Shown here: positions 1 through 64,000 of the stretch, piece after piece
How positions within the stretch are numbered: the stretch's first letter is position 1
How the letters are laid out: each line of letters opens with the position of its first letter
From: Planctomycetia bacterium
Lineage (GTDB): Bacteria; Planctomycetota; Planctomycetia; Pirellulales; JALHLM01
NCBI GenBank assembly: GCA_034440135.1
Contig: JAWXBP010000249.1
Coordinates: forward strand, 14,232 to 78,231
Direction: 5' to 3'
DNA length: 64,000 bases
Translations under genes and position numbers: made by a program
Notes under the pieces: generated by a model
The model's database searches: none
Seen by the model: only the letters and a program-made list of their open reading frames with translations
Told to the model about the DNA's origin: nothing

Positions 1-1
1 C

Positions 2-3000
2 ATGTCCATGGTCGGCACCCTGACGTTAATCTTGTCGTTCGCGTTGATGATCGGCACGATCCAAGCGGACGAAGCGTTCCCTGAGCCGTTTGACACGGAA
101 AAGGCGGCGACGAAACCGTTGGAACCGGAGGAAGCGGCCGCCTCGTGGACGACGCCGCCGGGCTTTCAGGTCAGACTGTTTGCCGGCGAACCGGACGTGC
201 GCCAGCCGATTGGCATGACGTTCGACGATCGCGGTCGGCTGTGGGTGGCCGAGAACTACACTTACGCCGAATCGGGCGTGAACTTCGACGCCCGGCTGCG
301 CGATCGGATCGTCATTCTGGGAGACACCGACGGCGATCATCGCGCGGACCGGCGCACTGTGTTCGCGGATCAGCTCGAACATCTGACGAGCGTGGAAATT
401 GGGTTTGGCGGCGTCTGGGCGCTCGCGGCGCCTTACTTGTTGTTCATTCCGGACCGTGACGGCGACGACCGGCCGGATGGCGAACCGGTCGTGATGCTGG
501 AAGGTTGGAACGTCGCCGACGTGCGGCATAACGTCGTGAACGGATTGCGCTGGGGCCCGGACGGTTGGCTCTATGGCCGGCATGGCATTCTGGCCACGTC
601 GCGGGTCGGCACGCCGGAGACGGCCGAGTCGGCAAGGACGGCGCTCAATTGCTGCGTCTGGCGATTTCATCCGACCCAGCATCGTTTTGAAGTCGTTTGC
701 CAGGGGACGACCAATTCCTGGGGCATGGATTGGAACGAGCAGGGCGAATTGTTCTTCATCAACACGGTGATCGGCCATCTCTGGCATGCCGTGCCCGGGG
801 CGCATTTCCGGCGGATGTACGGCGAGGATTTCAATCCGCACACCTACGAGTTGATTGAACAGACCGCGGATCACGTCCACTGGGACGTCACGACGGAAGA
901 CTGGCTTGCCACGCGCAAGACGTTGTCCGAAAACACCAGCCACACCGGCGGCGGCCATGCGCATTCCGGGCTGATGATCTATTCCGGCGACAATTGGCCG
1001 GAGGAGTATCGCGGCGACGTGTTCATGCTGAATTTTCATGGTCGGCGCTTGAACCGTGACCGCCTGGAGCGTCATGGCGCGACCTACACCGCGCATCATC
1101 AGCCGGATCCATTGCAGAGCGGCGACCCCTGGTTTCGCGGCATCGACTTGGCCTGCGGACCGGACGGCGGCGTCTATGTGCTGGACTGGTCCGACACCGG
1201 CGAATGTCACGACGAAGACGGCGTGCATCGCTCTTCGGGGCGTGTTTTCAAAATCGTGCATGACGGCCCCTTACCTGTCAAAACTGGGAGCGTCGATCTC
1301 GCCAAGTTATCGAATCGCGAACTGGCCAAATTGCAATGCGATGGGCAGCAGCGACTGGCCGCCCAAGCGCGTCGCTTGCTGCAGGAGCGCGCCGCAGCAG
1401 GCATCGACATGAGCGACGCCAACGAAGTGCTGCGCATGACGCTCGTCTCCACGGACGAGCCCTCGAACTTCGCATTGCGAGCCTGCTGGGGATTGCACGC
1501 AATCGGCCAGCTGAGCGATGTCGATCTGCGCTGGATGCTCAGTCACGCGGACGAACACGTTCGCACCTGGGGCGTGCGCTTACTTGCCGACCGACCGATC
1601 ACCGATGCCAACACACGCGCGTTGCTTGAACAACTGGCGGAACATGAGCAATCCGGCCTCGTGCTGACGTATCTGGCTTCCGCCATGCAGCGATTTCCGT
1701 TGGACGACCGTTGGGCGCTGGCCACATTGCTAGCGTCCCACGCGGAGTTTGCCGACGATCGCGTGTTGCCGCTCATGGTCTGGTATGGCATCGAGCCGTC
1801 GGTTCCGGTTTCGCCCGCGGCAGCGACGGAACTGGCGCTGAATTCGAAGCTGCCCAAGTTGTCGACGTTTATCGTCCGACGGATCACCGGGGAGTTGGCG
1901 CGGAATCCACAAGCGGCGGACCCGTTGGTGACGTTCCTCCGCAGCACGCCTGACGCTGCTTTGCGGCGAGCAATTCTCATCGGCATGAGCGACGCCCTAC
2001 GCGGTTGGCGTCAGGCGCCGGCGCCGGCGGGATGGGCGGCGTTCGCAGCCACGCTGAGCGATGCGGATGATGAAACGATGTCGTGCGTCCGCGAGTTGTC
2101 CGCTGTCTTCGGTGACGGACGCGCACTCGATGAATTGAAGCAAGTTGTCGGCGACGCCTCGCAACCGCTCGTCCAGCGGCGCGAGGCGCTTCGCGCTTTA
2201 GTGCAGGCTCGCGTGGAAGGACTGGACGAGACGCTGCGGCCGTTACTGGCAAACCGCGAATTGGCCGTGGACGCGGTGCAGAGTTTGGCGACGCTCGACT
2301 TAGCGCACCACCAAGACCTCTTGTTGACCAGCTATCCGCGATTAACTCGGGCTGGGCGCGAAGCCGTGATCGAAGCGATGGCCACGCGTTTGGAAAGCGC
2401 GAACGCACTGTTGGACGCCATCGCCACTGGCAGCGTGCCTGCCGAGGACCTTGGTCCGACCGCGCTCCGACAATTGCAGTTGATGGGCGAGGCTGCGCTC
2501 ACGGAGCGCCTCGCCAAGGTCTTACCGGGATCACGGCTGCTGGCGGTGGACAAGTTGAAACAATTGGCGCAATATCGCGAACAATTGACTGCGGAGCGTT
2601 TGGCGGCGGCCGATCTTGCGCAAGGGCGTTTGCTGTATTCACAGCATTGCGGGAAGTGCCACAAGCTGTTCGGCGAAGGGGGCGCGATCGGTCCCGAGTT
2701 GACCGGGGCGCAGCGCGGCAATCTCGATTATTGGTTGTCGAACATCGTCGATCCCTCGGCGACGGTTGGCACCAACTATCGGTTGTCGATCATCGCGCTC
2801 ACCGACGGCCGCATTCTCAACGGCGTCGTGGGCGCCAAGACCGAACGCACCGTGGCGATTCAAACCGCTTCAGAGGCGTTGGTGCTGGAGCGCTCCGAGA
2901 TCGACGCGATGGAGGAATCGGACCTGTCCTTGATGCCGGAAGGTCAACTCAACGCGTTCTCCGCGGACGAGATTCGCGACCTCGTGGGCTTCTTGATGTC

Positions 3001-3019
3001 AGACACGGGCGCTCATTGA
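2..3019 (+). CDS. PVC-type heme-binding CxxCH protein (putative membrane-bound dehydrogenase domain + HEAT-like repeats + C-terminal cytochrome c)
   Basis: 1005-aa ORF from ATG at 2. Signal-like N-terminus MSMVGTLTLILSFALMIGTIQA. Conserved blocks RLFAGEPDVRQPIGMTFDDRGRLWV and WGPDGWLYG; C-terminal heme motif CGKCH. Clear paralog of 40723..43692. Confidence 0.85.
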   Translation: MSMVGTLTLILSFALMIGTIQADEAFPEPFDTEKAATKPLEPEEAAASWTTPPGFQVRLFAGEPDVRQPIGMTFDDRGRLWVAENYTYAESGVNFDARLRDRIVILGDTDGDHRADRRTVFADQLEHLTSVEIGFGGVWALAAPYLLFIPDRDGDDRPDGEPVVMLEGWNVADVRHNVVNGLRWGPDGWLYGRHGILATSRVGTPETAESARTALNCCVWRFHPTQHRFEVVCQGTTNSWGMDWNEQGELFFINTVIGHLWHAVPGAHFRRMYGEDFNPHTYELIEQTADHVHWDVTTEDWLATRKTLSENTSHTGGGHAHSGLMIYSGDNWPEEYRGDVFMLNFHGRRLNRDRLERHGATYTAHHQPDPLQSGDPWFRGIDLACGPDGGVYVLDWSDTGECHDEDGVHRSSGRVFKIVHDGPLPVKTGSVDLAKLSNRELAKLQCDGQQRLAAQARRLLQERAAAGIDMSDANEVLRMTLVSTDEPSNFALRACWGLHAIGQLSDVDLRWMLSHADEHVRTWGVRLLADRPITDANTRALLEQLAEHEQSGLVLTYLASAMQRFPLDDRWALATLLASHAEFADDRVLPLMVWYGIEPSVPVSPAAATELALNSKLPKLSTFIVRRITGELARNPQAADPLVTFLRSTPDAALRRAILIGMSDALRGWRQAPAPAGWAAFAATLSDADDETMSCVRELSAVFGDGRALDELKQVVGDASQPLVQRREALRALVQARVEGLDETLRPLLANRELAVDAVQSLATLDLAHHQDLLLTSYPRLTRAGREAVIEAMATRLESANALLDAIATGSVPAEDLGPTALRQLQLMGEAALTERLAKVLPGSRLLAVDKLKQLAQYREQLTAERLAAADLAQGRLLYSQHCGKCHKLFGEGGAIGPELTGAQRGNLDYWLSNIVDPSATVGTNYRLSIIALTDGRILNGVVGAKTERTVAIQTASEALVLERSEIDAMEESDLSLMPEGQLNAFSADEIRDLVGFLMSDTGAH

Positions 3020-3027
3020 GCCCGGTG

Positions 3028-3063
3028 AAACAAACAAGCCTCGGTCGCAGGCGACCGAGGCTT
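3028..3063. terminator. GC-rich hairpin between convergent genes (possible bidirectional terminator)
   Basis: aagcctcggtc-gcaggc-gaccgaggctt starts 17 nt after the stop of the + gene. On the minus strand it is followed by gtttgtttc (T-rich), downstream of the csp gene. Confidence 0.4.
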
Positions 3064-3148
3064 GATGAGGTGCGCTAAACTGAAGACAACTTCGCGTCGC
3101 CATTCCCCCTAGCGCTGGCGCCGCGGACCCGTCCGCGAAACGGAACAA

Positions 3149-3364
3149 TCACAGCGGCTTCACAGTCGCCGCTCGCGGACCCTTTGACTTTCCGCCACCT
3201 CCACCCTGGTCGAGCGTAAACTCGACCTGTTGCCCTTCGGTGAGATCGTCAAACTGTTGGTCGTCCACGGTCGTGTGATGGAAAAACACGTCGGCGCCAT
3301 CCTCGGGCTGGATAAAGCCGAATCCCTTGTCCGTCACCAACTTCTTAATCTTGCCGATCGGCAT
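3149..3364 (-). CDS. cold-shock protein, CspA family
   Basis: MPIGKIKKLVTDKGFGFIQPEDGADVFFHHTTV carries the RNP1-like KGFGFI and RNP2-like VFFHH motifs. I chose the internal ATG at 3364; the 152-aa track ORF extends upstream into non-csp-like sequence. Confidence 0.85.
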   Translation of the reverse strand: MPIGKIKKLVTDKGFGFIQPEDGADVFFHHTTVDDQQFDDLTEGQQVEFTLDQGGGGGKSKGPRAATVKPL

Positions 3365-3716
3365 GCCGCACTCCTTCATGCACAACGCGCTCTTACTATC
3401 GCGAATCAGTTTTGTGCCTGCCAATTCGCGCGCCTCCCGCTGGCGCACCCGCAATCGACGAGAAACCGCTTTCATGGTCGATCTGCGCGCGCAACATGGG
3501 CAGCCCGAGCAACTCGCTCGAACTACGTGCAACAGACGCGGAGCGAAGAAGTATGCGCGGCCCAAGACGCCCATCACCGTCCCGCACGTCCCACGTTCAT
3601 CGAACACAGCCTAGAAAAGTGTTCGGAATCCCGCAACCTAGGACGCACGCATTGCCCAAAAATGCAAATTCGTCACTCACTCGATAGAGGGAGAGCGATT
3701 CGCGCGCTAAGCGATA

Positions 3717-4019
3717 TTACTTGTCCAGATACTCATTGATCCGGAGTCGATTGCCAAACGGGTCGATCACTTCTACGCACTTCGCGCCGTAGAACGTGCG
3801 TTCCACACCAGCTCGGTTGTAGCCGTAGTTCTTAGCCGCGATTTCTTGGTGGAATTCATCGCTGCCGGCCATCGTCAGGAAAACCGTGGATCCTGGACAG
3901 CAGTCGCCATGGTGCTCTGATAAGTGGAGCACGCATCCTGCACGCGAGAACTGCATGTACACGGGCGCCCGACTGTCGAATCGATGTTCCCATTTGCCAT
4001 GGGCTGATTCTCGCCTCAT
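3717..4019 (-). pseudogene. glyoxalase/bleomycin-resistance (VOC) superfamily protein, N-terminally truncated
   Basis: WEHRFDSRAPVYMQFSRAGCVLHLSEHHGDCCPGSTVFL...VIDPFGNRLRI matches the C-terminal two thirds of the small glyoxalase-like family. An in-frame stop lies 11 codons upstream of the first Met (4053-4055), so the first beta-alpha unit is missing. Confidence 0.45.
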
Positions 4020-4295
4020 TGCTAAGGCGGCGATCGGAGACGAGGCCCAATTCTAGTAGTCGCCGGGGCGCCGCGGCGGCGAATTTGTGAGCGCGCCATT
4101 GGCAAACCGCCTGGCGCCCAATTCGCACTTCGGCCAAATGATTGCGACATTCTGGTGAAAAATCGCTTGCCACGCTGGTTGCCGGCCGTTATTTTCACGG
4201 CATCCAGGCGGCTGCGCGCTCACTTGCCGGGAGTGGGCCGCTTGGTAAGTAGTGACCCATACGCACCGCGTTCACATCTTGAAGGACCATGATTT

Positions 4296-5276
4296 ATGCG
4301 CATTCGTACTCGAGGGCTATTGCTGGCAGCGCTCGCCGCGCCCTTGTCAGCCACTCCCGCCCTGGCGGCGCCGATTGTTCCCGGCTTCACGGTCGAGCAT
4401 TATGCTGACGTTACGGACCCGGCGGAGATGACGTTCAATCCCGCGACTGGTGACCTTTACGTCGGTCGCGATAACTCCGGCTCCGGCGGCAGCCAGGCCG
4501 AAGCGGTAAAGATTCACCTGTTCGCTCCCGGCGGGGCGACGGTCACGGAGTTCGGCGACACGGCAATTCCGGACCCGGATTCCGTGTTGTTCGACGCCAC
4601 AGGCGATGTCAGCGGCGTGCCGGGATCTGTCCTGGTGGCCGGTCGCCAAGTCGCTGAAGGCGCATTGCGTGCGATCCATCCCGATCAGACGACCACGCTG
4701 TTGTTCCATGTCGGCAGCGGCCTGGTCAATCCGAATGGTCTGAAGTTCGACAGCACCGGACGCGTGATCATCGCGGATAATCTCGGCCCCGTGGCGGCAT
4801 CGACCGGTGGCAATCCCACGATTCTCTACAACTTGGGCGGCGTGAACGGCACAATCGCCATCGACGCAGACGACAACATTTACACCGACGGCCCGGACGG
4901 CGTCATTCGTATCCATGCCGCCGACGGCTCGCTGGTGAATGGGAATTTCTACACCGATCCGAATCCGGGTCCTGGCGGGTTCCAACTCGAATTCGGCCCC
5001 GGAGGTCCCCTGTGGGGCGACTCCCTCTATGGCATCAGCCGTGATACCGGCGAGCTGCTTCGCTTCGATGCGCTCGGCGTCCCGACTGTCATCGGCACGG
5101 GTTTCGGCGGCCCCGGCGGCCCAACCGCCCCGGACATGGAATTTGGCCCGGACGGCGCTTTGTACGTCGCACTGTTCAGCGAAGACGAGATCATCCGCAT
5201 CGTTCCTGAGCCCGGCAGTCTGGCCCTGCTAGGGATTGGTTTCGGCGCGGCCTTGTACTGCTTCCGCCGACGCTAA
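4296..5276 (+). CDS. PEP-CTERM sorting domain-containing secreted protein (beta-propeller/NHL-like repeats)
   Basis: Signal peptide MRIRTRGLLLAALAAPLSATPALA. C-terminus VPEPGSLALLGIGFGAALYCFRRR is a PEP motif + TM + basic tail. Confidence 0.8.
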   Translation: MRIRTRGLLLAALAAPLSATPALAAPIVPGFTVEHYADVTDPAEMTFNPATGDLYVGRDNSGSGGSQAEAVKIHLFAPGGATVTEFGDTAIPDPDSVLFDATGDVSGVPGSVLVAGRQVAEGALRAIHPDQTTTLLFHVGSGLVNPNGLKFDSTGRVIIADNLGPVAASTGGNPTILYNLGGVNGTIAIDADDNIYTDGPDGVIRIHAADGSLVNGNFYTDPNPGPGGFQLEFGPGGPLWGDSLYGISRDTGELLRFDALGVPTVIGTGFGGPGGPTAPDMEFGPDGALYVALFSEDEIIRIVPEPGSLALLGIGFGAALYCFRRR

Positions 5277-5302
5277 GCGGTTCGATTCCAACAGGCATTT
5301 CA

Positions 5303-5344
5303 CCGGGGCGGACGCCAATGCTGGCATCCGCCCCGGTTTTTTTT
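5303..5344 (+). terminator. Rho-independent terminator
   Basis: ccggggcggacgcc-aatgct-ggcatccgccccgg (14-bp stem, 1 mismatch) followed by tttttttt, 27 nt after the stop at 5276. Confidence 0.75.
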
Positions 5345-5524
5345 GTTGGTTTGCACTGAGCGAGGATTTGGGTTGTGCCTCGATACCGCTTCAATGTCAG
5401 TTTCATTCACGTCCGGTGGCTCGTTGGAGTCCGCGCCTCGGGCGGTTAGAATGGACAAGGCGGGGCGTTTCCTACTTCGGAATCGCACGGACGTCTCGGC
5501 GCGGAATTTCCAGGTACTTCAGGC

Positions 5525-6958
5525 ATGGCGACAGATATTCCAGGCAATACCGGCGGACTTCCTCCGGCAGTGCGCCGTCGATTACAGGCGCAGTTCGAGG
5601 CCGGCAGCCAGAAATCGAACCGCGGCGAGTACGACTATGCCACCACGATGTTCGCCGCCTGCGTCGAGGGGGATCCGGCCAACCAGATCTATTTGCAGAG
5701 CTTCCTCGGCAACCTCTATAAGAAGTTCGACAACAACAAAAAGGGAGATCGGCTGTCCTCGGTGAAAGGGGTCGGCATCAAAGGCTCGATCAAGAAATCC
5801 GAGATGCAGAAGGACTGGCTCGGAGTGATCAAATCGGGCCTGGACATGCTCAAGCTCAACCCCTGGGATGTCGGCGCGTTGACGGCGATGGCCTCTGCCA
5901 GTGAAAAACTGGGCCATGAGGAGTGCCGGATTCTCTACTTGCGCGGCGCGCTGGGGGCCAATCCCGCAGATCCGGAAGTCAATCGCTTATGTGGCCGTGC
6001 TTTGCGCGAGCTGGGGCGTTTCGACGAAGCCATCACGTGCTTTCGCCGCGTTGTGCAAGCCAAGCCAGGCGATGAAGAGGGAATGCAAACGCTGCGCGCG
6101 CTGGACGCCGAGCGGGCCATCAAGAAAGGCGGCTTCGAGGACGCCCAGTCCAGCACCGACGTGATGGTCGACAAACAATTGCAACAGGAACGTCGCCAAG
6201 GGGGCGGCGTGCAATTGACGGCCGAACAAGTGATTGAGCGACATCTCACGAAGAATCCAACCGACATTCCCAAGTATCTGGAATTGGCCAATCTTCATGC
6301 CAGCAACCAGAAGCTCGAAGACGCCGAAAAAGTGCTGACGCGGGCCCTTGAAGCGTCCGGAGGCGATTTGCAAATCCGCGAGCGTCTCGAAGACCTGCAG
6401 ATGCGCCGCACGCGCGAAGCCGTCGAGACCGCCAAGAAACAGGCGGAAACGGACCGCACGCCGCAATCGGAAGAATTGTGGAGAAAGATGAAGGCGGAGT
6501 TGAACACGCGCGAGCTGGAGTTCTATCGCGGGCATGTGCAACGCTATCCGACGCAGCATGGCTACAAATATGAGTTGGCCTCACGCATGATGAAGGCAAA
6601 AATGTATCGCGAGGCGATCCCGCTGCTGCAGGAAGCTCAGCAAGACCCCAAGCGCAAGGCCGAGGTCTTGAAGGCGCTCGGCGAGTGCTTCGTGCAGATC
6701 AAACAGTACAAGCTCGGCATGCAAAACTTCGAGGCGGCCTTGGAACAAATTCCCGCTCGTGAGCCGGAACTTCGCAAGGAAACGCTTTACTTCACTGGCA
6801 AGGTAGCCTTCCTGGCGCTCAAGGATTTGGAGAAGGCCGACAAGTATCTGACGGAACTGGCCGGGATGGATTTCGGCTATCGCGACGTCTCTCAACTCCT
6901 CGAACAAATCGCTAGCGCCCGCGGCGACGGCGCCGCCGGCGCGGTCGATTTAAGTTAG
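5525..6958 (+). CDS. tetratricopeptide (TPR) repeat protein
   Basis: 477-aa ORF, ATG start. Repeated 34-aa helical units (e.g. YLRGALGANPADPEVNRLCGRALRELGRFDEAITCFRRVVQAKPGDEE). No enzymatic motifs. Confidence 0.7.
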   Translation: MATDIPGNTGGLPPAVRRRLQAQFEAGSQKSNRGEYDYATTMFAACVEGDPANQIYLQSFLGNLYKKFDNNKKGDRLSSVKGVGIKGSIKKSEMQKDWLGVIKSGLDMLKLNPWDVGALTAMASASEKLGHEECRILYLRGALGANPADPEVNRLCGRALRELGRFDEAITCFRRVVQAKPGDEEGMQTLRALDAERAIKKGGFEDAQSSTDVMVDKQLQQERRQGGGVQLTAEQVIERHLTKNPTDIPKYLELANLHASNQKLEDAEKVLTRALEASGGDLQIRERLEDLQMRRTREAVETAKKQAETDRTPQSEELWRKMKAELNTRELEFYRGHVQRYPTQHGYKYELASRMMKAKMYREAIPLLQEAQQDPKRKAEVLKALGECFVQIKQYKLGMQNFEAALEQIPAREPELRKETLYFTGKVAFLALKDLEKADKYLTELAGMDFGYRDVSQLLEQIASARGDGAAGAVDLS

Positions 6959-6973
6959 TTCGCGGAGCACCTC

Positions 6974-7498
6974 ATGTCGCCTGCGCCCCCACCGGACAGC
7001 GTCTCGGAACATCGCGCATCGTCGCCGCGCCGCATTCAATGCGCGGTCATCACCGTGAGCGACACGCGGACGCCGGAGACCGACACTGGCGGCGCCACGG
7101 CGATCGATCTCTTGAACGAGTTCGGCCATCACGTCGTAGTCCGTGAAGTCATCCGTGACGAGCCAACTGCGATTCGCGCAATAATGGAATCACTGCGCAC
7201 GCGTGACGACATCGATGCGATCTTGCTCACCGGCGGCACCGGGTTGGGCTCCCGAGATCAAACTTTCGAAACGATCTCGTCGTTGCTCACCAAAACATTG
7301 CCCGGCTACGGCGAGCTGTTTAGGATGCTGAGTTACGCGGAAATCGGCGCGGCGGCGATGCTTAGCCGCGCGGTGGGGGGCTTGATCGACAAGCAAGTTG
7401 TGCTAACGATGCCCGGCTCGCCCGCCGGCGTGCGTTTGGCGGTACAACAACTGATCGGACCGGAGCTGGCACATCTGGTGCGCGAGGCGAAGCGCTAA
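6974..7498 (+). CDS. moaB: molybdenum cofactor biosynthesis protein B (MoaB/MogA family)
   Basis: CAVITVSDTRT...ILLTGGTGLGSRDQTFE...LPGYGELFR...TMPGSPAGV are MoaB hallmark blocks. Confidence 0.85.
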   Translation: MSPAPPPDSVSEHRASSPRRIQCAVITVSDTRTPETDTGGATAIDLLNEFGHHVVVREVIRDEPTAIRAIMESLRTRDDIDAILLTGGTGLGSRDQTFETISSLLTKTLPGYGELFRMLSYAEIGAAAMLSRAVGGLIDKQVVLTMPGSPAGVRLAVQQLIGPELAHLVREAKR

Positions 7499-7692
7499 CG
7501 ATCGCCGTGGGGTGCCAAGCCGAAAAACTCCAAAATGGGGGCTTTTTATTCTCGGCGGCTGTGCCTAAAGTAGCTCTGCGGGCAATGTCTTCGCCTCACG
7601 GGGCGAAGCCCACATGAGGCCAGGTCTTGAGCGCCGGATTCGTGTCGTGGCCGGGCAGGACGCCACACGGCGGCGGCTGAAAGGAACAGAGC

Positions 7693-9063
7693 TTGAGCGA
7701 CGACGGTTTCCGGGCGCACCTCGTGCGCGCCGTGGGCAGGGGACTGGTCTGCCTGCTGGGCGTTTTTCCGGTTTGCTTTCTGAGTAGTCCCGCGCGCGCG
7801 CAACAGGCCGCGACGACTCCCGCGTCGTTCGAACCGGCCGACTACAATACTGCGCGGTTCGCCCTGCATACCGATTTGTCCGAGCCGGACGCCAAGGCGT
7901 TGCTCAAGCGTTTGGACGTGACACTCAAGTCCGCGGTCCGGTTGTTCGGATTGCCATCGCGACAGCCGATCGAGTCCTTTGTGGTGGAGCGACTCGACCA
8001 ATGGTCCGCGGAATCCTTCACGCATCCCGCGGCCAGGTTGTTAATCGGCGGCGTCGGCGGCGGGTCCGTCTCCAGCGGCTACGATACGAACATCAATACG
8101 CCGCGCAAGGCCACCGTCTTCGCCGCGGCCACCGAAGGCATCCCCGAGCACGAAATCGTTCACGCCTATTGTGTACAAACCTTCGGGCAAACCGGTCCGA
8201 CCTGGTTCGCGGAAGGCATCGCGGAGATGTTGGCGAACGGCGGCGAAGACCACGCAGCAGTGCGCTGTTCGACCAAGGTCATCGACTACCTACGCGGCGA
8301 AACTCCTCGGCCTCTCGACGAGATCGTCGGCGGCGATGAATTCACGGCGCCCTTGGCGGCCTCGCTCATCACCATGGTGGCCCGGCACGATTCCAAAGGT
8401 CGGCTCACCGACGTGGTCTCGATGGACCAATGGAAAGACGAGCAAGCGGAAATCGTCGACGCCGCCCGGCTTTCATATCATTGGTGTTGGTCCGCGTGCC
8501 ATTTTCTTCATCAGCATCCGGCCTACAACGCACGCTTCAAACTGCTGGCGCGCAGTTACGTCGCTGGCCAGGACGTGCAGTTTGATCAGGCCTTCGCGCC
8601 GGTCCGCGATCAGCTCGACTTCGAATACCGCTTTTTTATGGAGCGGTTGGCGTCCGGATACCGGGTCGACCTTTGTGCGTGGGACTGGCGAGATCCCTGC
8701 CTGCCGAAATCCGGCGCCCGGCGACAAACCGTGAAGATCGGCGCCTGCCGGGGCTATCAGGCGACCGGCGTCAAATTGCACAAGGGAGATTGCGTGGCGT
8801 TTGAGGCCAGCGGCGATTGGCAGCTCTCCGCCGAGGGCGCCGCGCTGGACGCCGATGGCGACGGCTTCGGCCAGGGGCAGCTCGAGGGCGTGCTGTTCAA
8901 CGCGGGAGAGCTCTCCGAACCGTTCGACCTGGGCCGGAGTGGCGAATTTGCCGCTCCCATGGAGGGAAAGCTGTACCTCCGTTGTCGCGACGGCTGGGGC
9001 GAATTGGCCGATAATCGCGGCGCCATCCGCGTCAACCTCCGCCCCGCCGACCCGCGCGACTAG
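7693..9063 (+). CDS. secreted DUF1570-like putative metallopeptidase with C-terminal beta-sandwich (PA-IL-like) domain
   Basis: TTG start at 7693 (alternative GVG-type GTG at 7723). Signal-like GLVCLLGVFPVCFLSSPARAQQ. HExxH motif HEIVHAY followed by WFAEGIAEM. C-terminal GYQATGVKLHKGDCVAFEASGDWQ. Confidence 0.6.
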   Translation: MSDDGFRAHLVRAVGRGLVCLLGVFPVCFLSSPARAQQAATTPASFEPADYNTARFALHTDLSEPDAKALLKRLDVTLKSAVRLFGLPSRQPIESFVVERLDQWSAESFTHPAARLLIGGVGGGSVSSGYDTNINTPRKATVFAAATEGIPEHEIVHAYCVQTFGQTGPTWFAEGIAEMLANGGEDHAAVRCSTKVIDYLRGETPRPLDEIVGGDEFTAPLAASLITMVARHDSKGRLTDVVSMDQWKDEQAEIVDAARLSYHWCWSACHFLHQHPAYNARFKLLARSYVAGQDVQFDQAFAPVRDQLDFEYRFFMERLASGYRVDLCAWDWRDPCLPKSGARRQTVKIGACRGYQATGVKLHKGDCVAFEASGDWQLSAEGAALDADGDGFGQGQLEGVLFNAGELSEPFDLGRSGEFAAPMEGKLYLRCRDGWGELADNRGAIRVNLRPADPRD

Positions 9064-9078
9064 CGCAGTCCGCGCAGG

Positions 9079-9250
9079 AGGATTCACCACGGAGAGCACG
9101 GAGCACTCGGAGGTGGGATCTAGTTCTACCTTCGTTCCCCGGACGAGCCGGCCAACCCAATCGAATGGGGATTGGTTCCTCGCCGTACGACTGTTCTCCC
9201 GCTCTTTCGTTCCCCTCTCCGTGTCCTCCGTGCTCTCCGTGGTAAATCCT
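9079..9250. repeat. inverted repeat, about 35-nt arms (octamer-periodic CTCCGTG family), about 100-nt spacer
   Basis: Left arm aggattcaccacggagagcacggagcactcggagg (9079-9113). Right arm cctctccgtgtcctccgtgctctccgtggtaaatcct (9213-9250). The reverse complements match at about 85-90%. Confidence 0.7.
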
Positions 9251-9458
9251 CGGATTTGCGCCCCGTGGATTCCTCGCCGCGCCCCGTCCGCGCTGCTCTT
9301 GCGCGCGGCTATGCTTATTGGACGCCATGACGGCGGCATTTCCGAGCGACTCGGTTTTGATGCGACACCCGGTATTTCCTCCATTTCCCCTTGACGCGGC
9401 ATTCGTGAGCAGCACAACTCCCCGACCCATTTCCCCGGCTATCCCCGCCTCCACCACT

Positions 9459-10007
9459 ATGCACGCCTGGCACGACATCTACATCGACGACAACATGATC
9501 GAGAGCAGTTTCCCGGTCGTGATCGAAGTTCCCAAGGGAAGCAAGAACAAGTACGAACTGGACAAGGAAACCGGCTTCCTGCGTCTCGACCGAATCCTCT
9601 ACAGCGCGATGTACTACCCCGCCGACTACGGGTTCATCCCGCGCACGTTCTGCGACGACGGCGACCCGCTCGACGCGCTCGTGTTGAGCCAAGAAGCCGT
9701 GGTGCCATTGACGATGGTAGAAGCCAGGGCGATTGGCCTGATGCGAATGCGCGACGAAAAAGGCATCGACGACAAAATCATCGCCGTCAGCATCCACGAC
9801 CCGGCGTTCAACAACTACATGAACCACACCGAGCTGCCGGAGCACACGCTCAAGCAGATCAAGCGGTTCTTCGAGGACTACAAGGCCTTGGAAAACAAGC
9901 AGGTCGTCGTCGACGACTTCATGGGCCCGGTCGACGCGGCCCGCGTTCTGCGCGAATCCCTCGGCATGTACCGGCAGCTTCGCCGCGGCGAGCTATATCG
10001 AAAATAG
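9459..10007 (+). CDS. ppa: inorganic pyrophosphatase (family I)
   Basis: VVIEVPKGSKNKYELDKETG...YPADYGFIP...DGDPLDALV...DDKIIAV. I used the internal ATG at 9459 (MHAWHDI); the track ORF starts 47 codons earlier. Confidence 0.9.
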   Translation: MHAWHDIYIDDNMIESSFPVVIEVPKGSKNKYELDKETGFLRLDRILYSAMYYPADYGFIPRTFCDDGDPLDALVLSQEAVVPLTMVEARAIGLMRMRDEKGIDDKIIAVSIHDPAFNNYMNHTELPEHTLKQIKRFFEDYKALENKQVVVDDFMGPVDAARVLRESLGMYRQLRRGELYRK

Positions 10008-10054
10008 GCGCAAAGTCGTCGTCGAATCGACGAACTTCGCGCGGAATTCGATTT

Positions 10055-19523: not shown

Positions 19524-22202
19524 TTATACGGAGAGCAATTCGGCGCGACGGTTGGGGAGCAATCGCCGCACGGCGGTCAGCAATTTGTCGCGGTCCATCT
19601 TGACCTGGTAATCGTCGATGCCGACTTCACGCCCGTGGGCCACGTCGTCTTCTCCCGCGAGCGAAGTCAACGCGATGACCGGCAATCCATCGAAGCGGGC
19701 GTCCGTTTTGATGCGACGGCACAGCTCGAAGCCGTTCATCCGCGGCATCTCGATATCGGTCACGACAAGGTCGACCTGGCGCTTGGGGTCCTGCAACGCT
19801 TCCCAGGCCGCCTGGCCGTCTTCGAAGGCGACCACGTCATGCCCCAGCGTTTCCAGGAAGTGCGAGACTTGCGTGCGGAAGAAGTTGGAGTCCTCCACCA
19901 GCATGATCCGCAATTCGCGAACGTCCTCGAGTCCTTCTTCCTCGGCCGGAACCGTGAGTTGCGGACAGCCTTTCGAGGCCAGCTCATGGACGTCGAGCAA
20001 ACGGACCGTACGACGATCGACGACCAAGGAACCAATCACACCCGGCTCGCGGAGCGTGCGGAAATCGACGTTCGTCGACAGTTGGCGAATCTCCACGAGC
20101 TTCGGCACAATCAGCCCGATCTCGCGGCCGCCAGCTTCGAAGACCACCACGTAGAGCCAGGCTTGGTCCGGGCGCGGCTCGGCGCGGATCAAATCGTCGA
20201 GCGCCAACAGCGTGAGCGTTTCCTTCTCGTATTCCAGCAGGCGCTGCCCGCCGACCTCGTGTACTTGCTCCTTCTGCACTCTTTCCAGTCGCTTGATGAC
20301 TGCCATCGGGATGGCAAAGTATTCTTCCGGCCCGTTGGTCAGCATGAGCGCGGCTTGCGTCTCCTCCGCTCCGCTGCCAGAGGCGTCCTCGTCTTGCTCG
20401 GCTTGGGAGTCGGAACGCTGCAACTCGGCGTAGGCGGCGATGCCGTTGGCGTCCAGGATAAACGCCACGCGGCCGTCGCCGAGAATCGTGGCGCCGGCTA
20501 GGCAGATGGAGCCCTTCAAATGTCGTCCCAATGGCTTGACGACGATTTCTTCCGAATCTTGCAAGCCATCGACAATCAGCCCGTAACGCACCGCGCCGGC
20601 GTCGACGACGATGATATCGAGATTGCGCGGCGTCCGGCTCTCGTCCAGATCCATGCGTGCCTGACGTTGTTCCGCGTTGGCGAGAATCTTGCCCAGGCGG
20701 ACCAGCGGCAGGAGCCGTCCACGCAGCTTGAGCACTTCCGAGCCGTTGATCGTGGAAATCCGCTTGTCGGCCTCGTTGGCGCTGACCCGGACGAGTTCCA
20801 CGATGGACGCTTGCGAAATCGCAAAGGGAGCGTTGCCGCTATGCACAATCAGCGACGGGATAATCGCCAGCGTCAGCGGCAGCTTGACGAGAATCGTCGT
20901 GCCGCGACCCAACTCGGACACGACTTCGACCGTGCCGCCGAGTTTCGTAATGTTCGATTTAACGACGTCCATGCCGACGCCGCGTCCGCTGACGTCGGTG
21001 ATCGTCTCAGCAGTCGAGAAGCCGGGATGGAAAATCAGATTCACTGCGTCTTCGTCCGAGAGGGCCGCCGCTAGTTCGGCAGTGAGGATGCCTTTCGAGA
21101 CCGCCTTGCTGCGCAACCTGATCGGGTCAATGCCGGCGCCGTCATCGCGTACGACGATCAGTACGCGACCGGCCTGATGCGAAGCTTCCAAGGCAATCGC
21201 GCCGATCGGCTTCTTGCCCTTCCGCGAACGGACGTCCGGCAATTCGACGCCGTGGTCGAGCGAGTTCCGCACCAAGTGCACGAGCGGGTCGCCGATGGCC
21301 TCGATGATGGACTTGTCGACCTCGACGTCCTTGCCGGAAATGTTCAGATCGCATTGCTTGCCGAGCTTGGCGCTTAGGTCGCGGACCAATCGCGGGAAGC
21401 GGCTAAACACGTTGGCGAGCGGCTGCATGCGGGTTTGCATGACCGCTTCCTGAAGTTCGCTGGTGACCTGATCGAGACGCGAAGAAATGGTCTCGACTTC
21501 CGGGCGCCCGAGCGAATTCACGGCCTGGAGCAACTGATTGCGGCTAAGCACCAGCTCACCGGCGAGATTCATCAACCGGTCCAACAAACCAACGCTGACG
21601 CGAATATTCGCGTCAGCCGCCGGCGTCGCTTCAGACGATGCCGCAGGCGCCGGGGCGCTATTGTTGGCTGTCGCACTCACCGGAGTTTCGACGTGTTCGA
21701 TAATCGGCGTCGGCGTCGGCGCGAGGGGAGGCGCGACAATCTCGACGGTTTCAATAGGAGGCGTCGGCGTCGGTTTGGCGAAGGTATTGGGATCAAACGG
21801 CTCGGGCACGTGATTCGAGTTCATATTCGCTACTCCATCGAGAGCGGAGACCAAGGCGCTCACATCGGCGCCGTTGCTGTTGGCGAGGTCATTGATCAGT
21901 GACTTCAGTTGGTCGCACGACCTGAGCAGCACGTCGACTGTCTCCGCCGTTGGCGTCAAGGCGCGATTTCGCACCAGATCCATGACGTTTTCCAGCGAGT
22001 GCGCCAGCTTGGCCACGGTGTCGAAACCGAGAAACCCGGCCGCGCCTTTGATCGAATGTACGGCGCGAAACAGCGCGTTCACGGTTTCGATATTCGAGTT
22101 GGCGCCGCCAGCTTCGATCTCCAACAGTTGCGATTCCACATGAGCGAGATGCTCATTCGACTCCGTTACGAAGTCTTGAATGATCGATTCGTCTTGGAAC
22201 AT
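19524..22202 (-). CDS. cheA: hybrid chemotaxis histidine kinase CheA (Hpt, dimerisation, HATPase, two CheW-like domains, C-terminal REC)
   Basis: Hpt FRAVHSIKGAAGFLG. HATPase LVHLVRNSLDHG...DDGAGID...GRGVGMDVV. Two CheW-like segments. REC IMLVEDSNFFR...VVTDIEMPRMNG. Confidence 0.9.
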   Translation of the reverse strand: MFQDESIIQDFVTESNEHLAHVESQLLEIEAGGANSNIETVNALFRAVHSIKGAAGFLGFDTVAKLAHSLENVMDLVRNRALTPTAETVDVLLRSCDQLKSLINDLANSNGADVSALVSALDGVANMNSNHVPEPFDPNTFAKPTPTPPIETVEIVAPPLAPTPTPIIEHVETPVSATANNSAPAPAASSEATPAADANIRVSVGLLDRLMNLAGELVLSRNQLLQAVNSLGRPEVETISSRLDQVTSELQEAVMQTRMQPLANVFSRFPRLVRDLSAKLGKQCDLNISGKDVEVDKSIIEAIGDPLVHLVRNSLDHGVELPDVRSRKGKKPIGAIALEASHQAGRVLIVVRDDGAGIDPIRLRSKAVSKGILTAELAAALSDEDAVNLIFHPGFSTAETITDVSGRGVGMDVVKSNITKLGGTVEVVSELGRGTTILVKLPLTLAIIPSLIVHSGNAPFAISQASIVELVRVSANEADKRISTINGSEVLKLRGRLLPLVRLGKILANAEQRQARMDLDESRTPRNLDIIVVDAGAVRYGLIVDGLQDSEEIVVKPLGRHLKGSICLAGATILGDGRVAFILDANGIAAYAELQRSDSQAEQDEDASGSGAEETQAALMLTNGPEEYFAIPMAVIKRLERVQKEQVHEVGGQRLLEYEKETLTLLALDDLIRAEPRPDQAWLYVVVFEAGGREIGLIVPKLVEIRQLSTNVDFRTLREPGVIGSLVVDRRTVRLLDVHELASKGCPQLTVPAEEEGLEDVRELRIMLVEDSNFFRTQVSHFLETLGHDVVAFEDGQAAWEALQDPKRQVDLVVTDIEMPRMNGFELCRRIKTDARFDGLPVIALTSLAGEDDVAHGREVGIDDYQVKMDRDKLLTAVRRLLPNRRAELLSV

Positions 22203-22641
22203 AGCAATTCCGCGGGGAAGAATGCGCTAGGAATGGGGGCGTCGTAGGCCAGGATCGCAGCGTCGCTGGTGGATCAATCGTGGCAACACGGGCGCAGAGC
22301 GAATGCCAAAACAAATCGCTCGAACCCCGTCGGCTGCCGTTACTTGCAGTGAGCAACGCTAAGTCAGAAAAACTAGCCTGATGGAGGGGAAACGACCAAT
22401 TTGTGGTTCCGCGCAATTTTCGCCCACTCGCGTAGGTGAAACCCCCGATCCAGCGACCTTCCCAAGCGCCAAGATGGCATTGCGACCGGAAAACCTGATG
22501 CAAGCAAATCTGGAAGCCGCGGCGTAGAGATTGGCTTTGAGGGCTGCGCCATTGAAAAGACGTCCGCCCGGGAGACGAACGAGCACGTTCGCAATTAAGC
22601 TCAAAGCGTACTTATTGGCTCGTGCGATGGCGCGTGCTTAC

Positions 22642-23409
22642 TTACTTCGCCCCCATCCGCAGCGCACCATCAAGGCGAATGACCGTGCCATTGAGCATGG
22701 TGTTGCCGAGGATGTGTTCGACGAGCGCGGCATATTCGTCAGGGCGGCCCAAGCGCGGCGGGAAAGGAACTTGAGCGGCGAGGGAGTTGCGAACTTCTTC
22801 ACTCATGCCCGCCATCATCGCGGTGTCGAAGATGCCGGGGGCGATCGCCACGCAGCGGATGCCATGTCGTGCCAGTTCGCGCGCGATCGGCAACGTCATC
22901 GAGGCCACCGCGCCCTTCGAAGCGGAATACGCGGCCTGGCCGATCTGCCCGTCGAAGGCGGCGACCGAAGCCGTGGTGATTAACACGCCGCGTTCGCCTG
23001 TTTCGTTCGGTTCCTGGGTAACCATCTGCGCCGCGGCCAGGCGCAACGTGTTGAACGTCCCAATCACGTTCACCGCCAATACGCGAGCGAAGCTATCCAA
23101 TCGATGCGGGCCTTGCTTGCCGACGACGCGCTCGCCGATCGCGATTCCGGCGCAACAAACTGCTCCGTGCAACCCGCCACCCTGGCTAACCGTGGCTTGA
23201 ACGGCGGCGCTGACGTCGTCCTCGCGTGTCACGTCGGCGGCGACAAACTGGGCAGCGCCGCCGAGTTTCCTGGCGGCGAGCTCTCCTTGTTCGCGATTGA
23301 GATCGGCGATCGTCACAAGTCCGCCGTTACGGACAAGCATTTCCGCACAGGCGAAGCCCAGGCCCGAGGCGCCGCCGGTGACGAGGAAGCTGTGATCGGA
23401 AAGGAACAT
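22642..23409 (-). CDS. SDR family oxidoreductase, 3-hydroxyacyl-CoA dehydrogenase type-2-like
   Basis: The ATG at 23409 gives [54 protein letters not shown] is the YxxxK region. The C-terminus [13 protein letters not shown] closely resembles the HSD17B10/FadB2 group. Confidence 0.8.
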
Positions 23410-23643
23410 TGGCAGTACCTGGTTCAACTGGGCTGGGCGAAATATGGGCGACGAAGCCGCTCTCCGCAGCAACGGCTTTGGGGCGACGCACTGCTGGCGG
23501 CGTGATTATAGAGGAATTGGCCGCGGTCCCGCCTGGGCGCGTAGTCGGCGACGGGTAAGCGGATACTTGGCGCGGGATCGTGCGGGGGGGTAAGTTAGGT
23601 TGGGCCAAATGTTTTCCAATGGACTTCAGCCACCAGATCGGCA

Positions 23644-25032
23644 ATGGGCGGCGGTTCGAGCACCGTATTCCGAAAGTCTGCGCTGGCGAGCGGACTCCTC
23701 ACGACCGAGGAGCTCGACGCCGGGGTAGCGGAGCTGTGCGCCAAGCACGGATTGGTCGCCGCCGAGGTGAACGATGAATTGCTGGCCGCCAAGCTGGTTG
23801 AGAACGGGCAGGTAAATCGCTGGCAAGCGGGACAGCTCGCCGCCGGTCGATCGAAGTTCAACCTCGGTCCCTACCAGATCGTCGATTCCATCGGCGAAGG
23901 GGGTATGGGCCAGGTCTTTAAGGCCGAGCACACCGTGATGGGCCGGATCGTCGCGGTCAAAGTGTTGCCGCGATATAAGTCCACGCCCGAGTCGGAAAAG
24001 AGCTTCATGCGCGAGATTCGCAATCAAGCTCAGCTCGATCACCATCACCTGGTCCGCGCATACGATGCTGGCCACGACGGCAATGTGAACTACCTGGTCA
24101 CCGAATTTGTCCCCGGCATCGATCTGCGGCGCTTCATCCGCCGACACGGACGCCTATCAATGACAGCCGCGGCCTCGGTGATTTCACAGGCCGCGATGGG
24201 CTTGGAGCACGCGCATAGTCGCGGCCTGATCCATCGCGACGTCAAACCCGGCAACCTGCTGGTTTCACAAGATGGCGTGGTGAAGGTGTCGGACCTGGGC
24301 CTGGCCGGCAGTTTCAATCTGGACGGCGAGGCACAGAACCTCGGAGACAAGATCGTCGGCACGGCGGACTACCTGGCGCCGGAACAAATTACCGCGCCGC
24401 AAATGCTCGGACCGCCGACGGACGTTTACAGTCTCGGTTGCACGCTGTACTACGCCGTGACGGGCAAAGTGCCTTTTCCCGGTGGGACTGCTGCCACGAA
24501 GGTTCGCGCGCATTGCACCACGGAACCGCTCGATCCCCGGCGATTGAATCCGGAACTCGAGGATGACTTCGTCGACCTGATCGCAGCGATGATGATGAAG
24601 CAGCCGCCGGAGCGGGTTCAAACCATGGGCGAGGTGGTGCGCCGCCTCAGCAAATGGGCGGATCCGCAGTCGATCGCCCATGCCGCGGCCGTCGATCATC
24701 TCGACGCCATCGCCGTGCAGAGCATTCACCCCAGCGAGCGCCGCCGCACGCCCCCCGTGCTAAGCGATACCGAGCCCAATTTCCTGGTCGAGCCCGGCCA
24801 GGAGTCCGGACCGGTCGAATCGCCCAGCCAGGCCAGCGTGAACACCAAGCCGGTGTACGGCCTGCAAGAAGAAACAGTTCCCGACTACGTCAGCCGGTAC
24901 GATCAAGCCCTGCTGACCGGGCTGAACGTCACCAAGCGGAACGATCACTCCTTCGCACTCGCCGTCATCGTGTTCTTGACAATTCTCGTCGGCTGCGCGG
25001 GAATCGCCATTTGGCTCGTAACGCGCGGCTAG
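23644..25032 (+). CDS. serine/threonine protein kinase with C-terminal TM anchor
   Basis: IGEGGMGQVFKAEH, VAVKVL, HRDVKPGNLL, DLGLAG, GTADYLAPEQ. C-terminal hydrophobic FALAVIVFLTILVGCAGIAIWLV. Confidence 0.9.
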   Translation: MGGGSSTVFRKSALASGLLTTEELDAGVAELCAKHGLVAAEVNDELLAAKLVENGQVNRWQAGQLAAGRSKFNLGPYQIVDSIGEGGMGQVFKAEHTVMGRIVAVKVLPRYKSTPESEKSFMREIRNQAQLDHHHLVRAYDAGHDGNVNYLVTEFVPGIDLRRFIRRHGRLSMTAAASVISQAAMGLEHAHSRGLIHRDVKPGNLLVSQDGVVKVSDLGLAGSFNLDGEAQNLGDKIVGTADYLAPEQITAPQMLGPPTDVYSLGCTLYYAVTGKVPFPGGTAATKVRAHCTTEPLDPRRLNPELEDDFVDLIAAMMMKQPPERVQTMGEVVRRLSKWADPQSIAHAAAVDHLDAIAVQSIHPSERRRTPPVLSDTEPNFLVEPGQESGPVESPSQASVNTKPVYGLQEETVPDYVSRYDQALLTGLNVTKRNDHSFALAVIVFLTILVGCAGIAIWLVTRG

Positions 25033-25074
25033 CGCTCCGCCAAAATCAGCAGTTCCAGTCATCCAGATTGTTGG

Positions 25075-25152
25075 GTGGCTGGGGTCGAATGTACTCATTC
25101 GCCCCCAGGTTGAGCGCGCTGGGGGCGAGCGAGTACGCTCGACCCCAGCCAC
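25075..25152. repeat. 34-nt-arm imperfect palindrome (long hairpin) between convergent genes
   Basis: gtggctggggtcgaatgtactcattcgcccccag (25075-25108), 10-nt loop, ctgggggcgagcgagtacgctcgaccccagccac (25119-25152). 30/34 positions are complementary. Confidence 0.65.
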
Positions 25153-25203
25153 TCGCGCGTTTCAGTAGCCCGAGAGCCAGGCATTGATTGTTCGCTCGCG
25201 GCG

Positions 25204-25893
25204 CTACTCGGAATCCTTCTTGATCTTGTCGGCGAAGACCTCGCGCACCTTGTCAACTTTCGGCTTGATTACGAACGCGCAGTAGCCCTGCCGGGGGTTG
25301 AGATTGAAGTAGTTGAGGTGGTATTCCTCGGCCGAATAGAACTTCTTGAACTCGGTGATCTCGGTGACGATCGGCGCGCGGAAGGCGCCGGATTCGTCTA
25401 GCTTCTTCTTGTATTCTTCGGCGAGTTGCTTCTGTTCGTCATCGTGATAGAAGATCGACGAGCGGTATTGCGTGCCGACGTCGTTGCCTTGGCGGTTTTT
25501 GGTCGTCGGATCGTGCGACTTCCAGAACACTTCCAGCAACTCCTTGAACGTAATCACTTCCGGATCGAAGCCGATTTGCACCACTTCGGCGTGACCGGTC
25601 GTGCCTGCACAGACCGCTTCGTAAGTCGGCTCGTCGACCTCGCCGCCGCTATAACCGGACGTCACGGTCTGCACGCCTTCCAACTGCTGGAAGACCGCTT
25701 CCGTACACCAGAAACAGCCGGAACCGAACGTCGCCAGCGACAGGTTCTCGGCGGACTTTGCCTCTTGGACGGGTTTCGCGGCCGGTTCCTCGCTCATCGC
25801 ATCCTCTCCTCGAAAAATCAACGCGCCCGCGGCCACCAGAATCGCCATCGCGGCGGTCGCAAATAATCGGTAACGCTTGGGCATGGGCTTCAT
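25204..25893 (-). CDS. msrA: peptide-methionine (S)-S-oxide reductase MsrA, exported form
   Basis: Signal/TM LFATAAMAILVAAGALI. Catalytic GCFWCTEAVF; GYSGG...YEAVC...GHAEVVQIGFDP. Confidence 0.9.
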   Translation of the reverse strand: MKPMPKRYRLFATAAMAILVAAGALIFRGEDAMSEEPAAKPVQEAKSAENLSLATFGSGCFWCTEAVFQQLEGVQTVTSGYSGGEVDEPTYEAVCAGTTGHAEVVQIGFDPEVITFKELLEVFWKSHDPTTKNRQGNDVGTQYRSSIFYHDDEQKQLAEEYKKKLDESGAFRAPIVTEITEFKKFYSAEEYHLNYFNLNPRQGYCAFVIKPKVDKVREVFADKIKKDSE

Positions 25894-26030
25894 TCCTCGG
25901 TGATATCGCAGTTTTTGGATGCGCGTCCCGAGTAGAGGTTACGGCGGACAGGCGAAATCGGCAAGCTGAACGGGGTTCGCCACCGCCGGAGGGTACATCC
26001 GGTCGATCAAGGGTGATATCCTAATGGTCT

Positions 26031-27050
26031 GTGCCGAACGAGGAGCCCGCATTGCCGTCCGAACAAACCATCGCTGCGACCCAGGTCGAGGTGACGGCCC
26101 ATAGCCGGCTGCATTTTGGATTGTTCTCGTTCGGACCGCGCGAAGGCCGCTCGCAGTTTGGCGGCGTCGGAGCGATGATCGATCGGCCGCGGCTGCAACT
26201 ACGGCTGGCTTTGGCCGACGACTGGTCCGCCTCGGGACCGAACAGCGACCGCGCGCTCGCCTTCGCCCAGGAGGCCGTCGCAGGCCTGCAACTGGCGGAC
26301 GATTTGCGTTGCCGCATCACGGTGCTCGAAGCGCCGGCCGCGCACGTCGGGCTGGGTTCCGGCACGCAACTCGCCTTGGCCGTCGCGAACGGGCTCTGCC
26401 GCCTAGTACGTCGACCGATCACGCGACTCGAAGAGTTGGCCACGGTGATGGGACGCGCGCGCCGCTCGTCCGTCGGCATGCACGGGTTCTTCCGCGGCGG
26501 GATGATCGTCGACGCCGGCAAGCGCCCGCAAGACGTGGTGTCGCCGCTGTTGGCGCGAATCGACCTGCCGGCGCCGTGGCGATTCGTGCTCCTGTTCTCG
26601 CCCAACGAACAGGGCTTGTTCGGCGACGCGGAAGAACAAGCCTTCGCCGAGTTGCCCCCGGTCGATGCGCCCACGGCGACAGGCCTGCGCCACCTGGCCC
26701 TCGAAGAACTCATGGCCTCCGCGGCGAACATGCGTTACGCCGAGTTCGGCGAAGCCCTCTACCGCTACGGCCGGCAAGCGGGACTTTGCTACGCGGCCCA
26801 ACAAGGCGGGCCGTACGCTTCGCCGCGTTTGGAACGCTTGGTCGAAGCCGTGCGAGAACTCGGCGCGCCAGGCGTTACGCAAAGCTCCTGGGGGCCAACA
26901 CTCTGTGTGGCCATGTCGAGCCAGACGGCCGCGGAGGAGTTCGTGCGGAGATTCGAGGCGCTGCCCGAGGCGCACGGCATGAGCACCTTAATCACGGCCG
27001 CAGCCAATCAAGGGGCGCGGGTAAGCGTGTTGTCCGACAGTTCGATGTGA
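26031..27050 (+). CDS. GHMP-kinase-fold protein, beta-ribofuranosylaminobenzene 5'-phosphate (beta-RFAP) synthase-like
   Basis: GTG start. AHSRLHFGLFSF...FGGVGAMIDRP...HVGLGSGTQLALAVANGL resembles the RLHxGxxDL...GG(I/V)G...GLGSGTQ pattern of the MptG family. Family assignment is from memory of the motifs. Confidence 0.55.
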   Translation: MPNEEPALPSEQTIAATQVEVTAHSRLHFGLFSFGPREGRSQFGGVGAMIDRPRLQLRLALADDWSASGPNSDRALAFAQEAVAGLQLADDLRCRITVLEAPAAHVGLGSGTQLALAVANGLCRLVRRPITRLEELATVMGRARRSSVGMHGFFRGGMIVDAGKRPQDVVSPLLARIDLPAPWRFVLLFSPNEQGLFGDAEEQAFAELPPVDAPTATGLRHLALEELMASAANMRYAEFGEALYRYGRQAGLCYAAQQGGPYASPRLERLVEAVRELGAPGVTQSSWGPTLCVAMSSQTAAEEFVRRFEALPEAHGMSTLITAAANQGARVSVLSDSSM

Positions 27051-27057
27051 GGACCCG

Positions 27058-27423
27058 ATGCACGACCCTCGCGTCTACTACGCCGCGGAACGCACCTTCC
27101 TCGCCTGGATTCGCACCGGCCTGGCGATGATGGGCTTCGGCTTCGTCGTCGCTCGCTTCGGCTTGCTCCTGCGGGAACTGGCGAACGCCGAGCGAGAAGT
27201 CTCGTCGACGGGGCTCTCGCTCTGGTTCGGCACGGCGTTAATTCTCGGCGGCGTCGGCGTGCTGGCGTCCGCCGTCTCCCTGTATTGCCGCGACATCGGT
27301 CGCATTCGCCGCGGCGAGATCCTCCCGGCGAAGCTGAATCTGCTTGCTGTTGGACTGGGTGTCGGCCTGGCGCTGCTGGGACTGGCAATGGCCGCGTATT
27401 TGGCTTGGTGGATGCGGGGCTAG
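27058..27423 (+). CDS. DUF202 (YidH-like) membrane protein
   Basis: AAERTFLAWIRTGLAMMGFGFVVARF plus two further TM helices; 121 aa. Confidence 0.8.
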   Translation: MHDPRVYYAAERTFLAWIRTGLAMMGFGFVVARFGLLLRELANAEREVSSTGLSLWFGTALILGGVGVLASAVSLYCRDIGRIRRGEILPAKLNLLAVGLGVGLALLGLAMAAYLAWWMRG

Positions 27424-27521
27424 CGAATGCGGCGTCCTGTTTGTGTTGACGACGATTGCCGCGTAACATAGCCGTGCCGTGCTCATCGACCGCAATGTTC
27501 TCTTCTCCCACGCCACTTCCC

Positions 27522-28679
27522 ATGGAATCGATCGTCCTCACCGACGTTTGTAAGTGCGTGCATACGCCTGAGCTGCGGCTGGGCGAGGCAGAGTTGCCAG
27601 CCAAGGCGCGCGGGTGCCGCGTGGTGAAACACACCATGCATGGCGGGCTGAGCGATGGCGTTGAGACGGTCGAGATCGACAATGGCCGCCTGTCGGTGGT
27701 CGTGTTGCCCACGCGCGGCATGGGCATCTGGGCGATGTGGCTGGGCGATCTGCGGATCGGTTGGCATTCGCCGGTGCGCGGGCCGGTGCATCCGAAGTTC
27801 GTGCCGCTCGCGGAACCTTCGGGCGTGGGTTGGCTCGACGGCTTCGACGAATTGCTCTGCCGCTGCGGCCTGGTGAGCAACGGCGCGCCGGAGTTCGACG
27901 AGCGCGGGCAACTCCGGTACGGCCTTCACGGGCGAATCGCCAATCTGCCGGCGCGCAAGGTGGAGCTGAACATCGCCGAGGACACCGGCGAGATCACGCT
28001 GATCGGCATCGTCGAAGAGACGCGGTTTCTGTTCCATCAACTGCGGATGAAAACCACGATCACGCTGGCGCCCGGCGAGAATCGCATGCGCGTCGTCGAT
28101 GAAGTGACCAACTTCTCCGCGCAGCCGGGAAGTATGGAACTGTTGTATCACATCAACATCGGCCGGCCGCTGCTGGAGCCCGGCGCCACGTTCGTTGCAC
28201 CAGTTAGGGACATGTCTCCCCGCAACGCGCGAGCGGCGGAAGGGATCGGCAACTGGCAGCGCTACGGCGAACCGACGCCCGGTTTCGTCGAGCAGGTGTA
28301 TCTCTGCGAGCTCGCCGCGGCCAATGACCAGCGGACCAGCGTGCTGCTCAAAAACGCGACTGGGACGGCGGGTTTCGGGATGCGCTTTCGACGCGATCAA
28401 CTCCCCTGCTTCACGCTCTGGAAAAACACCGGCGCGGAGAGCGACGGCTATGTCACCGGGCTGGAACCGGGCGTGAATTTCCCGAACCCTCGGTCCTTCG
28501 AAGAAAAGCACGGCCGCGTGCGCAAGCTGGCGCCGGGCGAAACGGCGCGATTCGCGCTGGAACTGGCGGGCTACGATACGTCGGACGAGGTCAACGCGGC
28601 AGAAAAGGCGGTGCGTGGCGTTGTCGCCGACTTGAATACGACAATCCATGCAGTTCCGGATGCAACTTGGTGCGCATGA
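27522..28679 (+). CDS. aldose 1-epimerase-like protein (DUF4432 family)
   Basis: VEIDNGRLSVVVLPTRGMGIWAMWLGDLRIGWHSPVRGPVHP...GLHGRIANLPA. ATG at 27522 chosen (alternatives 27456, 27495). Confidence 0.65.
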   Translation: MESIVLTDVCKCVHTPELRLGEAELPAKARGCRVVKHTMHGGLSDGVETVEIDNGRLSVVVLPTRGMGIWAMWLGDLRIGWHSPVRGPVHPKFVPLAEPSGVGWLDGFDELLCRCGLVSNGAPEFDERGQLRYGLHGRIANLPARKVELNIAEDTGEITLIGIVEETRFLFHQLRMKTTITLAPGENRMRVVDEVTNFSAQPGSMELLYHINIGRPLLEPGATFVAPVRDMSPRNARAAEGIGNWQRYGEPTPGFVEQVYLCELAAANDQRTSVLLKNATGTAGFGMRFRRDQLPCFTLWKNTGAESDGYVTGLEPGVNFPNPRSFEEKHGRVRKLAPGETARFALELAGYDTSDEVNAAEKAVRGVVADLNTTIHAVPDATWCA

Positions 28680-28694
28680 GGCAAGGAGCACACT

Positions 28695-29462
28695 TTGAAC
28701 CTTCATTTCGTTCAAGCAGCTTGGAATTCGGCAATTCGCTGCGCCTGCGCGGCAGTGCTGCTAGCGCTGGTTGCTACGAATGCAGCGCGTGCCCAGGACG
28801 CCGCCGTGGAGGAACTGCCGCCGGCGTTGACCCATTACCAGGGCCGGGAAATCGCGCAGACGATGCACTACCTCGGCGCCGATTGGCTAACTCGCGAATC
28901 CCGGCAGCGCGAAGAGGACTGCGACCGAATGTTGGCGGCGCTCAAGCTGCAGCCCGGACAAAACGTCTGCGATTTAGGCTGCGGCAATGGCTTCTACACG
29001 CTGCCCATGGCTGCGCTGGTCGGTGAAATGGGGCGCGTGTTCGCCGTCGATATTCAGCAAGAGATGCTGCACCTATTGGATGAGCGAGCCAAAGACGCCG
29101 GGCACGCGAACATCGAGCCGGTGCTCGGTTCGCCGATCGATCCGAGATTGCCCGAAGGAAAGCTCGACGTGATTCTGCTCGTCGACGTCTATCACGAGAT
29201 GTCGCACCCCGAGCAGATGCTCCAGGCGATGCGCCGTGCGCTTCAACCCAAAGGCAGGTTGGTGCTCGTGGAATTCCGTTTGGAAGACCCCGAAGTGCCG
29301 ATCAAGGTGCTGCACAAGATGAGCAAGGAACAGATCAAGAAAGAGCTCGTGCCACACGGTTTTCGGCTGGTCGAGGAATACGATGACCTGCCGTGGCAAC
29401 ACATGATGTTCTTCGAGCCGGACGCGAAGGAAGGCACGAAGAATCGCGACACCAGCCCGTAG
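28695..29462 (+). CDS. class I SAM-dependent methyltransferase with N-terminal signal-like segment
   Basis: TTG start. Motif I VCDLGCGNGFYTLPMA. The last codons (TSP-stop) lie inside the palindromic repeat at 29450-29478. Confidence 0.75.
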   Translation: MNLHFVQAAWNSAIRCACAAVLLALVATNAARAQDAAVEELPPALTHYQGREIAQTMHYLGADWLTRESRQREEDCDRMLAALKLQPGQNVCDLGCGNGFYTLPMAALVGEMGRVFAVDIQQEMLHLLDERAKDAGHANIEPVLGSPIDPRLPEGKLDVILLVDVYHEMSHPEQMLQAMRRALQPKGRLVLVEFRLEDPEVPIKVLHKMSKEQIKKELVPHGFRLVEEYDDLPWQHMMFFEPDAKEGTKNRDTSP

Positions 29463-29597
29463 CGCAAGCGAGGGAGAGGGGACGTGGTTTACCGTTTCGA
29501 ATGAAACTCTCAGTTGCTCCGTTGATGCGCAACTGAGTGTTTCATCCCAAACTGTATGGCAGAATCCTCTCTCCCTCGCTTGCGCTACGGGCTGGTG
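29450..29597. repeat. perfect 29-nt inverted repeat (GCGAGGG palindrome family), about 90-nt loop
   Basis: caccagcccgtagcgcaagcgagggagag (29450-29478) and ctctccctcgcttgcgctacgggctggtg (29569-29597). Each arm contains the stop codon of the adjacent convergent gene. Confidence 0.85.
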
Positions 29598-30271
29598 TTT
29601 GAGGCCTTGAGAAGCGCCGTCTTGGCGAGCGCCGGGTCGTCGGTGATGATGCCGTCGACGCCGCAGCGCACCGCATGATCGTGATCGGCTTGCGTGTGCG
29701 CGGAGTAGACGAAGTTCTTCGAGTGCATCGCCACCGTTTGTTGCACGAGCTCCGGCGACAGATAGTCGAAGTGCCACACAAACGCCTCGACCGGCTGGCC
29801 GTTCGCGTAGCGGCCGAGGCGATCGGTCACCGGATCGATCGGTCGATGCGCGGTGAGCAACCCGCATTCCACGTCGACGGCCTGCCGCACTTCTTGGACG
29901 GCGGTGTGCCAGAACGAACTGACGAGAATCTTGTGCGTCGTGCGATAGCGCTTCAGGAGCGGTATCAACGCCGGCAGCACCGCGGGATCCTTGATCTCCA
30001 GGTTCCAGAGAATGCCCGGCTGCGCGTCGAGCGCTTGCGTCATCACGGGCGTGTCGTAGCCGGCCAGCTTCGACAACTCGGCGACGGTATGCGCGCCCAC
30101 CTCGCGTCGATCCGGCGCCAGGCGATCGTGATATAGCACAATCTGCCCATCGGCGCTCCACCGCAAATCGGTTTCAATGCCATCGACGCCCAACTTCACC
30201 GCGGCGTCAAATGCGGCCAGCGTGTTTTCCGGCAGATCGCGGTGATAGCCACGGTGGGCAAGGATGAGCAT
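29585..30271 (-). CDS. glycerophosphodiester phosphodiesterase family protein
   Basis: MLILAHRGYHRDLPENTLAAFDAAVKLGVDGIETDLRWSADGQIVLYHD is the GDPD signature (HRG...ENT...E-D). Confidence 0.85.
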   Translation of the reverse strand: MLILAHRGYHRDLPENTLAAFDAAVKLGVDGIETDLRWSADGQIVLYHDRLAPDRREVGAHTVAELSKLAGYDTPVMTQALDAQPGILWNLEIKDPAVLPALIPLLKRYRTTHKILVSSFWHTAVQEVRQAVDVECGLLTAHRPIDPVTDRLGRYANGQPVEAFVWHFDYLSPELVQQTVAMHSKNFVYSAHTQADHDHAVRCGVDGIITDDPALAKTALLKASNTSP

Positions 30272-30280
30272 GGGAGGGGA

Positions 30281-30450
30281 GTTTGAAGTTTTCAGTGTTC
30301 AGTGACAGTGAAACCAGCCGACGCGACTGTTCTCACAGTATACCGCACCTCAATCCCCCGTTCGTGCCTTTCGCGCCTTTCGTGGTTTCCACCATTTCGT
30401 ACACTCTCCCTCCTCCGTCCCCTCTGCGCCTCCGCGTCTCCGCGGTTCAA
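30281..30450. repeat. mosaic of three short-period repeat units filling an intergenic spacer
   Basis: gtttgaagttttcagtgttcagtgacagtgaaa (30281-30313); ttcgtgcctttcgcgcctttcgtggtttcc (30361-30390); cctctgcgcctccgcgtctccgcggttcaa (30421-30450). The first unit recurs at 38437 and 63749. Confidence 0.6.
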
Positions 30451-30456
30451 AACGAA

Positions 30457-31254
30457 TCAGAACCTCATCGCCGTATAGCCGCCGTCGACGAAGTAGTCGG
30501 CGCCGGTGATGAAGCTGCCGGCCTTTTTCGAGAGCAGCAGCAGCATCGCGCCAATCAGTTCGTCCGGCTCGCCAAACCGGGCCATCGGGGTGTTGCGCAT
30601 GATGTTATCCACGCGCTGGACGTCAAGGATGACGCGATTCTGTTCCGCGGGGAAAAATCCGGGACAAAGCGCGTTCACTCGGACATTGAACGGCGCCAAT
30701 TCCCGAGCGACGTTTTTCGTAAGATTGATGACGGCGGCTTTCGAAGCGCTGTAGGCAAACACGCGCGACAGCGGCGTGTGGGCCGTGGCGCTGCCGATAT
30801 TGAGAATACTCCCGCCGCCGTGCTCGGCCATGTGCTTGCCGAAGATCTGGCAGCCGTAGTGGACGGCCATCAGGTTCGTTTCAAGCACGCGCTGCCAGTC
30901 GTCGTCGGTGGCTTCGAAGTACGTACTGGCCGCGTTCACGCCGGCGCCGTTGATCAACATATCGACGCGGCCAAAACGGGCGAGCGTCGTCGTCAACAAT
31001 GCTTCGATCGACTCGCGCGACGTAACGTCGATCAATTGAAATTCGACGTCGCCCAGGGCACTCATTTCCTCCGCGCGGCGCACGCCCCGATCCGGCTCGC
31101 GGCCGGCGATCATCACCGCCGCGCCGGCTTGCAGAAGTCCTTCCGCAAGCGCGCCGCCGAGCACGCCGGTCCCGCCGATCACGACGGCGACCTGGCCTGT
31201 GAGGCCGAACAGGGATTCGAGGTAACTGGCGTACTTGCTCATAGTGCGCGGCAT
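30457..31254 (-). CDS. SDR family oxidoreductase
   Basis: VAVVIGGTGVLGGALAEGL; NIGSATAHTPLSRVFAYSASKAAVINLT (S...YxxxK). 265 aa (alternative ATG at 31242). Confidence 0.85.
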   Translation of the reverse strand: MPRTMSKYASYLESLFGLTGQVAVVIGGTGVLGGALAEGLLQAGAAVMIAGREPDRGVRRAEEMSALGDVEFQLIDVTSRESIEALLTTTLARFGRVDMLINGAGVNAASTYFEATDDDWQRVLETNLMAVHYGCQIFGKHMAEHGGGSILNIGSATAHTPLSRVFAYSASKAAVINLTKNVARELAPFNVRVNALCPGFFPAEQNRVILDVQRVDNIMRNTPMARFGEPDELIGAMLLLLSKKAGSFITGADYFVDGGYTAMRF

Positions 31255-31321
31255 TCATCATCCTGTGAAATCCGCGGCGCGCGGGATGCGCTCCGGGCGC
31301 TGACGCTTCCGGTTCCAGGTG

Positions 31322-32764
<1,443 letters not shown>

Positions 32765-32797
32765 TTGAATTCTGAAAGGCTTGTGATAGTTGCTGAC

Positions 32798-33424
32798 TGT
32801 GGGAGGCGTCTCCGACGCCGATGGAGTTGACGTTGCGATGAAACACAACCGTCATGTTTTGTCAGAATACCATTTTCGATCGAGTATGCCTGCCCATTGC
32901 GGATTTGCCGATGAATACGCCCACAACTCGGGACGGTCGACTAGCCCCGCCCGAATTGGATTATTCTCGATGTAGTTGATTCGTTCGATGGCATCATCCA
33001 CGTCACGGCAACGATGGTCGAAAAAGCCTTCCTGCCACATTTGTCGACACCGCCCATCATTTCTAATGAACCGTGCTGAAGTGAACTTGCTGATACTACC
33101 AACGACATCCGATAGAGACTTCTTGCAAAGCAGAACGAAGAGCAAATGGTAGTGGTCTGGCATAACGCAAAACGCAAGTAGCTTCAGCCATTCACTTGTT
33201 CTTGCGTATGCCAAACTGTCCACGATCAGTTGGGCATTATGGGCATTCTCAAATAGCTTGTGTCGACCCTCAATAGCCTTTGTCACGAAGTAGGCCGCTG
33301 TTGCCTCGGATTGCCGACCGCCCCGCAATAGTTGGCTTTGCGGTTTTGGCTCTTGAACTATCTTGTGATTCGAGGTGTTGTCGTGCATCGACGTCCAATA
33401 TCGGCGTCGGAGACGCCTCCCACA
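32798..33424 (-). mobile_element. RAYT unit: REP-associated tyrosine transposase gene bracketed by inverted REP hairpins
   Basis: tgtgggaggcgtctccgacgccgat (32798-32822) is the exact reverse complement of atcggcgtcggagacgcctcccaca (33400-33424). Each contains the hairpin ggcgtc-tcc-gacgcc. The enclosed gene has visibly lower GC than its flanks. Confidence 0.8.
32852..33388 (-). CDS. REP-associated tyrosine transposase (RAYT; IS200/IS605 TnpA-like HUH nuclease)
   Basis: AAYFVTKAIEGRHKLF...LLAFCVMPDHYHLLFVL (HUH motif H-Y-H)...INYIENNPIRAGLV (catalytic Tyr helix). 178 aa, ATG start. Confidence 0.85.
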   Translation of the reverse strand: MHDNTSNHKIVQEPKPQSQLLRGGRQSEATAAYFVTKAIEGRHKLFENAHNAQLIVDSLAYARTSEWLKLLAFCVMPDHYHLLFVLLCKKSLSDVVGSISKFTSARFIRNDGRCRQMWQEGFFDHRCRDVDDAIERINYIENNPIRAGLVDRPELWAYSSANPQWAGILDRKWYSDKT

Positions 33425-33451
33425 AGTCGTGGCTGTTTCCGAAGTCGATTG

Positions 33452-34318
33452 TTAGTCCAAAGTCTTCCAGCTCGGCTTGGCCGGCAGGTACGAGTCGAAT
33501 TCCTTGACCAGCGATTCCTGGTACGCTCCGGCGAACGTGCCGCTCAGGAAGCGGTCGATGCCTTCGTTGAGCAGGCGTTCCCAGCTCGCTTCTTCGGCGC
33601 CCGGGTTGATCGGGAAATACAGCGTGTCGTTGGCCACCGCGGCTTTGTGGTCGCCCGGGGCGTCGCCGATCATCAGCACGTGGTCCGCGGCGTACTTCTT
33701 GGCGACGCCGAGGATTTCCTTCTTCGTGCCGATTTCTTGCCCGCAGATCGCGGCCACGTATTTTTCCAGGTCGTGCTCTTCCCACTCGCGTTGCAGGGCT
33801 TCGTTCGGCGTGGCGGAGACGACCAGCAAGTCGGCCTTGGGCTTGAACTTCTCCAAACATTCTCGCACGAACGGAAACGGCGGCACGCCGCGGACGAATT
33901 TGGTGATCATCTCGTTGACGGCGACCGACCACGCCAGGGCCTGCTTCAAGTCCGGGTCGCCGGTCGCTTCCACGGCCGCCTGCAGCGCCGGATTCGCCTG
34001 CTTGGTTTCCCGCGCGATCCAATCGCGCAGGCCCTTCGCTTCCGGAATCTTCACGCCACGGGCTTGCACTTCAGGACGTTTGCGCAGCCAGTCGAGCGAC
34101 TCCACGAGCGCCGGAAAGCGATTGATCCCACGGCTCTTCGAGTAGAGGTTGACGAACTCCGCCGCCTCGCGGGCGTACTTGCTGACGCCTTGCAGCTCGT
34201 AGTAGTTGATCGTGTTGGGAATGAAGCACTCCTTGTGCTTCAATTCCATCGTGTCGAACGCGCAGCCGTCGGAATCGATGCCGACGAGGAAGGAGTGTTT
34301 GGGCGATAAATCAAACAT
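33452..34318 (-). CDS. HAD-superfamily hydrolase
   Basis: Motif I GIDSDGC; motif III/IV region VLMIGDAPGDHKAA. 288 aa. Confidence 0.7.
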   Translation of the reverse strand: MFDLSPKHSFLVGIDSDGCAFDTMELKHKECFIPNTINYYELQGVSKYAREAAEFVNLYSKSRGINRFPALVESLDWLRKRPEVQARGVKIPEAKGLRDWIARETKQANPALQAAVEATGDPDLKQALAWSVAVNEMITKFVRGVPPFPFVRECLEKFKPKADLLVVSATPNEALQREWEEHDLEKYVAAICGQEIGTKKEILGVAKKYAADHVLMIGDAPGDHKAAVANDTLYFPINPGAEEASWERLLNEGIDRFLSGTFAGAYQESLVKEFDSYLPAKPSWKTLD

Positions 34319-34397
34319 TGCGTGGTGGAGCGATTTCTTGAGTGCCGGCAGGGGAAATTCGTCATTCCTAAATCATGCGTTGAAACAGCCAATGCGC

Positions 34398-35687
34398 CTA
34401 CTTCCGGTCCGCCTGTGGGACATACCGCGGGAGTTTTTGGTCCGCGTAGATCGGCGCGAAACGGGTTAATCTTTGCCGGCCGTCGACCATCGGGAGCGAG
34501 ATCATGTCGTCACCGATCAGTGGTTTGGCGTACCGGAGAAACTCGTCGGTCACGTCGTAACCGCTGGACGAAATCCAGGCCTTTGGGAAGGCGCGCTCGC
34601 TGTTCGCCACATCCGGCAGCGGGACTTTGTCGTAGCGGACGCTATACACCGGGCCGGGGCTGCGAAGGATCGTCGACATGAACCCGCTTTCACCTTGGGC
34701 GGCCAGCAACGCCGCCATTTGGCCGCTCTTATAGGCTTCCTCCAGATCGACGACCGAGGCGTAGGCCATGGCGTGTCGCTGGTCGGTGCCGGAGACGTTC
34801 GCGCGGGCGGCGCCTTTGGCCGACAAGCCCACTTTGTTCAGGTAGTTGACGATCACTTGCGCAACCGTGATCTGACTGGCGCTGAACGAAGTATGCCCGA
34901 ACGCATCTTTCACTTCGCCGAGGCTGCCGACGTCGAAGCCTTCGCTGACCACGACCATGCAGCGCGCGGAGCGTTTGAGCTCGTCGTTCACCTGATCGGC
35001 AAGCTGTTCCAGCGTGCAATGGCTTTCCGCCAGGTAGATATGCAGCGGCATTTCGCGGCGCGGGTCGGCCAGTCGCGCGGCAGCGGGGATAAAACCGATT
35101 TTGCGCCCCATCGCTTGCATTACCAGCACGGGGTCGGCTGGCGAGGAACCTTCATTCTCCTCGTTCGCGTTCTGGACCATGTGCATCCAGTACTTGGCGA
35201 CGGAGCCGTAGCCCGGCGTGTGGTCGATGAGCTTGAACTCGGAATCGCCTACGTCGTTGTCGATGGTCTTCGGGACGCCGACGCCGACCAGGTCGACACC
35301 GCGCTCCCGGGCCATCAAGGCGACCTTGTTGGCCGTGTCCATCGAGTCGTTCCCGCCGATGTAGAGGAAGTACCCGACGTTGTGCGCGCGGAAGACGTTG
35401 ATGACCCGCTCGAAATCTTCGAGTTGATTGGGCTTGAGCTTATAGCGACAGGTGCCGATCGAACCTGCCGCCGGCGTGAACCGCAGCAGCGCGATCTCTT
35501 CCGCGGGCTGGGACGACAGGTCGAGCAGTTCTTCCTTGAGCACCCCCTCGATCCCGTGCCGGGCGCCGTAGACGGTGCCAATCGGGGCCAGATCGCGGGC
35601 GGCCTCGATGATGCCGCGGAGCGAGTTATTGATGACAGGGCTGGGGCCGCCGCTCTGCGCGACGACCATATTGCGAACCTTGGCCAT
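34398..35687 (-). CDS. phosphofructokinase family protein, predicted PPi-dependent (diphosphate--fructose-6-phosphate 1-phosphotransferase)
   Basis: The ATG at 35687 gives MAKVRNMVVAQSGGPSPVIN. IGGNDSMDTA has Asp at the E. coli PfkA G104 position. VGVPKTIDNDV has Lys at the G124 position. Confidence 0.8.
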   Translation of the reverse strand: MAKVRNMVVAQSGGPSPVINNSLRGIIEAARDLAPIGTVYGARHGIEGVLKEELLDLSSQPAEEIALLRFTPAAGSIGTCRYKLKPNQLEDFERVINVFRAHNVGYFLYIGGNDSMDTANKVALMARERGVDLVGVGVPKTIDNDVGDSEFKLIDHTPGYGSVAKYWMHMVQNANEENEGSSPADPVLVMQAMGRKIGFIPAAARLADPRREMPLHIYLAESHCTLEQLADQVNDELKRSARCMVVVSEGFDVGSLGEVKDAFGHTSFSASQITVAQVIVNYLNKVGLSAKGAARANVSGTDQRHAMAYASVVDLEEAYKSGQMAALLAAQGESGFMSTILRSPGPVYSVRYDKVPLPDVANSERAFPKAWISSSGYDVTDEFLRYAKPLIGDDMISLPMVDGRQRLTRFAPIYADQKLPRYVPQADRK

Positions 35688-36128
35688 TACGGACTTCCGA
35701 CTCAACAGGCGCTCAAATTGAGGAAAGGAGGCATTGTAACGCCGCCTCCCAGGGCCCACAACGTGCTGCCCGACAGGGCTTTAAAGGCGCATTGCGATAA
35801 GCATGCTATTGCGTTCGATTCCAATGCTTACGACTCGCGTCGACAGATGGAGCCCATGTCGCGCGATAAGTTCGCGTCAATTGATATGATCGACACGAGC
35901 GATGAGCTGAGCTGCGCGACGGTAAATCCGCTATGCGCGAATTGTCGGATGCCAACTGGCAATTTGCCGTTAGTCCTTTTCCGACCTAGGGTTTAGATAG
36001 CTTCGAGGGCCTTTTTACCGGGTGATGGGGATTCGCGTATCCGCCGGGAACGCGCATCAGGATATCACGCCGCGCGCGGGCCCTCGCACTGCTCTACCCA
36101 TCGCCTGACAGCTTCGCTCGACCCAACG

Positions 36129-38414
36129 ATGACTCCAGCGGCGACTTCCTCCAGCGCTCTCTCGAACGACGGCCCGGCGCCACCAGCGTCGACGGATTAT
36201 GCCGTAGACGCGACCGGCCGTGTGCAGGAGCTCAGCCAACTATTGGCGGAGCTGGACGGCTGGGGCAAGGAAAGCACCGTCGCGCAGAGGTTGGAACTCT
36301 CCGATGACGATCACGATCGCTTGGCGCAAGCCCGGCTGGGCGTCGCGGGAAGTTTGTTTTTGGCGCTGAAGCACAAAGACCCCGGCACGGCGCGCCGCTC
36401 GCTGCGCGTGGCACTCGGTTGTTCGGCCTGGTCGCTGTGGATGGAGCAGGAAGCTCGGTTTCGCGAGCAATTGGAGCTGGCCGCGCTGGTCCACGACGTC
36501 GGTAAAATCGGCGTGCCGGACCGGGTGCTGCTCAAGCCAGGGCCGTTGAATTCGGAAGAAGCCGGCATGATGAACCGGCATCGCGAATTCGGCTTGGAAA
36601 TTCTGCACGGCAGTTGCGAAGCGACCGAAGTGCTCGTGATCGTGCGCGATGCGCACCTCTGGTACGACGGCTCCAATCATCCGCAAGGCTTGTCGGGTGA
36701 CTCATTGCCGCTCGGCGCACGCATGTTGTCCATCGCGGTCGCTTACGAGGCGATGATGGCGGACCAGGTGTTCCGCCGCCCGTTGACGCCGGAGCGAGCG
36801 CTACTCGAAATCTATCGTAACGCCGGGCGGCAATTCGATCCGACGCTGGTCCGGCGCTTTACCGAGTTTCACCAGGCGGACCGCCGGCGGTTCGAAGAAG
36901 AAGTCGCCCGTGGCTGGCTGCGGCCGATGCTCGGCGAGTGGACGCAATCTCCCTGGCAGCGATTGGCTCCGTCGGAACCAAGCGCCGGCGGCGGGTTCGA
37001 ATCGCTGATGCATCGGCGACTCGTGGAACAGATGCTCGGCGCCGTGGTGGCAATCGATCTGCGTCACCGTATCACCGAATGGAACCCCGGCGCGGAACGC
37101 CTGACCGGCATCAGCGCGTCGAGCGTAATCGAGCGTGAATGGTCCCCCAGTTTAGTATCGTTACGCGATAACGAAGGCCGGCGCATCGCGGATGAGAATT
37201 GCCCGCTGGTTTTCTGCCTGCAGTCTCGTACGCCCTGGCACAAGCGATTGATGCTGGATGGTCGCTCCGGGGATCCCAAAACGGTCGACGCGCATGGCAT
37301 CCCGATCCTGGGCGTCGATGGCGCGCCGCATGGCGCGATGTTGATGCTTTACGATGTGACGCAGCAGCTCACGCTGGAAGAACGCTGCCACGACTTGCAC
37401 GAGATGGTGACCAAGGATCCCCTCACCGGACTCGCGAACCGGGCGGAATTTGATCGCAAGTTGGAATCGTTCTCCGCCGACCACACGACGCGCGAAAGCG
37501 TCTGTGCGTTGGTGATCTGCGATATCGATCGCTTCAAGCAAGTCAACGACAACTACGGCCACCAGGCCGGCGACGCAGTGATTCAATCCTTCGCCCAGGT
37601 GATCGCCGCCCATGCCCGGCAGCAAGACGTGGCGGCGCGTTATGGCGGCGAAGAATTCGTGTTGCTCTGCGAAGATTGCGACAACGCCTCGGCGGCCGAT
37701 CGGGCCGAAGGCATGCGCGCGGCCTTTGCGGCCATCCCGCAATCGACGCTAGCTGGCGCGAAAATCACGGCCAGCTTCGGCGTCACGGCCCTGCAAGCCG
37801 GCGATACGCCGGCCACACTACTGCGTCGCGCCGATCGCGCACTCTTGATGGCCAAGGACAGCGGCCGCAACCAGGTGGTGCAACTCGGCACCGGTGTCAA
37901 TCCGCGCGAACCGAATTCGTCGCTGGGTCGCTGGTTGCTCGGCAAATACGGCGGGCGCGAGCAGATGATCGTCCAAGCGATGGTCAGCGCGGTGCCCTTG
38001 CAAGTTGTGCTGGAGAAGTTGCGCGGGTTCATCGCCGATCATCGCGCGGAGGTCGTCTCCGTGCAGGGATTCAAAGTCGTATTGCGCGTGGGTGACGAGC
38101 AGGCCTCGCCAGTGCGCCGCACCACCGACCGGCCGGTTAACTTCGAAATGGAAGTCGATCTCGAAGAAGTGCGCGATGGACTGCGAGGGCATGACGGGAC
38201 GTTCATGTGTACGCGCGTCCGCGTGGGCATCTATCCCGTCGCCGGACGCGACCGGCGACGCACCGACGCCCTGGACCGCGCTCGCCACCTGCTGGTCAGT
38301 CTCCGCGCTTACTTAATGGCCACCTTAGAAGAAACGCAAACCACGGTCGCCCCGGCCGGTATGCTGCAACGAGCGTGCGAATGGCTGAACCCGTTCAAGT
38401 CGCCGGAAAAGTGA
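36129..38414 (+). CDS. multidomain c-di-GMP protein: degenerate HD-GYP + PAS + GGDEF (GGEEF, I-site) + uncharacterised C-terminal domain
   Basis: LVHDVGKIGVP (HD). AHLWYDGSNHPQGL stands in place of HHERWDGSGYP. PAS-like ITEWNPGAERLTGI. ARQQDVAARYGGEEFVLL has RxxD + GGEEF. The last 120 aa or so are unassigned. Confidence 0.85.
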   Translation: MTPAATSSSALSNDGPAPPASTDYAVDATGRVQELSQLLAELDGWGKESTVAQRLELSDDDHDRLAQARLGVAGSLFLALKHKDPGTARRSLRVALGCSAWSLWMEQEARFREQLELAALVHDVGKIGVPDRVLLKPGPLNSEEAGMMNRHREFGLEILHGSCEATEVLVIVRDAHLWYDGSNHPQGLSGDSLPLGARMLSIAVAYEAMMADQVFRRPLTPERALLEIYRNAGRQFDPTLVRRFTEFHQADRRRFEEEVARGWLRPMLGEWTQSPWQRLAPSEPSAGGGFESLMHRRLVEQMLGAVVAIDLRHRITEWNPGAERLTGISASSVIEREWSPSLVSLRDNEGRRIADENCPLVFCLQSRTPWHKRLMLDGRSGDPKTVDAHGIPILGVDGAPHGAMLMLYDVTQQLTLEERCHDLHEMVTKDPLTGLANRAEFDRKLESFSADHTTRESVCALVICDIDRFKQVNDNYGHQAGDAVIQSFAQVIAAHARQQDVAARYGGEEFVLLCEDCDNASAADRAEGMRAAFAAIPQSTLAGAKITASFGVTALQAGDTPATLLRRADRALLMAKDSGRNQVVQLGTGVNPREPNSSLGRWLLGKYGGREQMIVQAMVSAVPLQVVLEKLRGFIADHRAEVVSVQGFKVVLRVGDEQASPVRRTTDRPVNFEMEVDLEEVRDGLRGHDGTFMCTRVRVGIYPVAGRDRRRTDALDRARHLLVSLRAYLMATLEETQTTVAPAGMLQRACEWLNPFKSPEK

Positions 38415-38436
38415 ATTGATTGAAGTGTTCGGAAAC

Positions 38437-38566
38437 AGTTTGAAGTTTTCAGTGTTCAGTTTTCAGTGATTTGACAACGCGACACTTCAAATAGCCGGCC
38501 AGCATAACGATTCTCGATCAAGGGACGGACGGTTTCTCAAATACTGAAAACTGAAAACTTCAAACT
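38437..38566. repeat. heptamer-periodic (TTTCAGTG/CTGAAAA family) inverted repeat, about 65-nt loop
   Basis: agtttgaagttttcagtgttcagttttcagtgatttg (38437-38473) pairs with caaatactgaaaactgaaaacttcaaact (38538-38566). It lies 16 nt upstream of the flagellin ATG. Confidence 0.7.
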
Positions 38567-38581
38567 TCCCATCCTCCCCCC

Positions 38582-40675
38582 ATGTCCCGCATCGGCGCAA
38601 CGCTGAACGGCATCGAGCGGAAGCTGTTGAATCGGCTGGCCGATTCGCAAGCCGCGGCGAACTTGAACGCGCTCCGATTGGCCACGGGACGTAAGTTCAA
38701 CGCCGCGAAGGACAATCCCTCGGCGTTTATCGCCCTGTCGCACTTTGAGACGGAACGCGAAGTCGTCACGCGGACGCTCTCGAACGTTGCGGCCGCCTCG
38801 AGCATGGTCAGCAAAACGCAATTGGCGCTAGACCAAGTGCGGACCCAGCTCAATACGATCCGCACGAAGGCGCTCGAAGACCAGGAACAGGCCCTGTCGC
38901 CGGCGCAACGCACGGCCAACCAGACTGCCATTGACGCGGCGATCTCCGAAATCAATCGACTCGCGGGCAGCACGATCGACGGGCGACGCGTGCTCGACGG
39001 TTCGGCGAACTTCGATTTTCTCGGCCGCAACGGCGCGCAAGTCAGCGACCTCTCGGTCTATCAGACCGACGGCGGACGCCAGTCGCTGGTCGAGAAGCAA
39101 GCCGAAGTAATTTACACGGGCGCGGATGGTTTCGCCACGGCCGCCGCGAATCTCACGCTCACCGGAAACGGCGGTAGCGTCACGTTCGCCGTGACGACAA
39201 ACAGCAGCCTGGCGCAGATTGCCGCCAATGTGAACGCTCACACGAGCACGACCGGGTTGGTGGCCGAGGCCTCCGGAGATCAACTCGCGATTCGCAGCAC
39301 CGCCTACGGCGACCACGCGTTCGTCGACGTGAATGTCAACTCCGGCGCCTTCGTAGTCACCGGCGCGGATGGGTCTGGCCGAGCGGATGGCCGCGACGCG
39401 GAACATGGCTTGTTGCCAAGCATTGCCGGCACGGTCGACCGCGCCGCCGAACGCGCGAGGCTCGTCTACGATGCGGGCGGCGGGACGATCGCCGCCAACG
39501 CGACGTTCACGCTCACGGGCGATCGCGGCAGCGTTTCCATCGCCGTAACCACGGCGGACACGCTGGCCGACGCCGCGACGCGCATCAATCTAGAAAGCCA
39601 TGTCTCCGGCGTCACGGCTGCGGTGGATGGCAACCGTATACTGTTGGAAAGTGTGAACTACGGGCTTAAGGCCGAGGTTGAGGTGGATGTCACCGCCGGA
39701 ACCTTCGCGACGACCGGCGGCAACGGCGATGGCACGTCCAATGGCCTGAACGCGATCGCCACGATCAACGGCGTGCGCTACAGCGGCAATCAGGTGGCCG
39801 CGCCGGCGAAGCTAGTCCACACCGAAAGCTCAGGCACGATCGCCTACAACGCCACGTTCACGATCGCGGGTCCCGACGGAACTTCCACGCCGATTGTCGT
39901 GGCGACCGGCAATACGCTGTCCGCCGTGGCGGGGTTGATCAACGCCCAAAGCGGCACGACGGGCATTGGCGCGAGCGTTGACGGCACCGAACTGATTCTC
40001 TCCAGCGAGACGACCGGCTACGAGGCGGAGATTGCGCTCAACGTGACGGCGGGCAAATTCGCCATCGATGGCGGCAACGGCGACGGCACGGCCCGAGGCG
40101 AGGAAGCCGTGACCAACAGCGGCCGCGTCGACGGCAATCGCTTCTTTATCACGGACAATCGTTTTCGCTACGAGATCGAGTTCGCCGGCGGATTCACCGG
40201 GGAGCTCGACACGATCTCCGTGGAATCCGGCGCGTTGCAATTCGCGCTCGCCCCCGATGTGCAGCGGCGCTCCACACTCGCGGTCTCCAGCGTACACGCC
40301 GCGCGGCTTGGCGGGTTAAGCGGCTCGCTGGCCGATCTCGCCACCGGCCAAACGTTTGGCGGATTGGACGCCAACGCCTCGCGGGCCATCCGCATCGCGG
40401 ACGAGGCCTTAGGCGATCTGGACCGCATCGAAGGCCTCGTCGACGGCTTTGCCAACGCGACGATTAGTTCCTCTGCGGCGCTCATGTCGGCCTTCAGCGA
40501 TCAACTGGACGAAAACATCGACTCCATCAACAAGGTCGACGAGACCGAAGAAAGCTTGTTGATGTCCAAGAACGAAGAGCTGATCAACAACGCCGTCGCC
40601 AGCCTGGCGATCCTCAGCCAGCAGCGCTCTAGCATTCTGGATTTGATCCAACAGGCAGCCGGCCTTCGCAGCTAA
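38582..40675 (+). CDS. flagellin-like protein with three tandem internal (flagellin IN-type) modules
   Basis: Flagellin-like N-terminus LRLATGRKFNAAKDNPSAF. C-terminus LLMSKNEELINNAVASLAILSQQRSSILDLIQ. The central region (nt 39107-40099) holds 3 copies of a module about 95 aa long. Confidence 0.8.
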   Translation: MSRIGATLNGIERKLLNRLADSQAAANLNALRLATGRKFNAAKDNPSAFIALSHFETEREVVTRTLSNVAAASSMVSKTQLALDQVRTQLNTIRTKALEDQEQALSPAQRTANQTAIDAAISEINRLAGSTIDGRRVLDGSANFDFLGRNGAQVSDLSVYQTDGGRQSLVEKQAEVIYTGADGFATAAANLTLTGNGGSVTFAVTTNSSLAQIAANVNAHTSTTGLVAEASGDQLAIRSTAYGDHAFVDVNVNSGAFVVTGADGSGRADGRDAEHGLLPSIAGTVDRAAERARLVYDAGGGTIAANATFTLTGDRGSVSIAVTTADTLADAATRINLESHVSGVTAAVDGNRILLESVNYGLKAEVEVDVTAGTFATTGGNGDGTSNGLNAIATINGVRYSGNQVAAPAKLVHTESSGTIAYNATFTIAGPDGTSTPIVVATGNTLSAVAGLINAQSGTTGIGASVDGTELILSSETTGYEAEIALNVTAGKFAIDGGNGDGTARGEEAVTNSGRVDGNRFFITDNRFRYEIEFAGGFTGELDTISVESGALQFALAPDVQRRSTLAVSSVHAARLGGLSGSLADLATGQTFGGLDANASRAIRIADEALGDLDRIEGLVDGFANATISSSAALMSAFSDQLDENIDSINKVDETEESLLMSKNEELINNAVASLAILSQQRSSILDLIQQAAGLRS

Positions 40676-40688
40676 TGGCGGCGTCAAT

Positions 40689-40716
40689 TCTCCCTCGCTG
40701 GCGCTACGGGCTGGTG
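40689..40716. repeat. solo half-copy of the GCGAGGG palindrome family
   Basis: tctccctcgctggcgctacgggctggtg differs at 1 position from the right arm at 29569-29597. No partner arm occurs within 150 nt. Confidence 0.6.
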
Positions 40717-40722
40717 TGATCG

Positions 40723-43692
40723 TCAGTCGTCCACTGCCAAGGGTTGCGTACCACGGAGGTACGCGAACAGGTCGCGCGATTGGGCGTCGCTGAGTTGCTT
40801 GAGTAAACCTTCCGGCATTAGCGACTGGCCCGCGGCGCGGAGTTCCTCGATTTCTGCCCGGGGAACCGAGACGTTCTGTCCCTCGGCGGTCCGCAGTACC
40901 ACGACTTGATTGTCTTGATCGGCAAGAAATCCGGTGAGCGTGCGGCCGTCCGTGGTTTGTAGCAGGAAGTTCTCGAAACCCTCTCGGATCTCAGCGCTGG
41001 GATTGACGACGCTGGCGAGCAGGCGATCGACGTTGTCGCGCTGATACGCGGTCAGATTGGGACCGATTTCGCCGCCGTGATCGTAAAGCTTGTGGCACTT
41101 CGCGCAATGCTCGTTGAACAATTTGCGGCCTGCGTACGGACTGCCGTTGCCGTCGTGAACAACTGCCGTCAGCCGCACAATCTCTGCCTGCAGTTCTGCG
41201 GCCGCCGCCGCGGCGGTATCGCCCCAGATTTCACGTACCAAAGCTGAATTCAAATCATCTCGTTGCAGCAAGATGTGATTCTGCACCGACGTCGGCATCG
41301 CACCCGCTTCAATCTCGCCCGCCTTAATTCGCTCCAACAACAGCCGCGACCAGGCGGCGCGACTCGTTAACACGCTCAGCGCCATCGACTGCGTGTCCGC
41401 CGGCAATCGCGGTAGCACCTCGAGCAGCGCGCGAGGAATTGCCTCGGTATCATAGCGCTGCAACGCGCCGATGGCGGCCTTGCGCAACTCGGCATCGTCC
41501 GCCTTGGCCAGGGCCAGCAGCGGCGCAACGGCATCCGCCGTCGGCACTTCGCCGAACATGCGAGCCAACTCACGTCGCTCCGCCAGGTCAGCGCTCGAAT
41601 TGCTCAGTCGCGCCAACGCCTCGGCAACTGCGGCGGGTTCCTGTTGTCGTAGCCTGAGCGCTAATGATGCCTGGCCAGTGGCTGCCAGTGCGGCGACTAG
41701 CTCATCGGGCAATGACGACAGAGAGCGTCCCGTATAAGCCTCCTCAAATCCGACCAACAGCCGCTTGGCGTCGTCGGCCGTAGGCGCCAGCTTCAGCAAT
41801 TCGGCGCAGGTCAACAAATCCTTCCGCGTACCGGCTTGCGCGAAGCGGCGCATCATGCGCGACGCGAGATGCGATTTCACAAGCGCGGCCTCCCAGAAGG
41901 TCGATTCGCCGCACATCGCCAGCACGGCGTCGCGATCCAGTTGGCAATGCGCTTCGATCGCCCACCAGATCAACAGCGGCACGCAGGGATCGTTTACATC
42001 CTCGTCATGGGCGATCAGTTGCCGCACGATCGGCATCGCCTTCGCCGCCGGCAAACGCCGCGCGGAACTGGCGAGCTGCCCACGGACTTCGACCTGCGCT
42101 TCGCGCTGAGCTTGTTCGGCGAGTCGTTCCGCCTGCGCCGCTGAAATCTCTCGATCGTCACAGGCTAGCCGCACCGCCCAGAGTCGGACATAAGGGTTCT
42201 TATGATCGAGACACTGTCTCACCGTCGCATCATCGAGCATTCCCAATAAATGGATCGCCCATAGCCCTTCGAGCGCCGTTTGACCTGGCTCCGCGGCCAG
42301 CAACGCGCGCAGTTGCGGCGCGATCGTAGTATCTTCGCGATTCGCCAGCAGTTGCAACGCCGTGCGACGCGTCCATTTATTGTCGGACGACAATTTGCCA
42401 ACGAGCTCCTTCGATGTGAGCGAACCCAGATCGCGCGGCGCTCGTGGCTTTGCATCTTTGGCGGATAAGCGGAAGACGCGGCCCGTCTCCTTTTGCACCT
42501 CGCCTTCGGCGCCCTTCAGATGATTCACATTGGCGTCGCGCCAATCGGCGACATAGATCGCGCCGTCGGGCCCGACCTTGATATCAACCGGTCGGAAGTC
42601 GGATTGTTCGCCCGCGATGACACGCTGCACGTCCGAGGTTTGAAACGTGGAGCCATCCGGAAAGATGCGGCTTTCCACGACGGTGCCTTGCAGCGGTTCC
42701 ACGCCGAAGAGATGGCCGCGATACGCCTCCGGCAATCCCATCGCCTCATAGATGATGAAGCTATGCGTGAACCGCGGTACGGCGTGATGACGCATCGCCG
42801 GGAAGTAGCCAAAGGCAAACGGATTCGACAGCGGCCCGTGCTTGTTGAAGCCTTTTTGAGAATAGCCGCCTTGCAGGTAATGGAACCCGCGCGTGTCGCC
42901 GCCGTTGTGGCCGGAGAAAATCCGGCCGACTGAGTCAATCTCCAAACCAAACGCGTTGCCGCCCCCTTCCGCGAAGATTTCGAAGCGCCGTGTGTCGGGA
43001 TGATAACGCCAGATCAATTGGCCGAGCGAGTGAACCGGCTTGTCATCCAGGCCGGGGCGGATGATGTCGCCACTCACCGTGCTCCCTTGGCAGGCATACA
43101 ACCAACCGTCGGGGCCCCATTGCAGGCTGTTCGCGCAGGAATGCGTGTCCTCCAGACCGAAGCCTTGCAAATGCACCTCGGGATCGCCGTCCGGCACGTC
43201 GTCGTGATTGGCGTCGGGATAGAACAGCAGATACGGCGGGTTCAACACCCACACGCCGTCGCGTCCAAAAGCGAGCGACGTAGCGATGTTTAGGCCGTCG
43301 AGAAACGTCTTGTGCGCGTCATACGAACCGTCGCCATCGGTATCTTCATGGATCGTGATGCGATCTTTCCCTTTGTCGCCATACGGCGGCGGCGCGGGAA
43401 TCTTGTCGTACACGACGCGCCAAAAGTTATCACGGCTGACGACCCGCAGTCCGGCCGGAAACGGATACTGCCGATATTCCACGACCCACATTCGCCCACG
43501 CGCGTCGAAACTGATCTGCAAAGGCTGCGCGATCTTGGGATCCGAAAGCACGACTTCCAGCCGCAAATCATCCGGAGCACGCAGACCGGGTGTCGCGGTG
43601 ACTTCCTCGGCGCGGGCGTTGTTTCCCGAGCTTGCCAAGGCAACAAGGGCCGGGAAGACGATGGCGATTGCGCGACGGCAAAGTACAGGCAT
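40723..43692 (-). CDS. PVC-type heme-binding CxxCH protein (membrane-bound dehydrogenase domain + HEAT-like repeats + cytochrome c)
   Basis: Signal MPVLCRRAIAIVFPALVALASSGNNARA. QISFDARGRMWVVEY, WGPDGWLYACQG. C-terminal CAKCH. Paralog of 2..3019. Confidence 0.85.
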   Translation of the reverse strand: MPVLCRRAIAIVFPALVALASSGNNARAEEVTATPGLRAPDDLRLEVVLSDPKIAQPLQISFDARGRMWVVEYRQYPFPAGLRVVSRDNFWRVVYDKIPAPPPYGDKGKDRITIHEDTDGDGSYDAHKTFLDGLNIATSLAFGRDGVWVLNPPYLLFYPDANHDDVPDGDPEVHLQGFGLEDTHSCANSLQWGPDGWLYACQGSTVSGDIIRPGLDDKPVHSLGQLIWRYHPDTRRFEIFAEGGGNAFGLEIDSVGRIFSGHNGGDTRGFHYLQGGYSQKGFNKHGPLSNPFAFGYFPAMRHHAVPRFTHSFIIYEAMGLPEAYRGHLFGVEPLQGTVVESRIFPDGSTFQTSDVQRVIAGEQSDFRPVDIKVGPDGAIYVADWRDANVNHLKGAEGEVQKETGRVFRLSAKDAKPRAPRDLGSLTSKELVGKLSSDNKWTRRTALQLLANREDTTIAPQLRALLAAEPGQTALEGLWAIHLLGMLDDATVRQCLDHKNPYVRLWAVRLACDDREISAAQAERLAEQAQREAQVEVRGQLASSARRLPAAKAMPIVRQLIAHDEDVNDPCVPLLIWWAIEAHCQLDRDAVLAMCGESTFWEAALVKSHLASRMMRRFAQAGTRKDLLTCAELLKLAPTADDAKRLLVGFEEAYTGRSLSSLPDELVAALAATGQASLALRLRQQEPAAVAEALARLSNSSADLAERRELARMFGEVPTADAVAPLLALAKADDAELRKAAIGALQRYDTEAIPRALLEVLPRLPADTQSMALSVLTSRAAWSRLLLERIKAGEIEAGAMPTSVQNHILLQRDDLNSALVREIWGDTAAAAAAELQAEIVRLTAVVHDGNGSPYAGRKLFNEHCAKCHKLYDHGGEIGPNLTAYQRDNVDRLLASVVNPSAEIREGFENFLLQTTDGRTLTGFLADQDNQVVVLRTAEGQNVSVPRAEIEELRAAGQSLMPEGLLKQLSDAQSRDLFAYLRGTQPLAVDD

Positions 43693-43846
43693 GGCGTAGA
43701 ACTCCGTCAGTCGCCGGCCGACGACCGAAAGCGCGAGTAAGGTGGGAGCACGTGCGGCGACGCCCAGTTTAACCGAGATTTTCCGGCGTCATAGCGCCGC
43801 AGGTTGGCGGAAGGTGCTGTTCGCTGCGATCTTCGATGAGTGAGTG

Positions 43847-44170
43847 TCAAATATCGCCAGGACTGAGTGCATCTTGTGCCAGATGCCGAATGAGTAGTGC
43901 CACAACCTGATTGTCGCGTATTACATAGACAGCCCGATGCGACTTGCGATGCCCCAGGCCATATCGGAGCTCATGCAGAGTCTCGGAAGGAAGTATCTGT
44001 TCGGCGGTAGTTGGTTTGCGATCAGGGCTTGATCGCAATTCCAATATCGCGCGATAAATCCCACGATACCAGCGTATTGCCTGAGCCCGAGATCGGTGCT
44101 CCGCCCACCAATCATACACCTCACGGAGTTGAAGCTCCGCGCGTTCCGTAACGACAACTTGGTATTTCAT
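43847..44170 (-). CDS. parE: type II toxin-antitoxin system RelE/ParE family toxin
   Basis: 107 aa; MKYQVVVTERAELQLREVYDWW...HRAVYVIRDNQVVALLIRH is a ParE-like pattern. The ATG overlaps the upstream antitoxin stop (ATGA). Confidence 0.75.
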   Translation of the reverse strand: MKYQVVVTERAELQLREVYDWWAEHRSRAQAIRWYRGIYRAILELRSSPDRKPTTAEQILPSETLHELRYGLGHRKSHRAVYVIRDNQVVALLIRHLAQDALSPGDI

Positions 44171-44403
44171 GATTCAAGCGGAATCCCGTGTTGCTTACGA
44201 AACTCGGCATCGAACTCTTCAAACGGCCGAACGCGCCCGGCTTCCATATCCTCAATGCCCTCGCGAATTGCAGTGATCTCCGCGTTGGCTCGTTCCAATG
44301 CGGAGAGCGCATCTCGCAGCACATCGGCTTCCGACGCGTACCCGCCGGTGGCGACAAACATCTCCACTTTCGTCCAAACGTCCGCAGGGATTTCGTGCGA
44401 CAT
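44167..44403 (-). CDS. parD: type II antitoxin, ParD-like
   Basis: 78 aa; FVATGGYASEADVLRDALSALE...IREGIEDMEAGRVRPFEEFDAEFR is typical of ParD4-type antitoxins. 4-nt overlap with the toxin gene. Confidence 0.7.
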   Translation of the reverse strand: MSHEIPADVWTKVEMFVATGGYASEADVLRDALSALERANAEITAIREGIEDMEAGRVRPFEEFDAEFRKQHGIPLES

Positions 44404-44472
44404 CCTACTAACTCCTCTTCATCGAGACGCGAGCCAAGATGCTGGTCGCCAAAAGCAGTATAGCGGATCGTC

Positions 44473-45573
44473 TTAGTTCCAGCGCCGGGCATCGCAGCGT
44501 TTCCACGCGAATGCCGCCATGGAAAGGAGCGCGGCAAGCACCATGCCGGACGGTTCTGGCACGGGCGAGCCTGGGCCGGCGCCAAAATGATTACGCACCA
44601 GATTCAAATCCATCAGGTTGACTAACGCATCGCCATTCGCGTCTCCCGATACGCCGACGCCCGCCGTGCCAAAACTGTTGCGCACGGCATTGAGGTCGGC
44701 GATGTCCACGCGGCTGTCGCCGTTCGTATCGCCCGGTTGCGCCGGCGACTCCGTTTCCGCAAACGCCAGGCCGGAGGGGCCGCCAATGCCGAGGCGCCCC
44801 AGCGCTTCGACCAACGCGCCGGTATTGGGATCGAGTTCTACCAGACGATCATTAAAACCTGCGTCGATCGCGAAAAGTGCGCCGTCCTCCGGGCGGAAGG
44901 CAAGTCCCGTGACGAATGACGAGAGGCCGGCCGGATCGCCAATGCGAGTCAACACGCCGGATGTTGTGTTGAGCGTCGCCAGCGCGCCATCCGCGTCCGT
45001 CGCGTAGAGCGTCTGTCCGTCGGGGCTGTAGGTGAGCGCGTTGATCGCCTTGCGCTCCGGCAGCACGAGCGCCGGTCCAAGGACGGCGCCGGTGTCGAGG
45101 CTCACCTTAAAGAGCAATCGATCCCCCGGCGCATCAAACTCAAACGCCGCGACGGTGGCGACGCCAGGTTCCAGCGGCGAGATAGCGATGGCCGTGCTGA
45201 CCGGCCCGGGCGAGCCGAGCAAGTCGACATCGAAAAACGGGAGCAGCGTCGCCGTTCCAAGTCGGGTGTCGATCCGCGCCAACCGTGATTGAGGGGAATC
45301 GCCAAACACGGGCGGTCGAGGGTTGTGCAGCGCGAAAGCGACATTCGGATCCCCGCCCGGAATTGTGGCCAAGCCCACCCAGGATTCCGGGCCGAGGGGT
45401 GCGTCGGGATCGACTGGGGTCGCATTGCCGCTGCCGGCGTCGACGACCACGAAAGCGCCGGGACCGGAGGCGTTAATGGCGAACAAGGCCGATCCCTGAA
45501 CCGCGTCGGGCGTCGCCAGGCAGGTCGCTGCGAAAAATGAGATCGCAATTGCCCAGCGAAATGGATGTAGCAT
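44473..45573 (-). CDS. secreted protein with dockerin-like EF-hand repeats and PEP-CTERM anchor
   Basis: The ATG at 45573 gives signal MLHPFRWAIAISFFAATCLA. GDTNGDSRVDIADLNAVRNSFG...GDANGDALVNLMDLNLVRNHFG. C-terminal VPEPSGMVLAALLSMAAFAWKR. Confidence 0.75.
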   Translation of the reverse strand: MLHPFRWAIAISFFAATCLATPDAVQGSALFAINASGPGAFVVVDAGSGNATPVDPDAPLGPESWVGLATIPGGDPNVAFALHNPRPPVFGDSPQSRLARIDTRLGTATLLPFFDVDLLGSPGPVSTAIAISPLEPGVATVAAFEFDAPGDRLLFKVSLDTGAVLGPALVLPERKAINALTYSPDGQTLYATDADGALATLNTTSGVLTRIGDPAGLSSFVTGLAFRPEDGALFAIDAGFNDRLVELDPNTGALVEALGRLGIGGPSGLAFAETESPAQPGDTNGDSRVDIADLNAVRNSFGTAGVGVSGDANGDALVNLMDLNLVRNHFGAGPGSPVPEPSGMVLAALLSMAAFAWKRCDARRWN

Positions 45574-45809
45574 ATCGGCCTTGTTCTTCGCCGTGGAAAC
45601 CAGCTGGGATTGCGAAGAATCCCCCGGCTCCAGCCTAATCCGACATGGCCAATTCGGCAACGATGCGTCGCCACTATCCGGGGCGGAATGGTCAAATTCC
45701 GTTTGGCGGCCATCGCGTTCGCCCACTCGGGTGGTCGTTGTGGAGCCCTCGGCGAAACGTAGAATTGTGGGGATTCGCCCACGAGGTTTTCCTGTTCTCC
45801 GAGAGAGTC

Positions 45810-47117
45810 ATGAGCTCGCTTAGTCATCCCGCCCACGTCGATTCCCCCATCAAGAAGGTCGCCATCCTGTTCGCCGGCGGCCCGGCCCCGGCAGCCAATG
45901 CGGTCATTTCCACGGCCGCCGTCTCGTTCCTGCGCGGCGGCATCGATGTTGTCGGCGCCCTCTACGGGTACTCGAACCTGGTGCAATATTCGCCCGAGAA
46001 GCCGCTGGTCGCCGGTAAGGATTACGTGCAGATCGACCACCGGATGCTGAAACGCAGCCGGAACAGCCAGGGCATTATGATCGGCACGGCGCGGGCCAAT
46101 CCCGGCAAGCACGTTTCGTCGCCGGAACATCTCAAGGATCCCGAGAAGATCAAGCCGCTCAAAACGGTCTACGACGCGCTCTGCTCGATCGGCGTCGACG
46201 CGTTGATCTCCATCGGCGGCGACGACACGCTCAAGACTGCCAACAAGTTCAAGCTGTTCCAGCAATACCTGCCGGCGGGCAGCAAGCGGATTCCGGTCGT
46301 CCACCTGCCGAAGACGATCGACAACGACTACATGGGCATCGACTTCACGTTCGGTTACTTCACTGCCGTCGATACGCTGGCGGCGGAGATTCGCAACCTG
46401 CTCGCCGACGCCGAGGCGAACCGCACGTATTTCCTCACCGAAACAATGGGACGCAGCGCCGGTTGGCTGGCCTACGGCGCGGCGATCGCCGGCGAAGCGA
46501 GCCTGGTGATTAGCGTCGAAGACATGCACGGCAAATATGTCGAAACCGAGCGCTCCGTCGACCCCAAGACGAATCAGGCCGTGGAGCGTCCGGTAATGAA
46601 GGTCCAAGCGGTTGTCGATCGAATCGTCAGCACGATCCGCGCCCGCGAGGAGCAAGAAGGCAAGGAATTCGGCGTCATCGTGATGGCCGAGGGCGTGGCG
46701 GAATTCCTGCCGGACGAATACCTCAAGGGCATCCCGCGCGACGAGCACGGGCACATCTCGATTTCCAAGGTGAACCTGGGCACGCGGTTCGCCAAGATGG
46801 TCTCCGATGAGTACCAAAAGCAAACCGGCAAGCCGCGCAAGATCACCGGTTTGCAACTCGGCTATGAAGCCCGTTGCGCCCGTCCGCACGCCTTTGACGT
46901 GATGCTCGGCAGCCAATTGGGCGTCGGCGCTTATCGCGCCCTGGTCGAGGAAAAGCTCGACGGCGTGATGGTCTCCGTCTCAGGGCAGCTCGACTTGAAC
47001 TACGTCAATTTCGACGCGCTTGTGAACCCGGAAACGTTGGTGACGGTCGTCCGCTACGTGACCCGCGACAGCGACTTCCACAAGCTGGCGCGGTTCTTAG
47101 AGACGCATGTGAAATAA
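45810..47117 (+). CDS. phosphofructokinase family protein, predicted PPi-dependent (second paralog)
   Basis: ATG at 45810. VAILFAGGPAPAANAVI; SIGGDDTLKTA (Asp at the G104 position); HLPKTIDNDY (Lys at the G124 position); TMGRSAGWLA. Confidence 0.85.
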   Translation: MSSLSHPAHVDSPIKKVAILFAGGPAPAANAVISTAAVSFLRGGIDVVGALYGYSNLVQYSPEKPLVAGKDYVQIDHRMLKRSRNSQGIMIGTARANPGKHVSSPEHLKDPEKIKPLKTVYDALCSIGVDALISIGGDDTLKTANKFKLFQQYLPAGSKRIPVVHLPKTIDNDYMGIDFTFGYFTAVDTLAAEIRNLLADAEANRTYFLTETMGRSAGWLAYGAAIAGEASLVISVEDMHGKYVETERSVDPKTNQAVERPVMKVQAVVDRIVSTIRAREEQEGKEFGVIVMAEGVAEFLPDEYLKGIPRDEHGHISISKVNLGTRFAKMVSDEYQKQTGKPRKITGLQLGYEARCARPHAFDVMLGSQLGVGAYRALVEEKLDGVMVSVSGQLDLNYVNFDALVNPETLVTVVRYVTRDSDFHKLARFLETHVK

Positions 47118-47136
47118 AAGGGCTGCTTTGAGGCGA

Positions 47137-47661
47137 CTAGGGCGCCGCTTCATCCTCCGCCGCGTCAGACTGAATCACGACCGTCGGCTTCTTTCGATCA
47201 CAGCGCAGGCTGACCTTGCGCCCGTTCAGCTTGATCGCCAAGGTGTTGATTTGCGTTTCCTCGGTTTCGAGTAGCACGCGGTTGGTCAGTTCGTAGCCTT
47301 CGACGCCGTCTGGGGATTCGATTTCAAAGTACAGCCAAACCGCCTTGGGCGTAATCTCCTTCCCGGACCATTTCAGTTCCAGCGGATCGACTTTCGCTTC
47401 CCGGCGGATGACGAAGGTCTCTTTGAGATACGCCTGAATCGCTTCGTCGGTAGAGTCGGACTCATCCAGTCTGATCCGCGTTTCGCTCTGCGCGTTGAGC
47501 GCGGTCTCTAAGTCGTCGGCCGCGACCCGAAGAGCGACTTCGAGACGCTTCGTTTCCGAGTTCCACTCGGCTTCGGCGACGGACGTGTGAAACGGATGGG
47601 CGACGGCGCTGTTGGCGACGGTCGTCACGAGGACAAATGCGAGGAGGTTGGCCAAAACCAC
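47137..47661 (-). CDS. DUF6702-like exported protein
   Basis: HPFHTSVAEAEWNSETKRLEVALRVAADDLETAL matches my recollection of the DUF6702 N-terminal pattern. A GTG at 47661 would give signal MVLANLLAFVLVTTVANSAVA. The upstream part of the 271-aa track ORF looks non-coding. Confidence 0.55.
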   Translation of the reverse strand: MVLANLLAFVLVTTVANSAVAHPFHTSVAEAEWNSETKRLEVALRVAADDLETALNAQSETRIRLDESDSTDEAIQAYLKETFVIRREAKVDPLELKWSGKEITPKAVWLYFEIESPDGVEGYELTNRVLLETEETQINTLAIKLNGRKVSLRCDRKKPTVVIQSDAAEDEAAP

Positions 47662-47908
47662 TCGATAGCATGTTTGCCGTCGGGTGCGGAGAAATGATGA
47701 GTGCCTGGGGCAGCGGCGCTCAATGCGAGGTTTCGATGGTCGAACTTCTGGGGCTTCGTTCGACGCTTCAACAAACCGCCGCGATGCCCCAGTTTGTTCG
47801 AAACCGCAGCGATCATTTGTTCGCCTCAGCCCCAGGCACCCACGCTTATTCTTCAATGTCGAGCAAAACGCCGTCCTTAGCGCGATGTCGGCCGTACATT
47901 TCGCGTCG

Positions 47909-47940
47909 TTTCCCCCTCGCTGGCGCTTCGGGTTGGCGTT
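47909..47940. repeat. degenerate solo half-copy of the GCGAGGG palindrome family
   Basis: tttccccctcgctggcgcttcgggttggcgtt lies immediately 3' of, and overlaps, the peptidase stop codon at 47939-47941. Confidence 0.5.
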
Positions 47941-50288
47941 ATTTCGATTCATCTTTCGCCTCCTCGTCTTCCTCCGCCTCCGGCTTGCCTTGGGCTTTTT
48001 GCATGTCGTTGCGTTTTTCTTTTTCTTTGAACAGCTTGAAACGCGATTTCACCGGGCGGGAGGGCCAGTAGTTATTCTCTTCGTCGGCATCGGCGGTTTC
48101 CAGATGCGGGTCCAGCGTGAGCGACTTGATCGATTTCTCCGTCCAGAACAGCTTCGTCACGCGCTGGTTATTGTGCCGCCAGATCTCGGCCGGAATGCGT
48201 AGCTCCTCTGTCGAACCATCCTCATAGTCGATGCGGAAAATCACCGGCATCACCACGCCGCCGACGTTTTTCAACTCGACGGCGTAGAAGTTCCGGCGGA
48301 TTTCCAGTAGTTCCTTCTCGTGCTTCTCCAGCGTTTCCATGTACTTCTGGAATTTCTCGCGATCGTCCGGCGTCACGTCCAGTTCGTCGAACGAGTTGTA
48401 AAAGTCCTTCAGCTCCGGGAACTCGTCGACTCGCTTTGGCAGCGGCTTGTTGCGTTCCTTGGCCTTGGTGACCGGTTCCTCGGCGCGGTCCTTTTTCAAG
48501 CGTTCGCCGTCAATCTCCGGGTTGGCGGTATCCATCTCGAACTGCCGGACCCGGCTGATGGCGATATCGACGTGATCGGTCGTGTAGAACCAGCCGCGCC
48601 AGAACCAATCCAGGTCCGTGCCCGAGGCGTCCTCCATGGTGCGGAACAGATCGGCCGGCATCGGCCGCTTGAAGCGCCAGCGGCGGGCGTACTCCTGGAA
48701 GGAATAGTCAAACAACTCGCGCCCCAGAATCGTCTCGCGAAGAATGTTGAGCGCCGTCGCTGGCTTGGCATAGGCGGCATTGCCGACCTGCAGCAGAGAA
48801 TCCGAGCCGGTCATGATTGGCACTTGTTCTCGGCTGAGCATGTAGCCGACGATGTCTTTAGGCTCGCCGCGCCGGGATGGATACTTCTCCTCCCATTCCC
48901 TGCTCCGAAAGATACTGCAGGAACGTGTTGATCCCTTCGTCCATCCACATCCATTCCCGTTCGTCATTGTTGACGATCATCGGAAAATAGTTGTGCCCCA
49001 CCTCGTGAATGATCACGGAGATCAGCCCGTACTTTGTCCGTTCGGAATACGTGCCGTCTTTCTCGGGGCGCGGGCCGTTGAAACAGATCATCGGGTATTC
49101 CATCCCGCCGACCGGGCCGTTAACAGAAATGGCGATCGGATACGGATACGGAAACGTGTACCGCGAATAGACATTCAGCGTGTGAATGATGGAATGCGTG
49201 GAATACTTGCTCCACAACGGCTCCCCTTCCTTGGGATAGAACGACATCGCCATCACGCGGTTGCCTTCCACGTCGTGCCCCTGCGCGTCCCAAATAAACT
49301 TCCGTGACGAAGCGAAGGCAAAGTCCCGCACGTTCTGCGCGTGATAGACCCAGGTTTTCTTGCCGGTCGGCGGATCCGCCTCGTTGGCTTTGGCTTCGTC
49401 CGGCGTGACGACAAACATCGGCGTCTTGGCCGCGTCCGCTTGCTTGAGCCGCTCGCGCTGCGCATCGGTGAGCACTTCCGCGGGGTTTTGCAGCACGCCA
49501 GTGGCCGGCGTCACGTGGTCGTTCGGCACGGTGATCCGCACCAGGTAATCGCCGAGTTCCAGCGTGAACTCGCCGGTGCCGAGATATTGCTTATGCTGCC
49601 AACCTGTCACGTCGGTGTAAGCACACATCCGCGGAAACCACTGGGCCATCTCGTAGATGTAGTTCTTGTCTTCCTCGAAGTATTCGTAGCCAGTGCGGCC
49701 GCCGATGTTCTTGGCGTCGTTGATCGCGTAGTCCCAGGCGACGTTAAATTTGACTGAACCCTGCGGCGCGAGCCCTGCCGGCAGGTCGACGCGCATCATC
49801 GTGCCGACAATTTTGTAGGCCAGCTTACCGCCGCGCTCGTCGCTGACCTCGGTGATGTTCACACCCCCTTTGAACTTCTCGCGGAGCATCAAGCGATACA
49901 GCGTCTCGAACGGAAAAGCATCGAAGTCCGGCGCCGTCTCCGTCGTTGCCGCGGCCGAGTTGGGATCGAAGATGTTCGGATCTAACTGCAACCAGAGATA
50001 GGTCAGCGTGTCGGGCGATTGATTGAAATACGTGATCGTCTCGCGACCAGTAAGATGCTGCTTCTCGTCGTCCAACTCGACGTCGATCACGTAGTCCGCG
50101 CGCTGCTGCCAGTATTCGCGTCCCGGGGCGCCGGAGGCCGTGCGGAAGCCATTCGGCGTCGGCAGCACTTCTTCCAACTGCCGGAAGGCGTCTTCCTGGC
50201 CATATTTGGGATTCGTGACTTGCGCCGCAGCGGTGGCCGCGAGCAAGAGCAGCGCCACGATGGTCAACGGAAAACGCCAATGATTCAT
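47939..50288 (-). pseudogene. M1-family (aminopeptidase N-like) zinc metallopeptidase, interrupted by a frameshift near 48898-48900
   Basis: The N-terminal ORF (48858..50288; signal MNHWRFPLTIVALLLLAATAAAQ) carries HEVGHNYF...WMDEGINTFLQYLSEQ. It continues as EWEEKYPSRRGEPKDIVGYM in the +1 frame (ORF 47939..48967). Confidence 0.8.
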
Positions 50289-50432
50289 GCTCGATCTCGC
50301 GAGAGCTAAGGAGGGAATTCGCTGGCTGAGATTCGCGGGCGGCGGGTTCAATTCCTTGTACAAACCATTTATAGTTGCCACGGTGCCGGACCGCCACCGC
50401 TTCCGGCCACACTCGCCGCTGAGAAAGTCTAC

Positions 50433-51755
50433 ATGCTAAAACTCGTCCCGTGGCTGGTTTTCGCGAGCTTAGTGGCTCTTTGTGCGCCCAAAGTTCGCGC
50501 CCAGAGCGAGCTGGACGCGGTTTATGCCGAGTTAGGTCCTTACACGGGACCGGCGGCGGCCGAGGCGATCGAGAATACGACGCTCACCGGCAAGGTCCTG
50601 GCGGGCTATCAAGGTTGGTTCACCGCGGAGGGGGACGGGGCCGGCTTGGGTTGGAAGCACTACGGCCGGCGCGGCGATTTTCGCCCCGGCAGGTGCAACA
50701 TCGACCTTTGGCCGGATGTCAGCGAACTGGATGACGACGAGAAAATCGACACGCCGTTCCAGCATGCCGATGGCGCGACGGCGCAGGTTTTTAGTTCCCA
50801 TCATCCCAAAACGGTGCTGCGGCATTTTCAATGGATGCGCGAGTATGGCATCGATGGCGTCTTCGTGCAGCGATTCGTCGTCGAAACCCGGGGCGCGGCC
50901 ACGTTGCGGCATTTCAACCAGGTGCTGACGAATTGCCGCGAAGGGGCGAACACGCACAGGCGCTGTTACGCGGTCATGTACGACCTCTCCGGCCTCCGCG
51001 AAGGGGAGATGGACCGCGCGATCGAGGATTGGAAACACCTCGTGGATCACATGCACCTGGGGCGCGACGAAGCGGATCGAGCTTATTTGCGGCACGGCGG
51101 ACGGCCGGTCGTCGCCGTGTGGGGCGTCGGCTTCAACGACGACCGGGCATATACGTTGGCGGATTGCCAGCGCTTCGTCGAGTTCCTCAAGGACGATCCG
51201 CAATACGGCGGCAACACGGTGATGGTCGGCGTGCCCACCGCGTGGAGAACGCTCGACCGCGATGCCGTCAACGATCCGGCGTTGCACGACCTCATCAAGA
51301 AAGCGGACATCGTCAGCCCCTGGACGGTAGGGCGCTATGATTCGCCGCGTGGCGCAGCGAGGCACGCCGCGGAATTGATCGCCCCGGACATCGCCTGGTG
51401 CCGCGAGCATGGCAAGGAATATCTGCCGGTCGCCTTCCCCGGTTTCAGTTGGAGCAACATGCGGCGCAACGCGCCGTTCGATCAGATTCCCAGACTGCGC
51501 GGAGAATTTCTTTGGAGCCAATTCGTCGGCGCGAAACGGGCCGGGGCGGACATGTTTTACATCGCCATGTTCGATGAATTGGACGAAGGCACCGCGATTT
51601 TCAAATGCACGAACAATCCGCCCGTCGGCGAAAGTCGTTTCGTCACCTGGGATGGCTTGCCAAGCGACCATTATCTGTGGCTGACCGGACGAGGCGGCGC
51701 AATGCTGCGCGGCGAAGTTCCCACCAGCGATGAACCGCCGCGCCGCGAGCAATGA
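50433..51755 (+). CDS. secreted putative glycoside hydrolase (TIM-barrel-like; family not assigned)
   Basis: Signal MLKLVPWLVFASLVALCAPKVRAQ. Blocks LAGYQGWF, DLWPDVSE, VSPWTVGRY, IAMFDELDEGTAIFKC recall uncharacterised GH-like families. I cannot name the family from sequence alone. Confidence 0.45.
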   Translation: MLKLVPWLVFASLVALCAPKVRAQSELDAVYAELGPYTGPAAAEAIENTTLTGKVLAGYQGWFTAEGDGAGLGWKHYGRRGDFRPGRCNIDLWPDVSELDDDEKIDTPFQHADGATAQVFSSHHPKTVLRHFQWMREYGIDGVFVQRFVVETRGAATLRHFNQVLTNCREGANTHRRCYAVMYDLSGLREGEMDRAIEDWKHLVDHMHLGRDEADRAYLRHGGRPVVAVWGVGFNDDRAYTLADCQRFVEFLKDDPQYGGNTVMVGVPTAWRTLDRDAVNDPALHDLIKKADIVSPWTVGRYDSPRGAARHAAELIAPDIAWCREHGKEYLPVAFPGFSWSNMRRNAPFDQIPRLRGEFLWSQFVGAKRAGADMFYIAMFDELDEGTAIFKCTNNPPVGESRFVTWDGLPSDHYLWLTGRGGAMLRGEVPTSDEPPRREQ

Positions 51756-51794
51756 CGTTCCCCCGAATTCACTTGGCTAAGAGCGAAACGCATC

Positions 51795-54173
51795 ATGAAA
51801 CGAATCCCCCGCTGTCGAACGACGGCGTTGACCTTCGCCATGCTAAACATGCTGGGAACCATGACGTTTGCGCAATCGCCGCAGCCCAACGTCACCGACT
51901 ATTCGGCCGAGATCAATGCTCTCAGCGCCGCCATCAAATACGAAGTCGACGCCAAGCAATTGCCGGCATTCTCGATCGCGCTCGTGGACGGCGATCACGT
52001 CGTCTGGTCCGCAGGCTTTGGGTTGCAGGACGCAGCCAAACAAGTTCCCGCCACCGCCGAGACGGTGTACCGAGTTGGATCTGTCTCTAAGCTATTCACC
52101 GATATCGCGGTGATGCGTATGGTCGAGGAAGGCAAGTTAAGTCTCGACGCGCCGGTCAGCGACTACCTGCCGAGCTTTCAACCCAAGAATCCGTTTAATA
52201 AGTCGATCACACTCCGGCAACTCATGTCGCATCGCGCAGGCTTGGTGCGAGAATCGCCGATCGGCAACTATTTCGACGCGACGAGTCCTTCGCTCGCTGA
52301 TACCGTGGCAAGTCTGAACGCGACCTCGCTCGTTTTGTCGCCGGAAACGAAGGTCAAGTATTCCAACGCGGGCGTGGCCGTCGTAGGCGAGGTGTTGGAA
52401 CAGCGCGCCGGGAAGCCGTTCGCGCCCTTCTTACGCGAAACATTGCTTCATCAACTGGACATGAAACAGAGTGATTTTGAATTGACGCCGGAAGTCGTCT
52501 CCCGCCTGGCCGATGCGGAGATGTGGACCTACGACGGGCGCCGCTTCCCCGCGCCGCGCTTCGCGCTGGGCACCGCGCCGGCCGGCAATCTTTACTCGAA
52601 CGTGCTGGATCTCTCGAAGTTCATCGTCTGCTTGCTGAACGAAGGCCGCGCCGGCGATGGGATGATCTTGAAGCCGGAAACGCTACGCGAGATGACGACG
52701 CCGATCTTGGACGCCAACGACAAGCCGCTGAAATTCGGGCTGGGGTTTCATGTTCACGAATTGGATGGCCACGTGAAGATCGGCCACGGCGGCGCGGTGT
52801 ATGGGTTTTCCACGCAAGTCGAAGTGCTGCCAGAGCAGAAGCTGGGCGTCGCGGCCGTTTCTTCGCTCGACGGCAGCAACGGCGTCGTTAGTCGCCTCGC
52901 GGACTTCGCGCTGCGGTTGATGCTGGCCAAGCAATCCGGCCAGGCAGCACCGACGTACCGCCGCACCGATGCGATTCCCCTCGCGCGCGCCCAGGAACTT
53001 GTTGGCAGCTACGAGAACGGCGACCGCACCGTTCGCGTGACGGAATTGGAGGGCAAAGTTCATTTGCAGCAGGGCGCATTTCGCCAGGAATCGCGCGCCG
53101 CCGTCGACAACGGCGCGATCGTGGTCGACGATTTCATCAGTTTTGGCGCCGAAGTGACATTGTCGCAGGACGGCGTGTTGCGAATCGCCGACGTGGACTA
53201 CACGCGCCTGCCCGATGAGCCGCCTGTCGAGATTCCTGCAGCGTGGAAGGGCCTGATCGGCGAGTACGGCGAAGATCACAACGTACTCTACGTCCTGGAG
53301 GATCGCGGGAAGTTGTGCGTTCTGATCGAGTGGTTCTACTACTATCCGCTCACAGAGGTCAACGAGAACGAATTCGCGTTTCCCGGCGATGGCCTCTATC
53401 ACGACGAGAAGCTCTACTTTACGCGCGACGTATCCGGCCGCGCGACGCAGGTCGTGGCCGCTGAGGTATTGTTCAAGCGCCGCGAAGTCGGCACGCGCGA
53501 CGGCGCGACCTTCCAGATCACGCCCGTTAAGCCAATCGATGAATTGCGCGCCGCCGCGCTGGCAGCCTTACCGCCGGAGGAGCAAGGCGAGTTTCGCGAC
53601 ACCGATCTCGTGGAATTGGTGGCGCTCGATCCCACGATCAAGCTCGATGTTCGCTATGCGACGACGAACAACTTCACCGGCGCGGTGTTCTATCAGCAGC
53701 CCAAGGCCTTCATGCAGCGGCCAGCGGCGGAGTCGGTCGTGCGCGTCCATCAGAAACTGAAGGAACGCGGGCTGGGCCTACTGATCCACGACGCGTATCG
53801 TCCGTGGCACGTCACGAAGATGTTCTGGGACGCCACACCAGCGGCGTTCAAGGACTTCGTCGCGAACCCGGCACTCGGTTCGCGCCACAATCGCGGTTGC
53901 GCGGTCGACCTCACGCTCTACGACCTGGCCACCGGCCAGCCGATTGAGATGGTAGGCGGCTACGACGAATTCTCACCGCGATCGTTTCCCGACTATGCCG
54001 GCGGCACGGAGCGTCAACGCTACTATCGCGATCTGCTGCGCGCAGCGATGGAGGCCGAAAACTTCCGCGTCTACGAATTCGAGTGGTGGCACTTCGACTA
54101 CCAGGACTGGCGGCAGTACCGCATCGGCAACGCGACGTTCGAGCAATTGAACGGCGTCCAGCAGCCCCGATAG
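51795..54173 (+). CDS. fusion protein: serine beta-lactamase/PBP-like hydrolase + D-alanyl-D-alanine dipeptidase (VanX/DdpX, M15D)
   Basis: Signal peptide. SxxK GSVSKLFT, Y-S-N, HGG box. C-terminal 200 aa or so: IKLDVRYATTNNFTG...HDAYRPW...GSRHNRGCAVDLTL...EWWHFDY (VanX Zn ligands). Confidence 0.8.
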   Translation: MKRIPRCRTTALTFAMLNMLGTMTFAQSPQPNVTDYSAEINALSAAIKYEVDAKQLPAFSIALVDGDHVVWSAGFGLQDAAKQVPATAETVYRVGSVSKLFTDIAVMRMVEEGKLSLDAPVSDYLPSFQPKNPFNKSITLRQLMSHRAGLVRESPIGNYFDATSPSLADTVASLNATSLVLSPETKVKYSNAGVAVVGEVLEQRAGKPFAPFLRETLLHQLDMKQSDFELTPEVVSRLADAEMWTYDGRRFPAPRFALGTAPAGNLYSNVLDLSKFIVCLLNEGRAGDGMILKPETLREMTTPILDANDKPLKFGLGFHVHELDGHVKIGHGGAVYGFSTQVEVLPEQKLGVAAVSSLDGSNGVVSRLADFALRLMLAKQSGQAAPTYRRTDAIPLARAQELVGSYENGDRTVRVTELEGKVHLQQGAFRQESRAAVDNGAIVVDDFISFGAEVTLSQDGVLRIADVDYTRLPDEPPVEIPAAWKGLIGEYGEDHNVLYVLEDRGKLCVLIEWFYYYPLTEVNENEFAFPGDGLYHDEKLYFTRDVSGRATQVVAAEVLFKRREVGTRDGATFQITPVKPIDELRAAALAALPPEEQGEFRDTDLVELVALDPTIKLDVRYATTNNFTGAVFYQQPKAFMQRPAAESVVRVHQKLKERGLGLLIHDAYRPWHVTKMFWDATPAAFKDFVANPALGSRHNRGCAVDLTLYDLATGQPIEMVGGYDEFSPRSFPDYAGGTERQRYYRDLLRAAMEAENFRVYEFEWWHFDYQDWRQYRIGNATFEQLNGVQQPR

Positions 54174-54359
54174 GGGCGTCAGACAATAGCCAGGGGTGGC
54201 AACCCCTGGAATCCATGAACATAAGTCAGAACGAGCCCCAGAGGGGCGACACGTTCGACTTTCTGCAACCCTGCAAAGAGTGTCGCCCCATGGGGGCTCA
54301 AGGTCGTCTTCGCTGGAATTCACCAGCGGTTCGCACCGCTGGCTATTGTCTGTCGCCCC
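54173..54359. repeat. 187-bp composite palindromic element (two inverted units of about 80 nt with internal hairpins)
   Basis: Termini ggggcgtcagacaatagccag and ctggctattgtctgtcgcccc (20/21 complementary). Internal hairpins at 54190-54209, 54235-54247, 54285-54297 and 54323-54342. Confidence 0.75.
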
Positions 54360-54403
54360 GGTGGGGCTGAAATCAGCATCTTTCCGCGTGAATTGGTCAA
54401 ACG

Positions 54404-55003
54404 TCAACCTTCTTCGCTTGCGTTTTCGGAGTGGCTGCCCGTCAGCTCGGCTTCCCAATCCTCGCGCGTGAGCCGGTACAGTACGTGCCGCCGAAGCGGA
54501 TGGCCTTCCGGGAGCGTGGGATGCTCAAAATCTTCCTCCGGAGCATGGCGCATGCCGATGTTCTCCATTACGCGACGCGAGCGTAGATTCAGCGGCACAG
54601 TGAACGACAGGATCTCCGGAAGGTTCAACACCTCGAATCCGAAGACCACGGCCACGCTGGCGGCTTCCGTGGCGTAGCCTTGCCCCCAATAGGCGCTGGC
54701 TAGCCGCCAACCGATTTCGATACACGGCGTGAACGCCGCTTCGAACCGGGGCCGGCTGAGACCTACGAAGCCGATGAACTTCGCTTCGTCGGGAATCTCG
54801 ACGGCCCAGTAGCCGAACCCATGCTGCTTGAAATGCGATTCAGCACGGTCGACCGCCGCGTCCGACTCGGCGCGCGTCGCTATCGCAGGCAAGAACTCCA
54901 TCACCCGCTCGTCGCCGCACATCGCCGCGAAGGCGTCGCGATCTTCTTTGCGCCACCGTCGCAACAGGAGTCGTTGCGTTCGCAACTCAACCGGCCGGTT
55001 CAT
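54404..55003 (-). CDS. GNAT family N-acetyltransferase (RimJ/RimL-like)
   Basis: The ATG at 55003 gives MNRPVELRTQRLLLRRWRKEDRDAF. IGWRLASAYWGQGYATEAA is the acetyl-CoA motif A region. Confidence 0.85.
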   Translation of the reverse strand: MNRPVELRTQRLLLRRWRKEDRDAFAAMCGDERVMEFLPAIATRAESDAAVDRAESHFKQHGFGYWAVEIPDEAKFIGFVGLSRPRFEAAFTPCIEIGWRLASAYWGQGYATEAASVAVVFGFEVLNLPEILSFTVPLNLRSRRVMENIGMRHAPEEDFEHPTLPEGHPLRRHVLYRLTREDWEAELTGSHSENASEEG

Positions 55004-55024
55004 CGTCGTCGACTCCGCTGGCCA

Positions 55025-55057
55025 ATGAAAAGAGGCGATCCGCATGCGGATCGCCTC
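55025..55057 (-). terminator. Rho-independent terminator downstream of the DUF1080 gene
   Basis: Palindrome gaggcgatccgc-at-gcggatcgcctc (55032-55057), followed on the minus strand by ttttcatt. Confidence 0.55.
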
Positions 55058-55087
55058 AATGTTTATATCAGGTCTTCGTGTTCGCGA

Positions 55088-55792
55088 TTACTTCTTGTCG
55101 ATCACACGGATCCGAATGTTGCGATAGGCCACGGGATCGCCGTGGTCTTGCAGTGCGATGTAGCCCTTCGTCGGCTTGCCGAACTTGGGCATGCTGCCGA
55201 ACTTGCTCTTGGCGACGCGCTCGTTCCAGTCGTCGCTGCCCTTGACGTACTCGCAGTACTTCACGCCGTTCATGTGCTGTTCGCACTTCTCCGGCGTGAT
55301 CAGCACGCGCAGCTCATTCCATTCGCCAGCCGGCTTCGTGGCGTCGGTGTCGGCGTCATAAAGTTGGTAAAGCCAGCCTGACTTTTGGGGATCGTGGCCG
55401 TCCTTGTTGTCTTGCACTTGAATTTCCGGACCGGTCATCCAGGGCGTGTCTTCGTCTTCGCTGACGTGATACATCAGGCCGCTGTTGCCGGCCTTGCCGA
55501 TCTTGTATTCGAGCACCAGTTCAAAGGCCTCGTACTCGTCGTCGGTGAGGATATCACCGGCGCCCTCGGCGGCCCGGGTCAATGCCCCGTCGACGACCTG
55601 CCAGCCCTCGCCGATTTTGTCTTGCTTGAAATTCCGCCAGCCATCGGTCGACTTGCCGTCGAACAACAACTTCCAGCCGTCAGAGGTTTCCTGGGAAGTC
55701 AACGCGTTCAAGGGCTGCTCGGCGCTCGCCGCGGACGTAAAGATGAGACAGGCGGCGACAAGCGAAAATCGGGCAATGGTGGAGAACTTCAT
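55088..55792 (-). CDS. DUF1080 (3-keto-disaccharide hydrolase-like) domain protein, secreted
   Basis: The ATG at 55792 gives signal MKFSTIARFSLVAACLIFTSAASA. DGWKLLFDGKSTDGWRNF...NSGLMY...IALQDHGDPVAYRNIRI. Confidence 0.85.
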   Translation of the reverse strand: MKFSTIARFSLVAACLIFTSAASAEQPLNALTSQETSDGWKLLFDGKSTDGWRNFKQDKIGEGWQVVDGALTRAAEGAGDILTDDEYEAFELVLEYKIGKAGNSGLMYHVSEDEDTPWMTGPEIQVQDNKDGHDPQKSGWLYQLYDADTDATKPAGEWNELRVLITPEKCEQHMNGVKYCEYVKGSDDWNERVAKSKFGSMPKFGKPTKGYIALQDHGDPVAYRNIRIRVIDKK

Positions 55793-55893
55793 GGTGGGCT
55801 CGCGGAAGAGAATGCATGGGTCGATCAACGCCCGCCCATTGTAGCTGTGCGGCGGCGTGTTTCCAACGAGTCGGCTTTGAAGATAGCGATGGC

Positions 55894-57099
55894 CTACGCT
55901 CCGTATTTCCCCATCCGCCCGGCGTTCGACAATGCCAGCGGCATCAGGTACTTCGCTTCGAACTGCCCCAATCCTCCGCGCAGTGCCTGGCTTTCGCCAA
56001 AGCCGGTGCAGCCGTCTGGGCGGCAGCAATTAGAGACCAGCAACGTCGGCACTGGGTGCCAACTGTGGCTCTTCAAGTAGCTGGGCGTGCTGTGATCGCC
56101 GGTGACGATCAGCACGGTTGGCCCCAGTGCGACGATGTCGGGAATTGCCGCGTCGAACTCTTCGATCCGCTTCACCTTAGCCGGGAAGTTGCCATCCTCG
56201 CCGGTGGAATCGGTGTATTTGAAATGCAGAAAGAAGAAATCGAAGTCGTTCCAATGTTGCTTAAGCACCGCCACTTGCTCCGTGAGCGTTTGAGCCTGAC
56301 CAGCGATCTGCATGCCCACCAGGCGGGCAAGTCCCTTGTACATGGGGTAGACCGCCACGGCCGCCGCGCGGAGGCCGTAAACTTCCTCGTAGGTCGGCAA
56401 CGCGGGGCGCGCCGCGAAGCCGCGCAGCGTCAGGCCATTGATCTTGGGTTCTGACTTGAGGATGGCGCCAGCCTGCTTGATGAATTCAGCGGCGATCTCC
56501 GCGGTCTTCTTGCTCGCGGCGTCGTCGCCGACCGGCGCGAGAGGCGCGACGCCGACCGCTTGCGGATCAGTATCCCGTACGCTGCCGCCCAGTCCTGGCG
56601 CGCGAAATACGACGACGAAGCGATGCTCCTTGACCGGCTCGACGAAGATCTCCACGCCCGGAATCTTGATCGCGCGCAACTTGAGGGCGATCGGGGCGCT
56701 CTCTTCGCTGGTCGGGCGACCGGCGCGGCGATCACTGATTTTGCCGGCCGCGTCGAGCGTGCAATAGTTGCCGCGCGCAGCCACGTCGTTTGGGCCCAGC
56801 TCGAAACCAATGCCGGTCGCTTCCAACGCGCCGCGGCCGATCACGTATAGCAATGGATCGTAGCCAAACAATCCCAGGTGCCCGGGCCCGCTGCCGGGCG
56901 TGATTCCGGGCTTCACCGGAATGCTCAGCCCACTGACGCCGCGCCGCGCCAAGGCGTCCAGATTCGGCGTCGCGGCGGTTTCCAACTCCGTCTTGCCGCC
57001 AGCTTCCAGGGGCAGCCCGCCCAAGCCGTCGGCCACGAGCATGACGATTTTCGAGTTGTTCGATTGCTTCAATTCACGCGTCAAATCGTGCATGTCCAT
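55894..57099 (-). CDS. apgM: cofactor-independent phosphoglycerate mutase, archaeal-type
   Basis: IVMLVADGLGGLP...TPNLDALA...ITPGSGPGHLGLFGYDP...TGDHSTPS. Confidence 0.85.
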   Translation of the reverse strand: MDMHDLTRELKQSNNSKIVMLVADGLGGLPLEAGGKTELETAATPNLDALARRGVSGLSIPVKPGITPGSGPGHLGLFGYDPLLYVIGRGALEATGIGFELGPNDVAARGNYCTLDAAGKISDRRAGRPTSEESAPIALKLRAIKIPGVEIFVEPVKEHRFVVVFRAPGLGGSVRDTDPQAVGVAPLAPVGDDAASKKTAEIAAEFIKQAGAILKSEPKINGLTLRGFAARPALPTYEEVYGLRAAAVAVYPMYKGLARLVGMQIAGQAQTLTEQVAVLKQHWNDFDFFFLHFKYTDSTGEDGNFPAKVKRIEEFDAAIPDIVALGPTVLIVTGDHSTPSYLKSHSWHPVPTLLVSNCCRPDGCTGFGESQALRGGLGQFEAKYLMPLALSNAGRMGKYGA

Positions 57100-57192
57100 C
57101 GCGGCGTCCTCGGCAAATGTCGGGCGAAATCCAGGCGCTTCGCCGTTGTTTTACCCGAACGTCGCGAGCACGCGAGGGGGAGCCGTGCGGAC

Positions 57193-64000: not shown

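What the first reader, a model, noticed from the sequence alone, without database searches (positions are those of the whole stretch)
32798..33424. Low-GC RAYT (REP-associated tyrosine transposase) bracketed by perfect inverted REP hairpins inside a sugar-phosphate gene cluster
The 178-aa gene has the HUH (PDHYHLL) and catalytic-Tyr (YIENNPIRAGLV) motifs of RAYT/TnpA-REP. It is flanked 29 nt downstream of its stop and 11 nt upstream of its ATG by 25-nt sequences that are exact reverse complements (tgtgggaggcgtctccgacgccgat / atcggcgtcggagacgcctcccaca). Each flank folds as ggcgtc-tcc-gacgcc with a 5' GTGGGA tail, which is the classical RAYT-REP arrangement. The unit is much less GC-rich than its neighbours and splits an otherwise co-oriented pfk-HAD-gnd-SDR-GDPD row. 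This REP sequence does not recur elsewhere in the window, whereas several other palindrome families do. That leaves open which families, if any, this RAYT mobilises.
Basis: partly seen in the sequence, partly recalled or inferred. Interest (0 to 1): 0.65.

Follow-up and report, generated by a model that had tools for sequence, protein, structure and literature searches.

The report
RAYT transposase gene flanked by REPs
This is a genuine but ordinary "REPtron": a domesticated single-strand DNA transposase gene bracketed by two copies of the short hairpin repeat it probably spreads, sitting as an insertion inside a sugar-phosphate operon of a Pirellulales (Planctomycetota) bacterium.

Summary
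A 178-aa ORF (32852-33388, minus strand) passes NCBI's REP-associated tyrosine transposase model and fails its IS200 model. Its HUH motif and catalytic Tyr are intact, and its closest solved structure is E. coli TnpA-REP (4ER8). It is bracketed by perfect 25-nt inverted repeats, and its GC is 0.49 against 0.62 in the flanks.

The 25-mer T-GTGGGAG-GCGTC-TCY-GACGC-CGAT is a dispersed, mostly extragenic repeat in Lacipirellula, Botrimarina and many Pirellulales MAGs. There it usually forms heads-outward doublets of discrete lengths (REPINs/BIMEs), and its stem shows compensatory changes.

Every RAYT relative examined (39-84% identical) has the same REP-gene-iREP layout, and none has a tnpB neighbour. 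Three relatives (HAD protein 79-91% identical) have a 45-98 nt HAD-gnd spacer with no RAYT and no REP. One diverged lineage keeps the unit at this same site, with the downstream REP arm unchanged (25/25; its upstream end was not recovered) and RAYT dN/dS of 0.12.

Verdict: a new member of a known kind (a RAYT/REPtron with short, perfect-palindrome REPs). The modest extras are evidence that the whole module was gained or lost as a unit, and that the gene is consistently low in GC. The REP copy number in the source genome could not be measured.

The parts
32798..32822 (+). REP copy, read on the + strand as T-GTGGGAG-GCGTC-TCC-GACGC-CGAT. Its head points outward, towards gnd, and it lies 29 nt downstream of the RAYT stop codon.
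   Evidence: Perfect 25-nt inverted repeat arm. The hairpin GGCGTC/TCC/GACGCC is in the minimum-energy fold. The arm matches the conserved unit (-1 to +24) of the dispersed family exactly.
32823..32851 (-). 29-nt spacer between the RAYT stop codon and the downstream REP.
   Evidence: Read directly from the sequence. It is 79% identical to the orthologous unit in L217, whereas the REP itself is 100% identical.
32852..33388 (-). RAYT / tnpA-REP gene, 178 aa. HUH motif at H79-Y-H81 and catalytic Tyr139.
   Evidence: Pfam Y1_Tnp 1.2e-11. NCBIfam REP_Tyr_transpos 112.7 bits, above the cutoff of 80. PDB 4ER8 is the best hit by sequence (2e-6) and by fold (Foldseek 9.4e-11 on an AF2 model with pLDDT 89). 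dN/dS is 0.12 against the orthologue in L217.
33389..33399 (-). 11-nt spacer between the upstream REP and the RAYT ATG.
   Evidence: Read directly from the sequence. No sigma-70-like promoter was found in 32600-33700.
33400..33424 (-). Second REP copy, read on the - strand as T-GTGGGAG-GCGTC-TCC-GACGC-CGAT. Its head points outward, towards HAD.
   Evidence: Perfect inverted repeat arm. The heads-outward layout is the same as in 62 of 62 dispersed doublets.
33425..33451 (.). 27 nt of the original HAD-gnd intergenic spacer, on the HAD side of the insertion.
   Evidence: The HAD stop codon is at 33452-33454. Relatives without the unit have a 45-98 nt spacer.
32765..32797 (.). 33 nt of the original HAD-gnd intergenic spacer, on the gnd side. 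The gnd ATG is at 32764.
   Evidence: This stretch is 32/33 identical in L217.

Best explanation
The 627-nt unit is a minimal REPtron. It consists of a REP-associated tyrosine transposase gene (RAYT, TnpA-REP) bracketed by one REP and one inverted REP of its cognate repeat family.

What is shown:
- The protein is an intact Y1 HUH enzyme of the RAYT class and is under purifying selection.
- The flanking 25-mer belongs to a repeat family that is dispersed and mostly extragenic in Pirellulales genomes. The family usually forms heads-outward doublets of discrete sizes. Its head (T-GTGGGAG) and loop (TCY) are fixed, while its 6-bp stem changes by compensatory substitutions.
- Relatives of the RAYT always carry the same REP-gene-iREP layout.
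- The unit is absent from the same HAD-gnd spacer in three related genomes (HAD 79-91% identical) and is retained at that spacer in one diverged lineage.

What is inferred from work on E. coli, Stenotrophomonas and Marinomonas TnpA-REP:
- The enzyme binds the folded REP on single-stranded DNA and distinguishes REP from iREP through the 5' head and the loop.
- It cleaves next to the hairpin with Tyr139, forming a 5'-phosphotyrosine intermediate, with the metal ion held by H79 and H81.
- It rejoins the strands, and in this way copies or excises REP doublets around the chromosome.
- The gene has no promoter-like site of its own and lies co-oriented inside the pfk-HAD-gnd-SDR-GDPD row, so it is probably transcribed by read-through.
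For: Protein class.

Inverted repeat and hairpin.

About 100 are in Lacipirellula limnantheis I41, Botrimarina colliarenosi and Pirellulales/Planctomycetota MAGs, and all of these have a TCN loop and a CGAT tail. The chance hits in actinobacteria lack both features.

Element boundaries: conservation drops sharply at -1 (T, 102/108) and at +24 (T, 98/108), which matches the window's arms exactly.

Doublets: 62 doublets in + then - order and none in the opposite order, with outer lengths clustering at about 71, 83, 88-90 and 101 nt.

Extragenic bias: 17-21% of REPs lie inside coding-like ORFs, against 61-69% of random positions.

Covariation: partner REPs were chosen by their head sequence alone. 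91.9% of cells pair, 4 of 6 pairs show double changes, and 31 cells are compensatory against 11 +/- 2 in shuffles (0 of 500 shuffles reached this).

Relatives: L061 (39-40% identical) has the identical REP. L211, L206, L209, L210, L212, L204 and L207 have the same architecture with swapped or altered stems. The GTAGGAG head with a 4-nt loop occurs in one clade and the GTGGGAG head with a 3-nt loop in the other.

Other points: no tnpB neighbour. Empty sites in relatives. Same-site orthologue with the downstream REP 25/25 identical and dN/dS 0.12. The exact protein was found on only three metagenome contigs, all with HAD and/or gnd beside the gene.

Literature: REPtron definition, REP types of groups 2 and 3, and the roles of head and loop (PMC8266576). 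GTAG-tagged REPs occur in Planctomycetes and a GTGG variant is known (PMC3733652).
Against: No biochemical data exist for this enzyme or for any planctomycete RAYT.

The REP copy number in the source genome is unknown. The 64-kb window holds only the two copies that flank the gene. Dispersal is therefore shown in related genomes, not in this one.

RAYTs are usually described as immobile and vertically inherited. Here the unit is missing from the orthologous site in the nearest relatives, and it lies at different loci in different subclades.

The hairpin is short and its folding energy is not exceptional.

The extragenic test used a heuristic ORF filter rather than gene calls.
Confidence: 0.85

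Rival explanations
1. The unit is an autonomous IS200-like insertion sequence. In this reading the REP-gene-iREP module transposes as a whole and the enzyme serves its own spread, rather than being a domesticated RAYT that services REPINs.
For: The unit is absent from the HAD-gnd spacer in three relatives. The module sits at different loci in different RAYT subclades: peptidase M3, Aldedh, leuS-glgC and HAD-gnd. Its terminal repeats are perfect. Its GC is below that of the host. Doublets and the gene-bearing unit share the same heads-outward layout.
Against: scores the IS200 equivalog model at 25 bits, below its cutoff of 55. The end hairpins are exact inverted copies, whereas IS200/IS605 left and right ends are distinct hairpins on the same strand (established knowledge; PMC8266576). 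The gene is single-copy in the window, and the exact protein was seen only on three contigs that show this same locus. The unit has persisted at this site across a divergence of dS 0.4-0.9, and position is conserved within subclades. Most copies of the 25-mer carry no gene.
Confidence: 0.1
2. The unit is a decaying relic. In this reading the RAYT no longer functions, and the two REPs survive only as neutral leftovers or as mRNA-stabilising or attenuating hairpins inside the operon.
For: Only two REP copies occur in 64 kb. The hairpins lie in an operon spacer, where REPs are known to affect mRNA (PMC8266576, introduction). No promoter of its own was detected.
Against: The ORF is full length and its HUH motif and catalytic Tyr are intact. 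dN/dS is 0.12 against the orthologue at the same site. The downstream REP arm is 25/25 identical in that orthologue, while the adjacent spacer is only 79% identical. The AF2 model is confident, with pLDDT 89.
Confidence: 0.03
3. The inverted repeat arose by chance, or is a plain regulatory or terminator palindrome with no connection to the gene between its arms.
For: The folding z-scores are weak.
Against: 100 shuffles of the window gave no match to the 25-mer. The same 25-mer flanks a RAYT that is only 40% identical, in a different genome and at a different locus. All eight other relatives whose flanks were recovered have the same layout (the ninth, L217, has only its downstream flank recovered, and it carries the same REP). 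No T-run follows the hairpin, and the terminator scan found nothing at the arms. There is no Rfam match.
Confidence: 0.02

Closest known systems
REPtrons with short perfect-palindrome REPs: group 3 TnpA-REP/RAYT, for example Stenotrophomonas maltophilia K279a REPtron Sm, Marinomonas MWYL1 REPtron Mb and the Pseudomonas RAYTs (PMC8266576, PMC5581495)
   Same: A tnpA-REP gene lies between a REP and an inverted REP. The REP is short, with a perfect 6-bp stem and a 3-nt loop, and is preceded by a conserved head. The loop and head are invariant while the stem is free to covary, which parallels the SELEX result that loop positions matter in group 3. The dispersed copies form inverted doublets (REPINs/BIMEs).
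   Different: The head is T-GTGGGAG, a GTGG variant rather than GTAG. The host is Pirellulales (Planctomycetota), not gamma-proteobacteria. Sequence-level assignment to a group was not tested. The REPtron is minimal, with one REP on each side. The unit is absent from the orthologous site in near relatives, whereas the literature reports no evidence of tnpA-REP mobility.
E. coli K-12 TnpA-REP (RayT/YafM; PDB 4ER8) and the REP/BIME system (group 2)
   Same: This is the best PDB match by sequence (E 2e-6) and by fold (Foldseek 9.4e-11, TM 0.61-0.65). The HUH and Tyr motifs align. The gene is flanked by inverted REPs.
   Different: Identity is only about 21%. E. coli REPs are longer and their stem carries an essential bulge, while here the palindrome is perfect. 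The query carries about 20 extra N-terminal residues relative to the aligned part of 4ER8.
IS200/IS605 family TnpA (IS608, ISDra2, IS200)
   Same: The same Y1 HUH fold (Foldseek 6e-07 to 7e-05). The coding sequence is bordered by hairpins. The module appears to have been gained or lost as a unit at one site.
   Different: The IS200 model scores below its cutoff. The ends are exact inverted copies rather than distinct left and right ends on one strand. There is no tnpB. The gene is single-copy in the available data. Its end sequence also exists as many copies that carry no gene.
GTAG-tagged REP superfamily (Di Nocera et al. 2013, PMC3733652)
   Same: A stem-loop tagged at one end by an unpaired GTAG-like motif. 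Stems of 6-9 bp are typical, units often lie in opposite orientation close to each other, and the superfamily has been reported in the PVC superphylum. A GTGG variant is known in Opitutus terrae.
   Different: Whether this exact family (GGCGTC stem, TCY loop, CGAT tail) is one of that paper's 24 GTAG families was not checked.

Membership tests
RAYT / TnpA-REP (REPtron) | Y1 HUH enzyme with an HUH motif and a single catalytic Tyr in the conserved positions | tested here: met
   H79, H81 and Y139 are invariant in alignments of 21-23 relatives. Pfam Y1_Tnp 1.2e-11. The motifs align to 4ER8.
RAYT / TnpA-REP (REPtron) | Scores as a RAYT rather than an IS200 TnpA on curated models | tested here: met
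   NF047646 scores 112.7 bits against a cutoff of 80. NF033573 transpos_IS200 scores 25.2 bits against a cutoff of 55.
RAYT / TnpA-REP (REPtron) | Fold closest to the solved TnpA-REP structure | tested here: met
   The AF2 model has pLDDT 89.2. Foldseek against the PDB ranks 4ER8 first at 9.4e-11, ahead of IS200/IS605 transposases at 6e-7 or weaker.
RAYT / TnpA-REP (REPtron) | Gene flanked by at least two REPs in inverted orientation | tested here: met
   Arms 32798-32822 and 33400-33424 are 25 of 25 complementary, with heads pointing outward. The eight relatives whose both flanks were recovered have the same layout.
RAYT / TnpA-REP (REPtron) | REP is a short palindrome preceded by a conserved GTAG-like tag | tested here: met
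   The tag is T-GTGGGAG, or GTAGGAG in a sister clade. The stem is 6 bp and the loop 3-4 nt. Covariation supports the stem.
RAYT / TnpA-REP (REPtron) | The flanking REP sequence is abundant and extragenic across the same genome | tested here: inconclusive
   The feature is met in related genomes. For the source genome only 64 kb is available, and it holds no copy beyond the two flanking ones.
RAYT / TnpA-REP (REPtron) | REPs organised as inverted doublets (REPINs/BIMEs) | tested here: met
   62 heads-outward doublets were found in 96 related loci, and none in the opposite order. Their lengths fall into discrete classes. This was shown in related genomes only.
RAYT / TnpA-REP (REPtron) | Single-copy gene that is vertically inherited and shows no mobility of its own | tested here: inconclusive
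   The gene is single in the window. The exact protein was seen only on contigs carrying HAD and/or gnd beside it. A diverged lineage has it at the same site, and position is conserved within subclades. Against this, three relatives have empty sites and different subclades use different loci.
RAYT / TnpA-REP (REPtron) | Strand-specific cleavage and strand transfer of single-stranded REP in vitro | not testable with these tools
   This needs purified protein and a cleavage and strand-transfer (CST) assay as in PMC8266576.
RAYT group 2 versus group 3 (Bertels et al. 2017) | Clustering with the reference sequences of a given group | not tested
   No reference set was available, because the paper's supplement is not held. 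The REP type, short and perfectly palindromic with a conserved loop, resembles group 3 (PMC8266576). Identity to the group 2 protein 4ER8 is about 21%.
IS200/IS605 insertion sequence | TnpA matches the IS200 equivalog model | tested here: not met
   25.2 bits against a cutoff of 55.
IS200/IS605 insertion sequence | Distinct left-end and right-end subterminal hairpins on the same strand, not exact inverted repeats | tested here: not met
   The two ends are exact reverse complements. The definition is taken from PMC8266576 and established knowledge.
IS200/IS605 insertion sequence | Several near-identical copies of the whole element per genome, often with tnpB | tested here: inconclusive
   No second copy exists in the window, and no tnpB in the window or in 12 homologue loci. 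The whole source genome is not available.

The most novel reading that the evidence does not exclude
The REP-tnpA-iREP module is itself a mobile unit, in effect a REPIN that carries its own transposase gene, and it has been caught between IS200-like autonomy and RAYT domestication. It entered, or can precisely leave, the HAD-gnd operon spacer. It has relocated several times within Pirellulales. It keeps a low-GC gene and a 25-nt REP that is identical across genera, even though the proteins have diverged to 40% identity. That pattern would point to occasional horizontal spread of the whole REPtron, or of its REPINs. If true, this would be direct comparative evidence for tnpA-REP mobility, which the literature says has not been seen (PMC8266576).
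Probability: 0.3. Interest if true: 0.55.

Novelty: new member of a known kind. Interest (0 to 1): 0.3.

Why it matters
RAYT/REPIN systems are best studied in enterobacteria and pseudomonads. This locus documents a compact and well-behaved example in Planctomycetota.

The comparative set separates the parts of the REP that are fixed (head and loop) from the part that covaries (stem). That gives a clear prediction of what the enzyme recognises.

The same 25-nt REP occurs in cultured strains (Lacipirellula limnantheis I41, Botrimarina colliarenosi), so the prediction can be tested experimentally.

The empty-site comparison adds a small piece of evidence on whether tnpA-REP genes ever move together with their REPs.

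For annotation, the locus explains a low-GC island that splits a conserved pfk-HAD-gnd operon. It also warns that the many GTGGGAG-headed hairpins in Pirellulales genomes are REPINs and not genes.

Tried and rejected
- Searched the window for degenerate copies of the REP, with up to 3 mismatches, with the hairpin core alone, and with a generic head plus hairpin. Nothing turned up beyond the two arms.
- Searched the window for a second Y1 transposase using a family HMM. None was found.
It returned only relatives of 40% identity or less, not the close ones. It did show that GTGG/GTAG-headed inverted repeats flank many distant RAYTs.
- A first extragenic test using any stop-free frame of at least 150 codons discriminated poorly in these GC-rich genomes (65% against 88%). 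I replaced it with a filter for coding-like ORFs.
- Folding energies of the arms are not exceptional, so I relied on covariation instead.
- No Rfam family matches, and no promoter or terminator consensus lies at the unit.
- I could not assign a RAYT group from 1 to 5, because the reference sequences are not held.
- I could not define the target site. The intergenic spacers of the relatives are too diverged to align with the window's 27 + 33 nt.
I reran it without that row.
- The REP copy number in the source genome could not be obtained.

Full report
**1. The observation**

The region reads exactly as described. An ORF on the minus strand (32852..33388, 178 aa) starts at the first start codon of its frame. 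It is bracketed by arms 32798-32822 and 33400-33424. These are 25 nt long and perfectly complementary, and they lie 29 nt after the stop codon and 11 nt before the ATG.

Allowing 3 mismatches, the 25-mer occurs nowhere else in the 64-kb window, and 100 shuffles gave no match. A generic search for a GT[GA]GGAG head followed by a hairpin also finds only these two sites.

Each arm can fold as GGCGTC-TCC-GACGCC, and three of the four strand/arm folds give this hairpin as the minimum-energy structure. The folding z-scores are unremarkable (-0.9 to -1.6).

GC is 0.49-0.50 over the unit and 0.60-0.66 in the neighbours. The neighbours are PFK, HAD, 6-phosphogluconate dehydrogenase, a short-chain dehydrogenase and GDPD, all on the minus strand.

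**2. The protein**

Pfam gives Y1_Tnp at 1.2e-11. NCBIfam's equivalog for REP-associated tyrosine transposase scores 112.7 bits against a cutoff of 80, while the IS200 equivalog scores 25.2 bits against a cutoff of 55.

The best PDB sequence match is 4ER8, E. coli TnpA-REP bound to a REP hairpin, at E 2e-6. The alignment runs through the HUH and Tyr regions. An AlphaFold2 model (pLDDT 89.2) has 4ER8 as its top Foldseek hit at 9.4e-11, ahead of the ISDra2, IS200 and IS608 transposases.

H79, H81 and Y139 are invariant among 21-23 relatives. An exhaustive HMMER search finds 10,899 cluster representatives at E <= 1e-3 but only 9 at E <= 1e-30. The protein therefore belongs to a small subclade of a very large superfamily.

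**3. The flanking repeat is a dispersed family**

I scanned one genome per species with GTGGGAGGCGTCNNNGACGCC. About 100 of these are in Lacipirellula limnantheis I41, Botrimarina colliarenosi and Pirellulales/Planctomycetota MAGs.

All of those Pirellulales hits carry a TCN loop (mostly TCC or TCT) and a CGAT tail, neither of which the pattern required. The scattered hits in actinobacteria have random loops and tails.

Conservation has sharp edges. Position -1 is T in 102 of 108 copies and position +24 is T in 98 of 108, with no signal outside those positions. The family unit is therefore exactly the 25 nt that form the window's arms.

In 96 related loci there are 62 adjacent pairs in + then - order, with heads pointing outward, and none in the opposite order. 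Their outer lengths cluster at about 71, 83, 88-90 and 101 nt. The partner REP often has a different stem (GGCCTC, GGGGTC, GCGGTC) but the same head and loop. This is the REPIN/BIME organisation.

REPs are depleted inside coding-like ORFs, at 17-21% against 61-69% for random positions (a heuristic filter).

For a covariation test I chose partner REPs by their head sequence alone. In these, 91.9% of stem cells pair and 4 of 6 pairs show changes on both sides. There are 31 compensatory cells against 11 +/- 2 in shuffles (0 of 500 shuffles reached this), and slid registers collapse to 23-46% paired. The hairpin is therefore selected for.

**4. Relatives of the RAYT have the same anatomy**

- L061, a Planctomycetaceae MAG, has a RAYT 39-40% identical to the window's and lying between leuS and glgC. 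It is bracketed by the identical 25-mer, extended to 27 nt.
- L211 (P0019) lies at the syntenic site and is 64% identical to the L061 protein. Its stem is swapped to GGCGAC-TCC-GTCGCC.
- L206, L210 and L212 have head GTAGGAG and GGCGAC-TCCC-GTCGCC.
- L209 has GCAGAC-TCCC-GTCTGC.
- L204 and L207 have both GGCGTC..GACGGC and GGCGAC..GTCGGC.

Head type and loop length follow the protein clades, whereas the stems vary with compensation. More distant RAYTs from metagenomes are also flanked by inverted repeats with GTGG or GTAG heads. None of the 12 homologue loci has a tnpB-like neighbour.

Position is conserved within subclades. L204 and L207 lie next to peptidase M3. L206, L209 and L210 lie next to Aldedh. 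L061 and L211 lie between leuS and glgC. Position differs between subclades.

**5. History at this site**

The three nearest HAD homologues with usable contigs have pfk-HAD-gnd-SDR in the same order. These are L213 (91% identity), L215/L216 (80%) and L214 (79%). Their HAD-gnd spacers are 45, 47 and about 98 nt, and they hold no RAYT and no REP. In the window the spacer is 27 nt, then the 627-nt unit, then 33 nt. The unit was therefore gained here, or precisely lost three times elsewhere.

L217, from another metagenome, carries a RAYT 84% identical at the same site. Only its downstream end was recovered. There the REP arm is 25/25 identical and the 33-nt spacer 32/33 identical, while the stop-to-REP spacer is 79% identical and gnd is 92% identical at the DNA level. 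RAYT dN/dS is 0.12 (dS 0.875), and gnd dS is 0.378. The gene is under purifying selection, and the unit has persisted here through substantial divergence.

The exact protein was found on three short metagenome contigs, all with HAD and/or gnd beside the gene. No second Y1 gene exists in the window.

The RAYT gene is 5-13 GC points below its flanks in all nine loci examined. Low GC is therefore a trait of the clade.

**6. Mechanism**

The following are shown: an intact RAYT-class Y1 HUH protein, a cognate REP family with a fixed head and loop and a covarying stem, and the REPtron layout.

The following are inferred from the E. coli, S. maltophilia and Marinomonas systems (PMC8266576) and from 4ER8. 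The enzyme binds the folded REP on single-stranded DNA. It uses the 5' head and the loop to tell REP from iREP. It cleaves beside the hairpin with Tyr139 and a metal ion bound by the HUH motif, and then rejoins the strands, which moves or copies REP doublets.

The invariance of the head and loop against a free stem matches the group 3 SELEX picture in that paper.

No promoter-like or terminator-like consensus lies at the unit. Transcription by read-through from the operon is a guess.

**7. Comparison and novelty**

This is a REPtron in the sense of Ton-Hoang and colleagues, and a RAYT/REPIN system in the sense of Bertels and Rainey. GTAG-tagged REPs have already been reported in Planctomycetes, and a GTGG variant in Opitutus (PMC3733652). 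The locus is a new member of a known kind.

Three things are mildly unusual. First, the empty-site evidence shows that the whole module came or went as a unit, while the literature states there is no evidence of tnpA-REP mobility (PMC8266576). Second, the REP is identical across genera despite 40% protein identity. Third, the gene is persistently low in GC.

The IS200-like rival is disfavoured by several observations:
- the model scores;
- the exact inverted ends;
- the single-copy status of the gene;
- its persistence at this site across divergence;
- the many copies of the repeat that carry no gene.

**8. Limits**

The REP copy number in the source genome is unknown. Related loci show roughly one extra element per 37 kb, so finding none in 63 kb is not significant. 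The RAYT group assignment was not tested. The cleavage site and the target site could not be defined.

Noticed in passing
window 60249-60324: A heads-outward doublet of a different hairpin repeat, CGTAC-GTCAGGCTTTCCAGCCTGAC. Its arms are 26 nt and 100% complementary, 24 nt apart. It looks like a REPIN of another family. The same hairpin lies next to a GTGGGAG REP in locus L034.
   Followed up: partly
window 14651-14753, 29449-29598, 40682-40717, 47897-47939: A repeat family containing CACCAGCCCGTAGCGCAAGCGAGGG. It occurs twice as long inverted pairs (34-48 nt arms, 88-97% complementary) and twice as single copies. No associated transposase gene is in the window.
   Followed up: no
window 9078-9251; 25075-25152; 54166-54366; 62324-62467: Four further palindromic pairs with unrelated sequences: CACGGAGAGCACGGAG arms, GTGGCTGGGG...CCCCAGCCAC, CCAGGGGTGGCAACCCCTGG-containing arms, and AT-rich 62-nt arms. 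The genome carries several hairpin-repeat families whose enzymes, if any exist, lie outside the window.
   Followed up: no
window 30270-30320, 38427-38570, 63739-63836: An AT-rich repeat GTTTGAAGTTTTCAGTGTTCAGT and (CTGAAAA)n tracts occur in direct and inverted copies in three intergenic regions. No copies were found in the 120 related loci.
   Followed up: no
L023 2603 and 5241; L114 6590: Three near-identical copies of a REPIN are embedded in a longer inverted repeat (CTGCTCAGTAGAAAACCC ... GGGGTTTTCTACTGAGCAG), making a MITE-like composite. In L114 it sits beside a 234-aa Y1_Tnp protein (6630-7334, minus strand; Pfam 2e-14) that is only about 25% identical to the window's RAYT.
   Followed up: partly
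L210 7395-7695; L204 2623-2793: There are BIME-like arrays downstream of RAYT relatives. L210 has six tandem iREPs at a 55-56 nt period after a RAYT called as a truncated 123-aa product. L204 has two REPs followed by three iREPs of a compensated stem variant.
   Followed up: no
nine RAYT loci: window, L061, L204, L206, L207, L209, L211, L212, L217: The RAYT gene is 5-13 GC points below its flanking DNA in every locus. Between the window and L217, its synonymous divergence is 2.3 times that of the adjacent gnd gene. The cause is unexplained.
   Followed up: partly
L001-L003 (JGI 3300020195, 3300020203, 3300020596): Metagenome contigs carrying the exact RAYT are only 1-2 kb long, and one starts exactly at the RAYT ATG, just inside the REP. 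This would fit assemblies breaking at a multi-copy repeat, but it is weak evidence.
   Followed up: no

What the first reader, a model, noticed from the sequence alone, without database searches (positions are those of the whole stretch)
54173..54359. 187-bp composite palindromic element with a compensatory base-pair change between its two halves
The element starts on the last base of the stop codon of the beta-lactamase::VanX gene. It consists of two inverted units of about 80 nt with termini ggggcgtcagacaatagccag / ctggctattgtctgtcgcccc. Each unit carries an internal hairpin: ccagggg-tggcaa-cccctgg in one and ccagcgg-ttcgca-ccgctgg in the other. The stems differ by a G:C to C:G swap on both strands, so pairing is preserved. 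There are also smaller gcccc-N3-ggggc hairpins. Covariation suggests selection on secondary structure (ssDNA or RNA) rather than on primary sequence. From memory, peptides of the type encoded by its frames (SDNSQGWQPLE, CRPMGAQ, LSPRWG) show up as spurious 'hypothetical proteins' in planctomycete annotations, which would suggest a high-copy family. I cannot cite a source for this.
Basis: partly seen in the sequence, partly recalled or inferred. Interest (0 to 1): 0.6.

Follow-up and report, generated by a model that had tools for sequence, protein, structure and literature searches.

The report
Gene-less remnant of a hairpin-ended transposon
The palindromic element is a small gene-less copy of a mobile DNA family whose hairpin ends are catalogued in Rfam as a mystery "small RNA" and whose full-length relatives carry a single-strand (Y1) transposase that was thought to have no associated repeats.

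Summary
It overlaps the last 11 nt and the stop codon of the upstream gene. Both ends are full-length matches to Rfam RF01687 (Acido-Lenti-1, listed as an sRNA of unknown function), in inverted orientation. Two smaller tagged hairpins lie between them. Among related loci, 67 composites of about 200 nt share this layout. In full-length relatives of about 670 nt, a 150-aa IS200-type Y1 (HUH) transposase gene sits in the centre. Transposase loci chosen by protein similarity alone also carry the units, including one in the host's own MAG. The transposase has the signature of TnpA-Y1 subclass 1.2, which was reported to lack repeats. Covariation in both hairpins is strong (98.8% of cells paired, 11 of 13 pairs with changes on both sides). 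There is no target-site duplication. Two syntenic orthologous sites are empty. Some composites are 88-94% identical inside unrelated flanks. I conclude that this is a non-autonomous, REPIN/MITE-like derivative. It is probably mobilised in trans as single-stranded DNA, but the transposition chemistry was not tested. It is a new variant of a known kind, and it re-reads an Rfam "sRNA" as transposon ends.

The parts
54163..54368 (.). Whole non-autonomous composite element (206 nt), made of a left end (LE) and a right end (RE) in inverted orientation
   Evidence: Limits of homology to 10 related composites and boundary mapping in 67 composites. Identical in four independent assemblies of the host.
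54163..54209 (-). Left Acido-Lenti-1 unit (Rfam RF01687), read on the minus strand
   Evidence: 40.2 bits against gathering score 37, full-length model match. Own model R1: 62.5 bits.
54163..54177 (-). Terminal small hairpin h2b' (A-GCCCC-GATA-GGGGC). It contains the stop codon TAG (54171-54173) of the beta-lactamase/VanX gene.
   Evidence: Sequence, Rfam alignment, ORF end at 54173.
54178..54189 (-). Conserved linker (GTCAGACAATAG, the reverse complement of CTATTGTCTGAC). It places 5'-ATAG at the foot of the 8-bp hairpin on the plus strand.
54190..54209 (-). 8-bp hairpin H1' (CCAGGGGT-GGCA-ACCCCTGG)
   Evidence: (I16). Covariation of this helix across 145 units.
54234..54252 (-). Inner tagged small hairpin h2a' (A-GCCCC-AGA-GGGGC-GACAC)
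   Evidence: searches (I2, I3; partial model hit 54235-54251).
54253..54279 (.). Variable centre. In full-length relatives the 150-aa tnpA gene sits here.
   Evidence: Comparison with L094, L040, L079, L122 and L145. Not conserved between composites.
54280..54298 (+). Inner tagged small hairpin h2a (GTGTC-GCCCC-ATG-GGGGC-T)
   Evidence: I2, D1; 54281-54297.
54323..54368 (+). Right Acido-Lenti-1 unit (Rfam RF01687): H1 at 54323-54342 (CCAGCGGT-TCGC-ACCGCTGG), linker CTATTGTCTGTC at 54343-54354, terminal hairpin h2b at 54355-54368 (GCCCC-GGT-GGGGC-T)
   Evidence: 39.9 bits against gathering score 37. R1: 72.1 bits.

Best explanation
The element is a non-autonomous, internally deleted derivative (REPIN/MITE-like) of a small IS200-type mobile element. 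A full-length member is about 670-700 bp. It has a left end of about 100 nt, a 150-aa Y1 (HUH) transposase gene, and a right end of about 100 nt that is the inverted repeat of the left end. Each end carries three DNA hairpins: a terminal 5-bp hairpin, a conserved 12-nt linker, an 8-bp hairpin, a spacer of about 25 nt with free sequence, and an inner 5-bp hairpin with a (C)TGTC tag. The outer 46 nt of each end is what Rfam calls Acido-Lenti-1. The window copy keeps both ends and has lost the gene. Inferred mechanism: the hairpins form on single-stranded DNA, for example the lagging-strand template. The Y1 transposase, supplied in trans by a gene-bearing copy elsewhere in the genome, recognises them and cuts at the feet of the terminal hairpins. 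The excised single strand is then reinserted without duplicating the target. Here the element landed in the last codons of the beta-lactamase/VanX gene, between two convergent genes, and gave that gene a new stop codon. The covariation reflects selection for hairpin formation in DNA by the transposition machinery. Any role as a 3'-UTR structure or weak two-way terminator would be secondary. Shown: the anatomy, the link to tnpA, the absence of a target duplication, empty orthologous sites, copying of gene-less composites, and structural covariation. Inferred: the single-strand mechanism, mobilisation in trans, and the cleavage positions.
For: (1) Both ends are RF01687 in inverted orientation. 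(2) The same layout recurs. There are 67 minus/plus composites of 126-255 nt (median 196) against 2 in the opposite order. (3) Full-length copies have the identical layout with tnpA in the centre and only about 24 nt between the inner hairpins and the ORF, so the hairpins are the only candidate ends (L094, L040, L079, L122). (4) The protein is a Y1 transposase: Pfam Y1_Tnp 95-104 bits and NCBIfam transpos_IS200 72-81 bits against cut-off 55. It has invariant DHVH, WQ and Y---Q--HH motifs. Its nearest solved structures are ISDra2 and IS608 TnpA. (5) Independent test: tnpA loci picked by protein similarity alone (L153, L154, L155-157, L158-161) all have a minus-strand unit 55-110 nt upstream, and 3 of 4 lineages have a plus-strand unit downstream. 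Rfam's own model confirms most of the flanking units. (6) An intact tnpA with such a left end lies on another contig of the same MAG (GCA_964408675.1) and in the same metagenome as the window locus. (7) The ends are sharp (A-GCCCC ... GGGGC-T) and 56 of 67 composites have no flanking direct repeat. (8) Syntenic orthologous sites L150 and L152 have the two convergent genes 0 and 23 nt apart with no element and no units. (9) Composite pairs are 88-94% identical including spacers while their flanks are unrelated. (10) Covariation is strong in both helices.
Against: No copy more than 73% identical to the window's element was found, so recent activity of this particular copy is not shown. The host's gene-bearing copy has a right end that lacks the 8-bp hairpin, so it may not be mobile itself. 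The link between that copy and the window rests on MAG binning. Two tnpA loci (L045, L106) have the units in the opposite, inward-facing order. No conserved target tetranucleotide was found, unlike classical IS200/IS605. Classical IS200/IS605 elements do not have long inverted ends. Conserved modules with free spacers would also fit selection on each copy for a host function. Both collection scans used patterns taken from the unit, so the sample is biased towards one subfamily. No biochemical or expression data exist.
Confidence: 0.8

Rival explanations
1. The two units are genes for a trans-acting small RNA, as Rfam labels Acido-Lenti-1, and the covariation reflects RNA function.
For: The Rfam family type is 'Gene; sRNA'. 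Weinberg et al. 2010 rated it as probably an RNA because of covariation. Covariation is strong.
Against: The units come as inverted pairs on opposite strands in a fixed 200-nt layout. They form both ends of a transposase gene. They are multi-copy and are copied together with their spacers into unrelated sites. They are absent from orthologous sites. No promoter-like site lies near the window copy. The first unit overlaps a coding sequence. Hairpins in single-stranded DNA give the same covariation.
Confidence: 0.04
2. The element is primarily a host structure, not mobile DNA: a two-way transcription terminator or 3'-UTR stabiliser between convergent genes, kept by selection at each locus.
For: 35 of 39 classifiable composites abut at least one gene 3' end, and 14 lie between convergent genes. 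On each strand the distal 8-bp hairpin is followed by CTATTGTCTG and is scored as terminator-like. The fold is very stable. Modules are conserved while spacers drift. REPs are known to have such roles (PMC3479197; PMC3733652).
Against: The T-tract is weak (5 of 10). The same structure flanks tnpA on both sides, including upstream of its start. Close relatives do without it, with the genes 0-23 nt apart. Near-identical copies sit in unrelated sites. This role can be true as a secondary, exapted function without being the origin of the element.
Confidence: 0.08
3. The 200-nt palindromic doublet is an older repeat that serves as a preferred insertion target for a separate IS200-like gene, as some insertion sequences target REPs. 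In that case the units are not the transposon's own ends.
For: Some ISs are known to insert into REPs (for example ISPpu9, abstract of PMC8450116). Inward-facing arrangements exist in L045 and L106, and there is an extra composite next to tnpA in L153.
Against: In L094 and L040 only about 23-60 nt separate the ORF from the inner hairpins on either side, which leaves no room for separate IS ends. The gene sits at the same central position in different lineages whose TnpA proteins are 47-79% identical. All four protein-selected lineages carry the units.
Confidence: 0.05
4. It is a conventional MITE moved by a DDE transposase that recognises terminal inverted repeats.
For: Its size (206 nt), long inverted ends and lack of coding capacity fit the general MITE description (PMC3733652).
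Against: There is no target-site duplication in 56 of 67 copies, and the few short matches are near chance. The only gene ever found between such ends is a Y1 transposase. The ends are hairpin modules with covariation rather than conserved linear sequence.
Confidence: 0.02

Closest known systems
Rfam RF01687, Acido-Lenti-1 RNA motif (Weinberg et al. 2010, PMC2864571)
   Same: Each end of the element is a full-length match above the curated threshold: an 8-bp hairpin, a 12-nt linker and a 5-bp hairpin. The original seed already held two Rhodopirellula baltica copies, Koribacter copies and clustered Lentisphaera copies.
   Different: Rfam and the paper treat it as a stand-alone 46-nt sRNA of unknown function, noting only 'sometimes near group II introns'. 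Here it is the outer part of a transposon end of about 100 nt. It occurs in inverted pairs and flanks a Y1 transposase gene.
REPIN/RAYT (REPtron) systems of Proteobacteria (Bertels & Rainey 2011; Nunvar 2010; Di Nocera 2013; Messing 2012)
   Same: Inverted doublets of palindromic units are dispersed in extragenic DNA, mostly after genes. A Y1 transposase gene is flanked by the same units in inverted orientation. There is no target duplication. Gene-less doublets far outnumber the gene. The tetranucleotide at the hairpin foot is xTAG-like (ATAG) and the element ends in CT (PMC3479197).
   Different: The transposase is not in the RAYT clade. It scores 22-32 bits on NF047646 against a cut-off of 80, and its Y motif is Y---Q--HH rather than Y---NP. 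The unit is a three-hairpin module of about 100 nt rather than a single 20-40-nt palindrome. The tag is ATAG, not GT[AG]G. A genuine RAYT with a different repeat sits elsewhere in the same window.
IS200 (IS200/IS605 family, tnpA-only group) and its gene-less derivatives
   Same: Total size is about 670-700 bp with a single transposase of about 150 aa. The protein passes the IS200 family models. The nearest solved structures are ISDra2 and IS608 TnpA. Both ends carry hairpins. There is no target duplication and no tnpB.
   Different: The ends are long inverted repeats with hairpins reaching the very termini. No conserved target tetra- or pentanucleotide was found. tnpA appears to be low-copy rather than present as many identical copies. 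The protein has the extra 30-aa C-terminal tail of subclass 1.2.
TnpA-Y1 subclass 1.2 (Quentin et al. 2018, PMC6006769)
   Same: The protein signature matches: DH[IV]H, WQ, YI.NQ.EHH, about 148 aa, a specific C-terminal tail and low copy number.
   Different: That study reports no REP and no terminal secondary structures for this subclass, and a distribution mostly in Cyanobacteria and Bacteroidetes. Here members from Planctomycetia, Phycisphaerae and Verrucomicrobiae are flanked by structured inverted ends with dispersed gene-less copies.

Membership tests
Rfam RF01687 Acido-Lenti-1 | Covariance-model score at or above the curated gathering score (37 bits), full-length match | tested here: met
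   40.2 bits (54163-54209, minus strand) and 39.9 bits (54323-54368, plus strand), model positions 1-46 of 46.
Rfam RF01687 Acido-Lenti-1 | It is a gene for a small RNA (the family type given by Rfam) | not testable with these tools
   No expression data. The genomic anatomy argues against a stand-alone RNA gene.
REP/REPIN-RAYT system | Units occur as inverted doublets dispersed in extragenic DNA | tested here: met
   67 minus/plus composites against 2 plus/minus. 35 of 39 classifiable composites lie next to a gene 3' end.
REP/REPIN-RAYT system | A Y1 transposase gene is flanked by the same units in inverted orientation (REPtron) | tested here: met
   L094, L040, L079, L122, L154, L155-157 and L153. 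The host-MAG copy L158 has the left unit only.
REP/REPIN-RAYT system | The transposase belongs to the RAYT clade (Y---NP motif; NCBIfam NF047646) | tested here: not met
   NF047646 scores 22-32 bits against a cut-off of 80. The Y motif is Y---Q--HH. No TnpA-REP chain is among the PDB hits.
REP/REPIN-RAYT system | A 5' GT[AG]G tetranucleotide at the foot of the palindrome | tested here: not met
   The foot of the 8-bp hairpin carries ATAG on the opposite strand, and the small hairpins carry TGNC. Some Rfam seed members do have CUAC, which is GTAG on the other strand.
REP/REPIN-RAYT system | Single-copy, vertically inherited transposase with many repeats per genome | tested here: inconclusive
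   The host TnpA is seen at one locus in several assemblies. Most TnpA clusters sit on 1-4 contigs. No complete genome could be censused.
IS200/IS605 family (IS200 group) and gene-less derivatives | Y1 HUH transposase passing the family models | tested here: met
   NF033573 scores 72-81 bits (cut-off 55) and PF01797 scores 95-104 bits. This applies to the family's full-length members. The window copy has no gene.
IS200/IS605 family (IS200 group) and gene-less derivatives | Hairpins at both ends and no target-site duplication | tested here: met
   Three hairpins per end. 56 of 67 composites have no flanking direct repeat.
IS200/IS605 family (IS200 group) and gene-less derivatives | No terminal inverted repeats; LE and RE are different, same-strand structures | tested here: not met
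   The ends are inverted repeats of about 100 nt. In some subfamilies the terminal hairpin stems of LE and RE do differ systematically.
IS200/IS605 family (IS200 group) and gene-less derivatives | Insertion next to a conserved tetra- or pentanucleotide target | tested here: inconclusive
   There is only a weak flank bias (G at +1 in 40%, A at +2 in 43%, both flanks pooled) and no fixed motif.
TnpA-Y1 subclass 1.2 (Quentin 2018) | HuH = DH[IV]H, W motif = WQ, Y motif = Y---Q--HH, about 148 aa, specific 30-aa C-terminal tail | tested here: met
   These positions are invariant or nearly invariant in 21 sequences, including the host-MAG protein P0121. Definition from PMC6006769, Table 1. Their HMM itself was not available.
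DDE-type MITE | Terminal inverted repeats plus a target-site duplication of fixed length | tested here: not met
   Inverted ends are present, but there is no consistent duplication.
Intrinsic (factor-independent) terminator | G+C-rich hairpin followed directly by a T/U run | tested here: inconclusive
   The relaxed scan flags the 8-bp hairpin plus CTATTGTCTG on both strands: 2 sites found against 0.9 expected. The T-tract is interrupted.

The most novel reading that the evidence does not exclude
Subclass 1.2 Y1 transposases together with Acido-Lenti-1 doublets form a second, independently evolved REPIN-RAYT-like partnership. In this reading a low-copy, largely vertically inherited, domesticated transposase maintains a population of gene-less hairpin doublets across Planctomycetota, Verrucomicrobiota, Acidobacteriota, Lentisphaerota and some Desulfobacterota. 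The doublets would be kept because the host uses them, for example as 3'-end RNA structures. This would explain why the hairpin modules stay conserved while the spacers drift, why tnpA appears single-copy, and why tnpA lies next to ispF in two different classes.
Probability: 0.3. Interest if true: 0.7.

Novelty: new variant of a known kind. Interest (0 to 1): 0.55.

Why it matters
It gives a concrete, testable identity to an Rfam family that has been listed since 2010 as an sRNA of unknown function: the hairpin ends of a Y1-transposase element. It also assigns DNA substrates to TnpA-Y1 subclass 1.2, which its only description I found reports as lacking repeats and terminal structures. That family is large: at least 7,778 proteins at E <= 1e-20 among the 8,000 candidates scored. 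Practical consequences follow. RF01687 hits in genome annotation should be read as mobile-element ends. Short ORFs inside these elements are likely to be spurious. Such insertions can rewrite gene 3' ends, as happened here. If the domestication reading holds, it would be a second independent case of the REPIN-RAYT type of relationship, found outside the Proteobacteria.

Tried and rejected
(1) The window's own RAYT (32852-33388) as the cognate enzyme. Its perfect 25-nt flanking repeats have a different sequence, so I rejected it as the direct partner.

(2) Koribacter TIRYT aba_1552 (Di Nocera 2013) as the cognate family. It produced the first tblastn hits, but only through distant homology (43% over 53 aa). 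The real protein is subclass 1.2, not a TIRYT.

(3) The 'restored C-terminus' test for insertion. Orthologue tails after ...ATFE(E/Q)L all differ, so the test is uninformative.

(4) A target-site duplication or a conserved target motif. None was found.

(5) A recent sister copy of the window element. The best full-length match is 73%.

(6) MAFFT alignment of units. It was ungapped and misaligned the second hairpin, so I seeded a covariance model from eight units of identical geometry instead.

(7) P0139 locus. No DNA was available.

(8) Di Nocera's Figures 1 and 9 are not held. I could not check whether the 8-bp hairpin alone was already listed as a GTAG-type family in R. baltica or O. terrae.

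(9) An integron attC site, a CRISPR-like array and a TnpB omega-RNA were considered. There is no GTTRRRY core. Called neighbours of the protein-selected tnpA loci carry no OrfB/TnpB Pfam family. I did not screen the loci for cas or integrase genes.

Full report
OBSERVATION. An outer inverted repeat has arms 54166-54209 and 54323-54366 (44 nt, 82% complementary). An inner one has arms 54233-54252 and 54280-54299. Each outer arm holds an 8-bp hairpin, CCAGGGGT/ACCCCTGG on the left and CCAGCGGT/ACCGCTGG on the right, and these differ by a compensated G:C to C:G swap. A small GCCCC-N3/4-GGGGC hairpin occurs four times. The 21-nt terminus occurs twice against 0 expected by chance. As a single strand, the element folds far better than shuffled sequence, with z = -9.3 as DNA and -9.7 as RNA.

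The boundaries need correcting. Alignment with related copies shows homology from A-GCCCC at 54163 to GGGGC-T at 54368, which is 206 nt. The element therefore supplies the last 11 nt of the 792-aa beta-lactamase/D-Ala-D-Ala dipeptidase gene, including its stop codon. It fills most of the 230-nt gap to the convergent GNAT acetyltransferase gene.

IDENTITY OF THE UNIT. Both ends are full-length matches to Rfam RF01687, Acido-Lenti-1. The left one is on the minus strand (40.2 bits) and the right one on the plus strand (39.9 bits), against a gathering score of 37. Weinberg et al. 2010 described this motif from 89 instances in Acidobacteria and Lentisphaerae as a probable trans-acting RNA. Their only comment was that it is sometimes near group II introns. 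Their seed alignment already contains two Rhodopirellula baltica copies, and the Lentisphaera copies are clustered at regular spacings.

RELATED COPIES. A pattern scan of one genome per species found real units in Pirellulales, Bremerella and other Planctomycetota, and in a Verrucomicrobiae MAG, an Acidobacteriota MAG and a Desulfobacterales MAG, plus a few chance hits. A covariance model built from eight units and a sequence profile mapped about 240 near-full-length units in 143 loci.

The window's architecture is the dominant form. There are 67 pairs of a minus-strand unit followed by a plus-strand unit, spanning 126-255 nt (median 196), against only two pairs in the opposite order. Within the composites the order is: terminal hairpin, linker, 8-bp hairpin, a spacer of about 25 nt, an inner tagged hairpin, the centre, and then the mirror image. 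The hairpins and the linker are conserved. The spacers keep their length but not their sequence. In the Verrucomicrobiae MAG, one half of this structure (about 100 nt) occurs alone or in direct tandem. In the Desulfobacterales MAG, five units form a 69-nt tandem array.

THE GENE. I used RAYT/TIRYT protein sequences from the supplement of Di Nocera et al. 2013 as local tblastn queries. This first revealed a RAYT elsewhere in the window (see below). It then revealed weak hits lying between widely spaced unit pairs in the metagenome loci. Those intervals encode 150-aa proteins that pass Pfam Y1_Tnp (95-104 bits) and NCBIfam transpos_IS200 (72-81 bits, cut-off 55). They do not pass the RAYT model (22-32 bits, cut-off 80). 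Homologues occur in 11 of the loci that had been fetched only for carrying the unit.

In L094, L040, L079 and L122 the layout is exactly that of the composite, with tnpA in the centre. In L094 only about 24 nt separate the inner hairpins from the ORF, so the hairpin modules are the only possible ends of this element of about 670 bp.

INDEPENDENT TEST. A database search with one of these proteins found at least 7,778 relatives at E <= 1e-20, nearly all exactly 150 aa. I fetched contigs for homologues chosen only by protein similarity and contig length. Every lineage has a minus-strand unit 55-110 nt upstream of the start codon. Three of four lineages have a plus-strand unit downstream. Rfam's own model confirms most of these flanking units at its curated threshold.

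One of these proteins (P0121) is encoded on contig CAYPAO010000404.1 of GCA_964408675.1. That is the same MAG that holds the window's locus, and the protein also occurs in the same JGI metagenome. So the host appears to have an intact transposase gene of the right type. Its left end is complete, but its right end has only the small hairpins.

MOBILITY. Three lines of evidence bear on this.

(a) Two syntenic orthologous loci (L150 and L152; 74% and 73% protein identity; same upstream gene in L150, and a GNAT orthologue downstream in both) have the convergent genes 0 and 23 nt apart with no element. The closest orthologue (L151, 78%) has a composite at a different offset with different spacers.

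(b) The element ends are sharp, and 56 of 67 composites have no flanking direct repeat. That argues against a DDE-type MITE and fits HUH/Y1 transposition.

(c) Several composite pairs are 88-94% identical over their full length, spacers included, while their flanks are unrelated. Examples are two copies 2.7 kb apart in a Bremerella contig and pairs within single metagenomes. The gene-less element is therefore itself copied.

The window's own copy has no close sister in my sample; the best full-length match is 73%.

STRUCTURE SELECTION. On 145 aligned units, 98.8% of cells form standard pairs. Eleven of 13 pairs show changes on both sides, and 127 cells are compensatory against 21 in shuffles. 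Sliding the partner columns drops pairing to 29-64%. The alignment is fitted to the model, and the fetch pattern fixed the 8-bp stem in one unit per locus. The second hairpin and the partner units are free of that bias. The association with a Y1 transposase, an enzyme class that recognises hairpins in single-stranded DNA (PMC3479197; PMC6006769), makes DNA the most likely selected form.

PLACEMENT. The protein carries the signature that Quentin et al. 2018 give for TnpA-Y1 subclass 1.2: DH[IV]H, WQ, YI.NQ.EHH, about 148 aa and a 30-aa C-terminal tail. These positions are invariant or nearly invariant in 21 sequences. Its nearest solved structures are the ISDra2 and IS608 transposases. That paper states that subclass 1.2 has no REPs and generally no terminal secondary structures, and that it is found mostly in Cyanobacteria and Bacteroidetes. 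A text search found nothing else on this subclass.

In organisation the system resembles a REPtron with REPINs. In protein and size it resembles IS200. It fails one defining feature of each: it is not in the RAYT clade and lacks the GT[AG]G tag, and it has long inverted ends and no fixed target motif.

One suggestive detail: the 8-bp hairpin has 5'-ATAG at its foot on the opposite strand, and each strand of the element ends in CT. In E. coli TnpA-REP, the A and G of GTAG select a CT cleavage site. I could not test this parallel.

GENE CONTEXT AND POSSIBLE SIDE EFFECTS. With rough ORF calls, 21 composites lie between tandem genes, 14 between convergent genes and 4 between divergent genes. This is the distribution reported for REPs. 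On each strand the distal 8-bp hairpin is followed by CTATTGTCTG, which a relaxed scan scores as terminator-like. A secondary role in 3'-end formation or mRNA stability is therefore possible but not shown.

LIMITS. Both collection scans used patterns taken from the unit, so the sample favours one subfamily. Copy number in the host is unknown, and there is one copy in 64 kb. The host link rests on binning. No expression or biochemical data exist. Figures of the 2013 survey were not available, so an earlier listing of the 8-bp hairpin as a GTAG-type family cannot be excluded.

VERDICT. The finding is real. It is best explained as a gene-less derivative of a Y1-transposase element whose ends are the Rfam Acido-Lenti-1 motif. 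It is a new variant of a known kind of system, of moderate interest.

Noticed in passing
window 32798-33424: A genuine RAYT gene lies at 32852-33388 on the minus strand (178 aa; NCBIfam REP_Tyr_transpos 112.7 bits against cut-off 80). It is flanked by a perfect 25-nt inverted repeat, TGTGGGAGGCGTCTCCGACGCCGAT, and each arm contains a GGCGTC-TCC-GACGCC hairpin. This is a second Y1/repeat module, with a different sequence, in the same 64 kb. The same repeat forms a 92-nt inverted doublet in L092 (2790-2881), a contig from the host's sample series that also carries an Acido-Lenti-1 composite.
   Followed up: partly
L158 1053-1505 (= L145 3571-4023); L155 2501-2953: The subclass 1.2 tnpA lies next to ispF (YgbB) both in the host MAG, where it sits between cysS and ispF, and in a Phycisphaerae MAG whose TnpA is 62% identical. 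Other lineages (L153, L154) have different neighbours. This could be coincidence, a shared target, or old vertical inheritance.
   Followed up: no
L158 1506-1640 (= L145 4024-4160): The host-MAG tnpA copy has a complete left end, but its right end has only the two small tagged hairpins. The 8-bp hairpin and CTATT are missing. The same state is seen in contigs from several samples.
   Followed up: partly
L025 7374-7700; L006 731-883: Outside Planctomycetota the units are arranged differently. There are five direct tandem copies with a 69-nt period in a Desulfobacterales MAG, and direct tandem modules of about 100 nt in a Verrucomicrobiae MAG. The Lentisphaera seed copies in the Rfam source alignment are also clustered at periods of 74, 115 and 192 nt.
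   Followed up: partly
L122 1-1226: This short contig reads: composite, 57-nt junction, full tnpA element, the same 57-nt junction, then the start of another left end. The period is 833 nt. This is either a tandem array or an assembly loop through a repeat.
   Followed up: no
L045 1-1000: About 60 nt, apparently a gene's 3' end (...GKE*) by my own reading of the frame, directly precede a minus-strand unit on both sides of tnpA, and the units face inward. L106 has the same inward order. This arrangement does not fit the simple LE-tnpA-RE picture.
   Followed up: no
L151 2490-2687: The closest orthologue of the upstream gene (78%) also has a composite downstream. It starts about 70 nt after the stop codon instead of overlapping it, and its spacers are different. 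This is either an independent insertion into the same gap or an old shared one that has been reshaped.
   Followed up: partly
window 53973-54458 (minus strand); 54083-54370 (plus strand): Mechanical ORFs of 161 aa and 95 aa run through the whole element. Translations of other copies repeatedly give SPRWG and QGL.PLAI peptides.
   Followed up: partly
window 51795-54173: The beta-lactamase + VanX-type dipeptidase fusion is 792 aa here. Many Pirellulaceae and Stieleria orthologues are about 1,135-1,145 aa and carry an additional precomputed PF13354 hit.
   Followed up: no
composites in L124, L103, L088, L114, L033, L066, L073, L058, L054 (and the mirror image in L093, L119, L131, L118, L107, L100, L130, L022): In one large subfamily the two terminal hairpins of a composite differ systematically: GTCCC/GGGAC at one end and GCCGC/GCGGC at the other. 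So the left and right ends are distinguishable and are not two copies of one unit.
   Followed up: no
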